Source: Candidatus Multivoradales bacterium | Lineage (GTDB): Bacteria; Acidobacteriota; Thermoanaerobaculia; Multivoradales; JAHEKO01 | DNA length: 64,000 nucleotides | Reading direction: 5' to 3' | NCBI GenBank assembly: GCA_965248055.1 | Contig: CBDFIJ010000004.1 | Span: forward strand, 928,001-992,000 | In this document: positions 1 to 64,000 of the stretch, piece after piece | Layout: every line of letters starts with the position of its first letter | Numbering within the stretch: position 1 is the first letter of the stretch | Position numbers and translations under genes: made by a program | The notes under the pieces: model-generated | Database searches by the model: none | What the model was told of the DNA's origin: nothing | The model's input: only the letters and a program-made list of their open reading frames with translations

Positions 1-342
1 ATGTCTCTGTGTTGGGGAGCATTCGTACTCGCCGAAGCCAACCTTCTGGACGGCCTCTCTTGCACAACTTTCCCCACCGACTACGAAAATCTCGCCCAGC
101 GCTACCCGGATCTGGATGTACGGGTGAATGCGTCGTTCGTCCACGATGGACCGGCGATCACCTCACAAGGTGGTCGCAAGAGCTATGACGCGGCGCTCTA
201 CGTCGTCGAGTCGCTCTACGGACGTAAAACTGCCCAAGGAATCGCCGGCGGACTGTTGGTGCCCTGGCCGCCGCAGACTCAGCCACGACCGACCTTTGTC
301 AGCGACGGTCCCCCGGTGCCCTCAGAAGAACCAGCACCCTAG
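1..342 (+). CDS. DJ-1/PfpI (ThiJ) family protein, C-terminal part (truncated by window edge)
   Basis: SLCWGAFVLAEANLLDG nucleophile-elbow motif, CTTFP, and FVHDGPAITSQG, all typical of DJ-1/PfpI. Confidence 0.8.
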   Translation: MSLCWGAFVLAEANLLDGLSCTTFPTDYENLAQRYPDLDVRVNASFVHDGPAITSQGGRKSYDAALYVVESLYGRKTAQGIAGGLLVPWPPQTQPRPTFVSDGPPVPSEEPAP

Positions 343-391
343 GAAGAAAGTGCCAGCAAATAGTGCGCAGATCAGCCGCATTCTGGTCCCG

Positions 392-982
392 CTAGCTGCC
401 GGTGTCGGAGCGATCGTCAGACCACTCCGGCTCCAAGTCCACTCCGGTACCTTCGGCGATCCGGTTGTAATAGTTGAACAAACTGGTGACCTGCACAATG
501 TCATGCAACATCGTCGGATCGACCCCGGCCTCGGTGACCACCTCAACCCGTGAAGCGTCGATCTTGACCGGATCGAGCGTCAAATCGACCGCAAAATCGC
601 AGATCACACGATCCAATAAACTCAAGTCGGCTTGTCTGTAGTCCTCTTGCAGGGCACGGGTCCGACGATCCACTTCTTCGTCCGCGACACCCAGTTTCTT
701 GACTTCACCCCGGAAGTCATCGCCATGGGCGCGCAGTCAGTAGTAGCAATGATTTGTAGTTGAAACGACAGTGGCAATCATCTCGCGCTGAGCACGCGTG
801 AGCGAGCTTTCACCGTACATCACTTCCATATAGAGTCGCGTTGAAGCCTGCAGAACTCTCGGCCGCGAACTCTGCACTCGGTTAATTTGAAAGACCTTAC
901 CGGCCCTTCGAATAGCCGCGTCGTAGAGCCGACGCAACAACCCATCGGACTGTTCTGGGGGAAGTGTCGGAACAAATGCCAT
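392..982 (-). CDS. AhpD/carboxymuconolactone decarboxylase-like peroxidase-related selenoprotein (Sec at TGA 737-739)
   Basis: ORFs 737..994 and 392..673 are in frame and joined by 21 open codons. Read-through gives LTRAQREMIATVVSTTNHCYY-U-LRAHG, the AhpD CxxC motif as CxxU. A SECIS-like hairpin follows. Confidence 0.88.
700..719 (-). promoter_or_regulatory. Bacterial SECIS element for the AhpD-like gene
   Basis: Perfect 7-bp stem TGACTTC/GAAGTCA with loop CGGGGT; 24 nt separate the UGA from the loop. Confidence 0.75.
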
Positions 983-1095
983 CGCTGTTGGCAACTATCC
1001 TATAATCCCGGCAGGGTGCTGGATAGCACGTAAACCCATCGGGGGGGCGGCGAGGCAGTGCAATTCCCCCTCCTATCACCACGCCGGAGGCAAAA

Positions 1096-1800
1096 GTGAG
1101 TTCCACAGTTCGACTTGCAGATAGTCCCAATCTCAGCGAAATTGACCTTCTTTCTTCTTTGCCAGCCCCTATTCGGGCCGACTATGAGAACGCATGCAAG
1201 GTCGAAAAATTTCGAGCGGGTGATGAAATCATCGCCAGCCACGACGACTCTGATGAAGTGATTTTTGTTCTCACCGGCCAGGTGCGGATCGTAGACATGT
1301 CGGCAGCCGGGCGAGATATCAGCTTTGAAATCCTCGACCCGGGAAGCGTGGTTGGGGAATTGGCGGCGATCGATGGACGAGGACGTTCAGCGGCAGTCAA
1401 GGCCGAAACCGATGTTTCCGTGGCCTTGATCCCCGGCTCGCGTTTCTTGGAACTGGTGACGCACCAACCCAGCGTTTCCGAGGCCATGCTCCACCGGCTG
1501 GCCACCATGCTGCGTCGCTCAACCAAAAGAATCATGGAGTTATCCAGTTTGGGAGCACGCAATCGGGTACACGCGGAGCTGCTGCGGTTGGCAATCGTCT
1601 CAGAAGACCGGCAATCTGCGATCGTCGATCCGATGCCGGTCCACGCGGACATCGCCAGTCGGGTCAGCACCACCCGAGAGTCGGTAGCTCGTACCATGGG
1701 TGGATTGCTACGACTGAATATCGTCAGCAAAACCGACCAGGGCCTGCTGATCAACGACTACCCAGCACTGCAGCAAATGGTCCGCGACCTGCTGCCCTAG
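1096..1800 (+). CDS. Crp/Fnr family transcriptional regulator
   Basis: cNMP-binding motif GELAAIDGRGRSAAVKA and HTH HADIASRVSTTRESVARTM. Confidence 0.92.
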   Translation: MSSTVRLADSPNLSEIDLLSSLPAPIRADYENACKVEKFRAGDEIIASHDDSDEVIFVLTGQVRIVDMSAAGRDISFEILDPGSVVGELAAIDGRGRSAAVKAETDVSVALIPGSRFLELVTHQPSVSEAMLHRLATMLRRSTKRIMELSSLGARNRVHAELLRLAIVSEDRQSAIVDPMPVHADIASRVSTTRESVARTMGGLLRLNIVSKTDQGLLINDYPALQQMVRDLLP

Positions 1801-1820
1801 AGTCAGCTACTTAAGCTCTC

Positions 1821-1850
1821 AAAAAAGAAGGCGGCGGAAGGCCCGCCGCC
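1821..1850 (-). terminator. Rho-independent terminator of the metal-efflux operon
   Basis: 8-bp GC stem GGCGGCGG/CCGCCGCC followed on the minus strand by TTCTTTTTT. Confidence 0.75.
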
Positions 1851-1904
1851 CAGATAGAGGCTATGCAAAGAGTATAGATGTAATTCGAGCATTTGTCACG
1901 TACC

Positions 1905-1930
1905 TGTATGCGTCCATGACATTTGTCACT
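1905..1930. mobile_element. Orphan terminal repeat of the IS481-family element
   Basis: TGTATGCGTCCATGACATTTGTCACT matches the IS ends at 15240 and 51018 at 25 of 26 positions. Confidence 0.75.
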
Positions 1931-1987
1931 ATTCTGTAAATAACACGGACTTTTCCTGTGACCAACAGTGGCTTTACGTCTAAATCC

Positions 1988-2482
1988 CTAGAGAACGAGC
2001 GTGTCGGCGTCCATGCCACCACAGCCATTGTCATGGAAGGCTCGCGAACAACCACCGGAATAACAAGAATCACCGCTGAAGCCATCCGGGTTGATGAACT
2101 CGATCCACTCCTCGATAGCAACCTGCACCTGTTCGGCGCTCGCTCCCTGCTCGGCAATCAGGTAATGGGTCAGCCCCCACCAGCTCTTAGCCATGTTGCA
2201 AGGACAGCAACAGGTGTAGGCGGTGTTGTTGGAACAGCAGGGTGCGGGAATCGCGGTCAGGGCTTCTTCTTTGACCGCTTCTTGCTCCGCAGTCAACTCA
2301 ATGGTGTCGTAGTACTCGATGTAGAGCCGCGTTCGATTTTCCACTTCCTGACTGTGGGTCGCCTCGTCAGGATTGGCCCCTGCAGCTCCCGACAGCGTCA
2401 TCAAGGCCACGGCCAACATGGCAGCGAACCCGCGCAACGGTTGTGGTCTGATAAAATTCAATAAATTCTGTGTTCTGGTCAT
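1988..2482 (-). CDS. Exported Cys-rich hypothetical protein (candidate metal binder)
   Basis: Signal peptide ending AAGA; PCCSNNTAYTCCCPC and CYSGGC..GCGGM motifs; RBS AAGGAG; last gene of the cus-like operon. Confidence 0.75.
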   Translation of the reverse strand: MTRTQNLLNFIRPQPLRGFAAMLAVALMTLSGAAGANPDEATHSQEVENRTRLYIEYYDTIELTAEQEAVKEEALTAIPAPCCSNNTAYTCCCPCNMAKSWWGLTHYLIAEQGASAEQVQVAIEEWIEFINPDGFSGDSCYSGGCSRAFHDNGCGGMDADTLVL

Positions 2483-2536
2483 CGTAACTCCTTAGAAATT
2501 ACACGTTGGAGAATCCTTGAGCGTCGGTTGCAAATC

Positions 2537-5500
2537 CTAACCCGAGGTCTTAGACCTAGGCAGTCCTCGTGAACGCCAGATGAAATAGATCGCTGGGAAG
2601 ACTATCAACTCGGCGAGAAAAGAAGTGACAATTCCACCCACCATGGGCGCCGCGATCCGGCGCATCACGTCGGCTCCAGCTCCGGTGGCCCAGAGGATCG
2701 GGATCAAGGAAAACAACACCGTCAGCACGGTCATCATTTTCGGACGAATTCTTTGCACCGCTCCATGGTCAACCGCTTGGCGTAAATCTGCGTAGGAAGT
2801 CATCTGTCCTTGGTCGCGCCAACGTTGATAGGCCAAGTCCAAGTACAGCAACATCACCACGCCGGTCTCAGCCGCCAAACCCGCCAGGGCGATCACCCCG
2901 ACCCAGACGGCGATCGACCAGTTGTAGTCGAGTAGCCACAGCAGCCAGACCGACCCAACCAGGGAAAACGGAATCGCCGAGAGCACCATCGCGGTTTTCA
3001 CCAGCGATTTGGTGTGAAAGTAGAGAATCAGACAGATCAATGCCAGCGTCAGCGGCACGATCAGCAACAGCCGTGCCCTCGCCCGCTGCATGTACTCGTA
3101 TTGACCAGACCACAGAATGGTAGTGCCCGGCGGCAACTGCACCTGTTCGGCGACCTCCTGCTGCGCTCGCTTGACCCAGGAGCCGATGTCGATACCGCGC
3201 AAATCAACATAGACCCACGCGTTGGGCCGAGCATTCTCTGACTTGATCGCCGGGGGTCCTTCGCGAAACTCGACGCTGGCAATTTTGCCCAAAGGAATCT
3301 GGGCCCCGCTGGGCGTTGCCACCAGAATTTCACGCAGGCTGGCTGGATCCGACCGCAACTCGCGCGGGTAGCGTACGTTGATCGGATAACGCTCCAAACC
3401 CTCAACTGTGGTGGAAACACTCATGCCGCCGATCGCCGACTGCACAACCTCTTGGACATCGGCGACCGCCAGTCCGTAGCGAGCAGCGGCTTCGCGGTCG
3501 ATCTCGACGTCCAGGTAGTTGCCGCCCATCACCCGCTCAGCATAGGCCGACAGGGTTCCGGGCAGAGGTTTGACCACCGCTTCGACCTGCTCGGCGATGC
3601 GCTCCAATTGGCGTAGGTCGGGCCCGGCGATCTTGATGCCAACCGGGGTCTTGATGCCGGTCGACAGCATGTCGATGCGGGTCTTGATCGGCATGGTCCA
3701 AGAATTGGTGACTCCAGGAAACTGGATCGCCGCATCCATTTCTGCAATCAAGTCGTCCTTGCTCAGCCCGGTGCGCCACTGCGACTGATCTTTCAGAACG
3801 ATGGTGGTCTCGATCATCGACAAGGGCGCCGGGTCGGTCGCGGTATCCGCCCGCCCGACTTTGCCAAACACCGTCTCGACCTCGGGAAAGGTAACCAAGA
3901 TTTTGTCGGTCTGTTGCAGAATCTCTTTGGCCTTGGTGATCGAAATCCCAGGCAATGTGGTCGGCATGTAGAGCAAATCGCCCTCCCACAGCGGCGGCAT
4001 GAACTCCGATCCGATCCCTTGCAGCGGAACCAGGGTGACCAACAAGACAACCACCGCGGCCCCCACAACCAGCCAACGCCAGCGCAACGCCCAGCGAACC
4101 ACCGGTCGATAGAGCCAGCGCATGAATCGCGACACCGGATTCTGGTCCTCGGAGCGTATCCGCCCGCGCACGAACCAATACATCAACACCGGTACCACGG
4201 TGACCGCCAACAGCGCGGACAAACCCATGGCATAGGTCTTGGTGAACGCCAAAGGCTTAAACAGCCTTCCCTCCTGCGCCTCCAGAGTGAAGATCGGGAT
4301 GAACGAAACGGTGATCACCAACAGGGTGAAAAATAGTGTCGGTCCGACCTCTTGTGCGGAGCGCAAAATGATCTCGAAATGGCTTCGTTCGCCACGCCAC
4401 TGTTCGTAGTGCTTGTGGGCGTTCTCGACCATGATGATCGAAGCATCGACCAGCACTCCAATCGAGATTGCGATGCCCCCCAACGACATGATGTTGGCCC
4501 CCAACCCCTGGAAGTGCATCACCACAAACGCGAGCAGAATTGACACCGGGATCGAGATGATCGCCACCAGCGCGGAGCGAACATGAAACAAGAACAACAG
4601 ACAAATCAGCGCCACCACCACCGACTCTTCGATCAAGGTATGGGTCAGGGTCTCAACCGAGCGTTCAATCAGTCCAGTACGGTCGTAGGCGATCGAGATC
4701 TCCACGTCCTCCGGCAAACCTTTCTTGAGTTCTGCCAGTCGTTCGCGAACCCTCGTGATAGTGCTGCGAGTGTCGGCACCCGAGCGCACCACGACGATCC
4801 CGCCCACCGTTTCGCCCTCGCCGTTCCACTCCGCCAAACCACGCCGCACCTCGGGACCGATCGACACCGTGGCAACATCGCTGAGCAACACCGGGGTACC
4901 CCCTGGGCTACTGGCGAGCACAGCGTTTTCCAAGTCTCGAACTTCGCGGATGTAGCCGCGACCGCGCACCATGAACTCGCTCTCCGCGATTTCGATCAAC
5001 CCACCTCCGACCTCGACGTTGGAACGTTGGATCGCGCTGCGCACTTTATTGAGCGACAGGTTGTAAGCCCGCAGTCGAACCGGGTCGACCTCCACCTGAT
5101 ATTGGCGGACAAAGCCGCCCACCGACGCCACCTCGGAGACTCCGTCAACCGCCGACAAACCAAACTTCAAGTACCAGTCTTGCAAACTACGCAGCTCCGC
5201 CAGGGTCCGCTGCGGGGAGTTCAAGGTATACATGAAGGCCCAACCGACTCCGGTGGCGTCGGGCCCCAACTGAGGTGTGACTCCGGTGGGCAAATCACCC
5301 GCTAACGACGACAGGTACTCCAGCACCCGGCTACGCGCCCAATAGAGATCGGTACCGTCTTCAAAAATTACATAAACGAAAGAGAAGCCAAAAAACGAAT
5401 AGCCCCGGACCACTTTGGCGAACGGCACCGACAGCATCTTGGTGGTCAGCGGATAGGTCACCTGGTCTTCCACCACCTGCGGTGACTGACCGGGGAACTC

Positions 5501-5653
5501 AGAATAGACAATGACTTGTACGTCGGACAGGTCGGGAATCGCGTCCACGCGGGTTACAGACAGCGCCCAGATGCCGGCCAGCACCGCCAACACCACCCCA
5601 ACCGCAACCAACAAGCGATTGTGCAAGGACCAAGCAATGACCCGATTGAGCAT
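2537..5653 (-). CDS. cusA: CusA/CzcA family heavy-metal (Cu/Ag) efflux RND permease
   Basis: DAIPDLSDVQVIV, EDQVTYPL, DLYWARSRVLEYL, GSEFMPPL.EGDLLYMP and RIDMLSTGIKTPVGIK motifs. Confidence 0.95.
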   Translation of the reverse strand: MLNRVIAWSLHNRLLVAVGVVLAVLAGIWALSVTRVDAIPDLSDVQVIVYSEFPGQSPQVVEDQVTYPLTTKMLSVPFAKVVRGYSFFGFSFVYVIFEDGTDLYWARSRVLEYLSSLAGDLPTGVTPQLGPDATGVGWAFMYTLNSPQRTLAELRSLQDWYLKFGLSAVDGVSEVASVGGFVRQYQVEVDPVRLRAYNLSLNKVRSAIQRSNVEVGGGLIEIAESEFMVRGRGYIREVRDLENAVLASSPGGTPVLLSDVATVSIGPEVRRGLAEWNGEGETVGGIVVVRSGADTRSTITRVRERLAELKKGLPEDVEISIAYDRTGLIERSVETLTHTLIEESVVVALICLLFLFHVRSALVAIISIPVSILLAFVVMHFQGLGANIMSLGGIAISIGVLVDASIIMVENAHKHYEQWRGERSHFEIILRSAQEVGPTLFFTLLVITVSFIPIFTLEAQEGRLFKPLAFTKTYAMGLSALLAVTVVPVLMYWFVRGRIRSEDQNPVSRFMRWLYRPVVRWALRWRWLVVGAAVVVLLVTLVPLQGIGSEFMPPLWEGDLLYMPTTLPGISITKAKEILQQTDKILVTFPEVETVFGKVGRADTATDPAPLSMIETTIVLKDQSQWRTGLSKDDLIAEMDAAIQFPGVTNSWTMPIKTRIDMLSTGIKTPVGIKIAGPDLRQLERIAEQVEAVVKPLPGTLSAYAERVMGGNYLDVEIDREAAARYGLAVADVQEVVQSAIGGMSVSTTVEGLERYPINVRYPRELRSDPASLREILVATPSGAQIPLGKIASVEFREGPPAIKSENARPNAWVYVDLRGIDIGSWVKRAQQEVAEQVQLPPGTTILWSGQYEYMQRARARLLLIVPLTLALICLILYFHTKSLVKTAMVLSAIPFSLVGSVWLLWLLDYNWSIAVWVGVIALAGLAAETGVVMLLYLDLAYQRWRDQGQMTSYADLRQAVDHGAVQRIRPKMMTVLTVLFSLIPILWATGAGADVMRRIAAPMVGGIVTSFLAELIVFPAIYFIWRSRGLPRSKTSG

Positions 5654-7182
5654 CAGTTGCCTCCGCCATTGGTCGCGCCGTCCTTCAAATCATCCATTCC
5701 AGCGTCAGGATCTTCTGCGGATCCCTCCACAGCATCGCCATTTTCGGGTTCATCCCCAACCGACGCTCTGGGTGAGTCCATATTCGACATTTCAAGCTCA
5801 CTGTGATCCGTTGTCGAATCGTCACTTCTGCTCTCAGCGGCAGCCGCAGAATCCACTGGATCTTCCGCCGTCATCTGCCGAATGACCGCTTGGATATTCG
5901 CTTCTGAATCGATCAGAAACTGCGATGACACCACCACCTGCTCTCCTGCCTCAAGGCCCGAGGCAATCTCGGAATAGCCCCGGCCGGAGCGACCCAACAC
6001 CACTTCCCGGGCATCAAACCGCCCACCACCCAAGGCGACGATGACGACATTTCTGCGGCCGGTGCGCAGCACCGATTGCGCCGGGACCGTCACTACCGGA
6101 GCTCCCGCTGTCGGCGACAACACGACACTGGCAAACATCCCGGGCCGCAGTCGTCCGTCACGGTTGTCGATCTCGACTTTGGCCTTCAATGTCCGGGTTT
6201 GCTCCGACAGTGAGGGCTCAAGAAACCGCACCACGCCGTAGAAGCTCTCACCGGGTAAGTAGTCCAAAGTCACTTTCGCTTCGGTCCCCAGACCGACCAC
6301 CGCCAAATGCTCCTCGAATAAATCCACCGACAACCAAAGCGACGACAAATTGGCTATGTGGTATATCTCCATACCCGGCTGCACCGCCATTCCTTCGAGT
6401 CCTGGCATGCGTTTCATCACCACTCCACTGGTCGGCGAAACCACGATCAGGGTTCGAGCGATCTCCCCGTCCTGTTCCAGCTTGGCGATCTGCCGGGGGG
6501 AAATATCCCAGTACGAGAGCCGGGTCCGGGCCGCGTCGACCAAAGCATGGGCTCGGCGTTTGGCGTCCGGCGTGTTGTCCTCGAACCTGGCGGCGTAGCG
6601 GACTGCCGAGAGCAGCTCTTGCTCGGTTTGCACCAGTTCCGGCGAGTAAATCTCGAACAGTGCCTGGCCGCGCCGCACCGGCTCGCCCACGTAATTGACG
6701 TAGACCTTCTCCACCCATCCCGAGTACTTGGGCGTCACCGTCGTCATACGTTCTGGGTCAAAACCCAGCGAACCCACGGTGCGAATTTCTTCCACCAAAT
6801 TGCGCAGCTCGACAACCTCGGTGCGCACGTTGATGTTCTGCACCACTCCAGAATCGATGGTTACCGTACTGGCGCTGCTCGGCCCAGCATCAGCAGCGCT
6901 GGCATAAACCGGAACGTAGTCCATACCCATATCGTCTTGGGTGGGCACCGGCGAAGTGATGGTGGGATCCATCGGGTTGCGGTAAAACAACACGGCGTCT
7001 TCCGGCGCTGCTATTTGCTCCCCAGTCCCTATAGGCGAAGGCTTGAACCAATCGTCCAGCGGGTGGAAATCCAATGGATCCAAGGCCAGTAGATAGAATC
7101 CAGCAAAGCCGACAGTCATCCACAAGATTGCTCCCAACCACTTGGGCATGGATCGCTCTCTGTCTTGATTTTGGTCATTCAC
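5653..7182 (-). CDS. cusB: CusB-like efflux RND periplasmic adaptor
   Basis: YRNPMDP..DDMGMDYVPVY heavy-metal-binding motif, YSPELVQ, LRPGMF, QFLIDSE; GTG start overlaps the upstream stop and has an AGGAG RBS. Confidence 0.9.
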   Translation of the reverse strand: MNDQNQDRERSMPKWLGAILWMTVGFAGFYLLALDPLDFHPLDDWFKPSPIGTGEQIAAPEDAVLFYRNPMDPTITSPVPTQDDMGMDYVPVYASAADAGPSSASTVTIDSGVVQNINVRTEVVELRNLVEEIRTVGSLGFDPERMTTVTPKYSGWVEKVYVNYVGEPVRRGQALFEIYSPELVQTEQELLSAVRYAARFEDNTPDAKRRAHALVDAARTRLSYWDISPRQIAKLEQDGEIARTLIVVSPTSGVVMKRMPGLEGMAVQPGMEIYHIANLSSLWLSVDLFEEHLAVVGLGTEAKVTLDYLPGESFYGVVRFLEPSLSEQTRTLKAKVEIDNRDGRLRPGMFASVVLSPTAGAPVVTVPAQSVLRTGRRNVVIVALGGGRFDAREVVLGRSGRGYSEIASGLEAGEQVVVSSQFLIDSEANIQAVIRQMTAEDPVDSAAAAESRSDDSTTDHSELEMSNMDSPRASVGDEPENGDAVEGSAEDPDAGMDDLKDGATNGGGN

Positions 7183-8636
7183 GAGGCACACTCCTGGGCA
7201 ACATTAAAATCCGCCGCAGTCACCCTGGACAACGAAGTACCTAGGGAGCCTTCCAAGCGCGCCAGATCAATTTCATAGTCTGCGCGGGCGCGGACAATCG
7301 CACTGTGAGCTTCAAAAAGAACGTGTTCAGCGTGCAGCAAGTCGAGCACGGAAGATCGCCCCACAACGTAGCTCGCCCGCGCCGATGCCAATGATTCTTG
7401 CGATTGGACGAGGAGTAGATCCTCAGCAACCCGCAGCCGTCGCCACGCCAAGGGGATGCTAGCCAGCAACTCTTCTACCTCAGCCTGAATTGCAGCCTCG
7501 ACCACTTCCCTGTCCGTAACGGCGACCACGCGCTGCTGCTCTGTCGCCGCAATGCGGGCAGCACTTTGTCGTCGACGTACCGGAAGTTGTACTCGGCCTA
7601 GGAACGCCACAATGTCATCGCCGTTGTCTTCTGGTGGGAAGAGCTGACCAGCTCGGTCATCTCGATCTCCAACCACGGTATAGCCAAGCCCCAGAGACAG
7701 CTCTAACTGTTCGGCCTTCTCAGCCAATTCGACGGAGGCTGTTGCCGCTTCAATACTGGCATCCACCACCTGTAGTTCAGGGCGGCACAAGCGAGCAACC
7801 TGAAGCCATTGATCTGCCTGGCTGGGGTCGATCTCCAAGCTGCCTTCAATTGGACGGTCGGAAGGCTCGTCGACCCCGAGCATGCCGACTGCCAGTGGTT
7901 TACGTTCAACTCGAACGCTCCCCCTTCGCCGCCGAAGCTGATTCACTCGCGTCGATAGCGACGACTCTCGAGCCTTGAGCAAGAGCAGCTGGTTCTCAAC
8001 CTCAGATATCTCCGCATGCAGCTTGAGTACATCCTGGCCTCGGCCGACCCCGGTGGAATAGCGCGCACGGGCCAGCTCTTCGTGCTGATCCAAGTGCTCC
8101 TGTTTGTGCATCAATATCTTCTGTTGATGGTCAACAAAGAGCAGCTCGTAGTAAAGCTCCCGAGCACGAGTGATCAATTGCAACGCCGTCATTTCCCGGC
8201 GATAACGCGACCCCAAGGACTTTGCAGCAGCGACTCTTCGTTCCAAAGCACGCGTTCCGCGCCGGGGCAGCGTTTGCATCACTGAGATATTGCCGATCTG
8301 AGGTCCAGTTCTGGTTTCAGGACTGGATACAAAGAGCGACCAATCAATGATCGGATCGTCGAAAAGTGCCACGGTCAATGCCAACTTCTCGTTCAGCCTA
8401 ATCTCCGCCGTAGCAAATTCTAGGTGTGGATTGGCCGCCACAACTTCGCGCAGCAGATTCCGCAATAGCGAATCCTCGACCGCGTTGACCACCATCACCG
8501 CCCGGGACCTGGTGCCCTCCAGAGGCCCAGTGCTACCTTGAGATGGCGTGCCCTCTCGTTCGTCTCCCAGAGCAGCTATTGCCCCCAACTGGGAGATCAA
8601 GATTAATCCTGCAGCAACGACAGCAAATTTGCCCAT
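7179..8636 (-). CDS. TolC/CusC family outer-membrane efflux protein
   Basis: Two OEP repeats (ARARYSTG..DVL; ARASYVVG..SVLDLL), signal peptide, operon context. Confidence 0.88.
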   Translation of the reverse strand: MGKFAVVAAGLILISQLGAIAALGDEREGTPSQGSTGPLEGTRSRAVMVVNAVEDSLLRNLLREVVAANPHLEFATAEIRLNEKLALTVALFDDPIIDWSLFVSSPETRTGPQIGNISVMQTLPRRGTRALERRVAAAKSLGSRYRREMTALQLITRARELYYELLFVDHQQKILMHKQEHLDQHEELARARYSTGVGRGQDVLKLHAEISEVENQLLLLKARESSLSTRVNQLRRRRGSVRVERKPLAVGMLGVDEPSDRPIEGSLEIDPSQADQWLQVARLCRPELQVVDASIEAATASVELAEKAEQLELSLGLGYTVVGDRDDRAGQLFPPEDNGDDIVAFLGRVQLPVRRRQSAARIAATEQQRVVAVTDREVVEAAIQAEVEELLASIPLAWRRLRVAEDLLLVQSQESLASARASYVVGRSSVLDLLHAEHVLFEAHSAIVRARADYEIDLARLEGSLGTSLSRVTAADFNVAQECAS

Positions 8637-8700
8637 GATGCCTCCGTACCGGTTGGTTCACCCACAGAGCGTGGGTAAACGGACTCCAACCGAAGAGGAA

Positions 8701-9111
8701 TCAGAGCAGCAAACTGGAATACAGGTGGGGGTGATTGATGCTAGGAATCAGCGAAACGTCAGTGTTCGCCAACAAGCGGTTGGGGCGATTCGGCTGAGCC
8801 ATCGGCAGTTCTGCCTGCGGCGAGCTGGTGGCCACTGGGTCAGCGAGAGAGGCCACCACGATCGGACCTTCGCTCGGGTCGATGTCACAACAATCCATCG
8901 ACTGCTTGGCCATCCCGTGGCAGTCGGTGGTCGGCATCGCCTCCGCAACACCCAAACCCGAGTGGCTCATCTGCGAAACCGCGGAACTCATCGGGCAGCC
9001 CTGCATCATCGTGGTTCCCATACACAGGGGTATCGCCAAGCCTGCGATCATGATCACCATGGCAGTAACCACAACAATCCCGCTAACTGTGCCGTGTCTC
9101 AACAAACTCAT
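8701..9111 (-). CDS. Small Met/Cys/His-rich membrane or exported protein (DUF2946/CopL-like), first gene of the efflux operon
   Basis: Hydrophobic N-terminus followed by CMGTTMMQGCPM and DCHGMAKQSMDCC. Confidence 0.6.
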   Translation of the reverse strand: MSLLRHGTVSGIVVVTAMVIMIAGLAIPLCMGTTMMQGCPMSSAVSQMSHSGLGVAEAMPTTDCHGMAKQSMDCCDIDPSEGPIVVASLADPVATSSPQAELPMAQPNRPNRLLANTDVSLIPSINHPHLYSSLLL

Positions 9112-9119
9112 CAGCAATC

Positions 9120-9148
9120 AGTATTCATTCTCAAGCATTTCAGGTCAA
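9120..9148 (-). promoter_or_regulatory. Putative sigma70 promoter of the efflux operon
   Basis: TTGACC-N17-AATACT on the minus strand, 8 nt before ATG 9111. Confidence 0.45.
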
Positions 9149-9344
9149 GAGCAACCGTCTTCGCTGGGAGATACGAAGTTCAGCCACCGCTAGCCCTACC
9201 GAGCGCTCCCGTCGAATACCATTGCACCCATGCCAGCGATGCTGAAGAATCACTTCTTCGCCGCAACTTCAATCCCTTGGCCTTCGCAATGCTCCAACCA
9301 AGATCCCTACCAACCCGAATTGAACACAACGGAGTCCTTGGCAA

Positions 9345-10544
9345 ATGAGGTTGGCTGTTCTGTCCCGCGCACCGCGCTGTTACAGCACGCGCCGCCTGGC
9401 GCAAACCGCGGTGAATCGTGGCCATCAAGTGGATGTACTCGACATTCTCAGCATGTCCATTTCCCTGGAACAAGGGATCCCCGATCTTTTCTACCGCGGA
9501 TTACCGCTGCCCGAGTACGATGCGGTGATTCCACGCATCGGCGCTTCGATGACCTTCTACGGCACTGCTGTGGTGCGGCAATTTGAGCAAATGGGGGTCT
9601 TTTGCGCCAACTCTGCGACTGCGATTTCCGACTCCCGGGACAAACTGCGTTCTCTGCAGATCCTCAGTCGTCATGACATCGGCATTCCGCTCACCGAGTT
9701 TGTTCGTCGGCGCAGCGACGTGCTCCCAGCCATCGAACGGGTGGGGGGAGCTCCGGTGGTGATCAAACTGCTGGAGGGGACCCAAGGGGTGGGCGTGATT
9801 CTCGCCGACACGGTCGATGTCGCCAGTGCAGTCATTGAGACCTTGCACAGCGCTCGTCAACACGTTTTGATCCAGAAGTTCGTCGCCGAGAGCAAGGGAC
9901 GCGACATCCGCGCCTTTGTGGTTGGTGATCGGGTAGTTGCCGCCGAACGCCGGATTGCCCAAGGGGGCGAATTTCGTAGCAACATCCACCGCGGCGGCAA
10001 AGCGGAACCAGTCTATCTCGATGAGCAATACGAAAAGACCGCGGTCAGCTCAGCCCAGATCCTGGGACTGCGCGTGGCCGGCGTCGACATGCTGGAGACC
10101 TCGACCGGGCCCCAAGTCATGGAGGTCAACTCTTCGCCAGGCCTGGAAGGAATCGAGAAAGCCACGCGGATTGACGTTGCGCGAGCGATCGTTGAGTACA
10201 TCCAGGAGCACGTCGCGATCCCAGAACTAGATCTACGCCAGCGCTTGACCGTCAGCCGCGGCTACGGCGTAGTCGAATTTCCGGTCGGGCAAATGTCAGG
10301 GCTCGAAGGCAAGACCATCGACCAGTGCGGCTTGCGCGGTCGGGACGGACGGGTCTTGACTCTGCACCGTGAGGGCAAAGTGATCCCCAACCCTCTTGGG
10401 TCCCGCGTTCTGGAGCACAACGACCGGCTGCTTTGCTTCGGCAAGTTGGAGTTCCTCAAAAGCTTCCTACCCGACGTCAAACCGTCGCGCATTCGCAAGC
10501 TACCGACAACGCCCGAAAACGCCACAGACCCTGAAAGATCCTAA
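9345..10544 (+). CDS. rimK: RimK family ATP-grasp alpha-L-glutamate ligase with C-terminal TrkA-C (RCK_C) domain
   Basis: YDAVIPRIGAS, SRDKLRSLQILSR, KLLEGTQGVGV, FRSNIHRGG, EVNSSPGLEGIE; C-terminal LEGKTI..LR..VLTLHREGKVIPNP..LEHNDRL. Confidence 0.92.
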   Translation: MRLAVLSRAPRCYSTRRLAQTAVNRGHQVDVLDILSMSISLEQGIPDLFYRGLPLPEYDAVIPRIGASMTFYGTAVVRQFEQMGVFCANSATAISDSRDKLRSLQILSRHDIGIPLTEFVRRRSDVLPAIERVGGAPVVIKLLEGTQGVGVILADTVDVASAVIETLHSARQHVLIQKFVAESKGRDIRAFVVGDRVVAAERRIAQGGEFRSNIHRGGKAEPVYLDEQYEKTAVSSAQILGLRVAGVDMLETSTGPQVMEVNSSPGLEGIEKATRIDVARAIVEYIQEHVAIPELDLRQRLTVSRGYGVVEFPVGQMSGLEGKTIDQCGLRGRDGRVLTLHREGKVIPNPLGSRVLEHNDRLLCFGKLEFLKSFLPDVKPSRIRKLPTTPENATDPERS

Positions 10545-10545
10545 T

Positions 10546-11631
10546 TTGCGCAAGAAAAAGAAAATCGAACTCGCCGGAATAGGCATTGTTCCCGGTACAA
10601 CCCACGATCTGTCGATCACCATTTCCCAGAGCTACGCCGGCGCCGATACCTCGCTGCCCTTTCGCGTCGTTCGCGGCAAGAAATCTGGACCGGTGGTGCT
10701 GCTGACAGCGGCGATTCACGGCGATGAGCTCAACGGAACTGGGATCATCCGGGAGTTGCTACTCAATCCTCCGTTTGTGGTTGAAGCGGGAACCCTAGTT
10801 CTGGTGCCGGTGGTCAATATTCCCGGCTTGGAGCGAAAAACCCGCTATATGCCCGACCGACGGGATCTCAACCGCAACTTTCCGGGCACCGCATCCGGCA
10901 GCTATACCCGCCGCGTCGCCCACACCGTTTTCCAACAATTGGTGTCCAAAGCCGACTACTGCATCGACTTCCACACTGCCGCGGTACAACGAACCAACTT
11001 TCCCAATGTTCGCGGCGATCTGGACAACCCCAAGGTCGATCGCTTGGCGATCGCGTTTGGTAGTAACTTGGTCGTACAGAGCCACGGGATCCCCGGTACC
11101 TTGCGACGCAGCGCCACCGAGGCTGGACACGCGACCATCCTGGTCGAGGCCGGCGAGGTATGGAAGATCGAACCGGCGGTGGTCGAGTTCGGAGTGCGCG
11201 GTGTGTACAACGTCTTGGTGAAGCTAGGGATGGTCGCAGGGAAGCGCCAGGTACCAGCCTACCAAGCACGGGTCGAGGCCACCAAGTGGTTGCGTTCGGA
11301 TGTTGGCGGTCTACTCCAATTCCACACCTCGTTGGGAGACGTGGTCGAAGAAGGCCAACCGATCGCCACCTGCTCTACCCTGTTGGGTGTAGAACGCGGT
11401 CGAGTGGTCGCACCCAAAGACGGTGTCATCCTCTCCCTGACCACTCTACCGACCGTCAAACCTGGCGATCCGGTGTGTAACTTCGCCTTGCCCGCCAAGG
11501 GCATTGGGCGGATCCGAAACAGACTCCAAAAACTCCCGGAAGACAGCCTTCATGGCCGACTTCGCGACGACCTAGGAAGCAGCATTGCGGTTGCCCAGCC
11601 AGCAGCACCCGGCGGCGATCGCGATGGGTAG
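10546..11631 (+). CDS. Succinylglutamate desuccinylase/aspartoacylase family (M14-like) protein
   Basis: AAIHGDELNG, RDLNRNFPG, IDFHT and VEAGE motifs; typical rimK neighbour; start codon uncertain. Confidence 0.9.
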   Translation: MRKKKKIELAGIGIVPGTTHDLSITISQSYAGADTSLPFRVVRGKKSGPVVLLTAAIHGDELNGTGIIRELLLNPPFVVEAGTLVLVPVVNIPGLERKTRYMPDRRDLNRNFPGTASGSYTRRVAHTVFQQLVSKADYCIDFHTAAVQRTNFPNVRGDLDNPKVDRLAIAFGSNLVVQSHGIPGTLRRSATEAGHATILVEAGEVWKIEPAVVEFGVRGVYNVLVKLGMVAGKRQVPAYQARVEATKWLRSDVGGLLQFHTSLGDVVEEGQPIATCSTLLGVERGRVVAPKDGVILSLTTLPTVKPGDPVCNFALPAKGIGRIRNRLQKLPEDSLHGRLRDDLGSSIAVAQPAAPGGDRDG

Positions 11632-11774
11632 CGGCCCCCTGATCAGCGAACCAGCAAGCAACCCGGCGCCGACGCAATTAGGGCGCGAATCAAGCTGACT
11701 GGCTTCGTCTGCCTGTTTGCACTGATCGCCCTGTTGCCGATCTCCCCGCGCTACCTGCATCTCCAGACACGAGA

Positions 11775-12095
11775 TTGGACCGACCTAACCCTGGTGGTCC
11801 ACTCCACGCCACCAATCATCAGATTGCCTGGCAGGTTTTCAATCACACGGTTCTGATCTTGGTTACCTGCTATTACGTTGGCAAGAATCTCATCTCTGAT
11901 CCAACCCGATGGAGAGGTATGGCCATCACCATTGTCGGAATCTGCCCCGAACGATTCGAGAAACTCACCCGCTGGACGGCAGCGGCACGCCTGATCCACG
12001 AAGCCCTACATACCGCTGGTATGACCGAACAGCCTCCGACCCAAACGCGTTGACCTCGCGTCAGCCCATCGCCAGCCGCCAATCCTGTACCCTCG
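11775..12095 (+). pseudogene. Degraded HExxH zinc-metallopeptidase-like gene fragment
   Basis: GICPERF..AARLIHEALHTAGMTEQPP; appears to continue in another frame (DPNALTSRQ); no credible start. Confidence 0.45.
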
Positions 12096-12099
12096 GGCA

Positions 12100-13698
12100 A
12101 TGCTCAACAGCTCACCACAAAGACGCTTCCGCGTCGCTTTCGCAGTCACCACGGTCTCAGTAATCGTTGGATGCGCGCAACAAGAAACGAAGAATCGCGA
12201 ACGACCCACGTCGGAAATAGCCGTGGTCGAAGCCACCATCGCAGAACTACAAACGGCGATGCGCGAGGGCGATCTCTCCTGCCGCCAGATTGTTCAGAGC
12301 TATCTCGACAGGATCGATACTTACGACCAATCCACTGGCCTCAACGCCATCTCGATGCTCAACCCACACGCACTGGAACGTGCCAACGAGATCGACACTC
12401 TACTCGCTGCGGGAGGCTCGTTGGGGCCGCTGTTTTGCGCACCGATCCTGGTCAAAGACAACTTTGACACGCACGATCTACCAACCACCGGCGGCTCGAT
12501 CGTGCTCGCCGACAGCCTGCCGCCCGACGACGCTTTCATGGTGCGCAAGTTGCGGGAAGCTGACGCAATCGTGCTGGCCAAGACCAACATGGCCGAGTGG
12601 GCCTTCAGCCCACGCCGTACCGAGAGTTCCACCCGAGGCATTACCGCTAACGCCTATGCATTGGATCGCGTTCCGGCTGGTTCCAGTGGCGGCACGGCAT
12701 CCGGGGTGGCAGCCAGCCTCGGCGTCGCCGGCATGGGCAGCGACACCGGCAATTCCATCCGCGGCCCCTCCTCACACCTAGCTTTGTTTGGCATTCGTTC
12801 GACCATCGGCCTCACCAGCCGCGACGGCGTTATTCCTTTGGCATTCGACCGCGACATCGCCGGCCCGATGACCCGTACTGTGGAGGACGGTGTGCGGATC
12901 TTTGACGTGATCGCCGGACACGACCCCAACGATCCGGCAACCGAGCCGGACAAACGAGAAAACGACTATCTAGTCTTTCTCAACGCCGATGGCTTGAAGG
13001 GCGCTCGCCTGGGGGTCTTGCGTGCTTTGGCAGATCCAGATGACAGCGATTCCGAAGTCCTAGCCTTGTTCGACAAGGCGATTCAGGACCTGGCCACCGC
13101 CGGTGCCAAGATCGTCGACCCGATCACCATTCCCAACCTCGACGCGCATTTCGAGGCTGACCCCTACTGCCCGCGCTTTCGCTACGACGTCCACCAGTAC
13201 TTGAAGTCCTTGGGTGATCAGGCACCTTTGCTGGACGTGATGCAGGCGCATGAGAGCGGCCGCGCTTCGGCCTACACGCAGCCGGCCTTTGAGTTCTACG
13301 GCACCGGTTCGTTTGACGTCGCACCCGAAGATTGGCCGGAACCCTGTGCGTTCTACCTCGATCACCCCGCTCGACGCGCGTTCCACGATGACGTCCTGGT
13401 GGCGATGGACGCTGCCGAGGTCGATGCCCTGCTCTACCCCACTTGGACCCACCCACCGGCCGATCTGGACCAGCCTATCGAGGGCTACAAAGGCGACAAC
13501 AGCCAACTGATCGCCCCTGCCACCGGTATGCCCGCAGTCACCGTGCCGATGGGAGCCAGCTACGGCGCCTTACCGGCGGGACTACAGATCCTCGGGCGCC
13601 GCTACGCTGAGGGTACGCTGATCGAAATCGCCTACGGTTTTGAGCAGGCGACTCATCACCGCCGCCCCCCCGATCTCTTCCCGCCATTGACGCCTTGA
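12100..13698 (+). CDS. Amidase signature family lipoprotein
   Basis: LVKDN, KTNMAE, PAGSSGGTAS, GSDTGNSIRGPSS; lipobox IVGC. Confidence 0.93.
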   Translation: MLNSSPQRRFRVAFAVTTVSVIVGCAQQETKNRERPTSEIAVVEATIAELQTAMREGDLSCRQIVQSYLDRIDTYDQSTGLNAISMLNPHALERANEIDTLLAAGGSLGPLFCAPILVKDNFDTHDLPTTGGSIVLADSLPPDDAFMVRKLREADAIVLAKTNMAEWAFSPRRTESSTRGITANAYALDRVPAGSSGGTASGVAASLGVAGMGSDTGNSIRGPSSHLALFGIRSTIGLTSRDGVIPLAFDRDIAGPMTRTVEDGVRIFDVIAGHDPNDPATEPDKRENDYLVFLNADGLKGARLGVLRALADPDDSDSEVLALFDKAIQDLATAGAKIVDPITIPNLDAHFEADPYCPRFRYDVHQYLKSLGDQAPLLDVMQAHESGRASAYTQPAFEFYGTGSFDVAPEDWPEPCAFYLDHPARRAFHDDVLVAMDAAEVDALLYPTWTHPPADLDQPIEGYKGDNSQLIAPATGMPAVTVPMGASYGALPAGLQILGRRYAEGTLIEIAYGFEQATHHRRPPDLFPPLTP

Positions 13699-13807
13699 CT
13701 GCAACGACAGTTTTCCAGGAGCTAGGGTAAACCTCAGAGCTGTCTTCAAGGTTAATATCCCCGTTAGCGACCTGACGCGAGGTTGGGTCTGGACTGCCAG
13801 CTCTTAA

Positions 13808-14524
13808 GTGACGAAATCTCAGCGAACCAGACAGAAGCTCAGGATGCGCGCAATCCGTCGCGCGGTCGTCGCCGTTGTGACGATCCTCATCGGACTGTTG
13901 TATCTGCAATGCGCCCCCGCCAACTACAACCTCGCCGAGCCTTTGGATCTCACTGACAAGCCTACCTTCGTTACCGAATGGAAGCTGCAGTTCGCCAACA
14001 CCGACCAATGCTACGCGGCTCTGCAGAATGCAGGTGTTGAGATCGAGCGTTTACCGGATGAAGTCAAGGGTCCAGGCTGCGAATTCGAAGGCGTTGGCCG
14101 ACTCGATCAATCCCTCGCCACTTGGGGCAAAGACGTTACTTTGACTTGTCCGATGCTCGCCGGGGTTGCTCTGTGGGAGCGGCACGCGCTGCAGCCTTTG
14201 GCTCAAGAGATGCTCGGCTCTAGGGTCGCTCAAGTCCGCCACTACGGTACTTACTCCTGCCGCAACATCAACAACGAGCGCAACGGGCGACGCAGCGAGC
14301 ACGCCACTGCCAACGCCTTCGACATCGCCGGTTTCGTTCTCGCCAACGGCGAGGAAGTTAGCGTCCTCAGAGACTGGGGCAAGAGGTCACCCAAAGGTCG
14401 TTTTCTAGATCGTATTCACGACCGAGCTTGCGATCATTTCAACGCCGTTCTCGGCCCCGACTACAACACCCTCCATAGGGATCATTTCCATTTCGATCAG
14501 GGGAGCTACGAAACCTGCAGTTGA
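13808..14524 (+). CDS. Extensin-like family protein (M15 peptidase-like fold)
   Basis: HYGTYSCRN, RRSEHATANAFDIAGF, VLGPDYN..HRDHFHFD. Confidence 0.9.
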   Translation: MTKSQRTRQKLRMRAIRRAVVAVVTILIGLLYLQCAPANYNLAEPLDLTDKPTFVTEWKLQFANTDQCYAALQNAGVEIERLPDEVKGPGCEFEGVGRLDQSLATWGKDVTLTCPMLAGVALWERHALQPLAQEMLGSRVAQVRHYGTYSCRNINNERNGRRSEHATANAFDIAGFVLANGEEVSVLRDWGKRSPKGRFLDRIHDRACDHFNAVLGPDYNTLHRDHFHFDQGSYETCS

Positions 14525-14841
14525 TTTGATTTTCGACCATGGGATCGCAGCTCAAACCGTCGCCCAGCGCTCCGATCCGTCCCTGCGAGTAGTTGGCGAA
14601 AACGCTCAGTACCCCGAATCTGGTCGTAAGCCGAGTCGCCCAGAAAAAGATGGTACGGACTAAAGCTTTCTTCAAAAGCCCGCTCGAACCAACCCAGAGC
14701 TTCTTCGCTCTCACCCAAGCCAAGATGAACCCAGGCATAGCACAAGAAGGAAACGTACTCGGTCTCGGGCTTCTGCCGTAACTCATCCAGGATGTCGAGA
14801 GTCTCCACGCGATTTCCATCAAGCGCATGGACGTGTGCCAA
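14506..14841 (-). pseudogene. C-terminal TPR fragment of a kinase/TolB-like TPR protein
   Basis: AWVHLGLGESEEALGWFERAFEE..DSAYDQIRGTERFRQLL is a typical C-terminal signature; the N-terminal part is absent. Confidence 0.65.
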
Positions 14842-14915
14842 GTGTCTCAGCTACGTTGGCAGATAGGGGAGGCCGAGGACGATCAGAGCTGCCGTCCACC
14901 ACGGAGACCGGGCAC

Positions 14916-15173
14916 TCACAGAACGTCTCGCAACTTCATTTCACCAGCGAATCGGCGAAGCTCGCCTATCCGATTGGACAGATAGGGGCGCCCGGAAAAG
15001 TACTCGCTTAGTTGTGTCATCGGATCCTCCAGGGCTGCTTCAGCCCTCTTCAAGTACTTCTCGACATCAAGTTCTTGTCCCCAGAAATGAACCTTCACAA
15101 GAGCGCTGACTGCCGCTTCTAGGCTTCTACACGCCAGCAACCCCGCACGGTCGGCCGTGTATTCAGCCTTCAA
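14916..15173 (-). pseudogene. C-terminal fragment of an M48 family peptidase
   Basis: AEYTADRAGLLAC..AAVSALVK and PYLSNRI; the HExxH-containing N-terminal half is missing. Confidence 0.65.
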
Positions 15174-15227
15174 TGTTGTTCGCTCGGTTTATCACAAGCG
15201 AGAGAAGTGTACTCAGGAAACACCTAC

Positions 15228-16205
15228 CTAACAAGAAAGTGTATGCGTCCATGACATTTGGCACTGATCGGTATGTTCAGCTACGTATTGTAGCGGTGGT
15301 CTTTGTCCGTGGCTCCAGTGGGGCCTTTCGGCGTTAAACCAGAGCATCCAGTCGAAGAGTTTTTGGTTGAAAGCTTGGAGGTCAGTGAAGAGCAAGTCTT
15401 CGTTGTAGTCAACGAATTTCTCTTGGATGGTTCGATTGAATCTCTCGGCTTGGGCGTTCATCTTCGGGCACCTGGGGTAGGTGTACCAGCGTTTGATTCC
15501 AGCCTCAGCAGCTTTCTTGTCGAAGGCTCCTTGAAACTCACTACCGTTGTCTGAGAGCACCGTAGTAACAGCAAATGGCAAGACATCAAGGCTCAGGTCC
15601 AGAAAGCGCGCTGCCGTGCTCGAGGTGTGGGAGTTGGTGGCTATTGCCAGACTCATGCTGCTGGCGGCATCGGTCAGAGTGATCAAGTACCGGCGTTGGC
15701 CATCACAGAATCGCTCGATGGTATCTACTGCCACCCACTGGCCAGGCGAGCATGCCTTGGTTCCTTTAGGTTTGCGAGGCTTACGCTTTCGTTTTGCTTT
15801 CACTCGACCCAGGCGATCAATCCTTTGAGGCACCAAGCGCATCTTGTCGGGAGCATCGCCAATGATGCGGCCGATGGTGCTCACCGAGGGGCAGGTAATT
15901 CCCCTTACTTCACACCAGGGTTTCAACAGCGGATAGATCTTGTCCTTGCCAAGATTGGGCTCTTTGACCCGCAATCGACCGATCTCAGAGACCACCTCAG
16001 CTGGCCACTTGCGCCGTCTTCTTTTCTTCGGAGCTGTTGATTGAGGGTTTAGAGAGGTTAGCTCTCCTTTGCACCTACCAAGACGAGACTTCCAGCGGTA
16101 CAGAGTCCTCCGGCTGACCGAAAATGCATCGATCGCTGCATCGATCCCATGCTCCTGCCAGAATCTCAATGCGCGGATACGTTTCTCAGCGCTATCTTGG
16201 GTCAT
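15228..16205 (-). CDS. IS481-family DDE (rve) transposase; native N-terminus (ATG 17716) separated by the IS256 insertion
   Basis: HTH VSRRTLYRW; DDE core VAVDT..SDNGSEF..AERFNRTIQE. Confidence 0.88.
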   Translation of the reverse strand: MTQDSAEKRIRALRFWQEHGIDAAIDAFSVSRRTLYRWKSRLGRCKGELTSLNPQSTAPKKRRRRKWPAEVVSEIGRLRVKEPNLGKDKIYPLLKPWCEVRGITCPSVSTIGRIIGDAPDKMRLVPQRIDRLGRVKAKRKRKPRKPKGTKACSPGQWVAVDTIERFCDGQRRYLITLTDAASSMSLAIATNSHTSSTAARFLDLSLDVLPFAVTTVLSDNGSEFQGAFDKKAAEAGIKRWYTYPRCPKMNAQAERFNRTIQEKFVDYNEDLLFTDLQAFNQKLFDWMLWFNAERPHWSHGQRPPLQYVAEHTDQCQMSWTHTLSC

Positions 16206-16233
16206 GACCCAAGATACCCCTAGATGACGAAGA

Positions 16234-17664
16234 GAGTCAATCCCATTCCTAGTTGAAACAATTCACGGCTCCGGTTGATTTAGGCCGCTCTTGCGGCCAC
16301 TTCCTTGTTTTCGATCTTCAGTTTCCTCATCAAGGCTTCTCGTAGTTGCGGCAAGTGACGGTAGCCCATCACTCGTCTCAGCCGCGGTTCGATATCCAGC
16401 AGTGCGGTGGCCAGCCAGCGTTGCCGTTGGTTGGAATTTTTCCAGTAGTCGATCTTGGCGCAGCGGGCCTCGACAGCTGCATTGATCGACTCAAGACAAT
16501 TGGTAGTTTTAAACGAGCGACCCAGGACCCCGTAGAGTCCTAGTTGATGCAGCGTCAAGGTCTCTTCCAGCCCTTCTCTCAGGCTGGCCGCCGCTGACTG
16601 GTTGCGATCTTCCAGCTCGTGGCGGAGCTCCTCAAGCGCAGTCTTAGCCTCCTCGTATTCTGGTCGGTTGTAAGCTCGCTGCAACCTCTGGCGCCACAGC
16701 GCCTGTTCTCCCTTGGGTAAATAGCTGACCACGTTCTCACGCTTGTGCCACTGGCAGCGTTGCACCAGGGCTCGACCCTTAAACGCCTTGGCAACGGCCG
16801 AGCGTAATCCCTTGCCACCATCAATGATCACCAGCAAGCCCTGGGAAATGTCGAGACCTCGCTCGATGAGTGAGCGCAGAAAGGGCGTCAACACCTTCTC
16901 GTTCTCGGTACCCGTCTCGACAAAGCCCAGGAAGCGTTTATCTCCGCTGGCCGTGATGCCCAAAGCCACTACCATCGTGGTGTCAGCAAACGTCTTACCG
17001 TCCAAGAACAGAGCAACCACATCCTCTCCACCGAGGTCGCGTTGCTGAAACTCTTTGAGCTTGGCTGCGCTGGCCTCAATGAAGCCACGCGAGACCGTCG
17101 AGCTAGACAGCCCGATGGCACCTGGAATCGACTCCGCTGCCGCTTCGTAGTCACGGCATGAGATTCCGTAGAGCACCCGCCTTAGGAGTAGATCGTTGGC
17201 CTCCCGGTCGTTGCCCAGGGCTTCGTAGCTCGAGAGTGGAATCTCTCCCCCTGAAACACTGCGGACCCGAGGCACTTGGATCGGCACTCGTTGGCCAGCA
17301 AGGCCCACCGTGCCGGGGTTACTCCCGTGACGCCGACCTTGTGTTGATGACTCTTTGCGCGCGTATCGCTCCCCTGCTAGAGACGTCACTTCCTGGTTCA
17401 GCAACTCATGGATGTGCATCAAACCTATTGGCACCAAAGAGCGAATTAGATCCACTTTGGTGTCCAGTTCAAGAGCAGCGTAGTGGCTGTGGCTCACGAC
17501 TTCGACCTCACCCAGCTTGCGATTCTTCTTGCGTTTCTTGACTCTATGTAAAACACTCATCTATCGGCTCCTTTTCTCGTTGTGGCTTGATGGCCTCTTG
17601 GAAATTCCATCAAATCACGGGTTGAGGAGCCGTTTCAAATTTCAACTAACTTTAGGACACACTC
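16234..17664 (-). mobile_element. IS256-family insertion sequence (1431 bp) nested in IS481
   Basis: 8-bp target duplication GACGAAGA at 16226-16233 and 17665-17672 (present once in IS481 copy 2); imperfect inverted repeats GAGT....CC.A....TAGTTGAAA......ACGGCTCC. Confidence 0.93.
16280..17560 (-). CDS. IS256-family (Mutator-like) transposase
   Basis: LFLDG, IIDGGKGL, QRCQWHKREN, TTNCLESIN motifs; RBS AAGGAG. Confidence 0.93.
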   Translation of the reverse strand: MSVLHRVKKRKKNRKLGEVEVVSHSHYAALELDTKVDLIRSLVPIGLMHIHELLNQEVTSLAGERYARKESSTQGRRHGSNPGTVGLAGQRVPIQVPRVRSVSGGEIPLSSYEALGNDREANDLLLRRVLYGISCRDYEAAAESIPGAIGLSSSTVSRGFIEASAAKLKEFQQRDLGGEDVVALFLDGKTFADTTMVVALGITASGDKRFLGFVETGTENEKVLTPFLRSLIERGLDISQGLLVIIDGGKGLRSAVAKAFKGRALVQRCQWHKRENVVSYLPKGEQALWRQRLQRAYNRPEYEEAKTALEELRHELEDRNQSAAASLREGLEETLTLHQLGLYGVLGRSFKTTNCLESINAAVEARCAKIDYWKNSNQRQRWLATALLDIEPRLRRVMGYRHLPQLREALMRKLKIENKEVAARAA

Positions 17665-17866
17665 GACGAAGATGTCCCAGGCCTTGGAAACGCCCTCTGA
17701 TCAACCTCATGCTCATCGACACTCCTCATTGAACGAGTGCCATTTGTTTCTGAACTTATGCAGAAAGAAAGCTCCATCCAGGTCAGCCTTGCCAACTAGG
17801 GGGCTGGTGGCTCGACAGCTACGGTCAAGCCGGATCCAGTGGCAGACCTCGGGATCCGGCGGATTT

Positions 17867-18337
17867 CTAGCTCAAACCACCCAACACTGCACGAATCGCC
17901 TCAAAGTCAGGTAAGTCTGCCGCTGTAGCACCCACCTCGGCGTGTTGCACAACCCCCTGCTTGTCAACGACAAACGCCGACCGCTTGGGGACATTCTTCA
18001 TCCAGGCCAATTCTTCGAAGAGAGAGTCGTACTGAGGGGCCACCTCGTGGTTGAAATCCGACAGCAGCGGAAATGGGAAGCCTTCCGCGGCGACCCAAGC
18101 TTTGAGAGTGGGCACACTGTCGCCAGTGATCCCCAGAATCTGGGCGTTGAGGTCTTGATATTGACCATGGTTGTCGCGCAGCGAACACAGTTCCTCAGTG
18201 CAAATCCCACTGAATGCCAAGGGGAAAAACAGAATTAGCACGTTCTGTTCTCCACGGTAGTCCGACAGGGTGGTCACTTCACCATTCGAGTTGTGCAACG
18301 AAAAATCCGGCGCTGGTGCGCCCACAGAAATATTCAT
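17867..18337 (-). CDS. Peroxiredoxin (AhpC/TSA, AhpE-like)
   Basis: GAPAPDFSL, FFPLAFSGICTEELC, FPLLSDFN, KRSAFVVDKQG. Confidence 0.92.
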   Translation of the reverse strand: MNISVGAPAPDFSLHNSNGEVTTLSDYRGEQNVLILFFPLAFSGICTEELCSLRDNHGQYQDLNAQILGITGDSVPTLKAWVAAEGFPFPLLSDFNHEVAPQYDSLFEELAWMKNVPKRSAFVVDKQGVVQHAEVGATAADLPDFEAIRAVLGGLS

Positions 18338-18369
18338 ATCTTGTCTCCCGCCACCGATCTTCGGCGGCC

Positions 18370-19221
18370 TCAAACGGAACGGGAAGAAGATTCACTCTTG
18401 CCCCAGGGCTCCAACCACTCCACCATTCCGTCCCCTAGAAAGTTGAGTCCCATTACGGTGACCAGAATCGCCACGCCTGGGAAAATTGTTAGGTGGGGAG
18501 CGTCCAAAAGATGGCCTCGACCGGCACTAATCATAGCACCCCAAGAAGCGGTTGGCGGCTGGATCCCCAGCCCCAAGAACGACAAGCTGGCCTCCGAAAG
18601 AATCGCCGAAGCAAGTCCCAGACTGGCCTGCACCACCAGCAAGGGAATGACGTTGGGAAACACGTGGCGCAGCAAGATCCAAGCCCCGTTGGTGCCCGCC
18701 GCCTTAGCCGCCAAGACAAATTCTTCCTCGCGAAATTTGAGGACCTGACCACGCACCAGTCGGGCGTAGCCCACCCAACCGATCACCACCAAAGCCAGGA
18801 TCAAGTGTTCCAGGGCTGGACCCAAGACTGCCACCAAGGCGATCGCCAGCAAGATTCCGGGAAAGGCTAGGAAGACGTCGCTGATGCGCATCAATACCGC
18901 ATCCACACGGCCTCCGACATAGCCGGCGATGCCGCCGACCAAACAGCCGATCAACGACGCCAGGACCACCACCGAAACTCCGACAATCATCGACACCCGA
19001 GCGCCATAAACCAGACGGGAGAAAACATCTCGCCCCAGTTCATCGCGGCCCAACGGGTTGCTTAAACTGGGTTCATCCAGGCGACTGCCCAGTTCCTGGT
19101 GAAATGGGTCTTCGGGCGCAATCCAGGGAGCCAACAGTGCCGCGGCAAACACCATCAGGACCACCACCGCGGCGATCCACAGTGGCGCCGAAACCTTGGC
19201 TCGATGGTGCTTACTCGCCAT
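18370..19221 (-). CDS. Dipeptide/oligopeptide/nickel ABC transporter permease (DppC-like)
   Basis: LGRDELGRDVFSRLVYGARVS, EAA loop, EASLSFLGLG.QPP. Confidence 0.92.
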   Translation of the reverse strand: MASKHHRAKVSAPLWIAAVVVLMVFAAALLAPWIAPEDPFHQELGSRLDEPSLSNPLGRDELGRDVFSRLVYGARVSMIVGVSVVVLASLIGCLVGGIAGYVGGRVDAVLMRISDVFLAFPGILLAIALVAVLGPALEHLILALVVIGWVGYARLVRGQVLKFREEEFVLAAKAAGTNGAWILLRHVFPNVIPLLVVQASLGLASAILSEASLSFLGLGIQPPTASWGAMISAGRGHLLDAPHLTIFPGVAILVTVMGLNFLGDGMVEWLEPWGKSESSSRSV

Positions 19222-20134
19222 AGCGAATCCTTGGGTCGAGCAGCGCGTAGAGCAAATCGGTGATCAGGTTGACCGCCAGGTAAGTAATCGCCATCAGCAG
19301 GACCCCACCTTGCACCACCGGGTAATCGCGCAGGCGAATCGCCTGGATCAGCAAGCGGCCCAGGCCAGGCCACGAAAAGATGGTTTCGGTGATAATCGCT
19401 CCGGTGAGTAGGGCGCCGGTTTGCAGACCGATCACCGTAACCACCGGAATTAGGGCGTTGGCAAAGGCGTGACGCCAAACCGCCACCGAGTGGGCGACCC
19501 CTTTGGCGCGCGCGGTGATCATGTAGGGCTTGGGAAGTTCCTGCGCCACCGCAGTGCGCACCATCCGGGCCAACAGGCCGGCCAACGCGGTTCCCAGGGT
19601 GATCGAAGGCAGCACCAAATGAGCCAGTCCGCCGCGACCGGAGACCGGGAACCAACCGGCGCGAATCGAAAACAGCAAGATCAAGATCGGGCCGAGCCAA
19701 AAATTGGGGGTCGAGACTCCGAGCAGAGAGATCACGCGGGCCAAGTGATCGACCCAGCGACCCCGATAGATCGCCGCGACAATCCCCAGAGGCACCGCCA
19801 GAAACACCGCCACCAACAGACTCCCAAGAGCCAGTTCCAGGGTCGCCGGATAATGCTCCCAGAGCAGACTGGAGACCGAACGTTGGTAGTGAAACGACTG
19901 CCCAAGATCGCCGCGAACCAGCCCCTTGAGAAAAGACAGGTACTGCACGCCCAAGGGTTGATCCAAGCCCAAGTCGGCGCGCATCGCCTCGACATCCGCC
20001 GCCCGGGCACTCTCCCCCAGCATCATCGCCACCGGATCTCCCGGAATCAAATGGATCAACGAGAACACCGCCGTGGCCACCAACAGTGCCAGCGGAACGA
20101 CCTGCAGAAGTCGACGCAGAGCGTAGCGAGCCAT
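19211..20134 (-). CDS. Dipeptide/oligopeptide/nickel ABC transporter permease (DppB-like)
   Basis: LIPGDP, GLDQPL..QY, TARAKG, ETIFSWPGLG, RDYPVVQG. Confidence 0.92.
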   Translation of the reverse strand: MARYALRRLLQVVPLALLVATAVFSLIHLIPGDPVAMMLGESARAADVEAMRADLGLDQPLGVQYLSFLKGLVRGDLGQSFHYQRSVSSLLWEHYPATLELALGSLLVAVFLAVPLGIVAAIYRGRWVDHLARVISLLGVSTPNFWLGPILILLFSIRAGWFPVSGRGGLAHLVLPSITLGTALAGLLARMVRTAVAQELPKPYMITARAKGVAHSVAVWRHAFANALIPVVTVIGLQTGALLTGAIITETIFSWPGLGRLLIQAIRLRDYPVVQGGVLLMAITYLAVNLITDLLYALLDPRIRYGE

Positions 20135-23100
20135 CAGACCCTGATCCCTAGCTTGCGAATCCAATAGGAGAGACCCTGGCGGGTCAACCCCACCGATCTG
20201 GCAGCTTCCGCCTGATTGCCGCCTGTGCGCTTGAGGGCGTCTTCGATCAACTTCCTGCGAAACCGATCGACTTCCACTTGAAAGTCGGTGCGCGGTGGCG
20301 CATCGGGCTGGGAAAACTCCAGATCGTCAGCGGCGATGCGGCCGTCGTCACTTAAAGCCGTGGCCAAGCGCAACACATTCTCCAGTTCTCGGACATTGCC
20401 CGGCCAAGGATGGCGTAGCAACTTGGTCACCGCCTCGCTCTCGAGATGAAACGCCCGATCTTCACGACTCCATTGAGCTAAGAAATGGCGCGCGATCAAG
20501 ATCACATCTTGCCCCCGCTCTCGAAGCGGTGGCAACTCAACCCGGCCGACGTGCAAACGGTAGAAGAGGTCCTGACGAAAGGTTGCGTCGTCAAGCATGC
20601 GGGTCAAGTCACGGTGAGTCGCCGCCACCACCCGGGTATCCACTTTTCGAACTCGGCTCTCCCCCAAACGCATGACTTCCGATTCTTGCAGCAAGCGGAG
20701 AAATCGTCCCTGTGCGTCGAACGGAAGATCCCCAACCTCGTCCAAAAACACTGTTCCACGATTGGCACTCTCGAAGTGTCCAGCGCGGTCCTTCTCGGCG
20801 CCGGTAAACGCTCCTTTGACGTGACCAAACAAATCCGACAGCAGCAGAGACTCCGAGACTGCGGCGCAATTGACCGGCACGAACGGACCTTGGGCGCGTT
20901 GGCTGCGTTGATGCACCCACTTAGCCACCAGTTCCTTTCCGGTACCGGTTTCGCCCAAGATCAAAATTGGCAAATCAGAGCGAGCCAGCCGATCCACTCG
21001 ATCGAGCGCCGCCAACAATGCCGGACTCTCGCCAACAATGCCACCGTGATCTCCGGCGACCCGAGAGACCGTAGCCTGCCGCAGCGAGGTTTCGCGAACG
21101 ACCAAGCCCATCAAAGCTCTGAGCGGCGCGTCAACGTGATCGGCGTCCAAGATCAACCGTCCTGCACCCGCGTCCAAGGTCTGACGCTCTCGGCCTCCCT
21201 GTCCTTCGACCAAGACCCCGGCGTCTGGACCATCCCATTCCAAACGCACATCCCCGTATCCAGTCCCGGAAAAAAGCGCCGCGATATCTCCGCCGGTCTC
21301 GGGATCGAGATACTCCGCGACCGCAGACCAAGCATCGCCGGTATTCCCTTCGACAAATCGAGCCCACAGTTCCAAACCCAATTGGCGAAAACTACGGATC
21401 GCCGACAAGCGCTGGCGTCGCGGCACGTATCCGGGGCTCATCAGTTCCAGATCGCGAATCAACCGAGCAGCTCGAAATCCTCCCAGGCTCCCGATCCGCG
21501 CCCAGGACTCAGTACTAAGCGGAACCCCGGCCAGCGCGCCACTCCACAATTCAAAAGTCTCCCCATCGATCGCTTGTTGGGCTCGATGCCGCTCTCCAGC
21601 CAGCGCCCAAACGGCAGGGATCTCCTCCAGATCGAAGGTCGTGAGTCCCTCTTCTCCGCCGTCACGCAAGCGCTGGGCAGCGTCTTCCGGCCTCCCCATC
21701 AGCCCCAGAGCGCGCGCCGCCCAGGCTTGCAGCACTGGGCGCCGCCATTCGAACGTCTCTTGAACCAAGAACTCGTCAACCACTCGGAGCGCTCGATCAG
21801 AACGACCCCGCGTCAGGTGATAGCGCGCCAGCAATTCGACATCGTGGACCACTGCCCGAAGATTCCCCGCCAACTGATCGGCCTTGGCCGCGGCGTCCAC
21901 CAGTTCGCGGACTCCCTCCACCTTGCCCTGTTTGAGTAGAACCTCCACCAAGTTATAGAGATGTACTGAGGTGGTCAGCGGACCTTCGAAGCCCATTGCC
22001 AACCGGTAGGCGTTCCTGGCGGCCCGCTCCGCCCGCACAGTATCTCCACGGAGCTCAGCTGCCGAGACCAGGTTGGCCCACATGAGGCTGGCTCGCACCG
22101 GGGTCATTTGCCGCCGGAATTGAACCAGGGCACAACCGAACGCCTGTTCGGCCTGCCCCCCTTGGCCAGCGCTCAAAGCTCTCAACCCCTCCGCGTTGTA
22201 CCACTTCCAACCGTGCTGTGGATGGTCTCGCAAAGCAGCACCGGCGGAGACTAGATGTGCTGCACTCTCAGTATCGCCGAAGTCGTAGGCCGAACTTGCC
22301 AAAGAGGCCGTCGCCAGCATGTTCCAAGGCGAACGATCCATTTTTGCCAGCTTGGAGCGCCAACGGTCGACACCCTTCAAATCTCCCAGGTTGAACAGCA
22401 TACGCAGTGCAACATCTCCGACTTTGGTCTGTTGCTGGTCGTTGAGAGTTCGCTTTTCCAACTTGGCCAGTTGCTTTCGCGCCGCTCCCAGACGCTGCAA
22501 TCGGACCAAACAGAGCAACCGAACTACCTCAGCCTCGATCCTCGACACTCGCTGGACAACTTCCACAGCCTGCTCAAACTTCCCGGTCGCCAAAAGACAC
22601 TGGGCAAACAGAACCCGCTGTTCGTCTCCGCGGAATCCACCTACCCGAAACGCGGACACAGCGGCGGCCCACCGGCTATTGCGCGCAAGCTCGGTTGGGT
22701 CCCCGGCACCAGCCCCCGACCAGTCGCGTCGGAGCTCTCCCGCCGCGATCAATGATCGAGGGGTCTCTCCGCCATCCAAATGTCGTTCGACCTGAAGTTG
22801 AAAGGCCATCGGTCCGACGACCCTGGTTTCCCCGCTACCTGCCTCTTCCGCGAATAGCGCGTGGCGGGCGTAGTCGAAATCTGACTTCCACAGGAATGGC
22901 GAGAAGTTGAAGATCTGGCGCAAAATCTCAGTGATCGTCAGCGGCGCCAGTGACTGTTCCCAGGCAACCGCCAAACGCCGAGCACTCCGACGCGCTTCTC
23001 CTCGTCCAGAAATTTCGGACTCGCAGCGAAATAGGGCCAACAGAAAATCACGCAATCGACGATGGGCTGGGAGCGAGTCTCGGCCTGGCTGAGCGACGAG

Positions 23101-23304
23101 TCCAGCCAATGCCCCGGTGGAGACAACGTGTCCTTCTTCCAATCCACCGACCAATTTCCACCCAGCCGCATCCAAGTGCGCCAGCAATCCAGCGGCCTGC
23201 AACACTACGGCGAGCTTGGCGCGATCGGTCAACTCCGCTTCAACGACTCGATCCCCCACCAATTCCCGGAGGCAAGGGTGTTCAAGTCTTGATATCGGGC
23301 TCAC
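20134..23304 (-). CDS. Large sigma-54-dependent enhancer-binding protein with a long N-terminal helical/TPR-like region
   Basis: GETGTGKE, GAFTGA, FLDEVGD, FRQDLFYRL, WPGNVREL and Fis-type HTH; GTG 23304 with GGAG RBS just after aroA. Confidence 0.88.
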   Translation of the reverse strand: MSPISRLEHPCLRELVGDRVVEAELTDRAKLAVVLQAAGLLAHLDAAGWKLVGGLEEGHVVSTGALAGLVAQPGRDSLPAHRRLRDFLLALFRCESEISGRGEARRSARRLAVAWEQSLAPLTITEILRQIFNFSPFLWKSDFDYARHALFAEEAGSGETRVVGPMAFQLQVERHLDGGETPRSLIAAGELRRDWSGAGAGDPTELARNSRWAAAVSAFRVGGFRGDEQRVLFAQCLLATGKFEQAVEVVQRVSRIEAEVVRLLCLVRLQRLGAARKQLAKLEKRTLNDQQQTKVGDVALRMLFNLGDLKGVDRWRSKLAKMDRSPWNMLATASLASSAYDFGDTESAAHLVSAGAALRDHPQHGWKWYNAEGLRALSAGQGGQAEQAFGCALVQFRRQMTPVRASLMWANLVSAAELRGDTVRAERAARNAYRLAMGFEGPLTTSVHLYNLVEVLLKQGKVEGVRELVDAAAKADQLAGNLRAVVHDVELLARYHLTRGRSDRALRVVDEFLVQETFEWRRPVLQAWAARALGLMGRPEDAAQRLRDGGEEGLTTFDLEEIPAVWALAGERHRAQQAIDGETFELWSGALAGVPLSTESWARIGSLGGFRAARLIRDLELMSPGYVPRRQRLSAIRSFRQLGLELWARFVEGNTGDAWSAVAEYLDPETGGDIAALFSGTGYGDVRLEWDGPDAGVLVEGQGGRERQTLDAGAGRLILDADHVDAPLRALMGLVVRETSLRQATVSRVAGDHGGIVGESPALLAALDRVDRLARSDLPILILGETGTGKELVAKWVHQRSQRAQGPFVPVNCAAVSESLLLSDLFGHVKGAFTGAEKDRAGHFESANRGTVFLDEVGDLPFDAQGRFLRLLQESEVMRLGESRVRKVDTRVVAATHRDLTRMLDDATFRQDLFYRLHVGRVELPPLRERGQDVILIARHFLAQWSREDRAFHLESEAVTKLLRHPWPGNVRELENVLRLATALSDDGRIAADDLEFSQPDAPPRTDFQVEVDRFRRKLIEDALKRTGGNQAEAARSVGLTRQGLSYWIRKLGIRV

Positions 23305-23323
23305 CGTTCTCCACCGAAAAGGA

Positions 23324-24703
23324 CTAAGAAAACAAAGACTGCCAATGTTGCCAGAATTCGCGATAGGACTTGGCCACGACCTCGGGCTGGCGCATGCGGA
23401 TGCCCGGTCGCTTGGCTGCCAGCACCGCCATCGCCATAGCGATGCGGTGATCTTCTTGGGGGTCGACCGCGACCTCAAATTGGGGTACCTCGCCCCGGCT
23501 CCAACTGCCTTCGATCCGCAACCCGTCTTCCCGCTGCTCCACCTGAGCGCCAACCTGGGTCAGTTCTCGAGTTAGTACTTGTAGACGATCACTCTCTTTG
23601 TGGCGCAGGTGGGCCGCCCCGCGAATCACGGTAGTACCGCTAGCAAAGGGTGCCAAGCAAGCCAGGGTGGGCACTTGATCGGGCATATTGCCCAGATCGA
23701 CATCAAGCGCCTGCAGGGCACCGAAACCGCGTACCTTGACCCCACCCTCGGTCCACTCGATTTTGGCTCCCATGCGTTGCAGTAGTTCCAAAAAACCCAG
23801 GTCTCCTTGGCTGCTGGCTCGCTCAACGCCTACCAATTCGACAGTACCACCGGTGAGCGCCGCCGCGGCAGCGGGATAGGCGGCCGAGGACCAATCAGCT
23901 TCGATCGCGGCTTGTTGAGGGGCGTCCAGTCCTGGACGAACAAGATATTCACGCTGGGATGAATCACCATCAGTGTGCTCAAGGCGGGCTCCAAAAAGCC
24001 GCATCCAAGCCACGGTCAAGTCAACATAGGGCTCGGAAACCAGGTTGTCGACCCGGATCGTGGTCGGTGTCGAGGCCCGGGTTGAGGCCCGGGTTGAGGC
24101 ACAGGTCGCTGCCATCAGCAGCGCCGACAAATATTGACTCGAAGTACGGGCGTCGACTTGCAACCCAGACTCCTGCCACGGCCCGCCTTCGATCTCGATC
24201 GGCAGACTCGACGACGCTGACGCTGGACGTATCCGGCAGCCAACGCGGCTCAGTGAGTCGATCAGCTCTTGAATCGGCCGGGCGCCCAGTTGCGCTGATC
24301 CGTGCACAGTCCAGCGGCCCGGGAGGGTGGTCAGCGAAGCCACCAGGAATCGAAATCCAGTGCCTGAAGAACCGCAATCCAAGCTGGCTTGCTCGGGGTA
24401 GCGACGCGGAGGAGTCAGCATCCAGTCTTGGGTCTCGTTCTCTTCTACCGTCCATTCCAGACCGTTTAGGACACTCAAGAAAGCGAGGCTGTCCTGGTCG
24501 TTGGGTGGGCTGGTGATGGTGATCGGAGAGCCAGCCAGCAAGGTAAGATTGAAGATTCTCTGCGCCACACTTTTGGAACCAGGAACCTCCACCCGACCGA
24601 AGACCCTGCCACTGGGCAACACGCCCCGGGGGCCGCTGACCCCAGTGCCGACCCCAGTGCCGGCCCCAGGCTTGCCCCCAGACGCGGTCCCAGAGACTGC
24701 CAT
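23324..24703 (-). CDS. aroA: 3-phosphoshikimate 1-carboxyvinyltransferase
   Basis: PGSKS, SGTGFRFL, SSQYLSALLMA, LRHKESDRL, DHRIAMA, VAKSY. Confidence 0.93.
   Translation of the reverse strand: MAVSGTASGGKPGAGTGVGTGVSGPRGVLPSGRVFGRVEVPGSKSVAQRIFNLTLLAGSPITITSPPNDQDSLAFLSVLNGLEWTVEENETQDWMLTPPRRYPEQASLDCGSSGTGFRFLVASLTTLPGRWTVHGSAQLGARPIQELIDSLSRVGCRIRPASASSSLPIEIEGGPWQESGLQVDARTSSQYLSALLMAATCASTRASTRASTPTTIRVDNLVSEPYVDLTVAWMRLFGARLEHTDGDSSQREYLVRPGLDAPQQAAIEADWSSAAYPAAAAALTGGTVELVGVERASSQGDLGFLELLQRMGAKIEWTEGGVKVRGFGALQALDVDLGNMPDQVPTLACLAPFASGTTVIRGAAHLRHKESDRLQVLTRELTQVGAQVEQREDGLRIEGSWSRGEVPQFEVAVDPQEDHRIAMAMAVLAAKRPGIRMRQPEVVAKSYREFWQHWQSLFS
24072..24100. repeat. In-frame 12-bp tandem duplication inside aroA (ASTRASTRAST)
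   Basis: GAGGCCCGGGTT twice plus a partial copy. Confidence 0.85.
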
Positions 24704-25386
24704 CAGGCCAACCACTCCACCTTGCGGGAATGAAACCAAGCGTCGATCAGCCGCACTTCTCCACCGGCCACTTGTATCGTTGCCGGCTCATGAAAGTGCC
24801 CCATCACCACTAGGTCGATCCCTTCAGCGATTCGTTTCTCACCGAACTGCCGCAGAGCGTCCTCGGGGATCTCCAATCGGTACTTCTGGTTGGTCTTGGC
24901 GATCTCTCGTTCAGCGCTGTCAACCAACCAACGAGCCAGGCGATAGGGCAGGCCCCGCATCATCACACGAACCGGAGCGCTCTTGGAGAATCGACTCCAG
25001 AATATATGCCTCTTATCGGCGGTGTTGATCCGGTCTCCATGCACCGCCAGGACTCGCTGGCCACTGGTGGTGTCAAAGGTCAACTCCAGGGCGAATCGAT
25101 CAAAAGCCTGGCGATAGGCACTGTCGTCGAGGAAAAAATCTCGGTTTCCTTCGACATAGTGAACTCGGATACCCGCAACACGGAGTTGGTTGGCTAGCTC
25201 GATGAAGTCGCGAATGTCTTGGCTTTCGTACTTGGGAGAGCCTACCCAGACGTGAAACAAGTCGCCCAGCAGAAGCAAATCGGTACACCCGGCATCGGGG
25301 AGTGCGCGCAGTTGCCCAAACAGCTCGGCGCCCGCTCCTCCGGGCCCTCCGATATGGGCATCAGCGACAACCGCGATTCGCGACAT
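24703..25386 (-). CDS. lpxH: UDP-2,3-diacylglucosamine diphosphatase (LpxH-like metallophosphoesterase)
   Basis: DAH, LGDLF, EGNRDF, HGD and GHFH motifs. Confidence 0.8.
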   Translation of the reverse strand: MSRIAVVADAHIGGPGGAGAELFGQLRALPDAGCTDLLLLGDLFHVWVGSPKYESQDIRDFIELANQLRVAGIRVHYVEGNRDFFLDDSAYRQAFDRFALELTFDTTSGQRVLAVHGDRINTADKRHIFWSRFSKSAPVRVMMRGLPYRLARWLVDSAEREIAKTNQKYRLEIPEDALRQFGEKRIAEGIDLVVMGHFHEPATIQVAGGEVRLIDAWFHSRKVEWLA

Positions 25387-25395
25387 TACCAAGTC

Positions 25396-26466
25396 CTAGA
25401 TGATGGAAACGACGGCGGTATTGTCGGCCATCGCTTCGGCGGTCACCCGTCCCGCGAGGGCGGCAAACGCCTGGGCGTGAACGCCGTCCGGTTCGGCTGC
25501 AACTACCGGTGTGCCTCGATCGCCGCCGATCATGATTGCTGGATCCAGAGGAATCGCACCCAGGTAAGCGCAGTCCAGCGTCTCAGCGGTGGTCTTGCCA
25601 CCTCCGGAACCAAAAACCGGGGTCACCTCTCCACAGTGAGGACACGAGAACCCCGACATATTCTCGATAATCCCGAACACCGGAACCTCGACCTTGCGAA
25701 ACATCGCCAGCCCTTTACGGGCATCGATCAGCGCCAGATCCTGTGGCGTGGTGACGATCACCGCACCAGAAACCGGCACTTTTTGCGACAAGGTCAGTTG
25801 CGCGTCGCCGGTCCCGGGCGGTAGATCGACAATCAGGTATTCAAGTGCGCCCCAGTTGACATCGCCCAACAACTGCTCAATCGCCCGCACGATCATCGGC
25901 CCGCGCCAAATCACCGGCGTATCGACGTCGAGAATGAAGCCCAACGACATCACCCTCACGCCAAATTTCTCAAACGGGAAGATCCGGTTGCCCTCAACCT
26001 TGGGCTTGTCGGTAATGCCAAACATCATCGGCAAAGAGGGGCCGTAAATATCAGCGTCCAAGATTCCAACACTGTGCCCCTGTTGAGCCAACGCGACGGC
26101 GAGATTCGCCGAAACGGTGGACTTGCCAACCCCGCCTTTGCCACTGGCGACCGCGATGACGTTCTTAACTTCCGGAATCAGGTCACTGCTGGTCGATACC
26201 GCCTGCTGCGCCGGGGCGGCGGGGACCGTGATCGCCAACGTCACTTCGGCGTCGATGCCGTCAGCCTCCAAGGCTCGCTCGACCTGCCGTTGGACCTCCT
26301 CGGCGCTGTCTCGATTGCGCGTTTGGATCGCCAAATTGACCTGTACTGTGTCGCCTTCCGCAACCACTCGGTCGACAAAGCCAAACGAAACGATACTGCG
26401 AGACATTCCCGGAAAAGTCACCGTCTCGAGGATTTTCCACACTCGATCCGTGAGTTGTTGATTCAT
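25396..26466 (-). CDS. mrp: Mrp/NBP35/ApbC Fe-S cluster carrier ATPase
   Basis: SGKGGVGKST, DADIYGPS, VIWRGPM, DLPPGTGD, ENMS..CPHC. Confidence 0.95.
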   Translation of the reverse strand: MNQQLTDRVWKILETVTFPGMSRSIVSFGFVDRVVAEGDTVQVNLAIQTRNRDSAEEVQRQVERALEADGIDAEVTLAITVPAAPAQQAVSTSSDLIPEVKNVIAVASGKGGVGKSTVSANLAVALAQQGHSVGILDADIYGPSLPMMFGITDKPKVEGNRIFPFEKFGVRVMSLGFILDVDTPVIWRGPMIVRAIEQLLGDVNWGALEYLIVDLPPGTGDAQLTLSQKVPVSGAVIVTTPQDLALIDARKGLAMFRKVEVPVFGIIENMSGFSCPHCGEVTPVFGSGGGKTTAETLDCAYLGAIPLDPAIMIGGDRGTPVVAAEPDGVHAQAFAALAGRVTAEAMADNTAVVSII

Positions 26467-27224
26467 CCATTCTCCTGGTCCTGAGACGCACCGATCAACC
26501 CGTTGATCTGGTCTCGAATTGCCACATTGAGCTGCTTGCGATTCTCGAAATCACTCGGTAGCAGCAGAGTCCCGTAGTGTACCGAGATTGTGCCGGGGTG
26601 GATGGTTCTACGGTTGCGCGGCTTCACCTCCAATGCCCCTCGAATTCCCACCGGTAGCACCGGCAGTCCACTCGAGATTGCCAACAGAGATCCACCCCCG
26701 CGAAAGGGCAGCAAACGACCATCGAGTGATCTGGTTTCTTCAGGAAAGATCGCCAGAGAACAACCTTCTCCAAGCTGGGCTTTAGCCGAACTAAAGGCAC
26801 GCGCGCGGTTTTGCGTCTGACCACGGTCAACCGAAACGAATCCAGCCGCACGCATCGCCCCACCCAAAAAAGGGATGGCAAACAACTGTTTCTTGGCGAG
26901 AAATCGCACCTTGAACGGAAGCGCAAGAAACAGTACGGGGATGTCGTACAGGCTGCTGTGGTTGGCCATCACAATACATTGACCGATCTTTGAAAGATCG
27001 CCGGTTTCGGTCAGTTTCAAGTGCACTCCGCTGGCAAGCAGCACCACTCGCGCCCAGGTTCGCAGCAGCCAAGTAATCGCAGCATCCCAGCGGACTACGG
27101 TTGCCATCATCACCGAAACCGAACACAACAGGGTCGAGACCACCAGGACAGGAATCCCAACCACGGTGGCGAGAGCCGAGGCAACACCGCCAAACGCGTT
27201 ACTATCTCGGCCCGGATCGCTCAT
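26463..27224 (-). CDS. plsC: 1-acyl-sn-glycerol-3-phosphate (lysophospholipid) acyltransferase
   Basis: NHSSLYD, FLAKKQL, FVSVDR, IFPEETRS. Confidence 0.85.
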   Translation of the reverse strand: MSDPGRDSNAFGGVASALATVVGIPVLVVSTLLCSVSVMMATVVRWDAAITWLLRTWARVVLLASGVHLKLTETGDLSKIGQCIVMANHSSLYDIPVLFLALPFKVRFLAKKQLFAIPFLGGAMRAAGFVSVDRGQTQNRARAFSSAKAQLGEGCSLAIFPEETRSLDGRLLPFRGGGSLLAISSGLPVLPVGIRGALEVKPRNRRTIHPGTISVHYGTLLLPSDFENRKQLNVAIRDQINGLIGASQDQENG

Positions 27225-27257
27225 CTCGACGGAGCCTTTGCCGGAGTCAAACGAATC

Positions 27258-27641
27258 ATGAATTCTCCCACGGGTGTATCGATCGATCGAGGAATGCGGC
27301 TGTTACGGAGCGGCTTGTGGTGTGGGGCGTTGGGGAACTTGTTGTTGGGCCTAGTCCTCATCGTCTCGCCCGAAATTCTGCGTCTTCCGCCAGTAGCCCC
27401 ATTCTACTCGGCGCTGATCGTGGTCTTGCTGACCATTTTAGCCGCCCTCGCTGTGACAGTCGCTTACGCGCCTCCCGGCAACCGACGATCGATCCGCTGG
27501 ATTGCACTCGGACACCTCACGATCGGTTTACTGGCGGCAACTTTTGCCGCTAGCTACGCCTTCGACTTGACGCTGATCGCGGTACTTGAGTTGTTGATTG
27601 CTGGCGCGATCTACTTCGGGCTGAAGCTAGCGCGCCTATGA
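27258..27641 (+). CDS. Small membrane protein (about 4 TM segments)
   Basis: Four hydrophobic stretches; ATGA overlap with mlaE. Confidence 0.6.
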   Translation: MNSPTGVSIDRGMRLLRSGLWCGALGNLLLGLVLIVSPEILRLPPVAPFYSALIVVLLTILAALAVTVAYAPPGNRRSIRWIALGHLTIGLLAATFAASYAFDLTLIAVLELLIAGAIYFGLKLARL

Positions 27642-28396
27642 TCGAAGGATTGCGCAAAGGCTTGGAAACCGCAGGCGCCCTGGCGGTGCTCGGGTGGCAA
27701 GGCCTGTGGGCAATCTTGACACCACCCTGGCGATTCAAGAATTGGGTCCGGCAGATGGAAAGCGTTGGGGTCCAGTCACTCTTGGTGGCAGCCATCACCA
27801 CCGGCTTTACCGGCATGGTCCTGGCGCTGCAAACCGCCTACAGCCTGCCAACTCTGGGAGTGAAGTACTACATCGGCACTCTGGTTTCCAAGTCGCTGGT
27901 GCGCGAGTTGGGGCCGGTGTTGACCGCCCTGATCGTCGGCGGACGAATTGGTGCCGGCATGACCGCTGAACTCGGCACCATGAATGTCACCGAACAGATA
28001 TCCGCGATGCGATCGATGGCGGCAAATCCGTTACGGGAATTGGTTGCCCCACGGATGGCGGCGACTCTGTTCATGCTCCCGGTGTTGACCATCCTCGGCG
28101 ACGCCATGGGCATCCTCGGCGGGCTGGCGATTGCCGTCTTTCAACTCAATATTTCTGCTGGGTTTTATCTCAACGATGTTGCCGACGCTCTAACCCTGGC
28201 CGATATCGCCAGCGGGGTCGGAAAATCCTTCTTTTTCGCTTTCTTTGTAGCCACGGTGGCGTGCTACAATGGCCTCAACGCGACAGGCGGTGCGGACGGG
28301 GTCGGCAGAGCGACAACCCGCACTGTAGTGGTCTCAGCGATCCTGGTTCTGATTTCTGATTTTTTCCTCACCCAACTGTTTCACATCTTGTTCTGA
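27638..28396 (+). CDS. mlaE: MlaE family lipid ABC transporter permease
   Basis: RELGPVLTAL..GRIGAGMTAELGTM.VTEQI and GADGVGRATT. Confidence 0.92.
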   Translation: MIEGLRKGLETAGALAVLGWQGLWAILTPPWRFKNWVRQMESVGVQSLLVAAITTGFTGMVLALQTAYSLPTLGVKYYIGTLVSKSLVRELGPVLTALIVGGRIGAGMTAELGTMNVTEQISAMRSMAANPLRELVAPRMAATLFMLPVLTILGDAMGILGGLAIAVFQLNISAGFYLNDVADALTLADIASGVGKSFFFAFFVATVACYNGLNATGGADGVGRATTRTVVVSAILVLISDFFLTQLFHILF

Positions 28397-29148
28397 TGCC
28401 GACGGAGACCCTGATCTATTCGGTTCGTTCCGTAAGTAAATCGTACGGATCACAGACGGTATTGAACCAACTCAGTTTCGATCTTTCGGCCGGACAGTCG
28501 CTGGTCATCCTGGGCCGTTCTGGATCTGGCAAGAGCGTTACTTTGCGGCTGCTCAACGGCCTGGAAAAACCGAACTCAGGCGACATCTTGTTCGACGGTG
28601 AAAATATTGTCCCGCTGCCAGAGTCGGCGCTCTACCCGCTGCGTCGGCGCGTCAGTATGCTGTTTCAAGGCGGCGCTCTGTTTGACTCCATGACCGTCGC
28701 AGAGAACTTAGCTTTTCCCTTGAAACGGCATTCCGACCTAAACCCGGCGCAAATTAAACAACGCGTGGAAGCGGCTCTGGAACGAGTGGATCTAGCGGGA
28801 CGCGGTTCCAGTCTGCCGTCCGCGCTCTCCGGCGGAATGAAAAAGCGAGCCGCGTTGGCACGATCGTTGATGCTAAAGCCCGAAGTTATGCTCTACGACG
28901 AACCAACCACCGGACTCGACCCGATGACTTCTGCCAACATCGCCCGACTGATTCGAGACACCCAAGCGACTCTGAAAGTCGCCTCGGTTGTGGTCACTCA
29001 TGACATCGCCCTGGCTCGCAAGGTTGGCGATCGCGTGGCGTTCCTACAGAACGGCCAATTCAGTTTCCTCGGACCCTGGGATCAGGTCAGCCAATGCCAG
29101 AAACTGACCCAATTTCTCTCAGGAACGGAGGCACGCGATGCCGCGTGA
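28396..29148 (+). CDS. mlaF: MlaF family ABC ATP-binding protein
   Basis: GRSGSGKS, FQGGALFDSMTV, LSGGMKKRAALAR, YDEPTTGLDP. Confidence 0.92.
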   Translation: MPTETLIYSVRSVSKSYGSQTVLNQLSFDLSAGQSLVILGRSGSGKSVTLRLLNGLEKPNSGDILFDGENIVPLPESALYPLRRRVSMLFQGGALFDSMTVAENLAFPLKRHSDLNPAQIKQRVEAALERVDLAGRGSSLPSALSGGMKKRAALARSLMLKPEVMLYDEPTTGLDPMTSANIARLIRDTQATLKVASVVVTHDIALARKVGDRVAFLQNGQFSFLGPWDQVSQCQKLTQFLSGTEARDAA

Positions 29149-30277
29149 GCTAAGAGTTGGCATCTTGATCCTGCTGGCTATCGGAATCCTGGCGGCGGGA
29201 GTGTTTCTGATTGGTGATCGCGACCACGTGTTCTCCACCAAAGACCGCTACACCGTTCTGTTTGAGCGCGTTGGCGGCCTCGCTCCCGGAGCCAACGTAC
29301 AGCTTTCGGGCGTTGGCGTCGGCCAAGTGGAGCAGATCGACTTACCGCCCAACGCCCAGTCGTCGACCTTGACGGTAACCATCTCGATTGATCGACGCTA
29401 CCGGGACCGGGTGCGGCAGGACTCGATCGCTCGGATCAAGACTGTCGGCCTGCTGGGCGATAAGTTCATAGATATCACCTCGGGCACGCCGACCACGGAA
29501 GTTATTGGCCCGGGAGGCATCATCCCGGCTGCCCCGCCGACTGACGTCGATCAACTGATTTCCTCTGGGGAAGACTTTGTCGACAACGTCCTGTCGATGT
29601 CGATCAGCATGCGCAGCATGATGGCGCGGATGGAGAGTGGCGAGGGTGTTCTCGGCCAGTTGACTTCGGACAGCGAAACCGCCGAAACCATGCATAAGAC
29701 GCTGCAGGCGATGGAGAGCGTGCTGGCCAAAATCGACCGTGGTGAAGGGACTCTGGGCAAGTTCCTTCGAGATGACACGATCTTTCTACGTCTGGAACAA
29801 ACCCTAGGCCGGATAGAGCACGCCCTCGGCACCGTCGAACAAGGCGAGGGAGCTTTGGGCTTACTCCTAACCGACCCAGCGACCCGCGAGCGACTAGAGC
29901 GGACTCTGACCAATTTCGACACCGCGTCCCAGTCGCTGGCACAATTGAGCACCACCCTGCAGGAGGGTGACGGCCTGATTCCGACCTTGCTCAACGACGC
30001 CGAGTACGGCAAACAAGTGGCGACCGATCTCAAGCAGATGACGGAAAATCTCAGATTGATCAGCGAGAGACTGGAATCCGGAGACGGAACTGTCGCGCAA
30101 CTGATCAACGACCCCGACACCTACCAAGCACTCAACGACGTTCTGATCGGCGTGGAGCAAAACAAGTTTCTCCGTTGGATGATCCGCAGCCGACAAAAAA
30201 GAGGCATCAAGAAGCGCTATCAAGCTGCGGTGGAATCGGGCGAGTTGCAGCCGATCAACGAAGAGGATTTGCCATGA
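29138..30277 (+). CDS. mlaD: MlaD/MCE family protein
   Basis: N-terminal TM, GLAPGANVQLSGV.VGQV, GLLGDKFIDI, repeated GEGTLG helices. Confidence 0.9.
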   Translation: MPRELRVGILILLAIGILAAGVFLIGDRDHVFSTKDRYTVLFERVGGLAPGANVQLSGVGVGQVEQIDLPPNAQSSTLTVTISIDRRYRDRVRQDSIARIKTVGLLGDKFIDITSGTPTTEVIGPGGIIPAAPPTDVDQLISSGEDFVDNVLSMSISMRSMMARMESGEGVLGQLTSDSETAETMHKTLQAMESVLAKIDRGEGTLGKFLRDDTIFLRLEQTLGRIEHALGTVEQGEGALGLLLTDPATRERLERTLTNFDTASQSLAQLSTTLQEGDGLIPTLLNDAEYGKQVATDLKQMTENLRLISERLESGDGTVAQLINDPDTYQALNDVLIGVEQNKFLRWMIRSRQKRGIKKRYQAAVESGELQPINEEDLP

Positions 30278-31230
30278 GTCGCGTTCTGCTCACCGGCGGT
30301 GCGGGATTTATTGGCTCGCACACCACCAAGGCCTTGCTCTCGCGAGGCGACCAAGTGGTGGTGCTCGATGACTTCAACGATTTCTACGACCCCCAGATCA
30401 AGCGTCGAAACGTCGCGCCCTTTCTCGATCATGCTGCCTATCAACTGGTCGAGGGCGATATTCGAGACCGAGATCTGGTGCGCGATCTCTATTGCCAGCA
30501 TTCTTTTGATGCAACGATTCATCTGGCGGCGCGGGCCGGAGTCCGGCCGAGCCTGAAAGAACCGGTCCTCTACGAAGAGGTGAATTGCATCGCCACTTTG
30601 CATCTACTCGAAGCGGCAAGAGATTTCGAAGTCCCCAACTTCGTTTTCGGGTCCTCGTCATCGGTGTATGGCATCAACGAGAAAGTGCCGTTTTCTGAAG
30701 AGGACGAAATCAATCAACCGATCAGCCCCTACGCCACCACCAAGCGCACTGGCGAGTTGCTGTGCTTCAACTACCACCACCTCTACGGACTACGGATTTC
30801 GTGCCTGCGGTTTTTCACCGTTTATGGCCCGTCGCAGCGACCCGAGATGGCGATTCACTTGTTCACCCGCAAGCTAGCAGCCGGCGAACCGATCTCCATG
30901 TTCGGCGATGGCCGCAGTCGACGGGACTACACTTATGTCGATGACATCGTCAAAGGCATCCTCGCCGCCCACGACTTGGCGCCTAGCTTTGAGATCTTCA
31001 ACCTAGGTGGTGCTGAAACCACCCAACTCACAGATCTGATTGCCTGGATCGCCGAAGATCTCGGGGTCGAAGCCCTGGTTGATCGGCAGCCCGACCAACC
31101 AGGGGATGTGCCGATTACCTACGCCGATGTCAGCAAAGCCCAGAACATGCTGGGATACAATCCACAGGTCCCGATTCGCGAGGGACTACGGCGTTTTGTG
31201 CGCTGGTTTCGCGAAGACGAAACCTCCTAA
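30274..31230 (+). CDS. NAD-dependent epimerase (UDP-glucuronate 4-epimerase-like)
   Basis: TGGAGFIG, HLAARAGVRPS, YATTK, LRFFTVYGP..RPEMA, QPGDV. Confidence 0.9.
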   Translation: MSRVLLTGGAGFIGSHTTKALLSRGDQVVVLDDFNDFYDPQIKRRNVAPFLDHAAYQLVEGDIRDRDLVRDLYCQHSFDATIHLAARAGVRPSLKEPVLYEEVNCIATLHLLEAARDFEVPNFVFGSSSSVYGINEKVPFSEEDEINQPISPYATTKRTGELLCFNYHHLYGLRISCLRFFTVYGPSQRPEMAIHLFTRKLAAGEPISMFGDGRSRRDYTYVDDIVKGILAAHDLAPSFEIFNLGGAETTQLTDLIAWIAEDLGVEALVDRQPDQPGDVPITYADVSKAQNMLGYNPQVPIREGLRRFVRWFREDETS

Positions 31231-31271
31231 ACAGAGGTTTCCTAAGCAACAACTCTGAGATCGTACTGCGT

Positions 31272-32606
31272 ATGAATATTTGTGTCGTTGGTAGTGGATA
31301 TGTGGGCTTAGTCACCGGTGCTTGCCTAGCTGATTTTGGCATGACGGTCACCGGGGTGGACAAAGATTTGGCCAAAGTCGAGTCTCTGCAGGCGGGCAAG
31401 ATTCCGATCTATGAACCGGGCTTGGGCACCATCGTCAAAAGTAACATGGAGGCTGGACGGCTTCGGTTCACCGAACAACTCGGCCCGGCAATTGAAGACG
31501 CCTTGGTGATATTCATTGCGGTGGGCACGCCATCCAAGGCCGATGGCTCGGCGGACTTGACCTTCGTGCGTCAAGTGGCGGAGTCCATTGGACAGCATTT
31601 GAACGGTTACAAAGTGATTGTCACCAAGTCGACGGTACCGATTGGCACCGGCCGCATGATCGAAGAAACGGTGCGGGCGGCGAGTGAAGGGGCGCACGAC
31701 TTCGCGGTGGTCAGCAACCCCGAATTTCTCCGCGAGGGATCAGCGATCGAAGACTTCATGCAACCCGATCGGGTGGTGATTGGCACCAGTGACCCGCGCG
31801 CCAGCGACCTGATGTTGCAGGTCTACTCCCCTTTGCGAGTAGCCGACGTTCCGTTCGTCTTGACCAACGTCGAGTCCGCAGAGCTGATCAAGTACGCCTC
31901 CAACGGCTTTCTCGCCGCTAAAATCTCCTTCATCAATGAGGTCGCGGAGCTTTGCGAGAGCTTGGGCGCAGACGTCGAGGTGGTGGCTCGCGGCATGGGC
32001 TTGGACCAACGCATTGGGCCAAAGTTCCTGCACCCGGGCCCAGGATATGGTGGCTCCTGCTTTCCCAAGGACTCCAGCGCCCTGGCGCAGATCGCTCGCG
32101 ACCAAGGCTTGACGTTTCAGATCATGGAATCGGTGATCGACGTCAATGAGCGCACCAAACAGCGCATGGTCGACAAGGTTAGCCAGACCGCGGGCGATCT
32201 CTCTGGCAAGACGGTGGCCCTGCTGGGTTTGTCGTTCAAACCGGAAACCGACGACATCCGAGAGTCACCAGCGCTGACCTTGATCGACGGGTTACAAGAG
32301 TTGGGGGCCGAGATTCGTGCTTTCGATCCTGTTTCGATGGCAGCGACCAAGCTCCTCAAGCCTGATCTGACCTACGTCGAAGATGCCTACCAAGCGGTGA
32401 CCGGCGCCGACGTCGCGGTGATCGTCACCGAGTGGAACCAGTTTCGCGCCTTGGACCTGGGCCGGGTGCGCGATCTGATGGCATCTCCGATCTTGGTCGA
32501 TCTACGCAATATTTACCAACCGAGCCAAATCCGAGAGGCCGGATTTGTCTATGAATCGATTGGCCGTCCAGATCCCAAGGGGTCGGACCCGGAGGAGAAA
32601 TCTTGA
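31272..32606 (+). CDS. ugd: UDP-glucose/GDP-mannose 6-dehydrogenase
   Basis: [36 protein letters not shown]. Confidence 0.93.
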
Positions 32607-33538
32607 CTGTTTCTGTAGTTACCGGAGCCGCCGGTTTTCTTGGCTCACACCTCACCGATCGTCTCCTGGCCGCTGGCCACCAGGTGATCGGCATCGACAA
32701 TCTCATCACCGGCAACATGGCCAATTTGGCTCATCTGGAGGGCGACGATCGGTTCCGATTTATCGAGCATGACGTCAGCACCTTCATCAACGTCGAGGGC
32801 CCGGTCGACAACATCTTGCACTTCGCTTCACCAGCGAGTCCCATCGACTACTTGGAACTGCCGATTCAGACTCTAAAGGTGGGATCGCTGGGCACTCACA
32901 ACTCGCTGGGATTAGCGCGAGCCAAGGGCGCCCGATTCTTGCTCGCGTCGACCTCAGAAGTGTATGGCGACCCGCTCGTTCACCCGCAGCCGGAAAGCTA
33001 TTGGGGCAACGTCAACCCGGTAGGACCTCGCGGCGTCTACGACGAGGCCAAACGTTTCGGTGAAGCGATCACCATGGCTTACCATCGAGTGCACGGCGTG
33101 GAAGCACGAATCGTACGTATTTTCAACACCTACGGACCGCGCATGCGGCCCAATGACGGACGCGTGGTCCCCGCATTCGTGGATCAAGCACTCGACGGAC
33201 AGCCGATCACGGTGTTCGGCGACGGCAGCCAAACTCGATCCTTCTGCTATGTCGCCGATTTGATTGAAGGCATCTTGCGACTGCTGCAGAGCGAGATCGC
33301 CAGCCCGGTCAACATTGGCAACCCCAGAGAAATGACGATTCTCGAGTTTGCCAATTCCATCGTCGACGCCATTGGTAGCGACAGTAGGATTGTTTTCAAG
33401 CCACTACCGATCGACGATCCGAAGGTCCGGCGTCCGGACATTTCCAAAGCACGGCGGAGGCTTGATTGGCAGCCCCAGGTCGACTTCGAGGACGGCATCG
33501 CCACCACCATTGACTACTTCCGTTCTCTACGAGCCTGA
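32603..33538 (+). CDS. UDP-glucuronic acid decarboxylase (UDP-xylose synthase) family
   Basis: [48 protein letters not shown]. Confidence 0.92.
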
Positions 33539-33554
33539 GAGTGACCGAGCAACC

Positions 33555-33809
33555 ATGAGCACCTTTCATTGCCACCGCTGCGGCAGGCAGTCACCGCCGG
33601 CCAGCAACATCCTGCAACGGCCTGAACTCGCTTCTGAGATCGAAGCCAAAGTTTGCGCCGGTTGCTGGCACGAATGGGTCGGAGCTGAGGTCATGGTGAT
33701 CAACGAACTGCAGCTCAACTTCATGGATCCCAAAGCGCCCGAAATCTTGGAGAAAAATCTCCGCGAGTTCCTGCGCCTGGACGAACAACCACCCGAAGTT
33801 CCGAGTTGA
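33555..33809 (+). CDS. Fe(II)-trafficking/oxidative damage protection protein (YggX-like)
   Basis: VCAGCWHEW..EVMVINELQLNFMDP..LE..LREFL. Confidence 0.85.
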   Translation: MSTFHCHRCGRQSPPASNILQRPELASEIEAKVCAGCWHEWVGAEVMVINELQLNFMDPKAPEILEKNLREFLRLDEQPPEVPS

Positions 33810-33878
33810 GCATTCAACAAGCTTAGAGAAGCCCTCGCGCCTTCAATTTCACCGACCAGCGATGCTAGCCTGCGAGCG

Positions 33879-36722
33879 ATGACTGACCGCGACCGATCGA
33901 ACAAAACCCCGTCAGAAAGATCGTCGAAGCGATGGTTGTTTTGCGGTTGCCTGCTGTTGGTCGCCAATACCGTCTACTTGTCCCTGGACGCCAACCCGCA
34001 CCCGTTCTATTTTCTCAATTTAGTCGCCCACGTCGGGCTGGGTCTATTGCTGGTGGTACCGGCGGCGCTGTGGTGGCTGCGGCACCGCAATCGATGGACC
34101 GATTTGGCCACGGCAAGCCTGACCATTGCGCTGGTTTTGGGGCTGGCACTGGCGCAACTGGGAAACACCCAACCGCATCGGACCTTACTGATCGCCCACA
34201 TCGTTTTGGCCGCCCTGGGATTAGTTTTTCTAGCCTTGGGCTTGCACCAATTGACCCCCCCGAGCAATCCGAGGACCCTGCGCTGGGCACAAATCAGCGC
34301 TCTGGTAGTGATCCTGGCGGCGATCCTTGCGCCCTGGATTAAGAGCGCATTCCCCGGTGGCGCCACCCAGATCGTCAACCCAAGCGAAGTTCCGTTGGCC
34401 ATGGACCAAGAAGCCATGGGGGGTGCGGACGGGCCGTTCTTTCCTTCCTCGGTTCATACCAGCAACCGAGATACGGTCCCCAGCTCGGTCTACATGGGGT
34501 CCGAGTCCTGCTCGCGGTCGGGCTGTCATCCAGATGTGTTTGAACAGTGGCAGTCTTCGGCCCACCATTTCTCCAGCTTCAACAACCAGTGGTACCGCAA
34601 GTCGATCGAGTACCTGCAAGAAACTGCGGGCATTACTCCGACCAAGTGGTGCGGCGGCTGCCACGATCCGGCGCTGCTGCAGACCGGCTTGATGGACCGG
34701 CCGATTCACGAGGTGGTCGATACGCCCGAAGCGCAAGCGGGCCTCGGCTGCACCGCGTGCCACATGATTTCCAAAGTTCGCAGCACCAGCGGTCAGGGCG
34801 ACTACGAAATCACTATTCCGCCGTTGCATGACCTGGCAACCAGCGAGCAACCGGTGCTGCGTTGGATGCACGATTTCATCTTGAAATTGGATCCAGAGCC
34901 GCACCGTCGCACCTTTCTCAAACCGATCCTGCACAACGAATTTTCGGCGGAATTCTGTTCTTCCTGTCACAAGGTGCATCTCGACGTTCCGGTCAACAAC
35001 TACCGTTGGATTCGTGGATTCAACGAGTACGACAATTGGCAGGCGAGTGGCGTCTCAGGACAGGGTGCGCGTTCGTTCTACTACCCTCCTGAGCCCAAGA
35101 TGTGTCGTGACTGCCACATGCCGTTGGTCTCCTCAACAGACGCCGGCAACGACGATGGCAAAGTGCGCTCTCACCGCTTCCCCGGCGCCAATACCGCGCT
35201 CCCGGTGGCCAATCAGGACCTCGAGCAGCTACAAACAGTTGAGAAATTCCTGAGCAGCAATCAAGTCACCATCGACATTTTTGCCATGACCGAAGGGTCA
35301 CCGATCGTCGATCGCAATCCGAACGCCAAAGCGGCCCGAGAGGGCGGCGAGACCTCGAGCACTTTCGCAGTTGGTGAGGAACAAGCTTTCGCGGTGACCG
35401 CCGCGTCGACTGTTGGGCCGGTTGAAGCGATCCGTGCTCCCCTCGATCGGGTGCGGCCAACGTTGGTGCGAGGGGAATCGGTGCGCGTCGATGTGGTGGT
35501 GCGCACCCGCGGCGTCGGTCACTTCTTCCCTGGCGGAACGGTCGACGCCTATGACTGTTGGCTGGAACTGTCGGCAGTGGATGACCAGGGCAAAGTGGTG
35601 TTTTGGAGCGGACAGGCCGACCTTGAATCACCGGTCGAGTCCGGAGCTCATTTCTACCGCTCGCTGATGATTGACGAGCATGGCAACCCGATCAACAAGC
35701 GGAATGCACCGATGGCGCGGGCGGTGGTCTACGTTCGCCTAATTCCCCCTGGAGCGGCTGACACCGTACGCTTTCGACTCGACGTACCGCCGGAAGTCAG
35801 CGACCAAGTGACCTTCACCGCACGCCTCAACTACCGCAAGTTCTCCTGGTTCAATACCCACTGGGCCTACGCCGGCGAGCCGGACCCAGAATCCGTTGGC
35901 GACTTCTCCGCTGACTACGACGATCGTACCTTTCGCTTCACCGGAGACACGGCTGATGTCTCCGGAGCCTTGAAAGAGATTCCCACTTTACCGATCGTGG
36001 TGATGGCCGAAGACACGCTGTCGCTGCCAGTCGCCGACAGCGAACCTCCGAGTAACCCTGTCGCCACAGCCGAGATCGATCGCGAGCGTTGGAACGACTA
36101 CGGCATTGGTCTACTGCGCCAAGGAGACTTGCGCGCGGCAGAAATGGCATTTCTAAAGGTCACGGAACTAGAACCGACCTACGTCGACGGTTGGGTCAAC
36201 TTGGGCCGGGTGGCACTCGCCGAAGGAAACCTACCCCGGGGCTTGGAAGTCCTAGAACAAGCTCTTGAGCTAGAGCCCACGCTCGCCCGTGCTCACTACT
36301 TCAGCGGCCTGGCGACCAAGTCGCTGGGAGAGTACCCGCGAGCCCTCGACCATTTACGCACGGCTGCAGAACAATATCCGCGGGATCGAGTGGTACGCAA
36401 CCAGATCGCACGAGTTCTTTTTCTTAGCCGCGACTACGCCGCAGTGATCCCCGAGGTGAACCAAGTTCTGGCCATCGCTCCAGAAGATCTGATGGCCCAC
36501 TACACGGCGATGCTCGCCCACCGCGGCCTCGGAAACCAACAACAGTCTGAATATCACCAAGCGCGCTACGAGCGGTTCAAGGCCGATGAGTCGAGCCAAA
36601 GTCTCACCGGCGCTTACCGGGAACAACACCCCGAGGACAATAATGAACGTCTCCCGATTCATGAACACGGTTCGGTCGATCTCACCGCAATCAGTACACC
36701 AGTCGATCCACTGCCCCGCTAG
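33879..36722 (+). CDS. Membrane-anchored multiheme c-type cytochrome with C-terminal TPR repeats
   Basis: About 5 N-terminal TMs; CGGCH, CTACH, CSSCH, CRDCH plus atypical CSRSGCH; C-terminal TPRs. Confidence 0.88.
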   Translation: MTDRDRSNKTPSERSSKRWLFCGCLLLVANTVYLSLDANPHPFYFLNLVAHVGLGLLLVVPAALWWLRHRNRWTDLATASLTIALVLGLALAQLGNTQPHRTLLIAHIVLAALGLVFLALGLHQLTPPSNPRTLRWAQISALVVILAAILAPWIKSAFPGGATQIVNPSEVPLAMDQEAMGGADGPFFPSSVHTSNRDTVPSSVYMGSESCSRSGCHPDVFEQWQSSAHHFSSFNNQWYRKSIEYLQETAGITPTKWCGGCHDPALLQTGLMDRPIHEVVDTPEAQAGLGCTACHMISKVRSTSGQGDYEITIPPLHDLATSEQPVLRWMHDFILKLDPEPHRRTFLKPILHNEFSAEFCSSCHKVHLDVPVNNYRWIRGFNEYDNWQASGVSGQGARSFYYPPEPKMCRDCHMPLVSSTDAGNDDGKVRSHRFPGANTALPVANQDLEQLQTVEKFLSSNQVTIDIFAMTEGSPIVDRNPNAKAAREGGETSSTFAVGEEQAFAVTAASTVGPVEAIRAPLDRVRPTLVRGESVRVDVVVRTRGVGHFFPGGTVDAYDCWLELSAVDDQGKVVFWSGQADLESPVESGAHFYRSLMIDEHGNPINKRNAPMARAVVYVRLIPPGAADTVRFRLDVPPEVSDQVTFTARLNYRKFSWFNTHWAYAGEPDPESVGDFSADYDDRTFRFTGDTADVSGALKEIPTLPIVVMAEDTLSLPVADSEPPSNPVATAEIDRERWNDYGIGLLRQGDLRAAEMAFLKVTELEPTYVDGWVNLGRVALAEGNLPRGLEVLEQALELEPTLARAHYFSGLATKSLGEYPRALDHLRTAAEQYPRDRVVRNQIARVLFLSRDYAAVIPEVNQVLAIAPEDLMAHYTAMLAHRGLGNQQQSEYHQARYERFKADESSQSLTGAYREQHPEDNNERLPIHEHGSVDLTAISTPVDPLPR

Positions 36723-38436
36723 GGTCTCCACCAAGCTGCGGTCGGCGTGGCTTCAAAGCTGCCGACAAGCCGCTTGGGGATTGCTGATCCTGGCGTCCGC
36801 CTGCGCCCCAGCATCGCAGGAATCTGCCGAGCCAGTGGTTGACTCGACAACGACCTCTTCAGATCTTCGCTTCACCCAGGTGGTCGCCGACACCGGCATC
36901 GAATTCGTCCACAACACCGGTGCGTTCGGAGAAAAGTGGCTACCGGAAACCATGGGATCCGGCGTCATCGTCTTCGACTACGACAATGATCAGCGACCCG
37001 ACCTACTGTTTCTCAACGGTACCCGCTTTCCCGGCCGGCCGGGCAACACGGCCACGCCTAAGCTCTACCGCAATCGAGGTCCGTGGTCATTTGCTGACGT
37101 CACCATCGCGGCCGCGCTCGACTTGGACCGCTATTGCCTCGGCGGCGCCGCGGGAGATCTCGACAATGATGGCGACCAAGATCTCTACCTGACCTGTCTG
37201 GGCAACGACCTGTTGCTTGAGAATCAGGATGGTGTTTTCGCTGAGATTGGCGCCGACCACGGAATATCCCAAGACTATGAGTTCGGTTCTTCGGTCGCCC
37301 TCTTGGACGCCGACAACGACGGCCTACTCGATATCGTCGCCGCCCGCTACGTCACCTGGACCCCGGAAACCGACCTCTTCTGCACCTTGGACGGCGAGTC
37401 CAAGTCTTACTGCACTCCCGAGTCCTACCCCGGGGCCTCTCCTCGCTTCTATCGCGGCCTCGGCGAGATGCGTTTTGAGGATCAATCGAGCGCCTCCGGA
37501 ATCGCTCACCCAGATGCCAAAGCTTTGGGCATCGCCACCGCCGATTTTGACCGAGATGGTGATCTGGACATTGCGGTCGCCAGTGACACCCAGCCCAATT
37601 TGCTCTATCTGAATCAAGGAGATGGAACCTTTAAGGAGGTAGGAGTCCCATCAGGGATGGCCTTTTCTGAAACCGGCATCGCCCGTGGGGGAATGGGTAT
37701 CGACGCGGTTGACTTCGACCGCACTGGCCATCCCAGCTTGCTGATCGGCAACTTCGCCAACGAGATGGTCGGCCTGTTTCACAATGAGGGAAACTTGCTA
37801 TTTGTCGATATCGCGCCGACCACCGACCTGGGGCGCAACACCCTGCTGTCGCTGACCTTTGGCGCCTTCTTCTTCGACTTTGATCTAGACGGATGGAGTG
37901 ACGCGTTTTTTGCCAACGGACACCTTGAACCAGAGATTGAGAATGTCCAACCCAACGTCAAGTATCGGCAACCCCTGCAACTGTTTCGAAATCGCAACGG
38001 CGAGTTACAGCAAGCGCAAGACGCGGTCGCCGGAGACCTCACCAAAGCCCGGGTGGCGCGCGGAACCGCTTACGCCGATTTCGATCAGGATGGCGATCTC
38101 GACATTGTGGTTACTACCAACGGTGGCGCCCCGGCATTGTTCGAAAACCAAGGCACTGATCACGGTCATTGGCTGCGCATCGACCTGCAGGGAACTACCA
38201 GTAACCGGGACGGGGTCGGAGCTCAGATCGAAGTGACCACCGCAAATGGGACAGTGCTGCGCAAGACACGGCGCGTCGGTTCGAGCTATTTGTCGCAACC
38301 GGAATCCACCCTCACGTTTGGCCTAGGAGCCGCGCAAAAGGTCCAAGCGATTCGGGTGACCTGGCCTTCAGGCATCGAGCAAGAACTGCGAGAGGCCGAG
38401 GTAGACCAACAGTTGCTGCTGAGCGAACCGAGTTAG
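36661..38436 (+). CDS. CRTAC1 family (FG-GAP repeats + ASPIC/UnbV) lipoprotein
   Basis: Many D.DNDGD.D repeats, PETMGSG, SNRDGVGA, SYLSQ..LTFGLG, WPSG; start uncertain. Confidence 0.9.
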   Translation: MNTVRSISPQSVHQSIHCPARVSTKLRSAWLQSCRQAAWGLLILASACAPASQESAEPVVDSTTTSSDLRFTQVVADTGIEFVHNTGAFGEKWLPETMGSGVIVFDYDNDQRPDLLFLNGTRFPGRPGNTATPKLYRNRGPWSFADVTIAAALDLDRYCLGGAAGDLDNDGDQDLYLTCLGNDLLLENQDGVFAEIGADHGISQDYEFGSSVALLDADNDGLLDIVAARYVTWTPETDLFCTLDGESKSYCTPESYPGASPRFYRGLGEMRFEDQSSASGIAHPDAKALGIATADFDRDGDLDIAVASDTQPNLLYLNQGDGTFKEVGVPSGMAFSETGIARGGMGIDAVDFDRTGHPSLLIGNFANEMVGLFHNEGNLLFVDIAPTTDLGRNTLLSLTFGAFFFDFDLDGWSDAFFANGHLEPEIENVQPNVKYRQPLQLFRNRNGELQQAQDAVAGDLTKARVARGTAYADFDQDGDLDIVVTTNGGAPALFENQGTDHGHWLRIDLQGTTSNRDGVGAQIEVTTANGTVLRKTRRVGSSYLSQPESTLTFGLGAAQKVQAIRVTWPSGIEQELREAEVDQQLLLSEPS

Positions 38437-38451
38437 AGCTCGGGCGGGAAA

Positions 38452-39051
38452 TCAACGACGCTGCGCTTTGATGCGGCTACGCCGCAAACTGCCGGAAACC
38501 AAACCGGTTGAGTCGCCTTGCCGGGTGAACAAGAACTGCTGCTTCGGTGGCCGACCATCCAGTCCCGGTTCCACACCGCGGCCATAGCTCCAAACCTCCA
38601 AAGTCGGCTCGTTGGGCTCCGCCGAGGTTTCGTACTCAATCGAAGTCGGATCTCCATAGAGGATATAGATAGCCCCGCGGTCGGTGCGCCGCCCCAACCG
38701 GGTCCCCTCGCTAAACCTTCGATCGGCTTCCTCCGATCGTTCTTCAAAAGTCTGGCGCACACCGCCAAATAGAACACTGGCGTTGGCGTCGCGGCTGCGC
38801 CAAAACTCCTCTTCAAAGTGCGCGGCGGCCTGGTCGTCTTCCAGGGCGAGATAGAGAACGATCTCCTCGGTCGTCGCCATCCAGGAGGTGGGGCCAACCA
38901 GCCATTGCGAGTACTTCAAACCCAGCCTGGGATTGATCCAGACATGACTGGAGGGCGGCGCCTTTTCGTCCCCACGATTGCGCTTTCCCCAGGCGACACC
39001 GTGCGGCGCCAGCAGCAGAACAGTCAGGACCATGGCGGTTCTTAGTTTCAC
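38452..39051 (-). CDS. GWxTD domain-containing protein
   Basis: FWRSRD..FEER..ADRRF..GRRTDRGAIYILYGDP..EVWSY. Confidence 0.85.
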   Translation of the reverse strand: MKLRTAMVLTVLLLAPHGVAWGKRNRGDEKAPPSSHVWINPRLGLKYSQWLVGPTSWMATTEEIVLYLALEDDQAAAHFEEEFWRSRDANASVLFGGVRQTFEERSEEADRRFSEGTRLGRRTDRGAIYILYGDPTSIEYETSAEPNEPTLEVWSYGRGVEPGLDGRPPKQQFLFTRQGDSTGLVSGSLRRSRIKAQRR

Positions 39052-39656
39052 CGTTTCTTTAACAAGTCCAAGAATTCTTCGCGCACCGGGCGGTGATGGA
39101 ATAACCCGCGCAGCGCGGAGGTCACAGTCACCGCGCCGGGCTTCTTGACCCCACGCATTTCAACACACAGATGGCGAGCTTCAATAACGATCATCGCGCC
39201 CTTGGGTTTAAGGTGGGTCATCAAATACTCCACCACCTGCTCGGTCAGGCGCTCCTGCAACTGAGGGCGCCGCGCGTAAAACTCCAGAATCCGGGCAAAC
39301 TTGGACAACCCGATGATCCGGTCACCCGGGATGTAGGCAATGTGGGCGTGTCCGTAAAAAGGAATCAAATGGTGCGAACACACTGAATAGAAGGGAATCT
39401 CCTTCTCCATCACCATGTGCTCGTAGCCCTCGTCGTTGGGGAAGGTCGTGACGCTCGGCTCCGCGTCGTGCTCCAGGCCCTGGAAGATCTCCAGGTACAT
39501 CTTGGCCACCCGGCGATCGGTATCGATCAAGTTCGGCTCGTTGAGATCGAGATCAAACTGACCCAAAATCTCGCGCACGCTTTTGGCAATCGCGCCGATT
39601 CTAGGGTCTTCTGACTTGGGGGCCTCTGACATCGCGTCTCCTTGATTGTTCGCCAT
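39048..39656 (-). CDS. folE: GTP cyclohydrolase I
   Basis: SVCSHHLIPF.G, GLSKFAR, RRPQLQERLT, HLCVEMRG. Confidence 0.95.
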   Translation of the reverse strand: MANNQGDAMSEAPKSEDPRIGAIAKSVREILGQFDLDLNEPNLIDTDRRVAKMYLEIFQGLEHDAEPSVTTFPNDEGYEHMVMEKEIPFYSVCSHHLIPFYGHAHIAYIPGDRIIGLSKFARILEFYARRPQLQERLTEQVVEYLMTHLKPKGAMIVIEARHLCVEMRGVKKPGAVTVTSALRGLFHHRPVREEFLDLLKKR

Positions 39657-39970
39657 CTTGATTCCTTCCAATGCAATGACTACGCCTATCGCGACAAGAT
39701 CTCCCGAAGGCTATACCAGCTAAATCGATCCACCTTCCCCTCGCCCTCAAGTTTATCCAACCACAAGGAATCGACCCCGGTGCAATCTCTGCTTCCCATT
39801 GATGTCGGCGGTTCGGGTCGAGCAAACAACTCATTGGTCGAAGAAAAAGCAAAGAACCATAGAAGCTACGGCTCGATAAAGTGCACGGATTCCAGAAGTA
39901 AGTTTTTCCTAGGCTGCTGGTAGTTCGCCCGTTTCACCTAATCGCGGTCGCCAGAGACTGCCAAAATCTG

Positions 39971-39999
39971 TTGACTCATGGTCTGGGGACGTCTAATCT
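39971..39999 (+). promoter_or_regulatory. Putative sigma70 promoter
   Basis: TTGACT-N17-TAATCT upstream of the small ORF at 40076. Confidence 0.5.
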
Positions 40000-40075
40000 A
40001 GTTTGGACAGTAGTCAGGATTCGGAGTGTAACCGTAAGGCACTGTGCCTTTCGGAAGATTCAAGGAGAAAAGCCT

Positions 40076-40231
40076 ATGGTTAGCAGAATCTGGAGATTGT
40101 TCGGTTTTTCAGAGACCAGGAGCGTCAATAGTTGTCACGGCGTTTGCCCTCACTGCTCAACAGTCCATCACTGCACGTTGAATAGCGGCCACTATGGCGA
40201 CCATAGATGTTCGCAAGGACATACTTGGTAG
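40076..40231 (+). CDS. 51-aa Cys/His-rich small protein
   Basis: AAGGAG RBS before ATG; CHGVCPHCSTVHHCTLNSGHYGDHRCSQGHTW. Confidence 0.55.
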   Translation: MVSRIWRLFGFSETRSVNSCHGVCPHCSTVHHCTLNSGHYGDHRCSQGHTW

Positions 40232-40454
40232 CAACTCCAACCACGACTGTTCCAAGCTCCTGACGCTGGGTGGCGGTCCCTGCTTGCAGCTTGAGTTTAC
40301 TTTCATCTGAAGCACGGCTGTGCTCTCAGGGCGAGTTGAGTTAGCGACCAAAGCCTGGCAACTCGATACGAGAGTGAATCGGAGTCTTGTACAATGAGGT
40401 GGTAACAGCGAGGCCAATCGCACCGCAATCAAACGAACAGAATTGAGGGAATCG

Positions 40455-40688
40455 ATGCCACACATCTCCATCCAATACTGCGTAGTCTGAAACTACCAAC
40501 CTCGAGCCGCCGGTCTGGCGGCTGAAATTACTGACGACTTTGGCATTGAGCCCGAGTTGATCAAAGGTTCTGGAGGGGTGTTCGAGGTCAATCTCGACGA
40601 CGAGCTGATCTACTCCAAGCGCACCCTGGGTCGGTTTCCGGAAGCGGGCGAGATCGCCACGATCCTCAAGCCCCGTCTCGATAGCTAG
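40455..40688 (+). CDS. SelT/SelW/SelH (Rdx family) selenoprotein, Sec at TGA 40488-40490; absent from the ORF track
   Basis: Manual translation MPHISIQYCVV-U-NYQPRAAGLAAEI..LIKGSGGVFEV..LIYSK..GRFPE; GAGGG RBS; SECIS downstream. Confidence 0.93.
40505..40523 (+). promoter_or_regulatory. Bacterial SECIS element for the Rdx selenoprotein
   Basis: Stem AGCCGCC/GGCGGCT with loop GGTCT, 21 nt after the UGA; resembles the apical GGUCU of E. coli fdhF SECIS. Confidence 0.85.
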
Positions 40689-40741
40689 GCAAGCCACAGC
40701 GTAGCGGCCTCAGGCCTTGGTCCTGCCGAGGATCTGTATCT

Positions 40742-42280
40742 CTAGTTGTCTTCGCTGGTGTCGTCCAGGATGTCGCTACGCCGCGCCTGAACCACAATTT
40801 CGATGTGCCCGGTCTGCGGGAACAGGTCGAGGAAGGTGATCTCTTCGATCTCGTACTGTTTGAACGACGCCAGATCTCGTGCCAGCGCTGCCGGGTGACA
40901 TGAGACATACGTCAGCCGCGGCACCACCGCCCGTTTGATCGCGCTACGGACATAGGGACTCAAGCCAGAACGCGGTGGATCGACCACCAAACGATCCACT
41001 GCGGGGGGTAAATCGCGCAACCAGGTCTGCACCGCTTGGTTGACCACAGTGACGTTGTCCAAGCCGTTCTTGCGCGCGTTGGTGCGCAAGTAACGACACG
41101 CAATGCGATCGCCTTCAACCGCCAACACTTTGCCGTAGCGCTGGGCCAACGGCAGGGTAAACAGACCCACCCCAGCGTAGAGCTCCACTGCCCGCTCCAT
41201 CCGATCGTCAGAATTCTCTGCGCTTTCCGAGCCGATCACCGCGTCGACCAGGTCTGCCAACAGCCCGCGATGGGTTTGGAAAAAGCATCGGGCGTCAAAT
41301 TCGTAGCTGTAGTCACCGACCTTGGCGGTTACCGGCCCACCAGTACCGCGAATCGTCGCCGGAGCAAAGGTCACGCGGCCTCTGTCGCCAACCGCCAGAT
41401 CGATGCGTCGCCCGAGTTGCCCTTCCAGAGAGCCGGGCAAATGCTGCACCAAAGCCTCCAACTCGGGAACCAGAACCGGGCACTCGCGCACCGGCACCAA
41501 ACGGTCGCTATGACGAGCCCAGTAACCGGATTGCATTGTCGGTTCGTTTGGCTCGCTGATCGTGCCGCTGACCGAGGCGCTAGCCGGGTCTTGCAACTGA
41601 TCCATGGTCGGATCGGTCGACTCGACTGGCTGCTGGTGCAAAGTGGTCCGCAAGCGGTAGTTCCACGACTCACCCCGAACGATCCTCACCTCTTCGGGCA
41701 GCGATCTACCACCGATACGCCGCAGGGTCTCGACCGCAGCTTCGACCTTGGCCTGTACTTGAGCCCGATACTCGAGGTGCTGCAGGTCACAGCCACCACA
41801 GTCGTCGTAATGGGCGCAGCGCGGCCGGATTCGATCCGGCCCGGGCTTGATCACCCGCTGGATAGTGCCGCGCGCGTAGTCCTTCTTCTGCTCAGTGAGT
41901 ACTACTTCAAGAACATCGCCGGGAGCGCTACGAGGAACAAAAATCGGTTTCCCCTCCAGGAAACCGAGCCCATCCCCGCCAGCCACCAATTTGGCGATCG
42001 CGACTTCCCGAATCTCGGCTTCCGCGGTCTCGACTTCCGCAGTCTGGGCGTCTACGGTATCCGCATCGGAGACATCAGCGTCTGAGATATCTGTATCTGG
42101 AGTATCTGTATCTGGGGTATCAGTATCCGGGGTATCCGTGCCCTGAGTACCAGCATCTTCAGGTTGGGTGTCAGAGGGTTCGCTGGCTGTGGACTGGTCG
42201 CCAGCAGCATCAACCTCGGCGGTCCCCTCGGTCTCTAGGCCTACATCTGGTCCCGATGCGGGAAGATCTTGTTTGGCCAT
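40742..42280 (-). CDS. TRAM-domain RNA (uracil-5)-methyltransferase, RlmD/RumA family, with acidic N-terminal extension
   Basis: TRAM domain, CAHYDDCGGCDLQH, FFQ, ELYAGVG, DPPRSG, YVSC, DLFPQTGHIE. Confidence 0.92.
   Translation of the reverse strand: MAKQDLPASGPDVGLETEGTAEVDAAGDQSTASEPSDTQPEDAGTQGTDTPDTDTPDTDTPDTDISDADVSDADTVDAQTAEVETAEAEIREVAIAKLVAGGDGLGFLEGKPIFVPRSAPGDVLEVVLTEQKKDYARGTIQRVIKPGPDRIRPRCAHYDDCGGCDLQHLEYRAQVQAKVEAAVETLRRIGGRSLPEEVRIVRGESWNYRLRTTLHQQPVESTDPTMDQLQDPASASVSGTISEPNEPTMQSGYWARHSDRLVPVRECPVLVPELEALVQHLPGSLEGQLGRRIDLAVGDRGRVTFAPATIRGTGGPVTAKVGDYSYEFDARCFFQTHRGLLADLVDAVIGSESAENSDDRMERAVELYAGVGLFTLPLAQRYGKVLAVEGDRIACRYLRTNARKNGLDNVTVVNQAVQTWLRDLPPAVDRLVVDPPRSGLSPYVRSAIKRAVVPRLTYVSCHPAALARDLASFKQYEIEEITFLDLFPQTGHIEIVVQARRSDILDDTSEDN
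42016..42137. repeat. Degenerate 15-bp (5-aa, DTPDT-like) coding tandem repeat
   Basis: DTPDT three times, then DISDA, DVSDA, DTVDA; boundaries approximate. Confidence 0.7.
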
Positions 42281-42318
42281 TGTTATGCCCAGTCACCAGT
42301 CCGACAAAAGGTCGGCAG

Positions 42319-43383
42319 CTAGATCTCTTGGTATAGCCAGCGGGTCAACGGGGCCAGACGACGATCCACCGAATCGGGGTCGGGGTCGATCAGCCACATA
42401 GCGGCCGCCACCGAGGAGAGCAGCGAGTTGCCGTCCTGCGGGGTAAAACAGAAACCATAAACTTCACGCTTGCGACGCACCAGCAGGGTCGGTGCGACCA
42501 CCACGGTCTGCGACAGGATGCGGCCATAGTAGCCATGGTCTCGTCCGAAGCTGAAGATCAGGTTGGCGTGCTGTTTGTCGGTGGTCGCGACCCGCGGATT
42601 CCCAGCCAGGCGCGAGATCACTTGATCCCGATCAACGTCGTGCGCCATGCGCAAGTTGAACCAGATCGAGTGCATGTACTGGGTATTGATCTTCACCGCA
42701 CTGGAAAACAGGTTGAGATCCATACCCAAGGTTTCGAAAACGCGGTGGGCGTCGCGAGCATGATGAGTACCAAACTCGGGATCATCGTGCCGCCCAACAT
42801 AAGGCGCCGGGATAAAGCTGGAGACTTGCGTGATGTCATTCGCCCGGCGCATGCAAACAAACTGCCCACCTTCGAGGCCGTAATCAGCGGCATCTGGGGC
42901 ACCCACAGTCTTGATCAGGGTCGCAATATTGTGGGTATTGCAGGAGACGATCTGGATATAGCGATCCTCGCCGGGAATCAAAGTCTCGTCGTTGACTCCC
43001 CGGGCATAAGGCTTGCCAAAACCCGCCTCACTGCCCTGCGCGAGAAAGCCCTTGGGGCCACTTATGCGCTCATAGTGCTTCTCTTTGTTGGCGTTGCCGG
43101 CGGGCGTACAATCGATCACCACGGTGGCGCGAGCGATCGCCTCCTCGGACTCCAAGCTCACGGTATGACCCAAGGCTTCAAAGTCCGCTTTGCGGTCAGA
43201 CTCGGTCGCCAGCAGCGCTCCGCGATCCTGCAGATGACGAATCCGCGAACGATCGGAGGCCAGCGGTGTTCGCTTATGAAAGGTCACCTCGTCAATACCT
43301 AGGTATTCACGAAAGTCGGTAAACAATCCGATTAAGGGCTCACCGATGGTGCCGGTTCCGACGATGTGTACGACCGTTTTCAT
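42319..43383 (-). CDS. Type II (archaeal-like) glyceraldehyde-3-phosphate dehydrogenase-related oxidoreductase
   Basis: GTGTIG, VIDCTP, AQGSE, IVSCNTH, RRAND, THHARD and TQYMH parallel archaeal GAPDH motifs. Confidence 0.75.
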   Translation of the reverse strand: MKTVVHIVGTGTIGEPLIGLFTDFREYLGIDEVTFHKRTPLASDRSRIRHLQDRGALLATESDRKADFEALGHTVSLESEEAIARATVVIDCTPAGNANKEKHYERISGPKGFLAQGSEAGFGKPYARGVNDETLIPGEDRYIQIVSCNTHNIATLIKTVGAPDAADYGLEGGQFVCMRRANDITQVSSFIPAPYVGRHDDPEFGTHHARDAHRVFETLGMDLNLFSSAVKINTQYMHSIWFNLRMAHDVDRDQVISRLAGNPRVATTDKQHANLIFSFGRDHGYYGRILSQTVVVAPTLLVRRKREVYGFCFTPQDGNSLLSSVAAAMWLIDPDPDSVDRRLAPLTRWLYQEI

Positions 43384-43517
43384 ACTTCTACTCCAGAAGC
43401 TAGTTGCGGGGTTTTCTTGGTGGATCTAGGCGCCCGAATCGCTGTCGGATGCAACTGCAGTTTATCACAAGGAAAGAGCACCAATAAACGCCAGGGTGAG
43501 CCTTTTCGAGCCGCTAA

Positions 43518-43724
43518 CTAGCCTTCCCACTCAGGGTCTCGCTGAGCAAACTCATCCAACTGTTTGGGCACTTCGATAAGGGTTCGGGTGACGTTCGGGT
43601 CGCAGGTATCGTTCTCGCACTCATAGCTGTAAACGTTCGCTTCCTCTTGGAGCGCGTATCCGGACAAGGTTTGATAGGTGTTGCAGTTGCCACATTTGAC
43701 GGAGACATTGCGGATGTTGATCAT
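43518..43724 (-). CDS. Small zinc-ribbon-like hypothetical protein
   Basis: CGNC and CENDTC cysteine pairs; co-oriented between neighbours. Confidence 0.65.
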   Translation of the reverse strand: MINIRNVSVKCGNCNTYQTLSGYALQEEANVYSYECENDTCDPNVTRTLIEVPKQLDEFAQRDPEWEG

Positions 43725-43791
43725 CGGTGGATTCTAGCCTCAAAAAAAATCGTTGATCACGGCGACCAGAGTGTCCATCGAGCAACAAGCG

Positions 43792-44322
43792 CTAGCTCAA
43801 CTGCAACGCCGCCGCGATCTCTTTGCGCAGCGCCCCTTTCGAGGTCACTCCGAAACGCAGAAACTCGATATCCCCTTCTTTACCAACGATCATCAAGGTT
43901 GGCAAACCGATGATCTCCAAGGCATTGGCCAGCCTCTCACTTTGATCCAGCCACACTGGATAGCTGATTTCACTACGCTGCAGGAACTGCCCGACCTTTT
44001 CTGGGGATTCCCCCAAATCGACCGCGACAAACTCCACTGGCTGATCAGCGTATTCAGGCAGGAGCTCCTCGAGGATCTTCGACTGGGCGCGGCAGGGCGC
44101 ACACCAAGTGGCCCAAAAGTCGACCAGCACCACCCTCCCGGAGAAATCGGTAAGCCGCACCTCTTCGCCTTCCAGGGTTGTCAAAGCGATCGACAGGGCA
44201 TCCGCAGATGGGTACTCCTGGGGCGACACGGTTCCACCACAGCCGACAACCAACCCTGAGGTGATCACCACCAGCGCCAAATATGCCGATCGTGAGGTTG
44301 TCCAATTAAGTTGCTTGCTCAA
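43792..44322 (-). CDS. TlpA/ResA family thiol-disulfide oxidoreductase lipoprotein
   Basis: [15 protein letters not shown], lipobox VVGC. Confidence 0.92.
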
Positions 44323-44348
44323 CCAACTTACTCCTTGCGCTGCATTCC

Positions 44349-45047
44349 CTAGCTAGCCCCGACAAAGGCAAATCCACGCTGACGGTGCCACGCATGGGGG
44401 TCTTCAAAATAACGATCAATTTCTTCTACCGTCCCGGTTTCGAGTAGACCGAGTTCAATTCCTGAGGCCAGAGCCGTCGCCCGACCGACCAACGGGTGGA
44501 GGGTCACACCACGCTCAACCAGAAGCTTGCCGCCACCTTGTTCTCGATCGAACAAAACCAGGACATCTTCGACCACTGTCTTGACCGAATGCAGTGCGTC
44601 AAGAAACGGTAACTTCGAACCACCATCGGTGATCAAGTCTTCGACCAACAACACCCGCCATCCTTCGGTCACCTTGCCTTCGACCTGCGAATCGGTGCCG
44701 TAGCCCTTGGACGACTTACGCACGTAGAGCAGGGGCCGGTTCAAGTCTACGGCCAAGTAGGAACCGTACGGGATGCCCGCGGTCGCCCCACCGGCTACCG
44801 CATCAAAGCGCACGCTAGCCAGCGCGGAGCGCGCGGCGGCGGTGAACAGTCGCATGAAGTTCGGCGAGGAAATGACGGTTCGGCAATTGATGTAGATCGG
44901 ACTTCGGTTGCCCGAAGCCAGGGTGAACGGTTGGTCGACGTCGACCCGAATTGCTCCATGGCTCCACAACGCACGAGTCAATGCGGTCTCAATCGGTTCG
45001 CCATGGGCTAGAGCCTGACTGGAAATTGGATTCGAAGAGTCACTCAT
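44349..45047 (-). CDS. pyrE: Orotate phosphoribosyltransferase
   Basis: [35 protein letters not shown]. Confidence 0.92.
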
Positions 45048-45157
45048 AGGTCCATTCTCGACAGCGTTCATTATCGACAGCGCATTATGGCATCGTGCAA
45101 CACCAACCGGCCGAGGGATGTTGTCCTCTTCTCGGGCAGCTCTGCTAACGTCGTGCG

Positions 45158-45925
45158 GTGGCAACTTGGGTTATTGGCGACGTGCATGGCTGCTACAAGC
45201 CGCTCAAGAAACTGGTGCGTCGACTCGAACTGAAACCACACAAAGACACCCTGTGGATGACGGGAGATTTGGTCAACCGGGGCCCCAAGTCGGACCGAGT
45301 ACTACGCTGGTCTATCCAGCGCGAACAGCAGTTAGGGGATCGATTTCAAGTGGTCTTAGGCAACCATGACCTGCACGCACTGGCGGTTCACTACGGGGTC
45401 CGACGCGCCAGACAGGGAGACACCCTAAAGGTGTTGATGAAGGCTGACGACCGCAAATCGCTGATGGATTGGCTTGTCCGTCGACCGTTTCTGGTTCGCC
45501 AGGGAAAACAAGTCCTGGTCCACGCCGGCTTGCTGCCGGAATGGACACCGAAAAAGGCGGAGCGGATCGCCAGCCAACTCAGCGGGCGGTTGATCGCCAA
45601 CCCCAAGGCATTCCTCAAGGGCAATAAGCTCGGGGATCGCCAGAAAGACGCCCTGGCAGCGTTGACCCGCCTGCGGACTCTCAACAAAGCTGATCGACCC
45701 GGCCGCTACAGCGGACCTCTGGACAAGCTACCCAAGGGACTGACGCCATGGTTTCGCCATCCCGAACGAAGAAGCGCCAAAGCTCGTATCTTGTGCGGCC
45801 ACTGGGCGGCCCTCGGGCTGCATCAAGAGGCAAATGTCAGCGCACTCGACACCGGTTGCGTCTGGGGTGGAACCCTGACTGCCATCAGGCTGTCGGACGG
45901 CAAGATCATCCAAGAGCCTCGCTAG
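45158..45925 (+). CDS. apaH: Symmetrical bis(5'-nucleosyl)-tetraphosphatase
   Basis: IGDVHGC, GDLVNRGP, LGNHD, VHAG, GHWAALG, LDTGCVWGG. Confidence 0.93.
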   Translation: MATWVIGDVHGCYKPLKKLVRRLELKPHKDTLWMTGDLVNRGPKSDRVLRWSIQREQQLGDRFQVVLGNHDLHALAVHYGVRRARQGDTLKVLMKADDRKSLMDWLVRRPFLVRQGKQVLVHAGLLPEWTPKKAERIASQLSGRLIANPKAFLKGNKLGDRQKDALAALTRLRTLNKADRPGRYSGPLDKLPKGLTPWFRHPERRSAKARILCGHWAALGLHQEANVSALDTGCVWGGTLTAIRLSDGKIIQEPR

Positions 45926-45993
45926 CAACCGGCGGAGGTTGTCAAGGTATCGGAGGGCTTTCAGTCAGGCTGGCGCATGCTACCGTTTGGGTC

Positions 45994-48813
45994 ATGAAAA
46001 TCCGACTTGCAGTTCTCACCACCGTTCTTGTCTTGGGTTGCCGCACGGGGGCTCCGGTAGCCGACTCATCGGCGGACCACCCGGAGCAATCGCGGTTTGG
46101 CACTTTGCAGTTTGTCGGCGCGATAGCGCCTTCCAGCGCGCTGGAAAACGCCAAGATCGGTGGACTCTCGGGGATTGTGTGGGACGGCCAACGAAGTCTG
46201 CTACTGGCGATCTCCGACGATCCTGGCACCCATGGCGACCCGAGATTTATTGAGTTCGAGCTGCAATTGCCTTCGGACCAACAGGCTGGGTCTTGGACCG
46301 CAAGCCGCGCCGTGACGCTATCCACATCGGACGGCGAGTCTTTTGTCCACGACACGATTGACGCTGAGAGTATCGACTTGTTCGGTGAAGGGTTGGTCAT
46401 TACCTCGGAAGGGGGCAAGCAGGGCCAACCCTTTGTCCGCACCTTCGACCTAGAAGGCAACCAGATCGAGGTTGTATCCATGCCCAGCTACATGCTGTAT
46501 GGCGAAGACGTTGGCGCTAGACCCAATATGGCGATTGAATCCGTTAGCGCGTTGCCCAACGGAACTCTGTTCGCCGGGTTTGAGAACGCGCTAGTTCAAG
46601 ACGGGCCAGCAGCTTCGGTCGATCAACCCAGCCCAGCAAGAATCTTGCGTTGGCAGGGTAAGGGTGCGGCTGAGTTTGTCTATCCGACCGACCCAGTGGT
46701 CGACGCCCCCCTGCAAGAGGGAGGGTTCCACACCAACGGACTGGTGGAGCTACTTGCCCTCGATGACCAACATTTGCTGGCGCTCGAGCGATCCTACACA
46801 GCCGGTTTTCTGGTTCACGTGCGTCTTTATTCGGTCGATCTTTCTCAGGCTACCGACGTCTCCGCCACCAGTTCCATCGGGGACTCGTATCAGCCGGCAG
46901 CAAAAACACTGCTCGCCGACTTAGACGACCTGGGCTTCAACGTTGACAATCTGGAGGGGCTTGCGTGGGGGCCGACGATGGCCGATGGCCGCAAGAGCCT
47001 GCTGATGGTGTCGGATGACAACTTCAGCCCGTTGCAACGCACCCACCTCTTGGTCTTCGCAGTGGGCGAAAAGACACCGACCATCAGCCAAATCCAAAGC
47101 GCAGGTCACAGGTCTCCCTTTGAAGACCAATGGCTGTTTGATGTTGCAGGCACCGTCACCCAGGCAGTCGAAATCGCGGAACGACCCGGGCTGGCGTGGA
47201 TCCAAACCAGCGGAGACCAGGACCTGAATACCTCCGACGGCCTGCGCATCCGCTATGACTGGAGCGACGTTTCGCTGCGTCCCGGCGATTCGATCGTCGT
47301 CAGTGGCCAACTCAGAGAAGAAGGTCGAGAGGGCGAGCTCTCGGTGACCACCTTGACCGCCAACACAGTGATGGTCACTGGAACCGACGACATTCCTGCC
47401 GCAGTCTCTCTGGACCCACAAGTCGAGCTAGCCAGCGCCGCGACTAGACCGTTTGGTGATCTGCCCTTGGACGATGACGCAATGAACACGTTCAGCCCAG
47501 AGCAAAGCTCTGTCGACCTTCTAGAGTCGCTGGAAGGGATGCGGGTCACTATCTCGGAATCCACTTCGGTCTCTGGGACTTCTCGATTCGGAGAAATCGT
47601 ACTGTCGCCCGGTGGGGCGAACGGGGTGCGATCGCAGGCTGGCGGTGTCGTCTTGACCCCAGAATCTTTTAACTCACAGCGACTGGTCGCGGTGAGCGTT
47701 GGTGCGACGCAGTCGCCGACGGTCAAAGTGGGAGATTACTTTGAGCGGCCGATCACCGGCGTGCTGGACTACAGCTTCGCCAACTTCCGGCTCCGAGTCG
47801 AAGACTGGCCCACACCAACATTAAGAGTGCTTTCCGAACCACAACCTCTGTGGGACATCTACGACGACGACTTCACTTTTGCCACCTACAACGTCCTCAA
47901 CCTAGATCCTGAGGACGGCGAACAATTTGACCAAGTCGCTATTTCGATCGTCGATCAACTGTTGTCCCCGGACGTTTTGGCGCTGCAGGAAATCCAAGAC
48001 GACAATGGGGCAAACGACGAAGGAGTCACCTCGGCCAATCTGACCCTGACGATGCTGATTGAGGCGATCCAGATTGCTGGAGGTCCCGACTACGCCTACG
48101 CCCAAATCGACCCGCTGCACAACGCCGAAGGTGGTCAGCCGTTCGGCAATATTCGCAACGTCTATCTCTATCAACCAGATCGGGTTCAGCTGATCAAGGA
48201 CGGTCATGCTGACTCAGATACCTCTATTATGGTGGCACCCGACGGGGGATTCGACCCAAGCCCGGGACGGGTGGCGGTTGAAGATCCGGGATTTGCCGGA
48301 GATCTTAATCGGGGCTGGGAAGCCAATCGCCCCTGTTTGGCGGCAGAATTCTTGGTGTCGGGTGACCGATGGCAGTTCATCAACTGCCACCTCAAGTCGA
48401 AACGCGGTGACGATCGCCTATTTGGCTCCAACCAGCCACCAGTTTTTCATACCGAAGGTCAGCGCAGCGCGCAGACTCAATCACTGGCATCAGTCGCTGA
48501 GGAAGTGCTACTAGCCAACCCGGAGGCCAGACTGGTGGTATTGGGCGACACCAACGAGCACGATTTCCGCGCTCCGATTGCGGAACTCACTTCCGTTGGG
48601 TTGGAAAACCTAGTTGAGCGGATACCGCAGGCCGAGCGCTACAGCTACAACTTCAACGGCAACTCGCAGCTTCTGGATAATGTCCTGGTCAGCCCGGCGG
48701 TCGTCGAATGCTCGCCCGAAGTCGCCATAGCCCACATCAACGTCGACTTTCCCGACGCCGGACGAGCCAGCGACCATGACCCGATCGCAGTGCGTGTTCC
48801 GTCCTGTGATTAG
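45994..48813 (+). CDS. Lipoprotein fusing an esterase-like-activity-of-phytase domain to an ExeM/NucH-type extracellular endonuclease/phosphatase
   Basis: Lipobox VLGC; GGLSG, ISDD, DNLEG, SDDNF; then OB folds and TYNVLN, LQEIQD, HLKSK, GDTN, SDHDP. Confidence 0.88.
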   Translation: MKIRLAVLTTVLVLGCRTGAPVADSSADHPEQSRFGTLQFVGAIAPSSALENAKIGGLSGIVWDGQRSLLLAISDDPGTHGDPRFIEFELQLPSDQQAGSWTASRAVTLSTSDGESFVHDTIDAESIDLFGEGLVITSEGGKQGQPFVRTFDLEGNQIEVVSMPSYMLYGEDVGARPNMAIESVSALPNGTLFAGFENALVQDGPAASVDQPSPARILRWQGKGAAEFVYPTDPVVDAPLQEGGFHTNGLVELLALDDQHLLALERSYTAGFLVHVRLYSVDLSQATDVSATSSIGDSYQPAAKTLLADLDDLGFNVDNLEGLAWGPTMADGRKSLLMVSDDNFSPLQRTHLLVFAVGEKTPTISQIQSAGHRSPFEDQWLFDVAGTVTQAVEIAERPGLAWIQTSGDQDLNTSDGLRIRYDWSDVSLRPGDSIVVSGQLREEGREGELSVTTLTANTVMVTGTDDIPAAVSLDPQVELASAATRPFGDLPLDDDAMNTFSPEQSSVDLLESLEGMRVTISESTSVSGTSRFGEIVLSPGGANGVRSQAGGVVLTPESFNSQRLVAVSVGATQSPTVKVGDYFERPITGVLDYSFANFRLRVEDWPTPTLRVLSEPQPLWDIYDDDFTFATYNVLNLDPEDGEQFDQVAISIVDQLLSPDVLALQEIQDDNGANDEGVTSANLTLTMLIEAIQIAGGPDYAYAQIDPLHNAEGGQPFGNIRNVYLYQPDRVQLIKDGHADSDTSIMVAPDGGFDPSPGRVAVEDPGFAGDLNRGWEANRPCLAAEFLVSGDRWQFINCHLKSKRGDDRLFGSNQPPVFHTEGQRSAQTQSLASVAEEVLLANPEARLVVLGDTNEHDFRAPIAELTSVGLENLVERIPQAERYSYNFNGNSQLLDNVLVSPAVVECSPEVAIAHINVDFPDAGRASDHDPIAVRVPSCD

Positions 48814-49199
48814 GGTTTATCAGGGTCGGGGTGAGGCCACGCCAGCGTACTGAGGCCATAGACGGCGTCCGGCTCGCTCGGAACCAGGATCAAAAAGAGC
48901 CGACACTGCAATTTGCGCTAGAAGGGTTCAACCTCAACATACAAGCTAATTTGCACCTTACCGACGCGTGAAGGAGGCGGCTGATAACCACCTTCGACCG
49001 CGGTAGCTATGTTGGGTTGCTCTGGCCGGGGTGGCACGCCCGCAGTGTCACGCAGAGCTTCACATAAGATCTGCTTGCTTCTTGCCATTGTGTTTCGCCC
49101 TTATTTTTCCCGGGAGTGACAATGCTCCATGCTGCGATGATGGAACATTTAAAGGGAGCCTTGCCGTGGCTGTCAGCGCTGCTCAAGTTGTTTGGGTTG

Positions 49200-50195
49200 C
49201 TAGACGATGAGTGGGAGGTCGTCGGCTAGCGAGCGGCCGTCCTCGTCGGCGATGCGGTAGCAGGGCGGGAACGGCGAGTTTCGAACCTGGTGGGCCTGGC
49301 CGGAGTGGTAGACCTCCGAGAAGGTCTGCTCGCCGACGTTTCCCATCACCGTGTAGTCCTTGGCGATGTCGCACCCCAGGACGTTGAGCTTGGAGTCGAT
49401 CTGTAGGTGCGATAGGCCCGCCGAGCAGGAGGCGCAGTCGAAGCTCGCCGTCTCCTCCATCGAGAATTCCGCCCTTGCGACGGCCTGCCCCCGCGACCTC
49501 AGTTGGACGCGCAAGGACGGCAGGAGCAAGTCCGGTGGAAAGCGCTTCGCGTACTCCCCCAGGTGGGTCCAGAAGTCGTCGGCGTCGTCCTCGTCGAGGA
49601 GCAGCTCCGGGTGAAGCAACGCCTGTTCAGTCCGTTGCACATTCAGAAAATGGAACCGCTTCACCCGCGGATAGAACGCGTCGATCATCAAGTGGACCTT
49701 CGACAGGTTCAGCTTGTGGACGACGCAGGCCAGTTGCAGGTCGATGCTCGATGCGGCAACGCGTTCGATGGTTGCCACGGCGCGGTCCGTCTCGCCCCGC
49801 ACCACGTTGTTGACTTCGGGATCAGGCGAATCGAGCGAGATCTGCAACATGAAATTCGTCAAATCGGTGTTCTCTTCGAGGACGCGGATCATGTCCGGGT
49901 CGATGGCCACGCCGTTCGACAGGACACCGACCCGGATGCCTCGTCGAGTACCGTGGAGGATGAGTTCTAGGATGTCGGGATGGAGGAACGGCTCACCACC
50001 GGCCAGGGTGATGTTGAACACCCCGATGTCCGCCATCTCGTCGATCAGCTCCAGAGCGCGTCGGGTGCCGATGCGGCGCCCTGAAAAGGGCATGGCGTAG
50101 CAGTATTTGCAGGCCAGGTCACAGTAGTCGGTGATCCACATACACACCGTAAACGGTGCGCGCAGGGGTGACCGGGTCTCTGGGACTTTCATCAT
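49200..50195 (-). CDS. Radical SAM peptide maturase (PqqE/MftC-like) with a short SPASM/twitch domain
   Basis: CDLACKYC, AGGEPF, LSNG, QISLDS; C-terminal CASCSAG..GCD..MGNV..PPC; GAGGAG RBS. Confidence 0.92.
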   Translation of the reverse strand: MMKVPETRSPLRAPFTVCMWITDYCDLACKYCYAMPFSGRRIGTRRALELIDEMADIGVFNITLAGGEPFLHPDILELILHGTRRGIRVGVLSNGVAIDPDMIRVLEENTDLTNFMLQISLDSPDPEVNNVVRGETDRAVATIERVAASSIDLQLACVVHKLNLSKVHLMIDAFYPRVKRFHFLNVQRTEQALLHPELLLDEDDADDFWTHLGEYAKRFPPDLLLPSLRVQLRSRGQAVARAEFSMEETASFDCASCSAGLSHLQIDSKLNVLGCDIAKDYTVMGNVGEQTFSEVYHSGQAHQVRNSPFPPCYRIADEDGRSLADDLPLIV

Positions 50196-50227
50196 GCTCT
50201 CCTCAAGCGGCTGGTTGGAAATCGACG

Positions 50228-50488
50228 CTAGGTGCCTTCCGGGCTCAGCGTGGGCAAAATCGACTGCTCGTGCAGGTAGTCCACGAACCTCTTGACGTCC
50301 TTTGCGCGGAAGTCGGTCGACCTGAAGCTGCGAAGATCCTGCTTGCGATCTCGGTACGCAGCCCGCAAGTCATTAAACAGCCGGAAGCCGGATTCGTTTA
50401 CTCTATATACCGTGTCTGACACGGTGTCGTACAGGATGCCTCCGAAGTCCTCTTCCCTGGTTTTGATGTTTTCGAACGGTTCGGCCAA
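50228..50488 (-). CDS. PqqD/MftB-like RiPP recognition element (RRE)
   Basis: REEDFGGILYD..VYRVNESG..DVKRFVDYLHEQSIL; lies between the precursor and the rSAM; TTG start has no obvious RBS. Confidence 0.82.
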   Translation of the reverse strand: MAEPFENIKTREEDFGGILYDTVSDTVYRVNESGFRLFNDLRAAYRDRKQDLRSFRSTDFRAKDVKRFVDYLHEQSILPTLSPEGT

Positions 50489-50509
50489 ACTGGCCGCGAG
50501 GACAGACTC

Positions 50510-50941
50510 TCACGTGCCGGTGTTCTGAGCCCACTGGGCCACCCAGCTGTTGTGCGCCCATTGGGCTCTCCATGGGAGGACGGAGGAGGAGGCCGATGGC
50601 ACCTGGTCGAGGATGTCGGGGTCGAACTCGGCCAGTGGCACCTTCTTGGCGGCGAGTTGCTCGGTTCCCAGCGAGGCCAGGACTTTCTCCGTTGGAAACT
50701 CGCCACCGGTTAGGTGCGGCTGCTTCGTGACCCCCTCCGGTGGGAGGTCCGCGTCGGCGATCCGATTCCGGGAGAACACCTGCGTCTCCACCTCCCGGAA
50801 GGCGCAGACCCTGTTGCTCTTCAAGTCCACCCGTGCCTCCGAGCGTTTCTTGAGAAAAGTGGTATGTCCCTTGTCGACCGGAAATTCCTGGTTGAGGGAG
50901 TACATAAACAACTCGATGTGCGGGGATTCCTGTCCCTTCAT
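50510..50941 (-). CDS. Putative RiPP precursor (143 aa) with a tandem Trp-rich C-terminal core
   Basis: GAGGAGG RBS; leader-like AEFDPDILDQV; core WRAQWAHNS-WVAQWAQNT-GT; directly upstream of the RRE and rSAM. Confidence 0.75.
   Translation of the reverse strand: MKGQESPHIELFMYSLNQEFPVDKGHTTFLKKRSEARVDLKSNRVCAFREVETQVFSRNRIADADLPPEGVTKQPHLTGGEFPTEKVLASLGTEQLAAKKVPLAEFDPDILDQVPSASSSVLPWRAQWAHNSWVAQWAQNTGT
50519..50572 (-). repeat. 2 x 27-nt (9-aa) core repeat W-x-A-Q-W-A-x-N-[S/T]
   Basis: TGGAGAGCCCAATGGGCGCACAACAGC / TGGGTGGCCCAGTGGGCTCAGAACACC. Confidence 0.85.
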
Positions 50942-50984
50942 AGCTCCGCCTCCTCTTGAAAGTGCGTTGTTGGTCACCTAATGG

Positions 50985-51012
50985 AATATCACACAAAAGA
51001 GGCCGATGTCAA
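50985..51012 (-). promoter_or_regulatory. Putative sigma70 promoter of the RiPP-like operon
   Basis: Perfect TTGACA at 51012-51007 and TG-T-GATATT extended -10-like element. Confidence 0.55.
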
Positions 51013-52063
51013 ATTCCTGTATGCGTCCATGACATTTGGCACTGATCGGTATGTTCAGCTACGTATTGTAACGGTGGTCTTTGTCCGTGGCTCCAGTGGG
51101 GCCTTTCGGCGTTAAACCAGAGCATCCAGTCGAAGAGTTTTTGGTTGAAAGCTTGGAGGTCAGTGAAGAGCAAGTCTTCGTTGTAGTCAACGAATTTCTC
51201 TTGGATGGTTCGATTGAATCTCTCGGCTTGGGCGTTCATCTTCGGGCATCTGGGGTAGGTGTACCAGCGTTTGATTCCAGCCTCAGCAGCTTTCTTGTCG
51301 AAGGCTCCTTGAAACTCACTACCGTTGTCTGAGAGCACGGTAGTAACAGCAAATGGCAAGACATCAAGGCTCAGGTCCAGAAAGCGCGCTGCCGTGCTCG
51401 AGGTGTGGGAGTTGGTGGCTATTGCAGCAGACTCATGCTGCTGGCGGCATCGGTCAGAGTGATCAAGTACCGGCGTTGGCCATCACAGAATCGCTCGATG
51501 GTATCTACTGCCACCCACTGGCTAGGCGAGCATGCCTTGGTTCCTTTAGGTTTGCGAGGCTTACGCTTTCGTTTTGCTTTCACTCGACCCAGGCGATCAA
51601 TCCTTTGAGGCACCAAGCGCATCTTGTCGGGAGCATCGCCAATGATGCGGCCGATGGTGCTCACCGAGGGGCAGGTAATTCCCCTTACTTCACACCAGGG
51701 TTTCAACAGCGGATAGATCTTGTCCTTGCCAAGATTGGGCTCTTTGACTCGCAATCGACCGATCTCAGAGACCACCTCAGCTGGCCACTTGCGCCGTCTT
51801 CTTTTCTTCGGAGCTGTTGATTGAGGGTTTAGAGAGGTTAGCTCTCCTTTGCACCTACCAAGACAAGACTTCCAGCGGTACAGAGTCCTCCGGCTCACCG
51901 AAAATGCATCGATCGCTGCATCGATCCCATGCTCCTGCCAGAATCTCAATGCTCGGATACGTTTCTCAGCGCTATCTTGGGTCATGACCCAAGATACCCC
52001 TAGATGACGAAGATGTCCCAGGCCTTGGAAACGCCCTCTGATCAACCTCATGCTCAGCGACAC
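51009..52063 (-). pseudogene. Frameshifted IS481 transposase
   Basis: 2-bp insertion near 51425 (ATTGCAGCAGAC versus ATTGCCAGAC in copy 1) splits the ORF into 51419..52063 and 51009..51359. Confidence 0.88.
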
Positions 52064-52103
52064 TCCTCATTGAACGAGTGCCATTTGTTTCTGAACTTAT
52101 GCA
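51018..52103 (-). mobile_element. IS481-family insertion sequence, copy 2 (1086 bp)
   Basis: Same ends as copy 1; ATTCC direct repeats at 51013-51017 and 52104-52108. Confidence 0.93.
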
Positions 52104-52420
52104 ATTCCCGGCGCTAGGCGAACCCCCAAGAAACCTTAGAGCCTCGAGTTCGGGGACTGTTCTCTTACACAAGAACATACTGTGTTTTTGTGTTTGCCAA
52201 AGTAGTAGTTCTTGAAGCCTTTTGCCAGAATCATCTCTGGCTATGACTAAAGCTCACCGGAGGCGAGCAGTGATGGAGCTCTCCCTAGCCAAGCGCTTCG
52301 CTTTGGCACAGAGGAAGTCCGATCGCCGGGAGTTACAACTATCGTCCAATCAACAGCCATCCGAGTCTAGGTATCAGGCTCGGGCTTACCGTAGGGACGG
52401 TATCTGAGTTGGGTGCCGAC

Positions 52421-52993
52421 CTAGCGCTCGTGACCGATGCGCCAAGTCAATCCGGTACTGATGCTGAAGTGGAACGAATCCTCATCAAACAACTCTGCGG
52501 AAATGGCGGACAGCTCGACCCGCGTTGCCATACGCTTGCGCCAACCAAAGAAGAACCGCGAGCCAATCGCGATCTGGTAGGCCGAGTTGTCGTCGCTGAT
52601 CACCGTGTCAAACGCCTCGAAGTCGGCATTCATTTGGCCGATGCCAAGCAGCACATAGGGAACGGTCCCCTGATTGGGATGAAAGTTGAAGAGCCCGTTG
52701 ATGAAGATCATGTCGAAGTCAGCGTCGATATCGCTGTCGCTGTTGAAGGCAACAATGTACTGACCCTCCAACTCCAAACTGTCGGTGAACATGTATCCAC
52801 CGCGAGCATCAAGTCGAATGGCGTTTCCGCCGTCCAAGATCTCGTCACTCGAAACGTCCAAGAACATGGTGCCCAGGTTGAGGCCAAGCTCGCCGTTAGT
52901 CCTAGCCAAAGGCTCGGTTGCAAATGCGGCAGTTCCCAGCAGTCCGGCCAAAAGGCACAGCGTTACCGCTCGTAGAATCAGTCTTACTTTCAT
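52421..52993 (-). CDS. Outer-membrane beta-barrel (OmpA-like transmembrane) protein
   Basis: Signal peptide ending AFA; RGGYMFTDSLELEG, VPYVLLGIG, terminal GLTWRIG. Confidence 0.85.
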   Translation of the reverse strand: MKVRLILRAVTLCLLAGLLGTAAFATEPLARTNGELGLNLGTMFLDVSSDEILDGGNAIRLDARGGYMFTDSLELEGQYIVAFNSDSDIDADFDMIFINGLFNFHPNQGTVPYVLLGIGQMNADFEAFDTVISDDNSAYQIAIGSRFFFGWRKRMATRVELSAISAELFDEDSFHFSISTGLTWRIGHER

Positions 52994-53084
52994 TGTTGTA
53001 GCCCCTAAGAATCGGCAATGGAGAACGCACCCAGTGCGCCCAAAACGATATTTTACGGTCTGATCAGCGCTTGACGCAAGCGGA

Positions 53085-53984
53085 CTACCAGCTGCCGGAC
53101 GATCCGCCGCCGCCAAAGCTCCCACCGCCACCGGAAAATCCGCCACCGCCACCGCTCCATCCGCTGGACGAAGACCAGCCGCCGCCAGACGTCCATCCTC
53201 CGCCACCGCGACCAATGCTGCCACCAATGCTGGAAAACAGAGCGCGCAGGATCGGGAAACCGATCACCCAAGCCAGCAGCAAGATCCACGACCAGGGCTG
53301 CCCTAGGGTTACCCATGGGACGACAAACCAAAACGGCATCATGAAGAAGTACGGGATCCAGCCCTTCGCGCCCCGAATGCGCAACAAGTTGAAGGAAAAG
53401 AAAGCCAAGAACCCCAGTAACGGCAGGGCACCGGTTCTCGCCGGGTTCGCAGTCCGGACCGCAGGCGCTGGTAGCTCTCCGCCTTCGGCTAAGGTCACCA
53501 ACGCATCGACCCCGGCTTCAACCCCCCCGCCAAAATCACCATCGCGGAATCGCGAAGCCATGATGTTGTCCAAAATCCGCCGTGAGTGGGCGTCGGTAAT
53601 GGTTGGCTCAAGACCGTAGCCAACTTCGATCCGCATGCGCCGGTCCTGGGAAGCGACAATCAAGATCACTCCGTCGTCCACACCCTCGCGGCCAATCTTC
53701 CAGGCATCAGCGACGCGAATTCCCAAATCTTCAATCGGCTCACCCTCAAGGCTGGGAATCGTCAGCACTACGATCTGGGTACCCCGCTCTCGCTCCAGGC
53801 GCTCAAGCCTCGACTCGATGCTCTGCTCTTCAGAAGGCGGAATGATCTGGGCAAGATCGTTGACCCGCCCGTTGAGAAACGGCACCTCGATCTGGGCAGC
53901 CGCGGCAATCGGCAACGCCAGCCAGACGCAGAAGATCAGGCGCCGAACCACCCGACGCCTAACGATCATAGATCCGTGGCTCAT
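53085..53984 (-). CDS. TPM domain protein (YgcG-like) with Gly-rich tail
   Basis: VNDLA, WKIGREGVDDGVIL, RIEVGYGLE, FSGGGGSFGGGGSSGSW. Confidence 0.92.
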   Translation of the reverse strand: MSHGSMIVRRRVVRRLIFCVWLALPIAAAAQIEVPFLNGRVNDLAQIIPPSEEQSIESRLERLERERGTQIVVLTIPSLEGEPIEDLGIRVADAWKIGREGVDDGVILIVASQDRRMRIEVGYGLEPTITDAHSRRILDNIMASRFRDGDFGGGVEAGVDALVTLAEGGELPAPAVRTANPARTGALPLLGFLAFFSFNLLRIRGAKGWIPYFFMMPFWFVVPWVTLGQPWSWILLLAWVIGFPILRALFSSIGGSIGRGGGGWTSGGGWSSSSGWSGGGGGFSGGGGSFGGGGSSGSW

Positions 53985-54615
53985 TGCTCAACTCGTCGAT
54001 GTCATCGTCGCGTCGGGGAACTTTGTGCTGTGCCAAAATGCGACCCAGCTCTTCCACCGCCCGCTGGATCGTCTCCCCGCGTTTGCCGCTCTTGAGATCC
54101 CTGGTCAGGTTGTCGATCACTTGATCCCACACCGACTCTTCGACTCTTCGGCGAATCCCCTCGTCGACCAGTACTTGCACCCGATGTTCAAAAAGCGCGA
54201 TAAACAACAACACCCCGGTGCGATCGACGGTGGCGAAGACTTCCTCTTCGACAAAGGCAACCGAAGCCCGCCTCGACACCCGCAAGGCCGCCAATTGCGG
54301 GTCGACTAGATAGCGCTCGAGAACCGGAATCAGTCGGGTTACGCACCAGCCCAAAACCAAACCAGCCAGAACGATGCCGATCATCCAAGCTGGCCCCCAC
54401 GGAATCCACGCACCCCAGTTGATCATCCCCACCGCAGCCAGGGAGACTGCGGTCAACGCTCCTAGCGCGGCGCCACGCCACGCAGCCTCCGGGTAATCGT
54501 CGCAACGACGGACAATGACACACACCAACTCACCACCGGTGAGTTGCTCAGCCTGCTCGGTGGCGTCGCGAATCGCGGTGAGATCCGCGCGGGAGAAAAA
54601 CGACCGAATGCGCAC
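53959..54615 (-). CDS. TPM domain membrane protein (LemA-operon partner)
   Basis: AEQLTGGEL, RTGVLLFIALFEHRVQVLVDEGI, DELSNE. Confidence 0.9.
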   Translation of the reverse strand: MRIRSFFSRADLTAIRDATEQAEQLTGGELVCVIVRRCDDYPEAAWRGAALGALTAVSLAAVGMINWGAWIPWGPAWMIGIVLAGLVLGWCVTRLIPVLERYLVDPQLAALRVSRRASVAFVEEEVFATVDRTGVLLFIALFEHRVQVLVDEGIRRRVEESVWDQVIDNLTRDLKSGKRGETIQRAVEELGRILAQHKVPRRDDDIDELSNEPRIYDR

Positions 54616-54623
54616 AGACGAGC

Positions 54624-55211
54624 TTAAAACTCGACCTTGGGTGGTTCATTGGCCCCAGGAGTCGACTCGAAATAGGGCCGTTGGTCGAAACCGAACATCT
54701 TGGCGAGGATCAGTGCAGGGAACTCCTTGATTGCAGTGTTGTAACTCCGCACAGAATCGTTGAAACGTCCACGTTCAACCGCAATTCGGTTCTCCGTGCC
54801 CTCCAGCTGCACCTGAAGGTCGCGAAACGCCTCGGTCGCTTTTAGTTCTGGGTAGCGCTCGACCACCACCAATAACCTCGACAGGGCACCGGATAGTCCG
54901 TCTTGCGCTTGCTGAAACTCGGCGAGCTTCGCCGCGTCCGGTGGCCCCTCAAGGTTGATCTGGCTGATCTTGGATCGAGCCTCGACAACTTGGATCAAGG
55001 TTTCCTGTTCAAAGTCAGCGGCGCCCTTCACCGTGCTAACCAGATTCGGAATCAAGTCAGCGCGCCGTTGATAGGCGTTCTCGACTTGACTCCAAGCTCC
55101 GTCCACCGACTCTCGAAGACCCACCAGTCGGTTGTAGTCGCAGCCCTGTAAGGACAATGCGAGTATCGAGACAGCCGCAATGCTAATAATTTGTGTGCGG
55201 TTGGATTGCAT
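54624..55211 (-). CDS. lemA: LemA family protein
   Basis: WSQVENAYQRRADLIPNLV, ERYPELKA, LEGTENRIAVER. Confidence 0.95.
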   Translation of the reverse strand: MQSNRTQIISIAAVSILALSLQGCDYNRLVGLRESVDGAWSQVENAYQRRADLIPNLVSTVKGAADFEQETLIQVVEARSKISQINLEGPPDAAKLAEFQQAQDGLSGALSRLLVVVERYPELKATEAFRDLQVQLEGTENRIAVERGRFNDSVRSYNTAIKEFPALILAKMFGFDQRPYFESTPGANEPPKVEF

Positions 55212-55415
55212 TTCTTTCCTCCTGGGACTCGTCGTAGCAATTTCCGCCCCGACGAAAAACTTATGTCAAGTATATCGAGGCCGATGAACAGGGCACGGAT
55301 CGGTCGACCAATGCCCAAAAACGGTGATCGGGATCGGCTAAGCGACTCGACAACCCAACTCATCAAACTCATTCGCAGGGGAATGAAGCCCTTGTTCCCA
55401 TATTGCGAGGCTGTA

Positions 55416-56240
55416 TTAGGAGTCCTGGTCGCTTCGAAGACGTATCTCTTGTTGTGGGTAGGGGATCGAGATATCCGCCGCCTCGAACGCTTCTTTGATC
55501 GATTCGGTCAAGGCAAAACGAACATCCCAGTACTCTTCGGTCCGCGCCCAGGGCCGAACCACCAAGTCCACGCCGCTGTCCGCCAATTCTGCGACCGCGA
55601 CCACCGGCTCGGGATTAGCCAAAACGCGCGGGTCCGCTTCCAAAACCGCGTGCAGGGTTTTTTTCACCAAAGCCAAATCCTCGGCGTAGTCCACCTGCAC
55701 CATCAAGTCGATGCGACGGCGCTCGTGCGCGGTGTAGTTGACCATCGAATCCGCAGTGATCTTGCCGTTGGGGATCACCACCCTCTTGTTGTCGTGGGTG
55801 CGCACTTCGGTGGCAAACACGTCAATTTCCTCAACCGTTCCGGATATCGCCCCAATTTCGACCACGTCGCCAACCCGAAATGGACGAATCAAGATCAGGA
55901 TTACCCCGGCAGCGAAGTTCGCCAGAGTGTCCTTGAACGCCAAGCCAATCGCCAGTCCCAATGCACCGACCACCGCCGCGAACGAGACCGACTCCATGCC
56001 CATCTTGCCAACCGCCGCCACCGCCACCAAGCCCATGAACAACAAGAACGCCGCACTGCCCAGGAACGACGCCAACGATCGATCGACCCCAGCCCGTCGC
56101 ATCGCCATTCTGATCATCACCGTGAGCACCTTGGCGACCAGATAGCCGAGAACCGCTATTACGATCCCTGACACCACCCGCGGACCAACCTCCTGGAGAG
56201 TCGCGGTCAACCGATCAATGGAGAGTCCAAAAAGTTCCAT
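55416..56240 (-). CDS. mscS: Small-conductance mechanosensitive channel
   Basis: GLAIGLAFKDTLANFAAG, RPFRVGD, VIPNG, IPYPQ. Confidence 0.92.
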   Translation of the reverse strand: MELFGLSIDRLTATLQEVGPRVVSGIVIAVLGYLVAKVLTVMIRMAMRRAGVDRSLASFLGSAAFLLFMGLVAVAAVGKMGMESVSFAAVVGALGLAIGLAFKDTLANFAAGVILILIRPFRVGDVVEIGAISGTVEEIDVFATEVRTHDNKRVVIPNGKITADSMVNYTAHERRRIDLMVQVDYAEDLALVKKTLHAVLEADPRVLANPEPVVAVAELADSGVDLVVRPWARTEEYWDVRFALTESIKEAFEAADISIPYPQQEIRLRSDQDS

Positions 56241-56288
56241 AGGCTAGCCCACTGTGCGCTACTGCTGCGTCGCAGGAAAAGAACGGAA

Positions 56289-58100
56289 TCACTCACGCGC
56301 AGTCGGCACGATCACCGTCTTGTGACGTTCACCGTCACGCTGATAAACCACCGCGACCTCTTCCCCAATCTTTACCGCATCCAAAGCGTAGGTGTAATCG
56401 TAAATGTTCTGGATTTCTTGACTGCCAAACTCGACGATAACGTCGCCCGCAGCCAATCCACCCGCCTCGGCGGGACCTCCCGCCATCACCCCGGACAGTC
56501 TCAATCCGACCACCCCGGAGGCGTAGTCGGGGATCGTCCCGGTGTAGGCGCGGACGCCGTCCCGAGTCCCTACATCATTCTGCTTTCGTTCTACCTGATT
56601 GAACTCTGGCGCAGTCTCCGTGGCGACCAATCGGCGCAAGACACCACTAGCCAGATTCACCACCGCTTCGATCCCCGGATAGTTCAAAGTCTTTGGTAGA
56701 TCGGAAGGGCGATGGTAATCCTCATGACTGCCGGTGAAGAAACTCAAACTGGGAACCCCAGTGTGATGAAAAGAAGTACTGTCAGTCGGCAAATAGGGAT
56801 CTTCTTGTAGCGTCAGACTCAATCCGACCGGAATGTTGGCGGACTCAATCCATCCGCTCCACGAAGGGCTGCTGCCCACCGCTTGCACCGTCAACTTGTC
56901 GTCGCGCAGGCGACCGACCATGTCGAAGTTGAGATAGCCGACCGGAGCTGCGTCCAGAAGCTCCTCGTCGGTAGCAAAGGCCTGGGAACCGAGGAGTCCG
57001 AGTTCCTCCCCGGACCAAAAAGTGAGAATCAAATCGCGAGAACGCTCGCGTTCCACCCAACGTCTACCGAGTTCCAACACCGCAGCAACTCCCGAAGCAT
57101 TGTCATCCGCTCCCGTGTGTACCGCGTCTTTGTCTTCGGCAGAGGCCAGAGAGTTGCCATTCTCTCCCCGCCCCAGGTGATCAAAGTGAGCTCCGACCAA
57201 GACCGCTCCCGGCCATTTGGACGGTACCGTCGCGGGCAATACTCCGGCGACATTGTGACCCTGACTCTGAACCCGCTCGACCTGCGTAGTCAGGGTCACC
57301 GCGCCCCCGTCGAGAGCGAAACCGGCTACGTGCGGATTGCCGGAGTCCAGTTCGTCCTGCACTTCCTGAAGAGATCGTCCGCTGGAACTGAGCAACCAGT
57401 CGGCGACCGCTTCTGAGACCGTGGCAGCCACCACCCCGGAGCCTTGAAATGCAGCGTCGGTGGTCTTCTTGAGGGTCTGGCCAGCGTTTGGCGAATTGGG
57501 GCCGGCAATAACCAACAGGCCCACCGCCCCCGCTTCGCGCGCCTGCAGAGCCTTGTAGCGCAGCCCCGAGTACCGCGCCATGATCCTCTTGCTCTCTGGG
57601 TCTGCCTCCTCGGGGAAGTACCGCAGCGCCAACACGATCTTTCCTTCCACGTCTAGGCCAGTGTACGAATCATAGGGAAACTCTTGGCCCTCGGGAATCC
57701 GCAGTCCGTAACCGGCAAAGACCACTTCGGCGGTCGCAGAGGTAGAGTCCGAAAAGGCCAGTGCACTGACTTGATCGGGTCCACCAAAAGTCCGCTCGCC
57801 ACGAGATACCGCCGATCCGAGGTCCTCAGACCCAGCGACAAAAGTAAACGGGATCAGGTATGAATCATCGCCTGAGATTGGTACCGCTCCCATTTGCTGC
57901 AATTGCTGTGCGACGTACTCCGCCGCAGCCAGTGCTCCCGCAGTTCCAGTCAGTCGACCCTCTAAATTTTCAGAAGCCAGGAACTCGACGTCGGCCCGAA
58001 GCCGATCGCTGGTCTGTTGGTCGGCGGCAAGCGGAGCAGCCACCGATGCTGAGACCAGAACCGCTGCCAACGCCAACCCACGTAAAGCGTTCGCTATCAT
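56289..58100 (-). CDS. M28 family peptidase with PA and PDZ domains
   Basis: GAHFDHLG, GADDNASG, SGEELGLLGS, NFDMVGR, DYHRPSD, C-terminal PDZ. Confidence 0.92.
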   Translation of the reverse strand: MIANALRGLALAAVLVSASVAAPLAADQQTSDRLRADVEFLASENLEGRLTGTAGALAAAEYVAQQLQQMGAVPISGDDSYLIPFTFVAGSEDLGSAVSRGERTFGGPDQVSALAFSDSTSATAEVVFAGYGLRIPEGQEFPYDSYTGLDVEGKIVLALRYFPEEADPESKRIMARYSGLRYKALQAREAGAVGLLVIAGPNSPNAGQTLKKTTDAAFQGSGVVAATVSEAVADWLLSSSGRSLQEVQDELDSGNPHVAGFALDGGAVTLTTQVERVQSQGHNVAGVLPATVPSKWPGAVLVGAHFDHLGRGENGNSLASAEDKDAVHTGADDNASGVAAVLELGRRWVERERSRDLILTFWSGEELGLLGSQAFATDEELLDAAPVGYLNFDMVGRLRDDKLTVQAVGSSPSWSGWIESANIPVGLSLTLQEDPYLPTDSTSFHHTGVPSLSFFTGSHEDYHRPSDLPKTLNYPGIEAVVNLASGVLRRLVATETAPEFNQVERKQNDVGTRDGVRAYTGTIPDYASGVVGLRLSGVMAGGPAEAGGLAAGDVIVEFGSQEIQNIYDYTYALDAVKIGEEVAVVYQRDGERHKTVIVPTARE

Positions 58101-59329
58101 TCACCTAACTCCTCGCTTCGTAGCGGACTTTGCGCCAAAGCATCCCGCGCGGCCTGGTCATTCCAATTGGCCCGGTAGAGTTGGCCACCCTCACCGTGGC
58201 GGCTACTGGTCCAGATCAGACTCTCTCCGTCAGGAGAAAACACCGGTAAGCCATCAAATCGATCGGTGGTCGTCACCCGAACCGGTTCGCGCAGTCCATC
58301 GATATCGATCAGGTAGAGCTCGAAGTTGGAAAACCCGAGCTTATTGGAAGCAAAGATGATGTGGTCGCCCGATGGATGGGTGTAAGGAGCCCAGCTCATG
58401 GCCCCAAACGTCGTCAGCTGTTTGGGCTCACTCCCGTCGGTGTAAGCGCTCCAGATTTCCGCGGTCAAGCCATCCTCGCTAAAGCGCCTCCAGACAACCC
58501 GACTTCCATCCGGGGTAAAGAATGGACCACCGTCATATCCTGGCACGTCGGTAATCTGTTCGACCTCAGATCCGTCTGCTCGCATGCGGTAGAGATCGGC
58601 AAAATAAGCCGAGTCCACTTCCAAGAGATTCGCTTCCTCGTCGGTGAGATCGCGCTGGTAGGCCGCTCGGTTGGAAGCAAAGATGATCCACTCGCCATCT
58701 GGGGAGTAACTTCCCTCGGCGTCATAACCGCGCTCATCGGTCAACCTGGTGAGCTCGGATTTCTCCAAGTCCGCCACATAGATGTCCATCTCGGGATCGT
58801 AGTCCCAGGCGTAGCGTCTTTCCTCTCCGCTCTCGCGAGCGGCAAATTCGTCGGCCGCCAGTTGGCCGGTCTGCGGATCGTGATGGGTGGAGGAAAACAG
58901 CGCTTGTTGGTGCCCCGGGCGCAGATACGCACAGGTGGTCTTGCCCATACCAGGTGAAACCCTGTGACTGTCGCCGGTTTCCAGGTCCAGCAAGTAGATT
59001 TGGTAGAACGGATTCTCGGACTCCCGCTCGCTCTGGAAAATTAATTTCTTACCATCAGCGGAAAAGTAGCCTTCTCCAGCGCGCACACCCTCAAAAGTCA
59101 GGCGGCGGACACGGGACAGGAACTGGGACTCGTCGGCTGACGGCTGCCCCAGATTCTCTGGGGTTTCATGACCTGGCGGTAGGGCTTGGATTTGCGGAAT
59201 TTCTTGGCTTTCTTGCGAAGCGAGGGTTGCAATCGGCGCGACAAATCCTACTGCGATCAGACCCATCAAGGCCGGTCGCCACCACCGACCTTGATTCGGC
59301 CGGCGCCTTATCAGGGTCCAGAGAGGCAC
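58097..59329 (-). CDS. TolB-like PD40 beta-propeller protein
   Basis: AGEGYFSADG, YDAEGSYSPDG, YDGGPFFTPDG, FDGLPVFSPDG repeats; start uncertain. Confidence 0.88.
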   Translation of the reverse strand: MPLWTLIRRRPNQGRWWRPALMGLIAVGFVAPIATLASQESQEIPQIQALPPGHETPENLGQPSADESQFLSRVRRLTFEGVRAGEGYFSADGKKLIFQSERESENPFYQIYLLDLETGDSHRVSPGMGKTTCAYLRPGHQQALFSSTHHDPQTGQLAADEFAARESGEERRYAWDYDPEMDIYVADLEKSELTRLTDERGYDAEGSYSPDGEWIIFASNRAAYQRDLTDEEANLLEVDSAYFADLYRMRADGSEVEQITDVPGYDGGPFFTPDGSRVVWRRFSEDGLTAEIWSAYTDGSEPKQLTTFGAMSWAPYTHPSGDHIIFASNKLGFSNFELYLIDIDGLREPVRVTTTDRFDGLPVFSPDGESLIWTSSRHGEGGQLYRANWNDQAARDALAQSPLRSEELGE

Positions 59330-59339
59330 CGTCAGCGGA

Positions 59340-59645
59340 TTACCAACTGGATTTGGTGACGCCGGGAAGTTTGCCTTGCAAGGCGAGATCCCGAAGAGCG
59401 ATACGAGAGAGTCCGAACTTGCGATAGTAACCGCGGGGACGACCACTCAAATTGCAACGGTTGCGCACCCGCGTCGGACTGGCATCACGAGGAATTCGAC
59501 GCAAGGTCGAATAGGCGGCGAGTTTCTCTTCTTGCGGTCGTTTGGGATCTTTGATGATCGCCAGCAGGCGCTCCCGCTTCTCTTTGTGCAGAGGGACGAC
59601 TCTACGTCGGTGTTCGTTGCGAGCAATTTTTGCAGTCGTGGCCAT
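59340..59645 (-). CDS. rpsN: 30S ribosomal protein S14, long zinc-independent type
   Basis: [41 protein letters not shown]; 101 aa. Confidence 0.96.
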
Positions 59646-59701
59646 ATCTGATTCTCGGTCTTGAGTTTTCTAAGTTCCAGTGTTCTAGTTTCTAGTTCCG
59701 C

Positions 59702-59962
59702 CTACTGTTCTTGGGCAGTCTTTTCGCCACCAAACCGCTGACGGAACCTCTCGATACGGCCCGCGGTGTCGACGAAATGCTGTTTGCCAGTATAGAAGGG
59801 GTGCGAGGCAGAAGAGATCTCAAGACGAATCACGTAGTGATCCACTCCGTCAATCTTGCGCACCTCGTCACTGGTCTTCGTCGAACGACTGACGAACTCA
59901 AAATCGGCGCCAGTATCGACATAGACCACCGGGTGGTATTCAGGATGGATGTCTGACTTCAT
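59702..59962 (-). CDS. rpmE2: 50S ribosomal protein L31 type B (no cysteines)
   Basis: [33 protein letters not shown]. Confidence 0.95.
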
Positions 59963-60104
59963 AGCTGTTTCCTTGCGCCAGCGCGTACTAACCCTGCACG
60001 CCGCTAGGGCGAAGTGCGAATTCTAGGCAATTACCGGCGCGATGGCAACCGGTTGTCTTAGACAATTCCGTCGGCGTTCAGAGAACACTCAACCCAGGCA
60101 GCGA

Positions 60105-60923
60105 CTACTCAGCCGCAGCTTGCAGAGTGACCATCCTGGTGACTTCGTTGTATAGCCCCGGCACAACGTTTCCGGTCGAGTCCAGCAGACTCAGTTCAAC
60201 GGTCACTTCGCCCATCGGTAGGCCTTCAATCAGGTACGGTTGCCACTGATCAATGAGGAATTCCTGGCCATTGATCAGCGCGCGGACGCGGTAGCCATCA
60301 GCGCTCAAAGAGACGTTGGCAAGATAGAAGTCGAGCATCAATTTCTCGGTGTCCGACCCGACGTAGGTACCTTTGGGCCGACTGTAGAACAGATGCGGCG
60401 CCCCAGTATCAAACGCTTCCCCGTCACTTCCCTCGCTCACCACCACCTCGGTCAATACCGCTGCGGTCGGCTCTTTGACGCTCTCATGGTACGACCGTGA
60501 GAGAAACGCCAACACGGTGTGTCGGCCCGGTGCAAGATCGATCTCGGCTTGATCAGTGTAGTGCGCCGAGTAGGGGCCGTTATCGACGATCAAGTGGATG
60601 TGCTGCCCTTTCCCAGAATTGGCCAAGCCGTTGGACCCGGCGTCAGCGGTCTGGGTGCCGAGTTCGTAGCCCGCGACGGCGAAGTCGAAGGTACCGTTCG
60701 CGGGGTCAAAGTCATTCAAAGTCAACGTGACACCCGGGTAATCGGGTGACCCTGACAAAGGACTCAGCCTGATGGACGACACTGGGACGGAAGACGCAAC
60801 GGCAGCGGTCTCAGTAGAAGCCGCAGTCGATGCCTCTTCGCCTGCTTGGTCGGCTGGCGCGCAACCCATGCCCACCGCCAACAGGGTCATCCATGCAAGA
60901 TTCCAAGAGTGGTGCTTTTTCAT
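60105..60923 (-). CDS. Conserved hypothetical lipoprotein
   Basis: Lipobox GMGC; GQHIHLIVDNGPY, FLSRSYHESVK, LFYSRPKGTY, LDFYL. Confidence 0.75.
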   Translation of the reverse strand: MKKHHSWNLAWMTLLAVGMGCAPADQAGEEASTAASTETAAVASSVPVSSIRLSPLSGSPDYPGVTLTLNDFDPANGTFDFAVAGYELGTQTADAGSNGLANSGKGQHIHLIVDNGPYSAHYTDQAEIDLAPGRHTVLAFLSRSYHESVKEPTAAVLTEVVVSEGSDGEAFDTGAPHLFYSRPKGTYVGSDTEKLMLDFYLANVSLSADGYRVRALINGQEFLIDQWQPYLIEGLPMGEVTVELSLLDSTGNVVPGLYNEVTRMVTLQAAAE

Positions 60924-60993
60924 CGTCGTCTCCCTGTCGATTCCAGTTCTGACCTGTTGAGGCAATTCGCCGATGTTGACAAACGCTCTGCAG

Positions 60994-62523
60994 CTAGCCG
61001 CTGTCCTGACCGCCGCTACTTTCGGCGGCACCGATCGGTTCCGCTTGGCGCAATGTGGCAACGCCGGCTAGCACCTTATCGCAGGACTCAGACGATAGTC
61101 GCAGTGCTCCAGGGCGATTGTCCGCAGTGGCCAAACAGCCTTGCTCTGGCGGCGTCACAGAGTACAGTTCTAAGACCCGTTCCTGGTTCTCGGTGGTCAA
61201 AGTCACCGCCAAGCTGGGGTCGTCGGACAAGGAGGCCTCGATTTTCTCAAATGAATCTGCCCGGGCCTCGGACATCGCGTAAAGAACCTCGGTCGCTGCG
61301 GAGAAACTGATCGGCTCGCCGTCCCGCTGCCAATCTCCAGCGACCTTTGCAAGTTGAATCTCACCGTCAGCATCGACTAGCACCGCACCATCAACGTCGT
61401 AACCTTGAACCGGGGACCAGGTGGGAGATCGCCACTCGCCCGCGGCACGCGTCGCTGCTTTATACAAAGCAGTAGTATCGAGACGCACCCGCTCTCCGTC
61501 AACCACTGCCTGACTACCAGTCTGATTGGCAGTCTGATTGGCACCACCCCAGCTGACACTCCAGGTCTCGCCGTTTTCCAACTCCACCAATAAGCTGGTG
61601 CTGCTGGCTCCAGTCAGTGCTTCGGCTCCAGTCAGTGCTTCGGCTCCAGTCAGTGCTTCGGCTCCAGTCAGTGCTTCGCTGTCGCCAGAAGTCAACGGCT
61701 CTGGGGCCCCACCTGGCGAATCGTCGAGATAAGCCTCTGCGCGCAGACCCACAATGGTGGCGAGCAAGGAATCCACCAAACTGCGGTCCGCAAGGTCGTC
61801 CACTGGTGCCGTGAGGCGAAACCCCGTAGCTGTGTCCCTTTCCAGCGTCACAGTATTTTCTGAAGTCACAGGGTCTTCCAGGGCCACAGTGTCTTCCTGT
61901 GTCAACCGGTCGCCACCCGAGAAAGAAACCCGTTGGATCTGGCCTCGGGCCTGCCAAAACAAGCGCTTGCTACGCCACTCAATCGGCTCACTTTCCAGTT
62001 GATCGAGCCAGGTGTCCGGCACCAGATCGACCGCTGCATCGCCCAGGGATATCGCCACTTGCTCCAATCCCGGCAGACGATCACCCACCGCCAGGTCATA
62101 AGACCCTTCGTCGGTTGCAAGCTGGAGTCGCCACTGGGGATCTCCCAGTCCGTAGTCGGTCAGATCAACGTCATCCAAATGGCGACTGCGATCTAGATCG
62201 GCCAACGATTGCACAATGCGAGAGATCTTTGCCTCATCGGCGTGGGCTTTGATCGGTTGGCGTAGCCACCAACGCGCTTCATCGACCGGGTCGCCATCTT
62301 GATCCTCACTTTCATGAACATCAGTCGGTTCTCGCTCCAAGACTATTTCGCTGTCGCCTGAACTCAATACCAGACGCTGGACCCGGTCGGCCTCAATTTG
62401 AAAGATCCGATCCGCGCGCTCTCGACGCTGTGTGCTGCCGGGGCGATCGCGATCGACAAACCAAGCGAACAAGCCGAGCACAACCACCGCCAAAGCCAGC
62501 CAGAAAATCGATTTGGGCTTCAT
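60994..62523 (-). CDS. DUF4340 domain protein
   Basis: N-terminal TM; W.LRQPI..AD, DYGL..P, WRSKRL; downstream of a GldG-like gene. Confidence 0.8.
   Translation of the reverse strand: MKPKSIFWLALAVVVLGLFAWFVDRDRPGSTQRRERADRIFQIEADRVQRLVLSSGDSEIVLEREPTDVHESEDQDGDPVDEARWWLRQPIKAHADEAKISRIVQSLADLDRSRHLDDVDLTDYGLGDPQWRLQLATDEGSYDLAVGDRLPGLEQVAISLGDAAVDLVPDTWLDQLESEPIEWRSKRLFWQARGQIQRVSFSGGDRLTQEDTVALEDPVTSENTVTLERDTATGFRLTAPVDDLADRSLVDSLLATIVGLRAEAYLDDSPGGAPEPLTSGDSEALTGAEALTGAEALTGAEALTGASSTSLLVELENGETWSVSWGGANQTANQTGSQAVVDGERVRLDTTALYKAATRAAGEWRSPTWSPVQGYDVDGAVLVDADGEIQLAKVAGDWQRDGEPISFSAATEVLYAMSEARADSFEKIEASLSDDPSLAVTLTTENQERVLELYSVTPPEQGCLATADNRPGALRLSSESCDKVLAGVATLRQAEPIGAAESSGGQDSG
61606..61677. 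repeat. Four perfect copies of an 18-bp coding repeat (EALTGA)
   Basis: GGCTCCAGTCAGTGCTTC x4. Confidence 0.95.
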
Positions 62524-62557
62524 TGCAACCTTGCCACGACCGAGTTTGGTACAACGT

Positions 62558-64000
62558 CTAGCGGCGACGACGCCGATAGACCGCGAATCCCGCCACCAAG
62601 ACCGTCAAGGGGACTAATACAACGGTCAACCAACGAGCTCCCGCCATCTGATTCTGGGTCAGGTTGAGCCGGGTCTGCTCTGGAGTGCGCGGAGGAATTG
62701 CCACCGCCGCGTCTCGCTCTGCCAGCCAATTGACCAGATTGGAGAACAGAAAGGCGTTTCCGGAGTTGCCGATCTGATTGTCGGTGGCAAACTCCGAATC
62801 GCCGATCACCACCATGCGCAAGGAATCTGTCCGATCAACGGCATCTGCAGTCGATTCCGCTGTGGAATCGGACAACTCTCCGGGAGCATCAAAACTCTCA
62901 CCCCCGGCAGCCAGTTCCGATTCAGATTCCACCTCGACCGCGATCGCCAAGGCCACTGGCCCGAGACGATCCGACTCATCTCGCTGCACTTGGTCCAAGT
63001 GCTCCAAGTCGCGTTCTCCCCAACCATCGTCAGTGGTTTGAATCAAAGTCTCGGAGCGCAGACCTTCAACTTCGGTCGCCGCCACCGACTGCGCCAGCGG
63101 CAAGATCACGTTCAATGAAGCCTCTTCCAAAGTCCGGGTTGCCGGGTGGTCGCCAAAATTTCCGGCGAACAACGTCTCAGCACCAAAAAACGGTACCGCT
63201 CCCGACGGGTCGACCACGATGTCGGCACCCAGTTCGACGCCGTTGGCCGCCAGAACTTGCTCCAATCCGGTCGTCGCCGCTCCACCCAAAGGAGAAAACT
63301 GTGGGTCGATCATCGCCAATAGTCGTCCCCCGGAGTCTAGGTAGCTAGCAATGGCGTCCGCCTCTGGCGGCGTGAATGGGATCTTGGGCCCCGCGACCAC
63401 CAGCAGTTCGGTTCCTGATGGTACCGAAGGATCGGCCAGCGATTCCCAGGCAACGACCTCAAAGTTGTCGCGCTCCAGTAGCGTCTTGACCGCGGTGAGC
63501 CCGGCACCACTGGGGTCATCGACATCGGCCTCGCCATGACCGCGGGTCAGCGCAACCACGCGACGACGGCCTTCCGCCAAACCCAAGATCGCCGCGGTGA
63601 ATTCTTGCTCTCCCTTGAATCCCTTGATCGTCGGCCCCTCGCCGAATTGCATCCCGGAATAGTCGTATTCGATCAGGTCGTCGGTTTCCACCATGCGCTG
63701 AGCTTCGCCACTGTCGAAGATCACCACATTGACCGCACCCTGCTGCATCAGCTCCTGAGCCCGAGCCAGGTCGCGTGCCGGATCGACATCGACCACGCTG
63801 ATTCGCGACGAGGCCGCCTCATAGCGGCTGAGCAACTCTTTGGCCTGTTGATAGCCAGCGGCTTCAGGATCGACAAACATCGTCACCGCAATGTCCTGAT
63901 CGAGCTCAGCAAGGATGTTCTCGCTCTTCTCCGACAACGAATAGAGACTGCTTTGGGTCCAATCCCAGCGCGCGAAGTACTTCCACCCAAAGTAATTCAC
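62558..64000 (-). CDS. GldG family ABC-type auxiliary component (5' end outside window)
   Basis: RWDWTQSSLYSLS, GHGE, LVVAGP, YLDSGG, VIGDSEF, N.VNWL, C-terminal TM and RRRRR. Confidence 0.88.
   Translation of the reverse strand: MNYFGWKYFARWDWTQSSLYSLSEKSENILAELDQDIAVTMFVDPEAAGYQQAKELLSRYEAASSRISVVDVDPARDLARAQELMQQGAVNVVIFDSGEAQRMVETDDLIEYDYSGMQFGEGPTIKGFKGEQEFTAAILGLAEGRRRVVALTRGHGEADVDDPSGAGLTAVKTLLERDNFEVVAWESLADPSVPSGTELLVVAGPKIPFTPPEADAIASYLDSGGRLLAMIDPQFSPLGGAATTGLEQVLAANGVELGADIVVDPSGAVPFFGAETLFAGNFGDHPATRTLEEASLNVILPLAQSVAATEVEGLRSETLIQTTDDGWGERDLEHLDQVQRDESDRLGPVALAIAVEVESESELAAGGESFDAPGELSDSTAESTADAVDRTDSLRMVVIGDSEFATDNQIGNSGNAFLFSNLVNWLAERDAAVAIPPRTPEQTRLNLTQNQMAGARWLTVVLVPLTVLVAGFAVYRRRRR

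Follow-up and report, generated by a model that had tools for sequence, protein, structure and literature searches.

The minus strand of a contig from Candidatus Multivoradales bacterium (Acidobacteriota) carries a small cassette in which a Trp-rich peptide is encoded next to a radical SAM enzyme. This raises the questions of what the enzyme makes of the peptide and of whether the peptide and its recognition domain are the products of two genes or of one gene interrupted by an in-frame TGA. The cassette was analyzed within a stretch of 64,000 nucleotides (the window; GenBank assembly GCA_965248055.1, contig CBDFIJ010000004.1, positions 928,001 to 992,000). All features described below lie on the minus strand of the window.

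A preliminary description of this DNA had reported three ORFs, a ribosome-binding site, and a TTGACA promoter-like site, and each of these elements was found in place. ORF A (50941..50513) encodes 143 aa from an ATG and ends at a TGA (50512..50510). ORF B (50488..50231; 86 aa) runs from a TTG start to a TAG and corresponds to a PqqD-like RRE domain. The radical SAM enzyme gene (49200..50195; coding part, 50195..49203) encodes 331 aa. The motifs GAGGAGG (50955..50949) and GAGGAG (50204..50199), read from the sequence as ribosome-binding sites, were assigned to the precursor, whose ATG follows after 7 nt, and to the radical SAM gene, respectively. Farther upstream, a promoter-like TTGACA-16 nt-GATATT site with a TG extension (51012..50985) agrees with the consensus at 10 of 12 positions; one such site was found compared to 0.5 ± 0.8 in shuffled sequences, so the site is weak when taken alone.

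Independent loci repeat the arrangement, which is therefore beyond chance, and the earlier assignment to a precursor/RRE/radical SAM peptide-maturation cassette was borne out. The proposed three-gene, mftABC-like layout did not hold: it is the look of this lineage, whereas the family usually has two genes, one of them encoding a precursor-RRE fusion. Of 23 relatives (leader ORFs of loci with a radical SAM homolog), 19 have leader, core, and RRE joined in a single protein. ORFs A and B of the window and of four close relatives share one reading frame and are split by the TGA alone; both ORFs are present as described, but not as separate frames. The proposed single gene 1 (50231..50941) would comprise leader, linker, Trp core, the UGA at codon 144, and the PqqD-like RRE. 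With the UGA read through, its product has 237 aa, and a genome search returned one match to residues 1 to 237, with one TGA inside. It is rather probable that the cassette belongs to an uncurated, horizontally mobile, two-gene family for radical SAM-dependent peptide maturation.

Precursor, recognition domain, and radical SAM enzyme

Thirty-four loci were fetched by radical SAM similarity alone, and the leader was counted in the 22 of them whose upstream sequence extends for at least 749 nt. In all 22, a leader ORF with the common motif P.IELYMYSLNQEFP.GKGH.TFLK lies directly upstream of the radical SAM gene; a core of W-x-x-(Q/N) units sits behind the leader in the homolog loci, so that the Trp-motif ORF expected near radical SAM homologs was indeed detected. 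In the precursor of the window, the leader motif reads P.IELFMYSLNQEFP.DKGH.TFLKK (50846..50923; residues 7 to 32), and residues L11, Q18, E19, F20, and H26 are invariant across the family. When ORF A served as the query of an exhaustive search, 16 representatives were retrieved, all with the leader; most are 160 to 215 aa long and RRE-fused. The precursor is described by no Pfam or NCBIfam model and by no paper found.

The C terminus of ORF A is WRAQWAHNSWVAQWAQNTGT (also given as ...LPWRAQWAHNSWVAQWAQNTGT). The core WRAQ-WAHN-S-WVAQ-WAQN (50522..50572; residues 124 to 140) is built of four W-x-x-(Q/N) units, and W124, W128, and W133 are conserved in at least 90% of the family (alignment A2). 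Among 39 distinct cores, chosen for matching W-x3-W-x4-W, Q was found at +3 in 34, N at +7 in 37, N/Q/D at +12 in all 39, and W/H/Y at +13 in 37. The tandem W-x-A-Q-W-A-x-N motif of the preliminary description is present in this subclade but does not extend to the whole family, where the motif is W-x-[AV]-Q-W-x-x-N-x-W-[VI]-x-[NQD]-[WHY]. For a peptide that is to be released, it is unusual to have the core placed internally, behind a leader and ahead of a folded domain.

Comparison of ORF B with single models gave sub-threshold scores for PF05402 (12.7 bits; cut-off, 23.4) and MftB (15.2 bits; cut-off, 33). PF05402 matched 6 of 21 RRE members at an E value of ≤1 (best E value, 0.056), and every single-sequence HMM result remained sub-threshold. 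Profile-profile alignment of the RRE with 25 PqqD domains (hhalign) revealed a probability of 81% (E value, 1.2e-5; 65 columns), compared to a maximum of 1.9% for 11 reversed or shuffled controls. Judged by this homology, the ORF B part is a PqqD-like RRE. When the RRE alignment was searched as a profile against the PDB, no credible match was returned. The RRE part was found in 27 of the 34 loci fetched by radical SAM similarity alone; the seven misses comprise five loci with less than 50 nt upstream and two distant radical SAM enzymes at 33% identity. The RRE is here fused to the substrate, and the radical SAM enzyme carries no N-terminal RRE.

The enzyme is a member of the radical SAM superfamily according to PF04055 (E value, 3.2e-21; 76.7 bits; cut-off, 29.5) and to its CxxxCxxC motif at residues 25 to 32 (50123..50100), and it also scored above the cut-off of the SPASM model PF13186 (25.1 versus 21.5 bits). 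An alignment of 32 sequences revealed C25, C29, C32, C257, C275, and C312 as invariant and C254 as conserved in at least 90%. A full SPASM domain contains seven Cys residues. The enzyme has four conserved C-terminal Cys residues (C254, C257, C275, and C312), not seven, which suggests a twitch-like domain with a single auxiliary cluster. No NCBIfam equivalog cut-off was reached, the best model being MftC (82.5 bits; cut-off, 265). The best sequence match in the PDB was PqqE (6c8v; E value, 5e-10). At an E value of ≤1e-10, 154 homologs with 42 to 92% identity were retrieved; their source names point to Bacillota, Cyanobacteria, Alphaproteobacteria, and Acidobacteriota, and their annotation is only generic. 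One public homolog is annotated "putative MftC." As judged from these comparisons, the radical SAM/precursor family is real, occurs in several phyla, and has no curated model. No paper describing it was found in the literature; the compendium of RRE-associated radical SAM enzymes (PMC10288494) and the RRE-Finder data sets may list the family without describing it.

The in-frame TGA at the A/B boundary

The TGA at codon 144 (50510..50512) is a candidate selenocysteine codon. It occupies the A/B boundary in all five split loci, and a Cys is aligned to the TGA column in the fused relatives L006, L018, P0122, and P0151; 17 further protein clusters stop exactly one residue ahead of this Cys column. 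The spacer between ORFs A and B has 21 nt, corresponding to seven conserved codons, shows no indel in the five loci, and resembles the linker of the fused proteins. A sequencing error was ruled out by the five independent loci with TGA, and another genetic code was ruled out because TGA also terminates fused ORFs. The host genome contains tRNA-Sec as well as selA, selB, and selD, all above cut-off, and selB was also found in the genomes of L002 and L003. Since 159 of the 201 phylum genomes surveyed contain selB, the Sec machinery of the host does not discriminate. Taken as a reading of sequence data, decoding of the UGA as selenocysteine is probable. A Cys or Sec at the boundary position is missing in most family members and thus is not needed for the core chemistry of the family.

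Downstream of the UGA, a SECIS-like hairpin, CGGCC-AGUUU-GGCCG (50482..50496), begins after 13 nt and has 5 bp. Its apical loop contains G23 and U24 (U of UGA = 1), and its geometry, CC[AGUUU]GG with G23/U24, equals the CC[GGUCU]GG of fdhA in the same genome. The hairpin is short and weak, with -12 to -17 kcal/mol (48 to 60 nt folded) compared to -23 for selD, and it has no bulged U. The hairpin-plus-GU rule, which was written post hoc from the candidate, applies to 45 of 105,454 genomic TGA sites; the fdhA SECIS of the same genome fails the 5-bp hairpin rule. An Rfam search of positions 50200 to 50700 gave only two chance-level matches and none for the hairpin. The Cys form L018 retains the hairpin with one G.U pair, so the structure is not specific to UGA forms.

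These features have to be weighed against an arrangement of three separate genes, in which the TGA would be a true stop splitting an ancestral fusion, translation of ORF B would start on its own at the TTG (50488) through coupling or re-initiation, and the RRE would act in trans like MftB and PqqD. We regard this arrangement as possible but somewhat doubtful. Discrete RREs are common among known systems, public gene callers treat "A-only" proteins as complete, and a TTG follows 24 nt after the TGA in four of the five TGA loci. The hairpin also fits a true stop, as it is present in a Cys form and lacks the long, strong stem of the selD SECIS. Moreover, the five UGA loci are 75 to 92% alike and may represent one ancestral event, with the in-frame continuity as a residue of a recent split; one recent nonsense event could explain the in-frame state. 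However, the TTG "start" is replaced by TGG in L004, where no other canonical start lies ahead of REEDFGG, the conserved first beta-strand. The TTG of ORF B (50488..50486) sits inside the hairpin loop and has no Shine-Dalgarno sequence, whereas ORF A and the radical SAM gene have GAGGAG(G). The stop is moreover TGA in every split locus and aligned with Cys, and the indel-free spacer still looks like a fused linker, which argues for read-through of one gene.

A further possibility is that the UGA serves as a programmed switch, termination giving the free substrate and Sec insertion the RRE scaffold, perhaps with Sec in the product. We consider such a switch unlikely. It would tie the balance between substrate and chaperone to the selenium supply, and Sec, which would lie next to the Trp core, may become part of the product, either in a cross-linked peptide that contains selenium or in a Trp-derived redox center. 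If the UGA does encode Sec, this would be a gene that gene callers consistently divide in two, a "precursor" and an "RRE."

Proposed maturation and comparison with known systems

The overall explanation that we favor, and hold to be reasonably probable, combines a two-gene maturation family with Sec read-through in this lineage. Gene 1 would encode one chain with an N-terminal leader of about 45 aa, a variable linker, the Trp core, and a C-terminal PqqD-like RRE; gene 2 would encode the radical SAM enzyme, with one twitch-like auxiliary-cluster domain and no RRE. Decoding of the UGA by SelB and Sec-tRNA, aided by the hairpin, would yield a 237-aa leader-core-Sec-RRE selenoprotein, and termination at the UGA would yield a free 143-aa leader-core peptide. 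Whether in cis or in trans, the RRE would bind the leader and dock on the radical SAM enzyme. The enzyme would cleave SAM, abstract a hydrogen atom from the core, and cross-link the W-x-x-(Q/N) units; by analogy with Trp-cross-linking radical SAM enzymes, indole-to-side-chain C-C bonds would be the likeliest chemistry. Relatives would contribute additional tailoring enzymes. Gene order, family conservation, RRE homology, the radical SAM motifs, the alignment of TGA with Cys, and the Sec machinery are directly established. That the enzyme modifies a Trp-rich peptide usually fused to its own recognition domain is probable, and from this setting we infer Trp cross-linking as its reaction. A substrate-RRE fusion of this kind was absent from the literature searched. 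Such a fusion would alter precursor searches, because mining tools seek short ORFs beside, not within, RRE proteins.

The cassette resembles the mycofactocin system MftA/MftB/MftC in its short precursor, PqqD-like chaperone, and radical SAM maturase of putative SPASM type, encoded in the same order. Membership in this system was ruled out by the MftC and MftB scores given above, which are far under cut-off. No mycofactocin-precursor model matches ORF A, mftD/E/F-like neighbors are missing, and the precursor is RRE-fused in most family members. Mycofactocin precursors carry a C-terminal Val-Tyr motif, whereas the core of the cassette is an internal Trp motif. The PQQ system PqqA/PqqD/PqqE likewise combines a PqqD-fold recognition domain with a radical SAM enzyme, and PqqE cross-links side chains of a small peptide. 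The enzyme of the cassette, however, scored 67.3 bits against PqqE (cut-off, 381.35) and probably carries a single auxiliary-cluster motif where PqqE has the full SPASM domain; the core differs as well, and no pqqB/C genes were found.

Trp-cross-linked radical SAM RiPPs include antibiotics against Gram-negative bacteria. Streptide, darobactin/dynobactin, triceptides, tryglysin/WgkB, and WprB all share with the cassette a Trp-containing core and have a SPASM/twitch radical SAM enzyme, the type suggested for the enzyme of the cassette. C-C links from Trp to Asn, Lys, or Arg are known chemistry, as described in PMC10288494 and PMC11851443. The WgkB model gave 65.7 bits (cut-off, 650), and the DynA, GrrM/OscB, FxsB, YhhB, and AmcB models were not among the best 25 of 71 NCBIfam matches for the enzyme. 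The cassette differs from these systems in its four-residue W-x-x-Q/N unit with three to four repeats, its new conserved 45-aa leader motif, and an RRE located on the substrate and not on the enzyme. With the new leader, the four-residue repeat, and a tiny two-gene cassette, the family would be a testable source of new macrocycle chemistry, and over 40 distinct variants of the core that occur in nature can already be drawn on.

The genes adjoining the cassette vary among relatives. PF04820 (Trp-halogenase family) genes were found in L009 and L010, an M48 peptidase in L017, SPASM-type peptide maturases in L020 and L028, and a HemN-like radical SAM enzyme in L019; no protease or exporter is conserved beside the cassette. 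QhpG acts on Trp in quinohemoprotein amine dehydrogenase maturation. The QhpC/QhpD/QhpG system is similar in having a small polypeptide with Trp and Cys, together with a radical SAM maturase and a flavin enzyme whose target is Trp. The PF04820 neighbors matched the NCBIfam QhpG model weakly (33 to 37 bits; cut-off, 240), and no dehydrogenase subunits lie nearby.

These resemblances bear on the possibility that the product is a retained peptide- or protein-derived redox cofactor in the style of PQQ, mycofactocin, or the Cys-tryptophylquinone of QhpC, the Trp motif, together with Cys/Sec in this lineage, being converted to an intracellular cofactor. The minimal two-gene cassette, the PqqD-like RRE, and the closeness of the enzyme to MftC, PqqE, and similar HMMs are consistent with such a product, as are the lack of a conserved exporter, immunity gene, or dedicated protease, the redox-active Cys or Sec after the core in this subclade, and the weak matches of the L009/L010 neighbors to QhpG, which the library describes as a flavin-dependent monooxygenase. 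Yet those HMM scores are all far under cut-off, no dehydrogenase partner is conserved nearby, and most of the family has neither Cys nor Sec at the boundary. SPASM maturases, a HemN-like enzyme, and halogenase-family genes in relatives resemble natural-product tailoring, and the patchy, IS-linked, GC-deviant distribution fits an accessory trait (1 of 401 phylum genomes). A cofactor is thus quite unlikely. Improbable as well is a radical SAM target other than Trp, by which the enzyme would form a Cys/Sec thioether or selenoether or an SbtM-like thio(seleno)oxazole, epimerize residues, or act on Gln/Asn. Twitch/SPASM enzymes carry out many reactions, and the weak NCBIfam matches include SbtM (TIGR04082; 61.6 bits) and sactipeptide maturases. 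For SbtA/SbtM, PMC9204691 predicts a selenocysteine-bearing peptide as the substrate of a radical SAM maturase, which sets a precedent for the candidate Sec-bearing substrate of the cassette. The SbtM cut-off is 350, however, and the sactipeptide-maturase scores are also far below theirs. The Sec of SbtA lies inside the modified motif, whereas in the cassette the Sec/Cys comes after the conserved core and is restricted to one subclade; three Trp residues and the Q/N positions are conserved family-wide, which speaks against a target other than Trp. If the UGA of the cassette encodes Sec, it would mark a second predicted lineage of selenium-bearing radical SAM substrates.

Distribution and upstream border of the cassette

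The cassette is patchily distributed, linked to IS elements, and deviant in GC content. Among 401 genomes surveyed from the phylum, only G000 gave a match to the read-through protein; a survey of 401 genomes from the phylum to which G041 belongs likewise gave a single match, in G041 itself. The radical SAM enzyme was not found in 40 relatives at an E value of ≤1e-20, and a tblastn search of plasmids with the enzyme gave no match at an E value of ≤1e-40. The upstream border is formed by an IS element (51016..52103) that lies outside the cassette and encodes an HTH transposase N terminus and an rve_3 integrase-core piece; its end is 4 nt from the promoter-like site. The element is multicopy, with eight further copies of at least 996 nt that are 88 to 99% identical. 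At the IS boundary (51006 to 51050), contig depth rises from about 42-64 to about 790-1160. Contigs from four sequencing runs of a single sample, which may be the source, are identical to positions 49150 to 51045 and break at the IS element.

The three-ORF cassette and its family

Analysis of the minus strand revealed the three co-oriented ORFs named in the preliminary description, in the order A, B, C. ORF A (50941..50513) encodes 143 aa from an ATG, ends in ...LPWRAQWAHNSWVAQWAQNTGT and stops at a TGA (50512..50510). It is followed by ORF B (50488..50231; 86 aa, TTG start) and by ORF C (50195..49203; 331 aa), which encodes a radical SAM enzyme (rSAM). GAGGAGG lies 7 nt 5' of the ORF A ATG, and GAGGAG was read ahead of ORF C. 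The TTGACA promoter-like site was likewise found (51012..50985, minus strand; TTGACA, 16 nt, GATATT with a TG extension); taken alone, this single sigma-70-like site near ORF A is a weak signal (1 found versus 0.5 +/- 0.8 in shuffles).

ORF A showed no match to any Pfam or NCBIfam model. An exhaustive HMMER search matched 16 representatives at E<=1e-3, all of which share the N-terminal leader motif P.IELYMYS[LM]NQEFP.GKGH.TFLK. These proteins are mostly 160 to 215 aa long because a RiPP recognition element (RRE) follows the Trp core in the same chain. For the rSAM, 154 homologs were retrieved at E<=1e-10, with Brevibacillus, Bacillus, Bradyrhizobium, Salinarimonas, and a Chroococcopsis plasmid among the named sources; their annotations are all generic or "putative MftC."

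Similarity of the rSAM was the sole criterion for choosing loci, of which 2 came from reference genomes and 32 from metagenomes. In 22 of the 34, a leader HMM matched the ORF immediately preceding the rSAM; the remaining 12 all have ≤388 nt of upstream sequence. An RRE HMM matched in 27; the other seven comprise two distant rSAMs of 33% identity (L033 and L034) and five loci whose upstream sequence is <50 nt. Among 23 leader ORFs, 19 are fused to the RRE and 4 are "split." One metagenome locus (L019) carries two tandem fused precursor-RRE genes (205-693 and 1554-2048) before a single rSAM. The preliminary description was to be abandoned if rSAM homologs lacked a Trp-motif ORF nearby; given the leader and RRE matches upstream, it is therefore not refuted.

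The core survey covered 66 sequences with 43 distinct core strings, of which 39 match W-x3-W-x4-W. Within these 39, which were selected by that pattern, 34 have Q at +3, 37 have N at +7, all have N/Q/D at +12, and 37 have W/H/Y at +13. The three core Trp residues are at least 90% conserved in family alignment A2, which was not selected by the pattern. As read from these sequences, the family core motif is three W-x-x-(Q/N/D) units, and the window core has four (WRAQ, WAHN, WVAQ, and WAQN). The tandem W-x-A-Q-W-A-x-N motif first described is the form that this family motif takes in the window's subclade. Exceptions are three loci with Ala in place of the first Asn of the core (L027, L028, and L030) and the divergent Trp-rich cores of L026 and of the first tandem L019 copy.

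The radical SAM enzyme, the RRE, and the proposed mechanism

The assignment of ORF C as a CxxxCxxC radical SAM enzyme with a Cys-bearing C-terminal domain was borne out by matches to PF04055 (E 3.2e-21, Pfam) and SPASM PF13186 (25.1 bits; cutoff, 21.5). An alignment of 32 rSAM sequences showed no variation at the CxxxCxxC cysteines or at C257, C275, and C312, and conservation of at least 90% at C254; the conservation of these four C-terminal cysteines suggests one auxiliary cluster. The SAM domain starts right at the N terminus of ORF C, which lacks its own RRE. The comparison with family models that had been proposed reached no NCBIfam equivalog cutoff (best, MftC with 82.5 versus 265 bits), and the nearest solved structure by sequence is PqqE (E 5e-10).

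ORF B had been described as PqqD/MftB-like. Single-sequence models remained below threshold (MftB, E 0.02; PqqD, 12.7 versus 23.4 bits), yet an alignment of 21 homologous ORF B-type domains (A3), compared as a profile with 25 PqqD domains from genomes of the same phylum, gave an hhalign probability of 81% (E 1.2e-5, 65 of about 85 columns), versus a maximum of 1.9% in one reversed and ten column-shuffled controls. A profile search of the PDB with A3 returned nothing credible. ORF B is accepted as a PqqD-like RRE on the basis of this homology. Elsewhere on the contig that carries the window (C4:3099448-3103010), two weaker rSAM relatives (21 to 25% identity) flank a PF05402 match (C4:3101851-3102054, E 8.5e-14); this locus is probably another RiPP-type cluster.

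The cassette can be likened to a PqqD/RRE-dependent radical-SAM RiPP pathway. The RRE would bind the leader (in the fused protein, a cis interaction) and present the core loop to the enzyme, which would abstract a hydrogen atom and form links from Trp indoles to the side chains of Q/N at i+3; a generic protease would then free the product. The leader and the three Trp and Q/N positions are conserved family-wide. The cross-linking chemistry is the weakest step and is offered tentatively, as possible rather than probable; it is drawn by analogy from the Trp-Asn, Trp-Lys, and Trp-Arg links that DynA, DarE, and WprB make (PMC10288494; PMC11851443). The cassette falls outside the mycofactocin, PQQ, WgkB, SbtM, and cyclophane-maturase families, since all of their models scored far below cutoff. 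The literature search, which covered main texts, found the leader motif in no paper and no description of the family; members may nevertheless be listed, without being discussed, in large rSAM/RRE compendia. No substrate-RRE fusion came up in that search. The architecture of a substrate fused to its RRE is unusual.

The in-frame TGA between ORF A and ORF B

ORFs A and B share one frame in the window and in four rSAM-selected loci (L002, L003, L004, and L007), where a single TGA and 7 codons part them. These codons read E[SP][VI]L[AT]AS in the five split loci and resemble the EP[IF][FY]AAA linker of fused locus L006 and public family protein P0122, in which the TGA column is Cys. L018 and its close relative L004 (75% nucleotide identity over 300 nt) carry TGC (Cys) and TGA, respectively. 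Seventeen further protein clusters, like the window's own, end exactly one residue before the Cys column; these A-only clusters terminate in ...NTGT, ...NAGT, or ...YTNT. Selenocysteine read-through is the probable reading of this TGA, although the five loci that carry it are related to one another and might represent a single event. The selenoprotein idea is a testable hypothesis, and SbtA/SbtM provides a precedent for a Sec-bearing rSAM substrate (PMC9204691).

Alternatively, the TGA could be a true stop with independent initiation of ORF B, which we consider rather unlikely. L004 has TGG where ORF B would "start" with TTG, and no ATG, GTG, or TTG occurs upstream of its conserved REEDFGG strand; reading of the sequence found no Shine-Dalgarno sequence ahead of the ORF B TTG. 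Outcomes other than read-through or a true stop share the small remaining probability. In two family proteins from public contigs (P0155, 19-kb contig; P0123, 44-kb contig), the Trp-core region is read in another frame that bypasses the TGA, and the P0155 ORF then comes back to the RRE frame; these may be assembly indel errors or real frameshifted variants.

Read-through would require Sec machinery. The window's genome has a tRNA-Sec with anticodon tca, selB (340.9 versus 242 bits), selA (450 versus 268), and selD (348 versus 125), and one in-frame TGA occurs in both selD (C4:1264931-1265854) and fdhA (C4:1910223-1912253). By these gene matches, the genome is capable of decoding Sec, which is necessary for read-through but no more than that. 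Of 201 genomes sampled from the phylum, 159 have selB (three unpublished genomes are included in the count); selB was also found in the genomes of L002 and L003.

A SECIS-like candidate hairpin (CGGCC-AGUUU-GGCCG, minus strand) begins 13 nt after the TGA of ORF A. Hairpins with GGUC-type apical loops follow the TGA of selD and fdhA, the genome's reference selenoprotein genes. With the U of UGA as position 1, the window hairpin reads C20 C21 [A22 G23 U24 U25 U26] G27 G28 and that of fdhA C20 C21 [G22 G23 U24 C25 U26] G27 G28; the selD GGUC sits one position earlier than that of fdhA. In E. coli, G23 and U24 are the SelB contacts. A rule written post hoc (at least 5 Watson-Crick pairs closing a 4- to 5-nt loop, with GU at those positions) was met at 45 of 105,454 genomic TGA sites. 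However, the window hairpin is weak, fdhA itself does not meet the 5-bp rule, and no Rfam match was obtained. Of the Cys forms, L018 retains the hairpin with one G.U pair, though L006 lacks it.

Neighborhood and mobility

Comparison of the family loci revealed no conserved neighbor beyond the two genes. PF04820 (Trp-halogenase family) genes adjoin the cassette in two loci (L009:2102-3661 and L010:883-2454); they match QhpG (33 to 37 versus 240 bits) and CmlS weakly in NCBIfam and could be halogenases or Trp hydroxylases. Other tailoring-type neighbors are an M48 peptidase (L017), PapB-like SPASM maturases (L020 and L028), and a HemN-like rSAM (L019). Such neighbors support, without proving, a Trp-centered peptide natural product. 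In three related loci (L022:4075-6747, L024:1090-3012, and L025:4072-5262), the rSAM is immediately followed by an S-adenosylhomocysteine hydrolase, with a SAM synthetase there as well in L022; this may be a one-lineage coincidence or a link to SAM supply. The convergent 1021-aa ORF at window 45748-48813 (plus strand), with phytase-like esterase and endonuclease/exonuclease/phosphatase domains, ends 387 nt from the rSAM stop and is not conserved beside the cassette elsewhere.

A search of 40 relatives at E<=1e-20 did not recover the rSAM. Of 401 genomes sampled from the phylum, only the window's own contained the read-through protein, as a single match with "1 TGA" inside; in a sample drawn around the genome of L002, which judging by its genome sizes is probably a sample of the same phylum, it occurred in that genome only. 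The GC content of the cassette versus its flanks is 0.61 versus 0.58 in the window and 0.63 versus 0.69 and 0.70 in L002 and L003, and the flanks differ in all three genomes. A 1.09-kb IS element (51016-52103, minus strand) abuts the promoter-like site; its two ORFs match an HTH transposase N terminus and an rve_3 integrase-core domain. Eight further copies of at least 996 nt (88 to 99% identical) are present in the genome, and short-read contigs (four runs, one sample) break at the IS end, where depth is about 18-fold higher. The cassette behaves like an accessory unit gained by horizontal transfer. The IS also occurs at window positions of about 15240-16233 and 17665-17762 (C4:943240-944233 and 945665-945762). 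Three small contigs of the assembly (C1 to C3; 14.8, 16.7, and 28.4 kb) have 39 to 43% GC versus 57% for the chromosome and may be plasmids, phage, or foreign DNA.

Follow-up and report, generated by a model that had tools for sequence, protein, structure and literature searches.

The locus described here lies on the minus strand of the window, that is, the whole stretch of 64,000 nucleotides that was analysed from contig CBDFIJ010000004.1 of a Candidatus Multivoradales bacterium, and its features are listed in Table 1. As the sequence-only reading had proposed, a precursor ORF of 143 codons runs from ATG 50941 to TGA 50512-50510 and is followed in frame by the seven codons of ESVLAAS and by an RRE ORF of 86 codons, from TTG 50488-50486 to TAG 50230-50228. 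Translation of the joined frame gives 237 aa, the read-through length claimed at that stage. The next gene encodes a radical SAM/SPASM enzyme, whose ATG is preceded by an SD-like GAGGAG, so that both starts flanking the TTG carry an SD sequence. The TTG itself was correctly described as having none (no GGAG, GAGG or AGGA occurs in the preceding 20 nt) and as buried in a hairpin. The promoter upstream of the cassette is a consensus match only, with one site in 2.3 kb against a shuffle mean of 0.6. An assembly error at the TGA, which had been raised as a concern, is unlikely, because in three of four sequencing runs, which stem from one sample that may have been the source of the assembly, the contigs match the stretch without a single difference, and six other assemblies show the same TGA.

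Table 1. Features of the cassette and its upstream flank, in window positions
Feature	Position	Strand	Basis
Radical SAM/SPASM enzyme gene, 331 aa	49200..50195	-	PF04055 76.7 bits (cut-off 29.5); PF13186 25.1 bits (cut-off 21.5)
Proposed single selenoprotein gene (leader, Trp-rich core, Sec144, RRE), 237 codons + stop	50228..50941	-	Read-through translation; single-ORF relatives; TGA/TGT/TGC at one codon
RRE (PqqD/MftB-like winged-helix), residues ~154-233	50243..50482	-	Predicted fold; structural matches; weak profile matches in some members
SECIS-like hairpin	50482..50496	-	MFE fold in 7/7 TGA loci; 5-bp consensus stem; synonymous divergence depressed
In-frame UGA, proposed Sec144	50510..50512	-	TGA in 7/7 split loci; TGT/TGC in two fused close relatives with DNA; Cys in P0002
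Trp-rich putative core PWRAQWAHNSWVAQWAQNTGT, residues 123-143	50513..50575	-	W124, W133 >=90% conserved; Trp halogenase neighbours in relatives
N-terminal leader-like motif IELFMYSLNQEFP, residues 9-21	50879..50917	-	Conservation across 41 sequences; strand 9-13, pLDDT ~80
Shine-Dalgarno-like GAGGAGG	50949..50955	-	7 nt upstream of ATG 50941; read directly
Sigma-70-like promoter match, upstream of cassette, at edge of IS copy	50985..51012	-	TTGACA, 16 nt, GATATT; TG before second hexamer; 10/12 matches
IS copy (HTH and rve_3 integrase-core ORFs), directly upstream, outside cassette	51009..52063	-	PF13683, HTH families

In the leader region Q18 and E19 are invariant across 41 sequences, and conservation reaches 90% or more at P7, I9, E10, L11 and F20. 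The putative core shows the pattern WxAQW..N.WVAQW, followed by the motif T-U-E-[SP]. The RRE was modelled with a pLDDT above 90 as strands 159-164, 167-172 and 177-182 and helices 183-197 and 213-225; the three strands of a winged helix are thus followed by helices, of which DSSP called only two with at least four residues. The best structural match was TbiB1 (rmsd 2.5 over 72 aligned residues, with a modest Z of 6.2), and many RREs stood among the top rows. Foldseek returned no match in the PDB at E <=0.001, and the window's RRE reached no curated profile cut-off (no Pfam family; MftB 15.2 bits vs 33). Within the family, PF05402 matched 3 of the 41 members and MftB 5, with E up to 0.01. A predicted contact between residues 1-60 and 150-237 scored 0.35 against 0.02 for the best control, which lends weak support to an interaction of leader and RRE. 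Of 157 solved complexes 116 attain the score mark, as do 2 of 215 mismatched pairs; at scores of 0.60 or less, however, just 18 of the 157 complexes and both mismatches reach it. Between runs the contacts agreed to at least 76%, with a partner pLDDT of at least 43.

The alignment of homologous loci had been recommended at the outset as a check. Among the split loci with DNA the codon is TGA in seven of seven (the window, L002, L003, L013, L014, L015 and L018), and in every one of them the RRE is in frame, with seven codons between the TGA and an L/W codon. The nearest fused relatives carry Cys at exactly this codon, encoded by TGT in L016 and TGC in L017 and also present in the protein-only record P0002. 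Frame and hairpin are kept in the TGA loci, and none of the homologs examined showed the patterns named beforehand as contradicting read-through, namely TAA or TAG at the stop, an out-of-frame RRE with its own RBS, or TGG or CGA at the codon. In this genome TGA terminates 608 of 1660 frames of at least 300 codons (37%); the seven TGA loci do not represent seven independent events, because they are related and fall in two clades. More distant members have no Cys aligned to the Sec144 position, and the UGA lies outside a CxxU motif, as had been cautioned, with no classic redox motif at the Sec position.

The codons downstream of the TGA behave as coding sequence. They vary synonymously, the second one being CCT, CCC, CCA or CCG (Pro) in six of nine loci. 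The window's TTG is replaced by TGG (Trp) in L014, L015 and L018, and in L014 and L015 the TGA is followed by no in-frame ATG, GTG or TTG until the invariant motif R-E-x-F-G is reached. Purifying selection was detected on the RRE (pN 0.20 vs pS 0.52) and in the nine codons before it (pN 0.09 vs pS 0.72), in figures that are pooled across the comparisons of clade A with L014/L015 rather than given per locus and that rest on few sites, with 8 synonymous differences over 8 non-independent pairs. The core segment was left out of these figures because a 3-codon indel misaligns it between the clades.

When the read-through protein was used as query in an exhaustive HMMER search, 38 matches to distant relatives were retrieved, 31 of which carry leader, Trp-rich core and RRE in a single ORF of 125-213 aa; a continuous ORF is also present in 8 of 16 metagenome loci. 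The fused architecture is thus seen directly in the family. Of 24 matches in the 90%-cluster database, 20 are gene calls that end exactly at the TGA position. Among the protein matches of the HMMER search, one entry (P0004) consists of the RRE only. P0018 and P0057 appear to be calls that are out of frame across the core and were left out of the alignments. No Pfam or NCBIfam model was found for the leader-core-RRE family. The cassette was not found in 60 relatives searched. Two samples of the phylum, with 401 genomes apiece, yielded a full-length match only in G061 and G000, respectively, all other matches being weak and confined to the RRE.

The genome is equipped for selenocysteine insertion. 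It encodes SelB (340.9 bits, cut-off 242.25), SelA (450.2 bits, cut-off 267.9), a SelD that contains Sec and has an in-frame TGA of its own, and tRNA-SeC. For L002 and L003 the genomes also have SelB above its cut-off, so that every TGA-type genome open to this check, three in all, has it. The hairpin CGGCCA-GUU-UGGCCG was found where the earlier reading had placed it, at 50496-50482, with 19 nt from UGA to loop. A hairpin 18-19 nt past the UGA, with a G within the first two loop positions, is part of the MFE fold in all seven TGA loci and in neither of the two Cys loci; L017, with TGC, retains the hairpin letters, and its MFE fold leaves them unused. The published bSECIS model allows a loop of 3-9 nt, a stem of 4-16 bp, a G in the first two loop positions, a spacing of 16-37 nt and an MFE of at most -7.5 kcal/mol (PMC13188914), and the hairpins of all seven TGA loci fall within it (-9.8 to -16.4 kcal/mol), with a stem of just 5-6 bp and a loop of 3-5 nt. 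In a bulge-free scan with the same limits five of the seven passed, a scan too strict to settle the matter because it also missed the SECIS of an AhpD-like gene in the window.

By that scan, 37 of the 608 ordinary TGA stops after frames of at least 300 codons in this genome (6.1%) are followed by such a hairpin, 11 of them at a spacing of 16-22 nt. The hairpin alone is therefore uncommon, not rare, and the weight of the argument falls on the comparative data. In the eight codons after the TGA synonymous divergence is 0.17 against 0.52-0.72 in the flanks, a depression that fits a constraint at the RNA level. The alignment of TGA loci contains no compensatory pairs in the hairpin, and conservation of the hairpin is not independent of the protein, as its arms overlap the conserved codons T-A-S-L/W-A/S. 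Its stability is about that of shuffled sequence (Z -0.05 to -2.2 over 45 nt from the UGA; +0.76 over a 91-nt stretch). Rfam gave no gathering-threshold match in the window, and in E-value mode two weak, irrelevant rows and no SECIS family.

The radical SAM gene is a constant partner. Its product shows the CxxxCxxC motif as C-DLA-C-KY-C and a SPASM region at the C-terminus. The gene lies directly downstream in 15 of 18 related loci, the contig ending first in the other three, and it is intact in the TGA loci L014, L002 and L003, with 326-330 residues aligned at 84-87% identity. In L017 it is split over two frames. Trp halogenase genes adjoin the cassette in L020 and L025.

Taken as a whole, our findings make it likely that 50941-50228 is one gene, encoding a selenoprotein of 237 residues with Sec144, and not two genes, and this protein probably represents a new selenoprotein family within an uncurated radical SAM cassette. 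We hypothesize that SelB and tRNA-Sec decode the UGA as Sec144, aided by the hairpin downstream. The resulting single chain would carry the leader-like motif, the Trp-rich core, the T-U-E-[SP] motif and the C-terminal RRE, the last possibly acting as a docking module built into the chain. Modification of the Trp-rich segment, of the Sec/Cys residue, or of both would presumably fall to the co-transcribed radical SAM/SPASM enzyme. Termination at the UGA would leave a leader-core chain of 143 residues lacking the RRE. A further step, which we consider unlikely, is that the UGA serves as a selenium-gated branch point; if true, a peptide-modification pathway would here be controlled by recoding in a new way. 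Upon Sec insertion, the RRE of the full chain would present core and selenol to the radical SAM enzyme, possibly leading to a selenoether or a selenium-ligated cross-link; upon termination, the free leader-core chain would be processed only in trans by RRE-bearing copies, and selenium supply would determine how much product is made and of what chemistry. Equally speculative is the suggestion of the sequence-only reading that selenium might set the ratio of free to RRE-tethered precursor.

The same locus could also hold two ordinary genes, with the TGA a true stop. The RRE would then be made separately, through re-initiation or translational coupling that starts from the TTG or, in relatives, from a non-canonical codon, and the arrangement would go back to a fused ancestor in which a Cys codon mutated to a stop and the split form persisted. 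Gene callers divide the locus in this way in 20 of the 24 database entries, the RRE-only entry P0004 agrees with it, L018 has a GTG directly after the TGA, and stand-alone RREs are described as normal in the PQQ, mycofactocin and many lasso systems (PMC12710340). Moreover, TGC or TGT becomes TGA by a single-base change, so that Cys in the relatives fits a nonsense origin too. Against this stand L014 and L015, which lack a canonical start ahead of the invariant RRE motif, and the window's own TTG, without an SD sequence and inside the hairpin. Frame and spacing are identical in seven of seven loci despite many indels in the leader-core spacer, the codons past the TGA change synonymously, and all seven loci use TGA, a codon that ends just 37% of long frames. 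We thus regard two separate genes as improbable. The frame, the missing starts and the coding-like evolution of the linker would fit any kind of read-through, including a leaky or programmed one in which a near-cognate Trp, Cys or Arg is inserted and the hairpin is only a stimulator or pause site; the small size of the hairpin, its lack of covariation and of an Rfam match also suit this explanation. What speaks for Sec instead is that each of the three closest fused relatives has Cys at this codon, rather than Trp or Arg, that SelB is above its cut-off in every checkable TGA-type genome, and that the loop has a G in its first two positions, then a U, at the spacing of a bSECIS. Read-through free of Sec therefore seems very improbable to us.

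A last alternative takes the TGA for a recent nonsense mutation in a decaying, mobile cassette flanked by IS elements. One IS copy does abut the cassette and a second (~15240-15947) lies 35.8 kb away, the cassette was not found in the 60 relatives or in the 400 other genomes of each phylum sample, and the radical SAM gene of L017 lies in two frames. Yet the same TGA recurs in seven loci whose precursors are down to ~57% identical, and both halves of the frame as well as the radical SAM gene are under purifying selection. Because of this conservation across the TGA loci, decay is close to refuted, and we give it hardly any credence.

Among the closest known systems, the mycofactocin system (MftA, the RRE chaperone MftB, and MftC) likewise combines a small peptide, a PqqD-like RRE and a SPASM radical SAM enzyme in a cassette with no nearby protease or exporter. 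MftA is modified on residues at its C-terminal position. The best NCBIfam matches were MftC for the radical SAM enzyme of the window and MftB for its RRE, neither reaching the equivalog cut-off (82.5 vs 265 and 15.2 vs 33, respectively). The present family departs from mycofactocin in joining substrate and RRE in a single polypeptide, in having a Trp-rich core at an internal position, and in the Sec/Cys of one clade. A thio(seleno)oxazole RiPP modified by SbtM, in which a TGA with a SECIS directly downstream lies inside the substrate of a radical SAM/SPASM enzyme (PMC11002830), offers a precedent for the arrangement proposed here, and the only one we found, in the literature as far as it was accessible, for a radical SAM enzyme whose substrate or scaffold contains Sec. 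It differs in its radical SAM enzyme (that of the window scores 61.6 bits vs a cut-off of 350 for TIGR04082), in an unrelated precursor family and in the position of Sec, which here falls between the core and the fused RRE. The link to Geobacter precursors drawn in the sequence-only reading was not supported, the GeoRSP radical SAM model TIGR04303 scoring 79 bits against a cut-off of 400.

With other bacterial selenoproteins, such as SelD and the AhpD-like CxxU protein, the proposed gene shares an in-frame UGA, aligned Cys homologs, the Sec machinery and a hairpin 17-24 nt past the UGA that has a G in the first two loop positions; unlike them, its Sec would lie outside a CxxU/UxxC redox motif and the protein is no oxidoreductase. 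In the parts available of a 2026 review, the table of selenoproteins contained neither this family nor a PqqD/RRE selenoprotein (PMC13188914), and our literature search returned no paper combining 'selenoprotein' with 'PqqD'. The three-strand, helical winged-helix fold is shared with PqqD, TbiB1, lasso B1 and the N-termini of CteB and SuiB. In the literature consulted, known RREs either stand alone or are fused to enzymes (PMC7470986, PMC12710340, PMC13692751), unlike the present one, which is fused C-terminally to the apparent substrate itself. The literature searched, in its accessible portions, described neither a natural fusion of substrate and RRE nor the leader-core-RRE family, in which the three parts share one chain beside an MftC-like radical SAM/SPASM enzyme. 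If the preferred reading of one selenoprotein gene is true, no fewer than 20 database entries are wrongly annotated, as truncated 'hypothetical proteins' and orphan RREs, and selenoproteins would extend beyond the usual redox enzymes to a protein that serves a radical SAM enzyme as substrate or scaffold. With Sec, Cys or neither at one position, the family could serve as a natural experiment to show what selenium contributes to radical SAM peptide chemistry.

Elsewhere in the window, two clear SECIS elements with spacings of 21 and 24 nt had been reported. The one with 24 nt was recovered, in the AhpD-like CMD-family gene (minus strand, CYYU motif, UGA 739-737), and the one with 21 nt was not found. 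A relaxed scan of the window for a TGA plus hairpin gave about 60 candidates; the most gene-like of those considered for the second element, 24749-24747 on the minus strand, was dropped as it had no Pfam family. In a Pfam scan of 55 read-through ORFs, the TGA fell inside a domain only in the AhpD-like gene.

Re-reading of the window DNA proved all sequence statements of the earlier, sequence-only reading correct: precursor and RRE share one frame across a single TGA, with ESVLAAS and then the TTG ORF following in frame, and the hairpin CGGCCA-GUU-UGGCCG (50496-50482) contains this TTG, which has no SD sequence ahead of it. The product of the adjacent radical SAM gene matched PF04055 (76.7 bits) and PF13186 (25.1 bits), both above cut-offs. 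A Pfam search returned no family for either small ORF, and the MftB match of the second one was sub-threshold (15.2 bits vs a cut-off of 33).

Coordinates of the cassette and of a further gene with an in-frame TGA (window positions)
Feature	Position	Strand	Remarks
Promoter-like site	51012-50985	minus	10/12 matches, TG before second hexamer
SD-like GAGGAGG	between promoter-like site and ATG 50941	minus	read from sequence
First ORF, 143 codons	ATG 50941 to TGA 50512-50510	minus	
Linker, 7 codons (ESVLAAS)	directly after TGA	minus	same frame as first ORF
Second ORF, 86 codons	TTG 50488 to TAG 50230-50228	minus	
Radical SAM/SPASM gene, 331 codons	50195-49200	minus	PF04055 + PF13186
AhpD-like gene (CMD family, PF02627)	395-994	minus	in-frame TGA 739-737, C-Y-Y-U motif

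The best explanation for this arrangement, and in our judgement a probable one, is a single selenoprotein gene. The junction codon was TGA in all seven split-type loci (the window, genome loci L002 and L003, metagenome loci L013, L014, L015 and L018), each with the RRE in frame with the precursor and with the same seven codons from the TGA to the codon matching the TTG of the window. In two close relatives with a continuous ORF, a Cys codon lies exactly at the TGA position (TGT in L016, TGC in L017), and the nearest fused protein in the databases, P0002, shares this Cys at the junction (..YTNT-C-EP..). The proposal that the TGA is read through as Sec was favored by the comparison of homologous loci. 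TGA at every locus would not be expected by default, because TGA ends only 608 of the 1660 long frames in G000, the genome holding the window. In the open frames of at least 300 codons counted there, stops were TAG (683), TGA (608) and TAA (369); TAG is unusually frequent among them, but some frames are possibly spurious in GC-rich DNA.

An exhaustive HMMER search using the translation through the TGA as query gave 38 matches, 31 of them single ORFs (125-213 aa) that all share the N-terminal motif P-x-IELYMYSLNQEFP-x-GKGH, a Trp-rich stretch (DW-x-AQW..N.W..NHTK or similar) and an RRE-like C-terminus (R-E-E-D-F-G-G ... VYK-x-N); the remaining seven were one precursor-only, one RRE-only and one frame-shifted protein, three fragments and one unrelated fusion. 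Of the 24 matches in the 90%-cluster database, 20 were gene calls of 137-170 aa with one common aligned end position (..QNTGT, ..HNAGT or ..YTNT), the others being three fusions and one apparently frame-shifted protein. Therefore, the "split" clade sits within a fused family. Scans recovered two genome and 16 metagenome loci; eight of the latter (L019, L020, L021, L022, L023, L025, L026 and L027) are continuous fusions without Cys at the junction, L019 having two tandem fused leader-core-RRE genes (139-693 and 1554-2048), and the contigs of L024 and L028 stop short of the RRE. The cassette is rare and its distribution patchy: a search of 60 relatives did not find it, full-length matches in two phylum samples (401 genomes each) came only from G061 and G000, respectively, and the record titles of L002 and L003 name Thermoanaerobaculaceae and Acidobacteriota MAGs. 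Two database proteins, P0018 and P0057, are gene calls that run out of frame across the Trp-rich core. At the junction they read "H-E", which agrees with (C/T)GA in the correct frame; mis-calling, or a frameshift in contigs of the split clade, is their likely origin.

Two separate genes, with the RRE translated by re-initiation, are an improbable alternative. L018 has a GTG immediately after the TGA, and the codon at the TTG "start" of the window is TGG in L014, L015, L018 and L017. Against re-initiation, L014 and L015 contain no in-frame ATG, GTG or TTG from the TGA to the invariant R-E-x-F-G motif, so that a canonical start of a separate RRE is impossible there. Even so, pooled over eight pairs of L014/L015 with clade A, one of the two clades of TGA loci, the RRE is under purifying selection (pN 0.20 vs pS 0.52), and values for the nine codons before it were 0.09 and 0.72. 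Decay of the cassette is very hard to credit. Read-through without Sec is likewise improbable. In G000, SelB (340.9 bits vs a cut-off of 242.25), SelA (450.2 vs 267.9) and tRNA-SeC are present, and SelB is above cut-off in the L002 and L003 genomes as well. The SelD of G000 has its own in-frame TGA (KTCGU; locus L029, G000:C4:1263431-1267354, ORF 1477-2529).

In the published bacterial SECIS model (PMC13188914), an apical loop of 3-9 nt with G in its first two positions tops a stem of 4-16 bp, with 16-37 nt from UGA to loop and an MFE of at most -7.5 kcal/mol. When 45 nt starting at the UGA were folded, the MFE fold of all seven TGA loci had a hairpin of 5-6 bp starting at +17 (loops GUU, AGUUG or AGUU; -9.8 to -16.4 kcal/mol), and that of neither Cys locus did: L016 lacks the letters, and L017 has them and folds otherwise. 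A stricter bulge-free scan passed five of the seven TGA loci and the SelD element of G000; it under-calls, because it missed the AhpD-like element of the window, and it matched after 37 of 608 ordinary TGA stops in G000 (6.1%). The hairpin on its own should not be weighted much, since RNAalifold found no compensatory pairs in it, its Z-scores against shuffles were modest (-0.05 to -2.2 for 45 nt, +0.76 for a longer stretch), Rfam searches gave no family for it and its arms overlap conserved codons. Between the two TGA clades, synonymous divergence over the eight codons that follow the UGA was 0.17, vs 0.52-0.72 in the flanks, and non-synonymous divergence was an ordinary 0.18, small numbers that are evidence for a putative RNA-level constraint after the UGA. 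The SelD hairpin, GAGUCC-GGUC-GGACUC, lies 17 nt after its UGA; the AhpD-like gene has a 7-bp hairpin (loop CGGGGU) 24 nt downstream of its UGA and is probably one of the two genes whose SECIS elements the sequence-only reading called clear.

AlphaFold2, run with an alignment of 41 rows, modeled the read-through protein with a mean pLDDT of 71.8, a confident short strand at residues 9-13, a disordered spacer and a C-terminal region of 80 residues (pLDDT >90) with three strands followed by helices. Foldseek gave no significant match, its top weak rows being RREs. In an exhaustive structural search, residues ~154-233 matched TbiB1 (Z 6.2, rmsd 2.5, 72 aligned), lasso B1 (Z 5.8), TigE (Z 5.7) and the PbtF RRE (Z 5.5), as well as MccB, CteB, NisB, LynD, PqqD (Z 3.9) and SuiB; for this predicted fold, enrichment for RREs is clear and the Z values are modest. 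Among family members, weak profile matches were found to PqqD (3/41) and MftB (5/41), and Atlas neighbors were MftB/PqqD clusters at 0.89, a lead only. Complex prediction of residues 1-60 with 150-237 scored 0.35 vs 0.02 for the best control, which is weak support. Solved complexes attained this mark in 116 of 157 cases and mismatched pairs in 2 of 215, but only 18 of the 157, together with both mismatches, did so at 0.60 or less. At least 76% of contacts agreed among runs, with partner pLDDT of at least 43, and docking of the leader on the RRE is plausible from these models.

In 15 of the 18 related loci, the next gene downstream is the radical SAM/SPASM gene; the contigs of the other three end before that point, and no conserved protease or exporter was found near the cassette in these loci. 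Trp halogenase genes (PF04820) adjoin the distant, Cys-less members in L020 (925-2496, E 7e-88) and L025 (2102-3334, E 3e-94), a hint of additional halogenation of the Trp-rich core, and L019 has a second, different radical SAM gene beyond the partner one (3315-4511, minus strand). Taken together, the halogenases in two distant loci and the second radical SAM gene suggest that chemistry takes place on the Trp-rich segment. The proposed Sec144 lies eight residues past the last Trp of the core. Because relatives have Cys or neither at this position, Sec would be an add-on to a conserved Trp-centered chemistry, a role suggested by sequence comparison. It might serve as a cross-link donor or as a ligand to an auxiliary cluster; contacts of substrate Cys/Sec with auxiliary clusters are the topic of PMC10177961. 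The sequence-only reading further suggested that selenium might set the ratio of free to RRE-tethered precursor. In the SbtM thio(seleno)oxazole system, a Sec codon and its SECIS are known to lie within a radical SAM/SPASM substrate (PMC11002830). RREs in the literature covered are stand-alone or fused to enzymes, and searches of open-access text, together with part of the selenoprotein table of PMC13188914, yielded neither a natural substrate-RRE fusion nor a selenoprotein with a PqqD-like domain; a prior description elsewhere is possible.

The best curated matches of the radical SAM protein were MftC (82.5 bits vs a cut-off of 265), GeoRSP (79 vs 400) and SbtM (61.6 vs 350); all scored far below cut-off, and its assignment to any of the three was rejected. 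In L017, the TGC locus with the hairpin letters, the radical SAM gene (389-1377) aligns in two frames overlapping at ~1006-1012, which reflects a frameshift or else a sequencing error. An IS copy (HTH + rve_3) adjoins the cassette in the window. It is one of two direct copies (15240-15947 and 51018-51727) that lie 35.8 kb apart, with 99-100% identity over the 300-nt blocks reported; since the cassette lies immediately inside the right-hand one, the segment between them could be a composite mobile unit.
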